This document shows, in pieces, positions 1-25,801 of a DNA stretch of 25,801 nucleotides. A model generated the notes under the pieces. That model was not told the DNA's origin, made no database searches, and was given only the letters and a program-made list of their open reading frames with translations. Within the stretch, counting starts at the first letter, position 1. Each line of letters opens with the position of its first letter. This DNA is from Chlorokybus atmophyticus (taxonomy: Eukaryota > Plantae > Mesostigma and Chlorokybus algae): positions 1 to 25,801 of the forward strand of contig RHPI01001968.1 of the NCBI GenBank assembly GCA_009103225.1. The letters run 5' to 3'. The position numbers and the translations under genes are program-made.

Positions 1-34
1 TCCTGCTGCCCCTTCGCCTGCCAATGCCAGCCGT

Positions 35-57
35 TGCCGCCGCCGCCGCCGCCGCCG
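35..57. repeat. (GCC)n trinucleotide microsatellite
   Basis: Seen directly: gccgccgccgccgccgccgccg. Confidence 0.9.
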
Positions 58-1330
58 ACTAGGCCGTGTTTCGTCAGGCTGACATGACACTGCCGCCAAG
101 GCCTGTGCGGACCGTTCTGACTGCAAGTCGAACCACTTTCTCATCGTCATTCAAGTTGAAGCAACGAGGAGAGCTTGTGGCAGCCACCTAGCCACCCACT
201 TGCCCGCATATGCACACACGCATGGGGATGACCCCAGCTTGTGCCATTCTAGTGTTATGTGCATGAAGTGATGATTACTATAAGCAAGTTGCATCGCACA
301 CTTGCTAGTGTGGTTGGATTTATGTGCAACACCATGCACCAATGCGACCTCACTTGCCAAGCGCAGTTGGACATGCGCTGCAAACCTGCTTGCTCCAGAT
401 TGCCAAGCCAGTGGAGCAACAATGTCTGCTACTCGCTGGCCTGTTACTCGTTCTCAATGTGTTTGCTTAAAGTCGGCCTTGACCAGACACAGCTGTGTGT
501 TTCACACAAGCATGCAGGTGCTTGTGCTAGTTTCAACTACACCAGCAAACACAATTTGCAGCACACCTTCAAAGCTTCATTTGCACAGGTAACATGGAGC
601 ACAGCAGAATCCACAAAGCATGCAGTCTACGTACCCATCTTGCTATCTACCTAGATGAGTTGTAGAAAAAGAAAGTTGTACCTGTGTGCACAGAGATACC
701 ACAGCCTCAATACCACAGCCTATGCACTGCCCAAAGCAAAGTTATGAGTAATGTATCAAATGACGCACACAACACCAGCAAACCGGACAACACCCACACA
801 CCCACGTACCACCCACGAGTCATCCCCGCCCCAGGCTTGGTTTGCCTCGGTTTCTCTGGTTGCTCTGCCCTTGAAAAGCACTGCTAGTTGAGCCACTGCT
901 CGTCAACATCTATACGACCACATGCACACCCACTAAGCGATCCCTCTTTATATACAGCACGCCACACTTGCGCATACATCAGCCACAACCCGCACACCGA
1001 CGCCCACAGCACACTGATCAGCACTCCATCTTTTGTACACCCACACGTACAAGCTGCATTCCACTCACCCTCCTCTTGCGTTGTTGACTAGGCCGCATTG
1101 TTGACAGTGCTATGCTTGCCCCCACAGTCAATCACTGAGGCATACAACTTGTCGTGAAGACCATGAAAGGTCGATGCTCCCATATGGGTTGTTGCTGAGC
1201 ACATGCTGCACTGCTGAACTCAAAGCTCAACGCCATGCAGCATGCATAACACACTGCAATAGGGGGAAACAACTGCGCAAAGTTGAACAAGTTGCGGTTG
1301 TTACTCTCACTACGTCAGTCTGAATTAGCC

Positions 1331-2412
1331 TTAAGAACACAACCTACGGATGTCATTGATGAAGAACATGACGACTTTGAACAACAGGACGCACACACCG
1401 GCAACAAAGGCCTTGATGGTAATACTTTTCATCAACCACATGAGTCTGGGCGGAGAGTTGCAGACGTCTTCCAAGTCATGGACTGTGTTTAGGGTGTTGA
1501 ACGGTGTCGTAAGTATCTTGAAATGCTCTTTCTGTCGATGCTGCGCAGGAGGGAGTTGGGTGCGCCGATGCCCTTCAGCACGGTGACCGTCCAGTGCCTT
1601 GTGCATTCGGCTACATTAGAGTACAACTTGGCGCCACCCACACCCACCACGCTTTTGCTGCCTTCCTGCGCAATGCAAAGCATACGCACATGGAGAGAAT
1701 TGTTACTTGTTGTGCTATTCCACTCCCTGTTATACACGCATCTGTACACAGGTTGATGGATGTGCGATTTAAGGTCAAAGACGCACGAATGTGTTTGCAT
1801 GCCGCATTGCAGCATGCGGCATGCTGACATGTAGCTCACAATCTTCGTAGAATGCATCCAGAACTCAATGGCCACTCTGATCGGTTTGCTATACAGTACA
1901 TGCGGCATGTATTGTGAAATGTGTGCACTCTTTCCCATGCTCACCTCAGTACACCACCTTTGCCGTGCGTTGTACTCTGCGACGTAGATGGCTCCATACA
2001 CGTACGCGGCCGCATGCGCGCGAGCAGAGTCTCCCGCAAACACAACACTTATAGCATCGCCGAACTTTGTCAGCCAATACACGTGCATGTGAACACGGAA
2101 CAGCCGCGCTACCCCCATTGCTAAGGCAACGTCTTCTTGTGACAACTTGACCTTTGCCTTACCATTGAACCCGAACAACAATGCCCGTGCTGCATGCTTG
2201 GACCGGTAGTTTCTAGACTTCTCTTCGTGTTTGATCATCTCTAGTGCTCGCTTCGCGTAGCCGATTACGCTGGCTTCACTGCAGTCGTTTGCTTTTGGTG
2301 CAGAATTGCGGATGACTTCCATCAACTCGATGGAGATGGGCGGGCCGAGCTTGCACGCAACCAACATTGCGGTGCATATAACGCCTGGTAGCAGCCAGAA
2401 CTGCTCGCTCAC
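1331..2412 (-). pseudogene. Remnant of a multi-exon protein-coding gene of unknown function, with a weak TFIIB/cyclin-fold-like motif
   Basis: Acceptor cacacag|GTG at 2412 opens VSEQFWLLPGVICTAMLVACKLGPPISIELMEV...KLSQEDVALAMGV. Further exon-like blocks are bounded by gtgagc donors and cag/tag acceptors. The 3' block switches frame near 1520 (RSIDRKS.. to ..KILTTPFNTLNTVHDLEDVC). Third codon positions in 1340-1440 are strongly G/C on the minus strand. Candidate upstream exons lie at about 2682-2790 and 3203-3287. Exon boundaries are uncertain. Confidence 0.5.
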
Positions 2413-3532
2413 CTGTGTGCGTGCATACGCGTGCGCGTGCGTGTCCGTTAAAACCTATGAGTGCACATGCATGTGTGCGCATGTGTTGTATTTTTCTGAA
2501 ACAACAATGAACACACAAGTAGCAAAGACTCACGCACCACTGCACACTTGCCTGTTCGTGTGCAGGCTGCTCAAGTGCATAGTCGTTGGAAACTGCACAG
2601 CTGTCATAGAAAGCGCCTGCTGCACAAGTTGTTGAGTGTTCCAGTGCAATCATTGAACGCAGCAACATGCAGCGGTTGCATACCTTCTGCGCTTGCGCGG
2701 AGCGGCTTCGGCGCCCGCTCTTTGAGTTGTTTGCAAGATGCGCAAGCGGCTCACTTGCATAGCTCTCTGTGCGGATTTTCGCACAATGCCTGCACCGCAA
2801 AGGCTACTTTTGTATGTCAACGTGCGCGTGTCTGTGCATGTGCATATAGTCTACCATTTAGCCTTTGAGAGTAGTGCTTCAATTTTGTAAGTGACAAGCT
2901 AGCGCTGACATGAGGAGGCACGTACCCGTTGTTCTGATGGGCGCGAGACCACCTTGACTGTCTGGCAAGCATATTGGTAGTGCACGCCGGTAGGTGAACT
3001 TCTGCCCATGACACGACTCAAACTTAGTTAAAGCTAAGCGCTTGTGCGGCTGCGCACACAGGCGTACACCAATGTACACACTCACATGTACACTAACGCC
3101 TGCAACCCATGCACCCAAGCACGCGCTCACGCGATAATGCACACAGCCTGCACTGGAGCCCGCACATGCACACAAGTCTTGGACAATGCTGCTGGCACTT
3201 ACTGCATAGTGTTGCAGAAGTTGCCATCACCATGTCGACTGTTGAGCGGCGCCAGCTAGCTCTGATAGACACGGTGTGGATGTCAGCCTGCGGCTACACA
3301 TGCGAGTGAAAACGTTGCCATGAATGCACGTGGGAGAGACGTCCAGCAAAGCTCTTGTTGACAAGGGGCAGTCATCATCAAGCAGCATGCCCACCACACC
3401 TGGCTCAACGGGCTCTGACCGGGCGACCACCGTAGGGGCGTCCACACCAGTGCCCAGCCACCGGCAGCAGCAGCTCCGCCTCCGTTTCAGGAAGACGCCA
3501 AGCTTAGCTGGAGCCCACCACCACGCCCCACC

Positions 3533-3591
3533 ACACCGCCACCGCCACCGCCACCGCCACCAGGCCAGCAGGCGCTCAGCTCAGCTCAGCT
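3533..3591. repeat. (CCACCG)n and (AGCTC)n simple repeats abutting the assembly gap
   Basis: Seen directly. Confidence 0.8.
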
Positions 3592-4494
3592 NNNNNNNNN
3601 NNNNNNNNNNNNNNNNNNNNNNNNNNNNNNNNNNNNNNNNNNNNNNNNNNNNNNNNNNNNNNNNNNNNNNNNNNNNNNNNNNNNNNNNNNNNNNNNNNNN
3701 NNNNNNNNNNNNNNNNNNNNNNNNNNNNNNNNNNNNNNNNNNNNNNNNNNNNNNNNNNNNNNNNNNNNNNNNNNNNNNNNNNNNNNNNNNNNNNNNNNNN
3801 NNNNNNNNNNNNNNNNNNNNNNNNNNNNNNNNNNNNNNNNNNNNNNNNNNNNNNNNNNNNNNNNNNNNNNNNNNNNNNNNNNNNNNNNNNNNNNNNNNNN
3901 NNNNNNNNNNNNNNNNNNNNNNNNNNNNNNNNNNNNNNNNNNNNNNNNNNNNNNNNNNNNNNNNNNNNNNNNNNNNNNNNNNNNNNNNNNNNNNNNNNNN
4001 NNNNNNNNNNNNNNNNNNNNNNNNNNNNNNNNNNNNNNNNNNNNNNNNNNNNNNNNNNNNNNNNNNNNNNNNNNNNNNNNNNNNNNNNNNNNNNNNNNNN
4101 NNNNNNNNNNNNNNNNNNNNNNNNNNNNNNNNNNNNNNNNNNNNNNNNNNNNNNNNNNNNNNNNNNNNNNNNNNNNNNNNNNNNNNNNNNNNNNNNNNNN
4201 NNNNNNNNNNNNNNNNNNNNNNNNNNNNNNNNNNNNNNNNNNNNNNNNNNNNNNNNNNNNNNNNNNNNNNNNNNNNNNNNNNNNNNNNNNNNNNNNNNNN
4301 NNNNNNNNNNNNNNNNNNNNNNNNNNNNNNNNNNNNNNNNNNNNNNNNNNNNNNNNNNNNNNNNNNNNNNNNNNNNNNNNNNNNNNNNNNNNNNNNNNNN
4401 NNNNNNNNNNNNNNNNNNNNNNNNNNNNNNNNNNNNNNNNNNNNNNNNNNNNNNNNNNNNNNNNNNNNNNNNNNNNNNNNNNNNNNNNNNNNNN
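3592..4494. other. Assembly gap (N run, 903 nt)
   Basis: N characters. Confidence 1.
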
Positions 4495-5109
4495 GCAACA
4501 AGTAAGTCACGATGCAGTGCTTCCTTGTGCAATCCTTTGACATTTGTTGGGGTTCGGGTGCATGACGTCAGTGTCTGGCGTTGCATCTTGATGTGTACCA
4601 GCTTGTGTAAATGTCACGGAAGATGTGCACGCCCGCATCAAAAAAACTGCATGGTTCAGAACTTGATGTGACATGTTACCATCCTGGCCCATGCGTTAGT
4701 CGCACAGTTGTGACGATGCCTAGCACATGCAAACCAACTTGCGTTTCAGTTAACGCTTGGGGTATCGCCTTCGCCGTCCTTTCTGCAACACTTTCCTGCA
4801 CAATATTCTTTCTGAGACCACAGCTTAGTCTGGCATCAATCTGGCATTCGCAGTTGCTTGGTAAGCATATCACACCAGCTACATTGTGGTGTTAACAACA
4901 TGTGTCTTTCAGTCTGATACACTCCGGAGTTTATCTCTGCTCCTTTTGTAGGTAGGCGAAACATCTGTCACCAGCGACAGCACCACAGCCCACTTGTTCC
5001 AGCTACTATACCACTGCAGCTGGCTGTTTTCTGCTTCAAACCTCAAACAGGTGTTTCATACGTTTCCCCATGCATTGTTGTCACCATGATGCAGACCAAC
5101 TACTGAGAT

Positions 5110-5111
<2 letters not shown>

Positions 5112-5189
<78 letters not shown>
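5112..5189. repeat. (CT)n microsatellite
   Basis: Seen directly. Confidence 0.98.
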
Positions 5190-5194
<5 letters not shown>

Positions 5195-5357
5195 GCTGCA
5201 ACCACCTCTGCATCAGTAATACGCACCCGTTCAGTGGGTGATTAGTTGTCTGCTGCATGGACTGCTATGCACTATGAACTGGACACACTCGCTTCCAGTG
5301 CCGCAACCATCTAGCAACTGACTGACCCTTTCTGACTCATGCAGTCAGGCTGCCAGC

Positions 5358-6411
5358 ATGCAAAGTGTGACGCAGAGTGCCACGGCGATGGTCAGTCGCA
5401 CCACTCTTGGGAGCAGCAGAAGACCTGCATTGAAAAGTTCCACGCCACCGGCCTTGTTGGTTCGACAGAAAAAGCATACCTTTAGACCACGCTGCAGTTT
5501 CTCCAATGGGGGAGATGCCAATGAAGAGGATGATGGCGCGCCAGAGTGGGTACGTTAGGCAATGACTCAGTCAGTTTACATGCTGCTGTAATTGGTCACA
5601 GATAGTGGAAGTCCACCATGCAATCTTGTTCGTAGCGTTACAATTAGCTAACACGCATACGCTTCTCTTGTTAGCTAGCCTCCAGTGAGGCTAGGCCGTC
5701 TGACCAAGGCTTTGTCAAGCCCGATTCTCAGCATGTCCGGTTGCTTGTGGCAGTTCAAAAAGTTCAGGCAGGAAGCTGCCAAGGCATTTGGCAGGATGAA
5801 GGAGCTGGAGCAGTTATCTGTTAGCCAGCAGAAGGCCATATCCGCACTGGTCGCAGCTTCCGGAATTATGGCCGAATCTCAACTCATGGCGTATGTTCCC
5901 CGTGAGGTGGAGAACTACACCAACATACATTGCCGGTTGAAGAAGTACAATGACGGCCGCCTTTTCTCTGATGTTGACAGGATTTTAGAATTTTATGACA
6001 AGTGGGGCCTGCCAACAAACAAGGCTGCTTTGGTTGCAAAGTTGATTGCTGTGGTAAGTGCCATGGCAAGTACAGTTTTATTGTTGCTTGCTCAAGTTGT
6101 GTGAACTCGACTCTTTGCTCGAATGATCATCCATTGGATGGTTACTGACTGTGATAACTGCTTTAGGATGCAATTCGGCAGGGTTTCATTGCTGTCCTGT
6201 GGCGCTTAAGGCTACGACAAACCAGATCGTTGCCCATATCAAAGCCAACAAGGGGCGCTCTGTGCTGGATGTCACGGATGTTACAGAGACGTACCACCAA
6301 CTTCAGCGCGTACTGGAGCTACGAGGCATGAAGGAGGCTACTGGCCTTGCAGGAGACTTGCAAGACATGATCAAGGAACACCTGAACTGTGATGCGCGCA
6401 AAACATTCCAG
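5358..6411 (+). pseudogene. Three-exon gene remnant with a chloroplast-transit-peptide-like N-terminus, frameshifted and truncated by a retrotransposon
   Basis: Exon 1 (5358-5549) is Ser/Thr/Arg-rich (MQSVTQSATAMVSRTTLGSSRRPALKSS..RPRCSFS) and ends at donor gtacgt. A ctaac branch site and ctag acceptor put exon 2 (5679-6053, donor gtaagt) in frame. Exon 3 starts at 6167 (tttag|GAT) and appears to shift frame near 6200 into a helical stretch (ALKATTNQIVAHIK...DMIKEHL). It runs straight into gypsy integrase sequence at ~6412. Product not recognised. Confidence 0.6.
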
Positions 6412-7674
6412 CGTGGCTGGCGATGGGCTATCGCATGACGCGGCAGGCTGCGTTGAGCTCATACAGCCCCTACTTTTTATTCTATGGGAGAGAGCCTATA
6501 CTGCCAACATCAATCTGGAGACAGGTTGAGCAGGAGCTTGACTTGGAGGATCCCACTGTGTGGGAGAAGGAGATGGCGAAGTGTGCGGAGCTGTTTCGGC
6601 GTGTGATGCCAATCGCACTTGGCAACTTGCAAGTGGCGCAACACCGCGACACGTTGCGCTATGCCAGGGTGAGGAGTGGCTTCTACAAGCCTGACTGCAG
6701 AAGTTCCAGCCAGGTGACTTTGTGTACCTGCAGAGAAAGACCAAGGACACGCTGGATACGAGTGCGAGTCGCACCATCCTTCGTGTGAAGAAGCTCCTCA
6801 ACAACGGTGTGTTGTTGTTGGAGGGAGCTGATGCCAGGACCACCAAGGAGCACATGAAGAGCTGCGCTCCTTGCCATCTGCCAAACGTGAATGACAGTGT
6901 GGATCCGGCTCTGGCAATAACAGATGTGGGTCACCGTTGTGAACGGTGTGGCCGAGCAGAGGGCTGGGACACCATGCTTCTATGAGACAGGTGTGTTGCC
7001 GGTTGGCACATGGAGTGCCTTCGTTCACCACTTGAGGAGATCCCTGATGAAGCATGGTACTGTCCAGAGTGTACGAGGACTACGTGAGCGTGTGAGTCAG
7101 CTGAAGGCGCACGAGGGCGTTGGCGCTCAGCTGCAGGGGGTAGTGATACGCAATTTTCACTATGTGTGTTCCTATGTGATGAGAGGCAGTGCATGAGATA
7201 GCATGACATGGTTTCATGGTGTACAATAGCATGCGGACATGCATGACAAGGTGGTTTACAACGAGTTCGAGCCACGATAAGGGAAGGCACGACAGCTGTC
7301 ATGCGCGAGCATGTAGTGTCATGTGCATGGTGCCCTCGGGGCTGGCGGCATGGATGGACCTTGGGATTTCGGCTCTCGTAGCCATTTTACAGGGTTTATG
7401 TGTTGGGTTTTTGGTGGGAACTCATGTTTGGATCCTCATGGACGTGAGGGAGGTGTGTTCGAGGCGTATCTACAGTCAGATACCGAGCTGACAGCATATT
7501 TGAGTCATTATGGTATCCCGCGCAGCTGTTTTGGAGTTGTGACTTTGAGAAGCCATAACTTACAGTTGGAGTGGCGGTTTGGCCGTGGGTTGGCGTCACA
7601 AGATGCGTCTTGAAGTGTACTTGAAGAGGATAGGCTGAGATAAGCCTTTCCTAACCGTCTACCGTTACTTATCA
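6412..7674 (+). mobile_element. Ty3/gypsy LTR retrotransposon 3' fragment: integrase C-terminus, PHD finger, PPT and 3' LTR
   Basis: WLAMGYRMTRQAALSSYSPYFLFYGREPILP and KFQPGDFVYL are typical post-catalytic gypsy integrase motifs. There is a frameshift near 6695. A C4HC3 PHD lies at 6938-7072 with TGA replacing one Cys (6983-6985), and the final stop is at 7085-7087. Confidence 0.85.
7144..7674 (+). repeat. Putative 3' LTR of the PHD-gypsy element (TGATA...TATCA)
   Basis: Preceded by purine tract gcagggggtag (7133-7143); 5-bp inverted termini. No 5' LTR in the window to confirm the boundaries. Confidence 0.6.
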
Positions 7675-7696
7675 ACGCCATCATGCCTACCTTTTG

Positions 7697-7853
7697 CAAG
7701 GGGACACGCATCTTTCACTATGTGTGTCTACCATGTGATGAGAGGCAGTGCACGAGATAGCATGACATGGTCTCATGGTGTACAATAGCATGCGGACATG
7801 CATGACAAGGTGGTTTACAACGAGTTCGAGCCACGATGAGGGAAGGCACGACA
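7697..7853 (+). repeat. Second, diverged copy of the PPT plus the first ~150 bp of the same LTR
   Basis: Close match to 7132-7293 (tttcactatgtgtgt...gagccacgat.agggaaggcacgaca). Confidence 0.9.
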
Positions 7854-10207
7854 ACCTGAAGACGTCGAGAAGACGGCTTTCAACACTCGGTACGGCCACT
7901 ACGAGTGGTGGTGACGTCCTTTGGCATGACAAACGCTCCGGCAACCTTTCAAACTTTGATGAATGAGGTCTTTGCTGATCTGATTGGCAAGGGTGTGCTA
8001 GTGTACCTCGACGACATCCTTGTGTACACGAAGAGCAAGAGGGAGCACGTGGTGTTGCTGCGCAAGGTGATGCAGCGTTTACGTCTACACAAGTTGTTTG
8101 CTCAGCTCAACAAGTGCTGCTTCTTGCTTGAGGAGGTAGAGTACCTTGGCCACATTGTATCCAAGCAAGGAATTAAGGCGGACCCGAACAAGATTGCCGC
8201 GATGCGCAATTGGGCTACTCCGAAGGACGTGAAGGGGGTCATGTCGTTCCTAGGGCTTGCCGGCTACTATCGCAAGTTTGTGAAGGGCTTCTCGCACTTG
8301 GCGGCATCGTTGACGGCGTTGCTAAGAAAGGGGGTGGCTTGGAGCTGGTCGGAGGCTGCAACAAAGGCATTTTCTGACTTGAAAGCGGCCCTAACAACGG
8401 CTCCCGTGCTGCAACATCCCAACATGCAATTGCCCTTCGTGGTGGCGTGCGATGCGTCCGACAAGGCCATTGGGGCAGTTTTGCAGCAAGATCACGGCAA
8501 CGGCTTGCAACCGGTGGCCTATTTCAGCAAGAAGATGAGCGGATCTGAGCTCAATCACCCCGTTCATGAGAAGGAATTGTTAGCGCAGATACTAGCGCTA
8601 CGGCAATGGCGTTGTTTCCTTGAAGGCAAGCGCTTCAAACTTGAAACGGACCACTCGCCATTGAGGTACCTTCAAACCTAGCCTCATCTCTCGCGTCGGC
8701 AAGCTCGTTGGCTTGAGTTCTTCCAACTCCTTGACTTTGAAGTGAAGTACAAGCCCGGCTCTTCAAACAAGGTGGCGGACGCGTTGAGTCGCCAACTCAA
8801 TGCGCTCGAAACGGTGGTGCAAGTGCAGCCTGCGTGGTTGGATCAGATCCGAGCCTTGTTGCACGAGGACGCGGTAGGTGACAAGACTATCAAGGCGCTG
8901 GAGAATGGGTCTAAGCATAGTGGCCTCTGGGCATTGAAGGAGGGGCTGCTATGGCATGGCGATCGCATGTACATAACCAACATTGCGCATATGCGCGTAG
9001 CATTGATGCGAGAAGCGCATGACGTGCCAATGGCTGGTCATCAAGGGCTGGAACGGACGTTGGCCTTGTTGAAACAGAGAGTTTTCTGGTCGAAAATGCA
9101 TCGTGATGTTAAAGACTATGTGGCATTGTGCGGCACTTGTCAAAGGGTGAAGGCGAGCAATTAACGCACCAGTGGGCTGCTCCAACCATTGCCAATACCT
9201 TTGACGAAGTGGGAGCAAGTTACTCTCGACTTCATTACGGGGCTGCCACGTACACGCGAAGGGCATGATGCTATCTTAGTGTTTGTGGACAAGACCAGCA
9301 AAATGGTGCGATTGGCGCCATGTACGGAGACTTGCACGGCTCCTGAGGCTGCCAAGTTGTTCATCAAGCATGTGGTGCGGTCTCATGGCCTTCCAAGGAA
9401 CATTGTAAGTGACAGAGACCCGCGGTTTACTGGCAACTTTTGGAGAGCTCTCCACTCAGCTTTAGGCACGAGCTTGAAGTTCAGCACCGCGTACCACCCC
9501 GAAACGGACGGCCAAACTGAGCGCGCCAACCGCGTGATTGAGGACATGTTACGGCGCTATGTGAACATCCGTCAAGACAATTGGGGAGACATGCTGGAGC
9601 TGACCGAGTTCACCAACAACCACAAAAGTGCAAGCACGAGCGTGACACCTTTCCTCATGAACTACGGGCAACAACCTTTGACGCCATTGACGGCGTGGGA
9701 ACCTAGCATGCAAAGCTCCAACGTGGAGGCCGTGGATGGCTTTCTTGTGAGGTGTGCAGACATTACCAAGGCAGCTCGTGAGGCTCTAATTATGGCACAA
9801 AACAGGCAAAAGCAATACGCCGATGCACATCGCAAGCATGTTATCTTTTCGGAGGGTGATCGTGTGATGCTCTCTACGAAGCATGTGCAGCTGGTCACAG
9901 GTGTGCGCAAGCTGAGTGAGCGATGTTTGGGGCCTTTCAATGTAATCAAGGTCATCTCAGAGGTAGCGTACAAGCTGGAGGTGCCCGATACCATGCACGT
10001 GCACCCCGTTTTTTATGTCTCGCTCCTTAAAGCTTACAAGGGGGAGACGCCACCTCGCCCGCCTCCGGTTTTTGTTCGTGAGGGCCAAGCTGAGTGGGAG
10101 GTGTGCGCAAGTATTTGGTAAAGTGGCGCGGCTATCCATGCACGAGGCTACGTACGAACCCGAGGAGAGTTTCACCAACGCCGAACAGATTTTGCAGGAG
10201 TACAAGG
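7852..10207 (+). mobile_element. pol: 5'-truncated Ty3/gypsy chromovirus pol (RT, RNase H, integrase, chromodomain), inactivated
   Basis: RT motifs PEDVEKTAF, FGMTNAPATFQ and YLDDILVY. RNase H motifs DASDKAIGAVL and TDHSPL. Integrase HHCC (AHDVPMAGH..CGTC) and D,D35E (LDFITG, SDRD, QTERANR). The chromodomain is split over three frames (EWEV / RKYLVKWRGYP / HEATYEPEESFTNAEQILQEY). Lesions: frameshift ~7908, TAG 8679-8681, TAA 9162-9164, indels ~10103 and ~10136. gag and protease are absent. Confidence 0.97.
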
Positions 10208-10250
10208 CCAAGGGAGGCACTCGTCAGCTTCGAGGGCGAAGCTTCCTTTT

Positions 10251-10261
10251 AGGGGAAGGGG
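10251..10261 (+). promoter_or_regulatory. Polypurine tract of the chromovirus
   Basis: aggggaagggg lies immediately before TGTTACA. Confidence 0.85.
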
Positions 10262-10650
10262 TGTTACAGCCTGGACCCTTTTCCATAGTTTAGTGCATGT
10301 ATAATACGTGTTTTACCCTTTTCTGGCTTAATAAAGGGTTTTGTAAGGCTTTATTGGGCCCTACGCGCCGGCTCTACTGCAGCGCGCGACTTCGCCTTCG
10401 CCAGCAGCTGCCAACCTGCGACGTGCTTGCCGCGGCATGTGCCGTCACACCTAAGTAGACTGTGCCAGGTGACGCGGACTTCGCAGTCAGCTACCTGCTG
10501 TGCAGTACCTTACGACGCGGAATGCACAGTCAGTTGCCGCGTGAAAGGTACCCAACGCGAGGGGCAGCAGCCTGCACTTATACAATCCTTTGGATCTGGT
10601 AAATCATGAACAAAATGCCTGGTTATTAACCTGCTTAGTTTTGGTGCTGG

Positions 10651-10658
10651 TATAAATA
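10651..10658 (+). promoter_or_regulatory. TATA box (TATAAATA) in the putative LTR
   Basis: tataaatagg is a typical plant LTR promoter context. Confidence 0.6.
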
Positions 10659-11002
10659 GGAAAACCTCACGGCTTGTGTAATACAACCAACTTTGCTTTC
10701 TGCTCTCTGCTGTGAGTATACTGATGTATGCTTGAGAGAGGCGTGATCCAAGACACTCTGCTGCGTTCTTGCTGGGTGTGAGAAGTAGTAGTGTTTGTGT
10801 GCGTGTGCGCGCTCAACGCAAGCGTATGCGCGAGGGAAGGCAAGGTTCCGGTGTGAAGACTGTGCTCAGTATGCACACATGTGTTGTATGACTTGTGTGC
10901 TGTGTATGTGAGCACGAGCATCGTTACAGCGGAGGTCTAACTTTCCACCCTCTGGTGCGGATGTATTGCAGATGGGTGGGGCAACAAAAAGGGGAGGGAG
11001 AG

Positions 11003-11272
11003 ATGGTCGCCCGTGCTGCTGTTATGGCTATTGTTGACGTAGGTAAAGTTGGACACGACACAGACCACATTGCGTATGCAGTGTCCATGGCTTTTCCGGA
11101 GGGTGATGACCCAAGCGGTGTTCCGCCGGACATCTTGCCACAAGTTGCTGGCCTTGCAGTATACCTGGCGCAGCATTATGCCGAACTGCATCAGCTAGCA
11201 AAGGTGGAGAGTATGCATCATAGACTCCTACGCATGACGTGTCGGCTTGAAACTCAAGACATGGACACGTAA
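11003..11272 (+). CDS. Hypothetical 89-aa protein inside the putative LTR, downstream of a canonical intron (10712-10971)
   Basis: Open ORF MVARAAVMAIVDVGKVGHDTDHIAYAVSMAFPEGDDPSGVPPDILPQVAGLAVYLAQHYAELHQLAKVESM... Donor GTGAGT at 10712, branch CTAAC at ~10937, acceptor TTGCAG ending at 10971. Confidence 0.4.
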   Translation: MVARAAVMAIVDVGKVGHDTDHIAYAVSMAFPEGDDPSGVPPDILPQVAGLAVYLAQHYAELHQLAKVESMHHRLLRMTCRLETQDMDT

Positions 11273-12254
11273 CTCGCTAAACGTGTGTCGAGAAGCCTAG
11301 AGGCTTTGGATCGATTGTGCATCCACTTGGCTCCCTGACGAGGCAACTACAACGAGCATTGATCATGACAGGTGATAGCGAGCCAAGAAGCGAAGCTGGG
11401 GCCGGACCACCTCAACACTGCGATGGTCCTGAACAACGGGGAGTAGTGCTGTAAGTCAGCAGGGCAACAATGACGAGGCCGAGGCTTTGAGCAAACGCGA
11501 TTTAAGATGCGAAACTGGGGACGGACCACCTCGAGACCGCAACGAGTTGTAACAACCTGAAAGTCGTGCTGCAAGGCAAGGCAAGTACGAGGAGGCGAAA
11601 GCCCTCTAAGACAGACAGGAGAGTGATGGACGCATGTAAATCGTTATGGGCTCCGAAACCTGTTTTCAATACACTGCACTTAGTGTGACTTGTACGTGAT
11701 TGGTGTGGTAACAGTGCTGCTTGGTTAGATCTACAAGCTAAGCAACCAAATGGTACATGTGCGTGGTGTGAGGATCAAACTCAATTGCTACAACAAGTGG
11801 AGATGCATTGGCGGAAAGGGAGCCGTACTGTCAGCTGCTGTTGTGTAGTTGCATGCATGTGACTTGTTGCGCGCGAGCACACATGCACACATGCAAGTGA
11901 CAAAGCCGATGCAGCCACACGATGACATCGACAACAAAAGGCTTTTATGGGCTTTCATTTGAGCAGGATGAGATACAGCACTGCAATCACGGCTTCTAAG
12001 AGGGGGATAACATCAACAAGCAACGATCACAACTGGGGGAGGCGAATTGGGTTTTGTTCTCACACCATGATAGTGTACTATCTCCTTGATGTTCGTTGGA
12101 GATTTTAGCAAAGCAGAAGCACTCGTACCAGTCATTAAAGCTGAACAAATCGAGCTGCATTGGACACAGGAAGTAGTTCTCCCCCCCCCCCCCGCGTTGA
12201 CTCCAAAACTTCATCGCCTGGATGTTGTTGTCCACAGCCACCAGCTGGGGGGAA

Positions 12255-12570
12255 CGTAGCTGTTGGTTGGCCTCCAACAATGTATACATCAGCGTCGTAC
12301 AGCGCAGTCTAGCAGTGCAACTGTTCGTCCCGCATTCCTGCTTGTGAAGTTGCAAGCGCAGCAGACGCGCTGATGTTTGCACGTGTTTGCCTGTGTGGTA
12401 GGGACGCTGGTGTTGCAGATAAGCTCAAGCACATGTGTGAACTGACGCCCACGCTCACACCCACGACAACGCCGTTGTCATGCACGAGCAAACCTGCACT
12501 ACTATGCTTGCCTTATCCCACAACCCACATAAACATCTACCGACGTGCACACCCACGCCTGCCATACACA
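12255..12570 (+). repeat. Copy A (partial) of a dispersed duplicated block; matches ~17795-17940 and ~21243-21665
   Basis: Shared words, e.g. gtatacatcagcgtcg, ctgttcg(t/g)cccgcatt and gacgctggtgttgcagataagct versus ggcgctgatgtcgcagacaagct. Confidence 0.75.
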
Positions 12571-12735
12571 AACATGTGCCCAATTCTGCCTGCCGCGGGA
12601 TGTAGCTTTGTAGGCCACTTGTGCGTCTTGGTCTGCGTTCGTGCGCGCGCGCGCGTGTGCATGTATGAGCATGTGAATGCGTGTGAGTGCATGTGTTTGT
12701 CTGTTTGCGTGCCTGGGTGCGAGTCTCTGTGTGTA

Positions 12736-12754
12736 GGGGGGGGGGGGGGGGGGG
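12736..12754. repeat. Poly-G tract (similar G/C runs at 13748-13762 and 13912-13927)
   Basis: Seen directly; some runs adjoin N. Confidence 0.9.
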
Positions 12755-13533
12755 NCAGTGCACGTAAGGAAGAGAGGTCCGTGCTGGCTGACTGGGGCCC
12801 TCCCAAGTGCTGCTCCGAGTGATCATCTTGGGACTCTGGCAGGGTCCCTGACCATGCTGAGAAGGACGCCGTGAACCTACAGTATGATAATATAGCCTTA
12901 CACACGCATAGTGGAGACGATGGGTGTTGCTTGCGACCTATGTTTTGTGACGCGTTGCACTAGCTAGCGTAACCACCTCCGACCATATGTGCTATCTCCC
13001 AGCCCTCAACCAACGCCCATTGACACATACGCATGCATGCACGCACGTACAAGCAGCTGGTGTGGAACATTGCATTGGTCCGTTTGAAGAGGTGGAGCTT
13101 GTTGCAGGAAGAGAAAATGAACAGGCTGACAGCGAGGCTGTTCGCCGCCACGGCCGCCCCTGTGCGACGCAGGCCCGTGGAGTCAATGGGATCATGAGCA
13201 AGGTGGGGGCTGGAGGGAAAGCGGTACTCGTAACAACAACAACAACCACCATGACCCACTTGACTCAACGGAACCCCAGCCATTCCTCTTGCACTGTTGT
13301 TGTCGTTGTTGTCGTTGCTGCTGGTAATGATGATGGATGTGGAGCGTGTGTGCACGTGCACGTGCTCGCTGTCGCTGGACCTGTGAGCGGCTTTGTTCTT
13401 TGCATGCAATGACAAACAACGTCAAAGGTTGAGCAATTGTTTATGCAATCTGTCCATAGGAGATGTATACTACTATAAAAACTGCCTGCGCTCAGCTAGT
13501 GCCTGTATGCGTGCGGCGCTCGTACATGTTGTT

Positions 13534-13613
13534 CAACTACTGGCTGTTGCTCTTCGTTTTGTATATGTGCCTTGTGGCACATATACAAAACGAAGAGCAA
13601 CAGCCAGTAGTTG
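13534..13613. repeat. Perfect inverted repeat: 38-bp arms with a 4-nt loop
   Basis: 13534-13571 is the exact reverse complement of 13576-13613; the loop is ttgt. Confidence 0.97.
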
Positions 13614-13927
13614 CACACGACCGAGGACATTTGTGCACACACAAGCACTGATGCGCACGTGCAAGCACACACACTTGCGCACGCGCACGAGCGCATACAC
13701 ACACAGCAGCCGACCCAGCTCAAAGTGAGTATAGCGAGAAAGGGGAAGGGGGGGGGGGGGGGTAACGTGTTGGAATAACTGCAGAAGCTGATCACCAGTA
13801 GCTTAACTCTTTAATCCTGCAGATCTTCCCACGCTCTTGTACGTGTACGCACATGCACCCACGCGCAGTTGAGCACACACATGCATGCACGCACTCTTCC
13901 GCTAAACTGCGCCCCCCCCCCCCCCCC

Positions 13928-14107
13928 NNNNNNNNNNNNNNNNNNNNNNNNNNNNNNNNNNNNNNNNNNNNNNNNNNNNNNNNNNNNNNNNNNNNNNNNN
14001 NNNNNNNNNNNNNNNNNNNNNNNNNNNNNNNNNNNNNNNNNNNNNNNNNNNNNNNNNNNNNNNNNNNNNNNNNNNNNNNNNNNNNNNNNNNNNNNNNNNN
14101 NNNNNNN
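13928..14107. other. Assembly gap (N run, 180 nt)
   Basis: N characters. Confidence 1.
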
Positions 14108-14113
14108 CACAAC

Positions 14114-14240
14114 AACAGCTTGTTTCTCCTATCCTTGGTCGCCCCCCCCCTAAGCGCGCATATCTGCCACGTGGTGCACACGGTGGTGAGGAGCAAAACA
14201 TCAAGGTGGGGGCCACCAAGGATAGGAGAAACAAACTGTT
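14114..14240. repeat. Imperfect inverted repeat: ~33-bp arms, 2 mismatches, ~60-nt spacer
   Basis: aacagcttgtttctcctatccttggtcgccccc pairs with gggggccaccaaggataggagaaacaaactgtt. Confidence 0.9.
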
Positions 14241-15082
14241 TGTAAATACAACAACGCACAACAACAGCTTGAAGGTCGGCTGCCACTCCTCTGCTGTCAC
14301 ACGTGTAGCATCTTATCCCATTAACAGCACTCATCCCATCCCATTAACAGCACTCACAAATTTATGTACAACATAAGCATGCGTAACATAGATACTGACT
14401 GTTGTAGCTGAGTCGCTTGATCAACTTCTGGCTTAAGAGTGTTTTGCCAGGACATACTCGCTAGGTTGGCATGCTACAAACAAGTAGTATCAATACCAAC
14501 TGGCACTGATATATTGTTACATGCAATGATGTATGGCAGTTTACCTGCCACTTGCTGGTCGTATTGTATGCAGCAAGTATGCCAAGTTAAACAGTTACTG
14601 CTGACTTGTTCCGTCCATCAAGTTTGTGCGATACACGCACATGGTGTCAAAACAAAATAACTACACTAAATGATGCACATTGGAGAGATACATCTGCACG
14701 CTTGTTGATGTGCTAACATGCAGCACTGCAATGTACGCAGCAGTTCACATACGTGTAAGCAATACATCTCACATCCACACAAATGCAAGTAAAAAGCGAA
14801 GCAGACACACGCATGCACGCCCAAACCAGGTGACACCAACGATACACAAAAGGGCTTCATCTTGAAAACAACCAGACCATACAGCACTACAACTACACAG
14901 CTTCCACGAGGGGCAGCTACTGAGAGTGGGGAGGGTGTATCAACCAGCAATAACAACAAGGCAAGGGGAGAGAGTTCAACTAAGTTACAGAGGGTGAGAG
15001 GGTTCAAAACTGGCCTGCAAAGGCCACAAGTAGAGGGGGAGGAACGGAAACGACCTTTCAACATCCAGCAGCAGCAGCAGCT

Positions 15083-16039
<957 letters not shown>

Positions 16040-16765
16040 CTAGCTCACAAGTCGCATGCACACACGTGCACACGTAGCGCATAGCTCGAAAAGGACAGTG
16101 CCACAGCCTCTTACATTGACAGGCTGCCTCTCTTGCCACACACGTACTGCCTACAATTGCACAAGAGTCCTGCTGTACGCAAAGTAGTCTAAGAAACAGG
16201 TACAGCAGCATAGTATTCCCCTCCCCGCCAGCCACAACTTTGCAGAGTACCATTGCTTGTTTTGGTGGTATTGTTGCCCCTTGTCTTGTCACACAGGCCT
16301 CCTCCTCTGCACGAGCAACAAATGCAAAGGGTAAGTCACCAGTTGTTGCTTGGCATGCACACGAAATCGCAGGGCAGGCGCTGAGGCAGCATCAATGTCT
16401 GACTAGACTCTATAGACCTTGCATGCCCCCTACTCGGAGTCAGGGGGATGCAAGAAGTGATGTAGTCCATGCTGGGCACACATGGCCCACATCACTTTTC
16501 ACCGTCACATCCATCTACCCATGCAGCAACAGCTCCCGTCTTCCAATGCAATCGTAAAACATGAGGTTGGTCAGTGAAGCGATTGTATTTGATATTCACA
16601 CATTGTGCACGTGCCATCAGCTGAATGTATTACCCGGGAGCAGCTAAAATTGTTACATATTTTGACTATTAGGTAAACTGCTGCTCCTGGTTAATACATA
16701 TACTTCCAAGTTACATTGAAATGCGTCGTTCACGTCTTGTCATGGCATGGATCGAAAACGTGCAC

Positions 16766-16806
16766 GGCACACACAGGCACAGGCACAGGCACAGGCACAC
16801 GCACAG

Positions 16807-16882
<76 letters not shown>
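16766..16882. repeat. (CACAGG)n/(CA)n/(CACACG)n compound simple repeat
   Basis: Seen directly. Confidence 0.9.
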
Positions 16883-16886
<4 letters not shown>

Positions 16887-17377
16887 TTGTACAGGTACTG
16901 TACTTGGCTGGTTGGGGTTGGGCTAGGTAATGGGTATTTGTAGACCACGTAGCTGGCTTAGCTAGGTACACGCGCTGACTATGAGGTGAGTCCGTGTGTT
17001 GCATGTGTTGCATGCTATGACCTACGATGCAATGAACTACTGTGCATATGGACTTGGCACAACCAAAGACTCCTTCCCTTTATCCTGTACACACACACAC
17101 ACACGCACACATGCACGCAGATTTCAAACAACCATTGCCGTCAACAAACAGTTTTGAAACACACAGGGTGTTCAGTAAGCATCGCCTTGCTAGCAGACTG
17201 TGATCAGAGCACAAGGAAGGCCGCAGCAACCATCATACGAGCAAACAACCACTGCAGGTCTAGTCGTGAGCTCATGCGTTTCCATTGATTGGATTGTTAT
17301 GTTAGGTGAGTGCTTGAGACGTTGACGCATAAAACTTGCCACTTGACAGAGTGGCATGTTTTGTTTTGCAGTGTGTG

Positions 17378-17750
17378 ATAGCAAGCCACAACATCTTGCA
17401 CGAGAGCGACTTGCAGAACATCAACAAGCTCCTGACGCAGTCGGCTGACAGGGTCATTAACGAGCTTGACAAGCTGAAAGTGGTCATCAAGAGTAAGCTC
17501 ACAACAGTCCGCAACCACGAAGCTCGTCCAGACGAACCCCTCATTCCACTTGTTGGTGAAAAAGTCAACGGAGGGGCTTGCTTGTCAAGGACAACGCCCT
17601 CAAGCTGGAGTGTTCGCTGTCAACATGCTTGAACTTAAGGAGTGCGCCAATGACCAACTGGATGATGTATCCGACTTCTATGGGATTGAGTTGGGAGGAG
17701 AGCTTCCGGTACGACGCCAGCAGTTCAAACAGTGAATCACGTGGGGTTGA
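17378..17750 (+). pseudogene. Small coiled-coil plus Mug135-C-like domain protein, copy B
   Basis: Restored translation: ..LHESDLQNINKLLTQSADRVINELDKLKVVIKSKLTTVRNHEARPDEPLIPLVGEKVNGGACQGQRPQAGVFAVNMLELKECANDQLDDVSDFYGIELGGELPVRRQQFKQ(W)ITWG. Lesions relative to copy C and the family pattern: ATG>ATA, a cttg duplication frameshift at ~17580, and TGG>TGA at 17733-17735. The domain call is by motif resemblance only. Confidence 0.65.
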
Positions 17751-18019
17751 TATGAAAATTGTCTTGTGTAACAGTGTCAGATGCAGTGCGTTGATTACGT
17801 TGCATCAACGTGTACATCAGCCTCTGATATCGTTAGCAGTGTAGCGGTGCAGTTGTTCGGCCCGCGTTAATGCCTACCGTGTCGAAAATGCAGCGGCCAC
17901 ATCGGTGTTTGCGCGTGTGTTTGTGTGGCGGGGCGGACGGGAGCAACACGACAAGCAAGTTGTCTTCCAAGAATTATGGAAGACAACAAGATACATCGGA
18001 TGTGCCCTGTTGTTGCAAG

Positions 18020-19001
18020 TAATCACTTGCAACTACCTCTTTTCTGGAGCGGTGCCATTGGAGCGGGGTAGCTTCACCAACCTAGTGACCTTGTAAGACT
18101 ATGCTTGGATCAGTGCACCGACGTGAATATTACACATGTACACGCAATGCACGTTCAAAGTGATGCTGACATGCACACGTACATGCACAGGGAGGCGAGT
18201 GTTAACAATCTCCGGACAAGTACCAAGCACATTGGGGAACCTGGTCAACCTCAGATACTTGTAAGTTGTGAACGTTGTTGTGCCTCGCATCTGACATTGC
18301 ATGTGCACTTGTACGCTTTCGTCACAAGCGTTGACTGACATTCATGTACCTATACAGGAGCCTCAATCACAACCAGCTTTCGGGCCCTTTACCGAGCACC
18401 TTGAGCAGTCTCAATAGCCTTCTCAGTTTGTGAGTGGTACCATACGTTACATGCAACACCTCACTACATGATGCGTATGCCACTGTACTCTTGCTCGTGT
18501 ATGCTTATCATGTCTTACCATTGCAACGCATGTGATGTGCAGAGAAGTACAGCATAATGTTAGGCTGTGCGGGGATGTCCCTACGTTCAGCCATGCGGTG
18601 GAAATCACATACAGCAACACTCGCCTTGGCAGTCCCTGCCCGTCGCCCCCTCCTTCTCCTTCTCCTTCTCCTTCTCCTTCTCCTTCTCCTCCACCTTCTC
18701 CTCCACCTTCCCGCCCCCTTCGCCGTGCAGCTGGCCGCCAACAGCAGGGAGGTGGAAGCGCGAGGGAGAGGGGTTTCCTCTCAAGGTGGTACGCAGCATC
18801 ACTAGTTGCCCGTGTGTCGCCAACATCAAAGATTGCTGCTCCGAGTGCCAAAGCACAACCGGTTGTCTGTTCTGGTTCTTCAACACGGGACAGCAAGCGT
18901 GTGAGCTGTTGGCTTCAACCTTGCAGCCCCCTGTCTGCCTCCCGTATAGCGGCAACCTCAGCGTGGAGTCTGGGTGGGTGTCCGGCAAGGTGTGCACCTG
19001 A
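18020..19001 (+). pseudogene. Leucine-rich-repeat / (Ser-Pro)n / PAN-Apple extracellular protein, 5'-truncated
   Basis: One LRR per exon with phase-2 donors: 18020-18092, 18191-18260 (70 nt, 2-nt deletion) and 18358-18429 (72 nt, SLNHNQLSGPLPSTLSSLNSLLSL). The last exon from 18543 has an LRR C-cap (EVQHNVRLCGDVP), then SPCPSPPPSPSPSP..., a 1-nt frameshift at ~18710, and CCSECQSTTGCLFWFFNTGQQACEL...GWVSG (PAN/Apple pattern). Confidence 0.85.
18651..18710 (+). repeat. (TCTCCT)n coding repeat encoding Ser-Pro
   Basis: Seen directly, within the last exon of the LRR-PAN pseudogene. Confidence 0.9.
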
Positions 19002-20851
19002 AAGACTCGTGTGACAGTCGCTTACACTAGTGTGACATGATAGAAAGCGTAGGTTGACCCGACTCTTGCATAGCATGTCCCCCTCAACCGCCGCTGACTT
19101 GGCAGTGGTACTAGTAGCAATAGTGTTGGTCATGTGCATTAGCATTTGGCCATACATGGTTGCATGCCCAACCTCAACTTTGCATTGTCTACACCTCTCG
19201 CATGCCATTACACTACAACAGTCCTGAACAGAGCACGCGTGTGTGTGCACGTGTGTACGCGCGCGCAGCCTGAGTGCATGGCTAGCAAAGAGGAAGTCTG
19301 ATGGCTGTATGTAGATACAGTGCAGTGCACTGTGTCTACAGTCAGCTGTCTCCCAAACAGTACGGCCACAATGGGTATTTGTGCCTCCCGTGCCTACGAC
19401 CATCGACGCAGGCGCGGATGTGTACATGCGCGTCTCTCTCACCGCATGAACCGCTTCACCCTGCTACTGCATTGGCAGACGTTGCCAATGTCTGCCAGTC
19501 CAGCAGCGGAATCATCATTGCTCGTTGCGAGCATGCCTTGAAGGTCATGTTGTGCACGTGGAGGAGCTGCGCAGGGCATCACACATGCACACCCACACGC
19601 AAGCTCACGCGTGCGCGCACACACACGCACACCCACACCATTGTCTAGGCCACAGTTGGTGGTGCAAAGTGAAAAAACACACGAGCGCACTGTGCCAAGC
19701 ACCCACCTCCATGCTCTCCCCAACAGCGGTTTGTAAATGCCACTTTGTTGTGCAGCCTCAGGGGTGGCACCGTGGCAAATGATGGGTGACAACTGTGTGA
19801 GAATGGTGGGTTGTAACTCGGAGCAGCAGTCGGTGTCACATTGCTGCTTGCCCGCTCACTAATATTCCGAAATTTTGAGAAGGCACCCCTTGATGATAAA
19901 GGGATAGTCCCCAACTCAGCGCACATGTTGTCATTATGTAACGCTTGGGCTGTAGAAGCACGAAAGCGTCAAGCCAATATTCGCGTTTTATACATACGCA
20001 CACCTTTCCACACTTGTCGGCGCCACCCACGGCAGTTGCATTCAATAAAAACCCACACACGAGTACTTTGTACAAACCTTCCATGCTCAGCGCTGAGCAG
20101 CACACGAAAGCGACGTATATGGCGCAGTGTGTGCGCGTGTGCGCATGCATGCGCACGCATATGCGCACACAAACGTATGATGGTGCACGAGCGTGTGTGT
20201 GACTAATCTACTGCTGTGGCGCTTACCTGGAGTCAACACATAAAATACAGTGTTGCAGGAGTACAATGGCTCAAACCCACTGGCAGTTACAGCACTGTGG
20301 TCGTGATGCCTTTGGCCGGACTGGCTGCAATGACATGGCACAGTTTCACTGCTAGCTATGGTAGTGAACTGTGCGTACACAGACACATGCACATGCACGC
20401 ACCCGTCGCCCCCTCTCTCTCTCTCTCCGTGTGCGTGTGTGTCTAATTGGGTGAGTTGCAGAGCGTGCACGCACCCACGTACACCCACGCCGGCATGCAG
20501 GCAGGCATGCGTGTGCACGCAAGCCTAGATGCGCACCTACATGTGCGCACATGCATGCCATCCAACGCACTGCCGCACATATACACGCACGCAGACTTTG
20601 AACAACCGTAGCATTGCCGTCACTGATCAACAATTAGACACACAGGTGTTTATGAACCACCGCCTGCTACCAGACTTTACTCATAGAACAAGCAAGGCCG
20701 CAGTAACAACCATGCGAGCACACAACCACTATGCAGGTGCAGTCGTGAGCTTTTGCTTTTCTATTGGTTGTCGTCTTAGGTGAACGCTTGAGAAGTTGAC
20801 GCATAACATTTGTCGTTTGACGTAGTGGCATGTTTTGCAGTGAGTGGAGAG

Positions 20852-21206
20852 ATGACAGGCATCAGCGTCTTGCAAGAGAGCGTCTTGCACAACATCAACA
20901 AGCTCCTGACGCAGTCGGCTGACACGATAATCAACGAGCTTGACAAGTGGTCTAAAAAAGTGGTCTGAAAGTGGTCATCCGAAACGAGTGCCTAAGACCG
21001 CAATCACAAAACTCGTCCAGATGAACCCCTCATCCCAATTGTTCGTAAAAAGACAACGGAGGGGGCGTCTTACCTGTGAACATGCTTGGACTTGAGGAGT
21101 GCACCAATGACACAACAACTTGATGATGTATCCGACTTCTATGGGATTGTGCTGGATCGAGAGCTTGATGCACGACGCCAGCAAGGAGTGGATTACAAAG
21201 GGGTAA
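20852..21206 (+). pseudogene. Small coiled-coil plus Mug135-C-like domain protein, copy C
   Basis: MTGISVLQESVLHNINKLLTQSADTIINELDK, then an insertion from tandem aagtggtc repeats (frameshift and stop), RNHKTRPDEPLIPIV, a deletion, then DDVSDFYGIVLDRELDARRQQ..KEWITKG*. The flanks (~20582-21470) align with ~17105-18015, including a 5' UTR intron. Confidence 0.7.
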
Positions 21207-21789
21207 GGTCTAGGTACTATCGTTGACAATGCAGTATGCAATGCAGCTGTTGGCTTGCACCAACGTATACATCAGCGTCGCATAGTGCAGCCTACTTTCG
21301 CCACTGGTTGTGTAAATGGGCGGTGCGGCTGTTCGGCCCGCATTCTTGCTGCCCAGATAAGCGCAGCGGCCGCAACGGTGGTTGTGCATGTGTGCTTGAG
21401 TGGAGGGGGAGGCGGGCCTAACTCGACGTGGAAGTTCTGCTCCATATTCTGTCCTGTTGTTGCGCCATAAGATCGACCATGGCTCTTTGGCGCTGATGTC
21501 GCAGACAAGCTTTATCACTTGCGCAGAGTGGTCAACACCCACGCCCGCGACTACGCCACTGCCAGTGGTAGGCTATCATGGACGGGCAGACCTCTGCCAC
21601 GCATACTTTGTCCAAGCTACTAGCGTAGTACCAGCGCACACAGCCTTGCGCCTGCCATGCACAAGCGAATGTACAATATACACAAAGTTGCCCCCCCCCC
21701 CCCCTCCCCGCTCTCGCTCAGGTCTGCCACACTGCAAGGAGGAGAATAGGCAGCAACGTGTTGGCCAGCAAGGGCAAATTCAGGTACAA

Positions 21790-21887
21790 ACCAAAGGTCC
21801 ACAGCAGGGGCAGCACGGAGGACCTCGTCCGCGCTCTTCTTGGTCTCAGAGACTGCCGTCGGCTTCAGCTCCTCACCCGCCTGCAGG
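21790..21887 (-). other. Orphan exon-like segment (AGEELKPTAVSETKKSADEVLRAAPAVDLW)
   Basis: Follows a cccctgcag acceptor and has G/C-ending codons; no partner exons identified. Confidence 0.25.
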
Positions 21888-22781
21888 GGTGTGCATGTGA
21901 GACGACATATGTCTGTATGCAAATGTGCGTGCATGCAAGTAACTGTGTGTGAGTGAGGATGTAAACCAACAGTGTGCCAGGTTGGAGCGCACACCCGCGC
22001 CCGTGATACTGCCATAAACAATGGGCAAACGTACGTCACGTGCGGGTAAGTCTTGTGTAGTACAACGTCTATGTAATGCAAGCACACACATGCAACAGAC
22101 ACTGTACACACGTTGATCGCATGACTCCATCACACAGCAGCACGCAGGCGCAGTAACCCTGAACATTCGAGATGGAGCGAACAGTGCGCACGCACGTAGA
22201 GTGCCCCGCCGCATGCAATCTGCACGCAAATCGGGCTGCAGCGGCTAGTCTATCAGGCGATTTCACTTTTCGTATATGAGTACTTTATTGCTGTATACAA
22301 GAAGAGTGTAGAAGCTGTCAGTAGTTCAAGCGCCATGTATTTGCTGGCGCGGCTTATGACTGTTGCGTGTCTCTGTATTGGTGCACGCACATGTGGGCGA
22401 ATCCCTCGGTGGTAAGGGAAAGCACTGCGTGGCATTGTTGGGTACTTTATCCTCTTGGCGGTCATGTCACATGCGTGGTCCATATGTAAAGCATGCAGCA
22501 TGAGTAGGATCTTCACGCACGTTACCAACGTGCCGGCGTGGACGCGTGTAGAAAACGGCCCTCTGCCAACACTCTGCCTCGTTCACATTTGCACACTGCA
22601 GGAGTGGCAGGAGATTTTGAAAATCAGCTGAACAGCAGAGCAATATGGTTACATCACGTTGCGGGTGCGCATGTCAACCCAATATGTTTGTCAATGCACG
22701 TGTGTGTTCTCTCAAAGCTCAAGCTACCTGCCCAGAACAGGAGCGAGAGGGCGCTATGCACGGCACAATCAGCTAGAATCG

Positions 22782-25700
22782 TCATGCTTCATCGTCACAA
22801 AGAGCCTCGAGCTTCGCCAGCGAACTGAGGTATCTGTCCGCCATTCTACTCTGCGAGGGACACTCAGGTAGGCCTAATTCATCAAGGATACCACTCTCCC
22901 TTACGAGCCTGCATGCTTCGGGGACAACCGCCATGTGTGCCAGTGCACCCACTGCAGATAAGGTATTGCAGCCATTTGCAACAGCGGCGGCACAGCTCCA
23001 GCCTGGACCAACTCCTCCGCCATTGCGCGATTGGTAACTAGAGCGGATTCGTGCCCTTTGCATGCCAGGCTTACGAGAAGCATGCAACAGAACAACCTGC
23101 GAGTTTGGGGCTTCACCGAGCTCGAGCCATTTGCAGCAGGTTGCAGCAGCCTGACAACACCAGGTATGGCGCCAGCTTGCACAATCACACCCTGCGGGCC
23201 ACAACTTGCCATGAACTCGGCATGCAGGTGCTGCTGTATTGAGTGATAGCCATGCGCCATGAGCTTTCTTACCTTCATGATCTGGTCGTCATTTCTAGCC
23301 AACAGATGCAACAGCCTTGCACAGGCCTCTTGGCAGGGCGCACTGGTAGACGTCATCATCTGCACCACGAGCGGAATAGCACCCGCATTTGCTACCAATC
23401 TCTGCAACAACGCCAGTCATGACCGTGTCGCCTGCCACTAAGCACAGAACATATGCCCCTCACAACCATACATGTTTGCACGGAGACAAAGGTCATGTAC
23501 ACCACGAGAGTCACAAGTGACGCAAGGCATACCTTGTGTTTAGCCATGTTGAGTACAACCACCAATGCGCTATGCCTTGAGTCCTCATGGTTGCTTTTGA
23601 GACTCTCAACCATAATCTGGATAAGCTCGGCCCACCTCTTGTTCTGCGCCAACTGGAACGCCTGCGGCACAACCTTATAGGACACCTTGTAGAACAAAAT
23701 CTTCTTGCTAAGCTAGAACGTCTTGCTCATCTGCTGGAAGCATACCTGCTGTGTAGTCCTTTCGTTAAGCAGCGGAATCAAGGACAACAGCCTATCACCT
23801 GCTTGCTCCTGCCCATCTGTTCCGAAGGCAGACAAAAGACCTTGCACGGTATGATCAGATGACGACTTCAGCTTTTCCAACAGTTTTGCCCGTTGGTCTT
23901 GTCTGGTCAGCACTCGTAGCACCACGTTGTCGACAACAAGCAATGGCACTGAGCCCCAGAAGTAAGTAAGCGGGTTTGCAACAGCCATGAGGTCCTTTCG
24001 AGCTCATCAAGAGCTGCATTGAACTCAGCAATCCTCCTGCCTGCTCTCACCCAGACGAACTTCACCACATCTTTCCCAACAGGATTTTTGAAGCAAGAAA
24101 TGAGATCGATCAAGTGTCTCGCAGCATCCAGCAACCCCTTTATGGACAGCTCAATGGCATGGATCAGACTTGTGCCTTGGCGCCCGTAAGCATTATCTTC
24201 AAGAAGACGCAGATAGTCCTTGTATACGTCCTGCCACCTCTCAACAGGTGGCAACTGAGAAGGGCGTGTGATGTGCCAGCCAAGGGTGCACAGAGCCCAA
24301 GGGAGACGATTTGCTTCTCGCAACATTTTGCGCGCGTAGATTCCATGTTCCACGTTGGGCAACAGACTAACTCACGCCAATGCTGTGGCCCACTGCATTG
24401 GCCTGAGTTAGTTGGCGTGTGTTGCATCATATGGTGCAAGGTAACCTTGGAAAGAAAGAATTACATTCACATACCAGTATGGTGGCAGCATCATTTCTGT
24501 CAACGCCAGCATTTCTGAAGTATGCTGTACTCTGTAGACAATTTAAAGGGTGAATGTTCGCGAGAGCATACGGGTCAGCAGCTTGGAAAAGCATACGTAG
24601 GGCTTGCTCGTGACATGGAAGTGGAACCGGAAAGTGCTGCGTCGGCAAGCCCCCGCACACGTTAGAGTCCCTGGAAGTCACAAGGACCTTTGAACCATTG
24701 TTGTTCTGAATGGCAAAATCGCTGACCCAGCGGCGGTGTGGCTGCTGGAAGTCGTCCAGCACAATTAGATACTTGTTGAGTGTTGTCAACCAACGCACGA
24801 TCGCAGCTTTGCGCGCCTGTGCATGTCGCATCTCTTCAGTTGACATGTTGTGGCCAAGTTGCCTCAAGAAATTCTGTTGCAGGGATTTTAATGTAGTTTG
24901 TGGCTTACGCTCCAGCCAAAAGACTCCTCCTGGGAAGTCTTTGTGTGTCTGCAGCAAGCCAGCTAAATCTGCACCGGACACTCACTGATGTCAAACGCCA
25001 GCAGTGTAGAGGATACATAGCTTACCTGAGGTATGGGGGACTGATCAAAGTGAAAGATTCGCGCGTTCTGGGCATGAAACTGCCGTGCAACATGCAATGC
25101 CAATGATGTTTTGCCATAGCCGAGAGGTCCTGACATGAGAACTATGGGAAGAGTTTCTGACTTCAACAGCAGCGCCAACTTGGTAGAACATTCTCCGGCA
25201 CGACCGACTGCTAGCCTCATCGAGGGATCAACATAAGGGTGTTCGGGACTCAACTCTTCCAGAGCCGACAGTCTCCGCGTTTCTCGCCACTCCGCAGCTT
25301 CTGTCAATAGCTGTTTGACGGCGGTCACCTTACTGTGCATGATGTCCGCTATTTCCATTGCTTGTCCTGGAAGCGCAGCTGTGGCAACAAGTGTAAACCA
25401 ATTGCAGACCTTGCTTCTGAACCACGAGAGCCAGTTGGCAGTTTGTAGTGACTGGGTTAGGTCCTGTAACCTCGGTATGACGTGGTCCTTGAAGAATTGG
25501 GTCGCGTGCTGTAGTGCTTGCTGCACTGGTTCATAACCCCGAAAGTCTTGTGCTTGGGTTCTGGCTTCGTTCAACTCTCGTGTGATGTTGTCGCACTTGG
25601 CAACAAAACGAATCAGTTCATTTCTTGCATGGCCGAGAGTCTTTGCGACTGAAAGCAAATCTCGGGCAATTGTAAAAGCGGCGTCAACTGCAACCGCCAT
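22782..25700 (-). pseudogene. NLR-like STAND ATPase: N-terminal four-helix bundle (RPW8/MLKL/CC-like), NB-ARC, winged helix, Armadillo repeats
   Basis: Exons: 25700-25026, 24948-24475, 24392-23533, 23437 (or 23401)-23273 and 23191-22782, all with phase-0 GT-AG junctions. Motifs: P-loop GPLGYGKTSLA, APAF-1-like FPGGVFW, Walker B YLIVLDD, RNBS-B GSKVLVTSR, GLPL-like RLPWAL, and ARM motifs AGAIPLVVQMM, QAGAIPGVVRLL and QAGAVPPLLQMA. Lesions: TGA 24372-24374, frameshift ~23990, TAG 23713-23715, frameshift ~22965. Confidence 0.88.
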
Positions 25701-25801
25701 AGTTATGAAAGATGTGTGCGCTTGGTAGAACCGTGCCTGCACAAGTGGTATCGTTGTGGCTGCTGGACACGCTAGGCTTTCAACATATGTTGAGCCAGTG
25801 C

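Follow-up and report, generated by a model that had tools for sequence, protein, structure and literature searches.

The window analysed here, the whole stretch of 25,801 nt of Chlorokybus atmophyticus DNA (contig RHPI01001968.1), carries on its minus strand, at 25700..22782, a transcribed, immune-receptor-like gene. It is a real transcription unit that combines a helical N-terminus, an NB-ARC domain and armadillo (ARM) repeats, without LRRs, and it lies where the preliminary description of this DNA had placed it. The copy itself, of STAND/NLR type (helical bundle, NB-ARC and short armadillo solenoid), most likely represents either a pseudogene, disabled only recently, or a crippled allele, a reading that we favor with some reserve.

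Organization and transcription of the gene

The conceptual protein of ~820 aa is encoded by six exons, one more than had previously been counted, which are separated by short introns of 77-131 nt; RNA support extends to the intron at 23532..23438 alone. The start codon ATG, at 25700..25698, is preceded by an A at -3 and followed by a G at +4. From upstream to downstream, the locus comprises the following features.

25717..25801, no strand assigned: upstream sequence repeated elsewhere, with its boundary 17 nt upstream of the ATG (X1 and X2 contigs)
25251..25700, minus strand: first part of exon 1, N-terminal domain (aa 1-150), all-helical by AF2 prediction; no Pfam family, no sequence relative
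25026..25250, minus strand: rest of exon 1, a linker followed by the first part of the NB-ARC domain; P-loop GPLGYGKT at 25107..25130 (profile matches)
24949..25025, minus strand: intron 1, predicted by splice-site reading, 77 nt, GTAAGC..CAG, phase 0
24446..24948, minus strand: exon 2, NB-ARC core containing LIVLDD (Walker B), GSKVLVTSR (RNBS-B) and a segment resembling RNBS-C (Pfam NB-ARC and bacterial NB-ARC profile); putative 3' end
24367..24445, minus strand: intron 2, tentatively predicted by splice-site reading, 79 nt, GTTACC..TAG, phase 2; other frame-keeping pairs exist
23746..24366, minus strand: exon 3, GLPL-like RLPWAL, putative ARC1/ARC2 (winged helix), then linker, with an apparent 1-nt frame break inside (profile alignment, ORF)
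23662..23745, minus strand: intron 3, predicted by splice-site reading, 84 nt, GTATGC..CAG
23533..23661, minus strand: exon 4, first, degenerate ARM/HEAT-like repeat (weak TPR_IPO5 match, E 0.0039; X3 contig over 23533..23646)
23438..23532, minus strand: intron 4, 95 nt, GT..AG, confirmed by the spliced X3 contig
23417..23419, minus strand: in-frame TGA, six codons past the observed acceptor (junction translation ...MAKHK/WQATRS, then the stop)
23273..23437, minus strand: exon 5, ARM repeat (..RLVANAGAIPLVVQMM..), best Pfam Arm stretch, aa 5-38 of ORF 22901..23410; X3 contig over 23321..23437
23192..23272, minus strand: intron 5, predicted, 81 nt, GTAAGA..CAG, in frame whether spliced or retained; splicing gives normal ARM repeat spacing
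22782..23191, minus strand: exon 6, remaining ARM repeats, with an apparent 1-nt frame break inside (Pfam Arm stretches, atlas Arm score 0.95)

Splice-site reading places a GTAAGC donor directly after 25026, at the end of exon 1, and the predicted acceptor at 24949 fits the NB-ARC profile alignment, which picks up again at 24951 with QTHKDFPGGVFW; an alternative first intron of 56 nt (24985..24930) likewise keeps the frame. Splicing was observed at intron 4, where the X3 contig joins 23533 to 23437 and skips 95 nt with CT..AC ends on the plus strand, between flanks of 114 and 117 nt. X3 is presumed, as a guess, to be RNA, and its strain departs slightly from that of the window, with 3 differences over 231 nt. 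A memoised dynamic-programming search returned many stop-free GT..AG paths from the ATG, and ORF length alone is therefore unable to settle the gene model.

The window also holds a degenerate Ty3/gypsy element. A low-GC stretch at 3.6-4.5 kb was rejected as a feature, being an N gap, and scans of NCBIfam and Rfam gave nothing relevant.

NB-ARC domain and armadillo repeats

Pfam NB-ARC (PF00931) recognizes exon 2 at 42.6 bits, above its cut-off of 23.5 (E 5.8e-11), over profile positions 45-148, which upholds the earlier assignment of the ATPase to this family. Within the exon 1 ORF, aa 180-237 are matched by the Pfam families nSTAND_NTPase5, AAA_16 and nSTAND3. An additional profile, built in this analysis from bacterial NB-ARC proteins, aligns in order with exon 1 (positions 9-55, including the P-loop), with exon 2 (E 2.5e-19) and with frame 2 of exon 3, where the match is weak (E 0.004) and covers profile positions 195-334, starting at the GLPL motif and running through ...ELERTSWLLQ. 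The exon 3 piece alone is recognized neither by Pfam nor by PDB sequence search. Searches of PDB sequences with exons 1, 2 and 3 gave only RFC/AAA P-loop matches, noise and a weak match to NRC2 (E 0.06), the best for exon 2, over Walker B and RNBS-B. The metagenome scan found nothing with exon 1 and only distant bacterial NB-ARC genes with exon 2.

All four motif strings named in the preliminary description occur in the conceptual protein, GYGKT at aa 194 (within the P-loop GPLGYGKT, aa 191-198), LIVLDD as Walker B at aa 286-291, GSKVLVTSR at aa 310 and RLPWAL at aa 413. The P-loop shares 41% identity with the one in P0001, a multi-P-loop protein. The motif series had been called complete, which goes too far: no MHD motif was found at the end of ARC2, where the sequence reads VVD (frame 1) or CHC (frame 2) at the very site of a frame break.

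The ARM part is recognized by Pfam Arm (PF00514), which matches ORF 22901..23410 in three stretches with 43.6 bits against a cut-off of 20.6 (E 2.7e-11), in line with the minimum of three repeats reported before; four to five repeats are read by eye. Language-model features agree with both the NB-ARC and the ARM assignment, and all ten atlas clusters nearest to the ARM part belong to Arm (scores 0.94-0.95). In no ORF piece of the gene did the Pfam scan detect an LRR family.

A predicted helical N-terminal domain

The single-sequence AF2 model of aa 1-112 contains helices at 3-21, 26-51, 57-84 and 88-109 (pLDDT 68.5, pTM 0.55) and weakly suggests that these residues form a plain antiparallel four-helix bundle, sustaining to that extent the bundle proposed in the earlier reading. 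Its best structural matches are generic or designed four-helix bundles, and its neighbors also include chemoreceptor sensor domains and talin rods; NLR CC domains, RPW8, MLKL and HeLo are not among its structural matches. The model of aa 1-160 adds a fifth helix (111-150) at low confidence, and Foldseek, VIA and atlas searches with this low-confidence model returned nothing informative. Regarding the ~150 amphipathic helical residues described earlier, the helical character is borne out by the prediction, which is all-helical, and the amphipathic character holds individually for helix 1: the hydrophobic periodicity of aa 1-150 peaks at 105-110 degrees and reaches significance in that helix only.

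Kinship with RPW8, MLKL and HeLo domains, also part of the earlier reading, finds no support at the sequence level or among the structural matches. At E<=10, the Pfam scan of aa 1-150 gave only PspA_IM30 (0.019) and Spectrin_Anc-1 (0.062), with no match to RPW8 (PF05659), Rx_N, MLKL_NTD, HeLo or SesA. Exhaustive phmmer detected no relative of aa 1-147 among 1.84 billion protein representatives; with exon 1, the sole match was the P-loop of a 1906-aa multi-ATPase. Neither sequence nor predicted structure so far connects the N-terminal domain with an executioner family.

These silent executioner profiles, together with the missing sequence relatives, the nature of the structural neighbors listed above, with NLR CC domains and MLKL not among them, and an amphipathicity that is mostly non-significant helix by helix, make it quite possible, though short of probable, that the domain is a lineage-specific helical adaptor or oligomerisation domain, with another output or none, and not an executioner of the CC/RPW8/MLKL/HeLo type. 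Against such an adaptor, the position and length of the domain ahead of the NB-ARC are those found in CC-NLRs, and CC domains are notoriously divergent in sequence. Its nearest language-model clusters, moreover, the single hint of executioner kinship, are fungal N-terminal STAND domains of cell-death type, SesA (PF17107) and PigL_N (PF17111), at scores of only 0.75-0.80, which are sub-threshold and lie in a range that shuffled sequences also reach. Finally, algal CC domains, from Chara, cause cell death in N. benthamiana (PMC11218826).

Apparent frame breaks, an in-frame stop and the state of the copy

As assembled, no uninterrupted coding sequence joins all homology-supported segments, and two 1-nt frame changes are needed. 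The first lies in the putative winged-helix/MHD region of exon 3, between ~23975 and 23950, where a G4 run occupies 23954..23957. A 96-codon ORF in frame 1 (24003..23716) carries LLVVDNVVLRVL, shows coding-like GC at the three codon positions (GC1/2/3 of 0.62/0.36/0.54) and reaches the strong in-phase GTATGC donor. A 56-nt intron around this break (24050..23995) was rejected because it deletes a segment aligned to the winged-helix part of the NB-ARC profile, and micro-introns of 34 or 40 nt at either break were rejected as too short and, at the first break, also of the wrong phase. The second change, from frame 0 to frame 2, falls inside an ARM repeat of exon 6 at ~22985 to 22970, with a T3 run at 22975..22977 on the plus strand. 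Exon 6 as assembled stops at TAA 22901..22903, and the ARM-like continuation in the other frame ends at TGA 22782..22784. This frame-2 continuation, NGCNTLSAVGALAHMAVVPEACRLVRESGILDEL, was read by eye as helix 3 of an ARM repeat plus the next repeat and is coding-like in GC1/2/3; alone, it has no Pfam match. Across this stretch an X3 contig (22905..23061) is gapless and identical to the window. To these breaks is added the TGA at 23417..23419, which an alternative acceptor, CAG/AGA with the exon starting at 23401, would bypass. On the upstream side, the X1 and X2 contigs match 25717..25801, then both run into the same different sequence left of 25717.

We favor a disabled copy because, should both homology-supported segments be coding, an intron could not be accommodated at the change from frame 2 to frame 1, because a TGA follows the observed acceptor, and because the change from frame 0 to frame 2 sits within an ARM repeat and has the same sequence in X3. 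The same reading draws on the repeated DNA that replaces the upstream region 17 nt before the ATG, on the presence of a degenerate Ty3/gypsy element in the window, and on the absence of any protein from this gene in a collection of 15 billion proteins and of the gene itself in the published NLRtracker list for Chlorokybus. Against it, a stop-free gene model can be forced onto the sequence.

Such a model would describe an intact and functional gene whose splicing copes with the apparent frame breaks, which we regard as somewhat unlikely. An intron of ~210 nt would remove 23922..23708, the acceptor at 23402 would be productive, the protein would end at TAA 22901, and the contig with the TGA would represent an unproductive, NMD-targeted isoform, of a sort common for NLR genes. 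The stop-free GT..AG paths from the ATG, the alternative CAG acceptor 36 nt downstream and in frame, the frame-2 AQCH that aligns with a histidine conserved in the bacterial profile, and the transcription and splicing shown by the spliced contig are all in its favor. However, the donors that it needs (GTGCTA or GTGCTG near 23922 or 23913, for an intron of 206-215 nt) are weak and unlike the GTAAG/GTATG donors of the gene's remaining introns, whether predicted or confirmed; the segment skipped would be the 96-codon ORF, with its coding-like codon-position GC and its own strong in-phase donor; and the C-terminus as assembled finishes with 25 non-ARM residues, whereas a clean ARM continuation exists in another frame.

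That one or both breaks are homopolymer assembly errors, the real gene encoding the full ~820 aa, is clearly improbable. Both breaks do fall at short homopolymer runs (G4 at 23954-23957, T3 at 22975-22977), none of the aligned contigs covers the first, and the scaffold contains N gaps and is therefore a draft assembly. Nevertheless, at three or four bases the runs are rather short to provoke systematic errors, a contig from an independent run covers the second break with neither gap nor difference, and the TGA after the observed junction is a lesion of substitution type that is found in X3 too. Finally, it is extremely improbable that the NB-ARC and ARM parts are adjacent genes, even though the stretch between their exons is not bridged by any one read or contig. 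The earlier claim of one transcription unit stands, given that the two parts are set apart by nothing larger than introns of <135 nt, in gaps of 84-131 nt whose phases match, that the ORF after the putative winged helix passes straight into the linker, that the spliced contig connects exon 4, the last before the ARM part, with the Pfam-Arm exon, and that a terminator and a promoter would not fit.

Relation to known receptors

With a helical N-terminus, an NB-ARC domain and ARM repeats in one conceptual polypeptide, the gene has the CC-NB-ARM architecture; its C-terminus is made of ARM repeats and not LRRs, and it is thus no canonical plant NLR (NB-ARC-LRR). The preliminary description had placed this architecture outside the standard plant classes; in the sense of undescribed, this is not supported by the literature. 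CC-NB-ARM proteins form a described and conserved land-plant class whose type member is rice RLS1/NOE2, LOC_Os02g10900 (PMC10030324); the class also appears in a fern preprint (10.1101/2025.03.18.643875), and an 'NB-armadillo repeat' clade was reported by Andolfo et al. (2019; PMC7145615). Under NLRtracker's (NBARC)(ARM) class, 59 proteins are catalogued, with zero for Chlorokybus (Chia et al., 2024, Data Set S1; PMC11218826). NLR-like receptors bearing alternative C-terminal repeats and CC/RPW8-like bundles have already been attributed to Chlorokybus in a review (PMC10952240).

Like the algal gene, RLS1-type proteins have a coiled-coil or helical N-terminus, followed by an NB-ARC whose Walker B and RNBS-B are of plant type and by a small number of ARM repeats at the C-terminus (three motifs in RLS1, three by Pfam in the alga), and they lack LRRs. 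They differ in size (1040 aa for RLS1, ~820 aa for the algal protein), in being land-plant proteins where the present copy is algal, and in that this copy is apparently broken; the two are likened by architecture. No similarity to any plant protein was detected with the pieces searched (exon 1, exon 2 and the ARM ORF), and word searches with the same pieces gave no matches within a length window that leaves out full-length relatives. The CC-NLRs ZAR1, NRC2 and Sr35 likewise have ~150 helical residues ahead of the P-loop and a four-helix N-terminal bundle (tentatively predicted in our case), but carry LRRs where the algal gene has ARM repeats; in the latter the MHD position is not conserved, Rx_N does not match, and no MADA or EDVID motif was established. 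Fungal HeLo-like/SesA/Goodbye NLRs, MLKL and RPW8 resemble it in placing a helical N-terminal module ahead of a STAND NTPase, but the link has no Pfam support and MLKL and HeLo no structural match. Bacterial metagenomic NB-ARC STAND proteins (CHAT-NB-ARC, EAD7-NB-ARC, NB-ARC-TPR) are 26-34% identical over the NB-ARC core, in which the shared stretch DFPGGVFWLE was itself among the patterns used to retrieve these loci; they differ in their other N-terminal effector domains, TPR C-terminal repeats and prokaryotic, intron-less genes.

By analogy with the NB-ARC receptors Apaf-1, ZAR1 and NRC, a mechanism can be proposed for an intact version of the protein. Sensing and autoinhibition would both fall to the ARM solenoid, which would fold back on the NB-ARC in its ADP-bound form and be released upon binding of a ligand or a modified host protein. 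ATP would then take the place of ADP at the P-loop and Walker B, of which the GKT and DD are both present in the gene, and the NB-ARC would oligomerise. The N-terminal bundles thereby brought together might serve as output module, a purely conjectural role for a domain of no recognisable family seen in a single-sequence model, either through membrane insertion, as in CC, RPW8, MLKL and HeLo domains, or through recruitment of a partner. In rice, RLS1 (CC-NB-ARC-ARM) and its partner RMC trigger cell death.

Significance

Taken by itself, the copy probably represents a gene of known design in the course of decay. The NLRtracker catalog lists no (NBARC)(ARM) protein for Chlorokybus, and the locus therefore adds an uncatalogued architecture to the repertoire of this alga. 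A further-reaching interpretation, which we consider rather unlikely, is that the locus preserves what is left of an algal receptor lineage of the four-helix-bundle-NB-ARC-ARM type and that this lineage is orthologous to the land-plant CC-NB-ARM (RLS1) clade. This non-LRR NLR class would then be placed at the base of the streptophytes, in one of the algae that diverged earliest, and intact paralogues in the same genome would sense through ARM repeats and trigger cell death through the bundle. Should there be an intact relative whose NB-ARC falls in with the RLS1 type, the CC-NB-ARM branch would predate land plants and would be open to study in a simple alga.

Gene structure and domain architecture

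The minus strand of the window carries a chain of open segments that starts with an ATG (25700..25698) and extends to 22782, as seen in a six-frame ORF listing and a three-frame translation. The introns are short, and the best model comprises six exons:

Exons of the best gene model
25700-25026, minus strand, exon 1
24948-24446, minus strand, exon 2
24366-23746, minus strand, exon 3
23661-23533, minus strand, exon 4
23437 (or 23401)-23273, minus strand, exon 5
23191-22782, minus strand, exon 6

The five predicted introns are, in order, 77, 79, 84, 95 (or 131) and 81 nt long. All begin with GTAAG or GTATG except the uncertain intron 2, which begins with GTTACC.

The combination of NB-ARC with at least three ARM repeats and no LRRs, proposed in the preliminary description, is confirmed. 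In Pfam, exon 2, the second segment, scores 42.6 bits for NB-ARC (gathering score 23.5; E 5.8e-11; profile positions 45-148), and the ORF 22901..23410 scores 43.6 bits for Arm over three stretches (cut-off 20.6); the last part of the first segment matches the P-loop/STAND families nSTAND_NTPase5, AAA_16 and nSTAND3, and no LRR family was matched by Pfam in any part of the gene. The four motif strings named earlier all occur in the conceptual protein, translated across two 1-nt frame changes (GYGKT at aa 194, LIVLDD at 286, GSKVLVTSR at 310 and RLPWAL at 413). In accord with Pfam, ESM-atlas features assign exon 2 to NB-ARC clusters at 0.83-0.89, and the ten best clusters for the ARM ORF are all Arm (10/10, at 0.94-0.95). 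Our own profile, built from eight bacterial NB-ARC proteins from metagenomes, aligns in order to three exons: the exon 1 P-loop (profile positions 9-55), exon 2 (54-178, E 2.5e-19) and, weakly, exon 3 (195-334, E 0.004), from the GLPL motif to the winged helix. The exon 2 alignment begins exactly at ..QTHKDFPGGVFW, thereby supporting the chosen acceptor.

Bacterial relatives of the NB-ARC core at the metagenome loci L004:4483-7338, L005:4354-7296 and L008:3561-8162 display varied defence-type architectures, namely CHAT protease-NB-ARC, EAD7 (effector-associated domain 7)-NB-ARC, and HATPase_c_4-NB-ARC with a long TPR array. L004 carries the 10-residue stretch DFPGGVFWLE, itself one of the patterns used to select these loci.

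The N-terminal domain

The N-terminus had been described as an RPW8-like four-helix domain; its helical, probably four-helix nature stands, and its kinship with RPW8 or MLKL is unproven. For aa 1-160, AF2 gave an unreliable model (pLDDT 52), from which searches yielded nothing informative. Trimming made folding more informative: aa 1-112 gave four helices (3-21, 26-51, 57-84 and 88-109; pLDDT 68.5, pTM 0.55), for which Foldseek ranks antiparallel four-helix bundles highest (TM 0.59-0.69, E about 1), with NLR CC domain, MLKL, RPW8 and HeLo structures absent from the matches. The hydrophobic periodicity has its maximum at 105-110 degrees, the value that packed helices would give, helix 1 being the sole helix individually significant. 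With moderate confidence, the domain is thus predicted to be helical and probably a four-helix bundle.

At E<=10, Pfam returned only PspA_IM30 and a spectrin-like repeat, with non-significant scores, and no match to RPW8, Rx_N, MLKL_NTD, HeLo or SesA. The top atlas-feature clusters are fungal SesA and PigL_N, at only 0.75-0.80, and shuffled sequences often score likewise. An exhaustive phmmer search with exon 1 against 1.84 billion representatives found no relatives of residues 1-150; a single protein, P0001, matched at residues 148-216 only, the P-loop. P0001 (1906 aa) contains at least six tandem P-loop/STAND NTPase modules and is either a multi-ATPase of unusual layout or a gene model that fuses separate genes. 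By its position before NB-ARC, the domain may be an RPW8/MLKL/HeLo-like executioner.

Transcription and apparent reading-frame breaks

Public sequencing runs contain the locus only as fragments. One contig of X3, a run guessed to be RNA from a slightly different strain, skips exactly 23438..23532 (GT..AG on the minus strand) with more than 110 nt on either side. The gene is therefore transcribed and spliced, and the junction links the final exon ahead of the ARM part with the Pfam-Arm exon.

Nevertheless, this copy is probably not intact, given a frame change in the winged helix, a TGA after the observed acceptor and a split ARM repeat, and we lean towards a disabled copy. As far as ...ALDELERTSWLLQTRLLTSG, the winged-helix region reads in frame 2 and can be aligned with the NB-ARC profile. 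About 25 nt further, the coding signal shifts to a 96-codon frame-1 ORF with LLVVDNVVLRVL, which shows GC1>GC3>GC2 as in the secure exons (GC1/2/3 0.62/0.36/0.54) and runs up to a strong GTATGC donor, in phase and with the same sequence as the RNA-confirmed donor. A G4 run (23954-23957) lies at this switch; the gap is too small for any bridging intron. Downstream, the RNA-supported acceptor at 23438 joins ...MAKHK to WQATRS, followed by a TGA at 23419-23417; use of another CAG acceptor, 36 nt further downstream, would bypass this stop, but the observed acceptor is the one at 23438. Finally, at a T3 run (22975-22977 on the plus strand), a second frame change splits an ARM repeat: beyond ..ELVQAGAVPPLLQ, frame 0 yields 25 non-ARM residues before it reaches a TAA (22903-22901), and frame 2 carries on with NGCNTLSAVGALAHMAVVPEACRLVRESGILDEL.. 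to a TGA at 22784-22782. By our own reading this continuation would be ARM helix 3 and then another repeat; by itself, it is unrecognised by Pfam.

That the gene is intact and rescued by alternative splicing is unlikely. Stop-free models can be forced by a memoised search of GT..AG paths, and in the least bad of them AQCH in frame 2 aligns with the profile's conserved histidine; this model, however, removes the frame-1 segment in an intron of 206-215 nt, requiring GTGCTA or GTGCTG donors. An assembly error at one of the sites, which we consider less probable still, could be accommodated at the first break, which is without read coverage, but not at the second, where an independent X3 contig covers 22905-23061 with zero gaps and zero differences, so that this stretch is not an assembly artefact. 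Two separate genes for the NB-ARC and ARM parts are very unlikely, since the spliced X3 contig links exon 4 to the Arm exon, the gaps are intron-sized and the phases match.

Genomic surroundings

Contigs of two further public runs, X1 and X2, match 25717-25801 and then enter one common unrelated sequence left of 25717 (...GGTGTGCGGGTTGTGGC); DNA repeated elsewhere thus adjoins the gene at a point 17 nt before the start codon, and may represent the end of a transposon or the border of a segmental duplication. A Ty3/gypsy-type pol region (7905-10121, plus strand), split over separate ORFs bearing in order RVT_1 with RNase H, Integrase_H2C2, and rve with SH3_Tf2-1 (chromodomain-side), looks from its sequence like a degenerate copy. 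Runs of N mark scaffold gaps at 3592-4494, 13928-14107, 12755 and 15648. The repeated DNA, the degenerate element and the gaps point in the same direction as a disabled copy.

The gap at 3592-4494 accounts for both an apparent low-GC island in the composition profile at 3-5 kb and the long 'ORFs' in that region, which are artefacts; a CCACCG hexamer array (3515-3561) adjoins this gap. The window also holds a (TC)41 dinucleotide microsatellite (5112-5193) and a 307-aa ORF (1489-2412, minus strand) with a below-threshold DUF7168 match (23.0 bits, cut-off 25.5).

Relation to known receptors

This architecture is already described: CC-NB-ARC-ARM has been published for rice RLS1/NOE2. That protein, 1040 aa long, combines a CC region with NB-ARC and three ARM motifs, and its activated form together with RMC leads to HR-like cell death (PMC10030324). 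The likeness is one of domain architecture: NB-ARC precedes ARM in both, with three Pfam Arm stretches here against three ARM motifs in rice. Andolfo et al. (PMC7145615) set apart a group named 'NB-armadillo repeat' and describe NB-ARM proteins from Selaginella. RefPlantNLR (PMC8559963) mentions the NB-ARC-ARM protein of rice as well as ARM-type repeats in Selaginella. Data Set S1 of Chia et al. 2024 (PMC11218826) includes 59 (NBARC)(ARM) proteins, for example in Marchantia (2-3), Diphasiastrum (29), Ceratopteris (7) and Amborella (5); its 17 entries for Chlorokybus atmophyticus are mostly TIR-NB-ARC-TPR, with none of (NBARC)(ARM). The design of the gene is that of a known non-LRR NLR class, of which C. 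atmophyticus carries here a copy that is transcribed but probably disabled.
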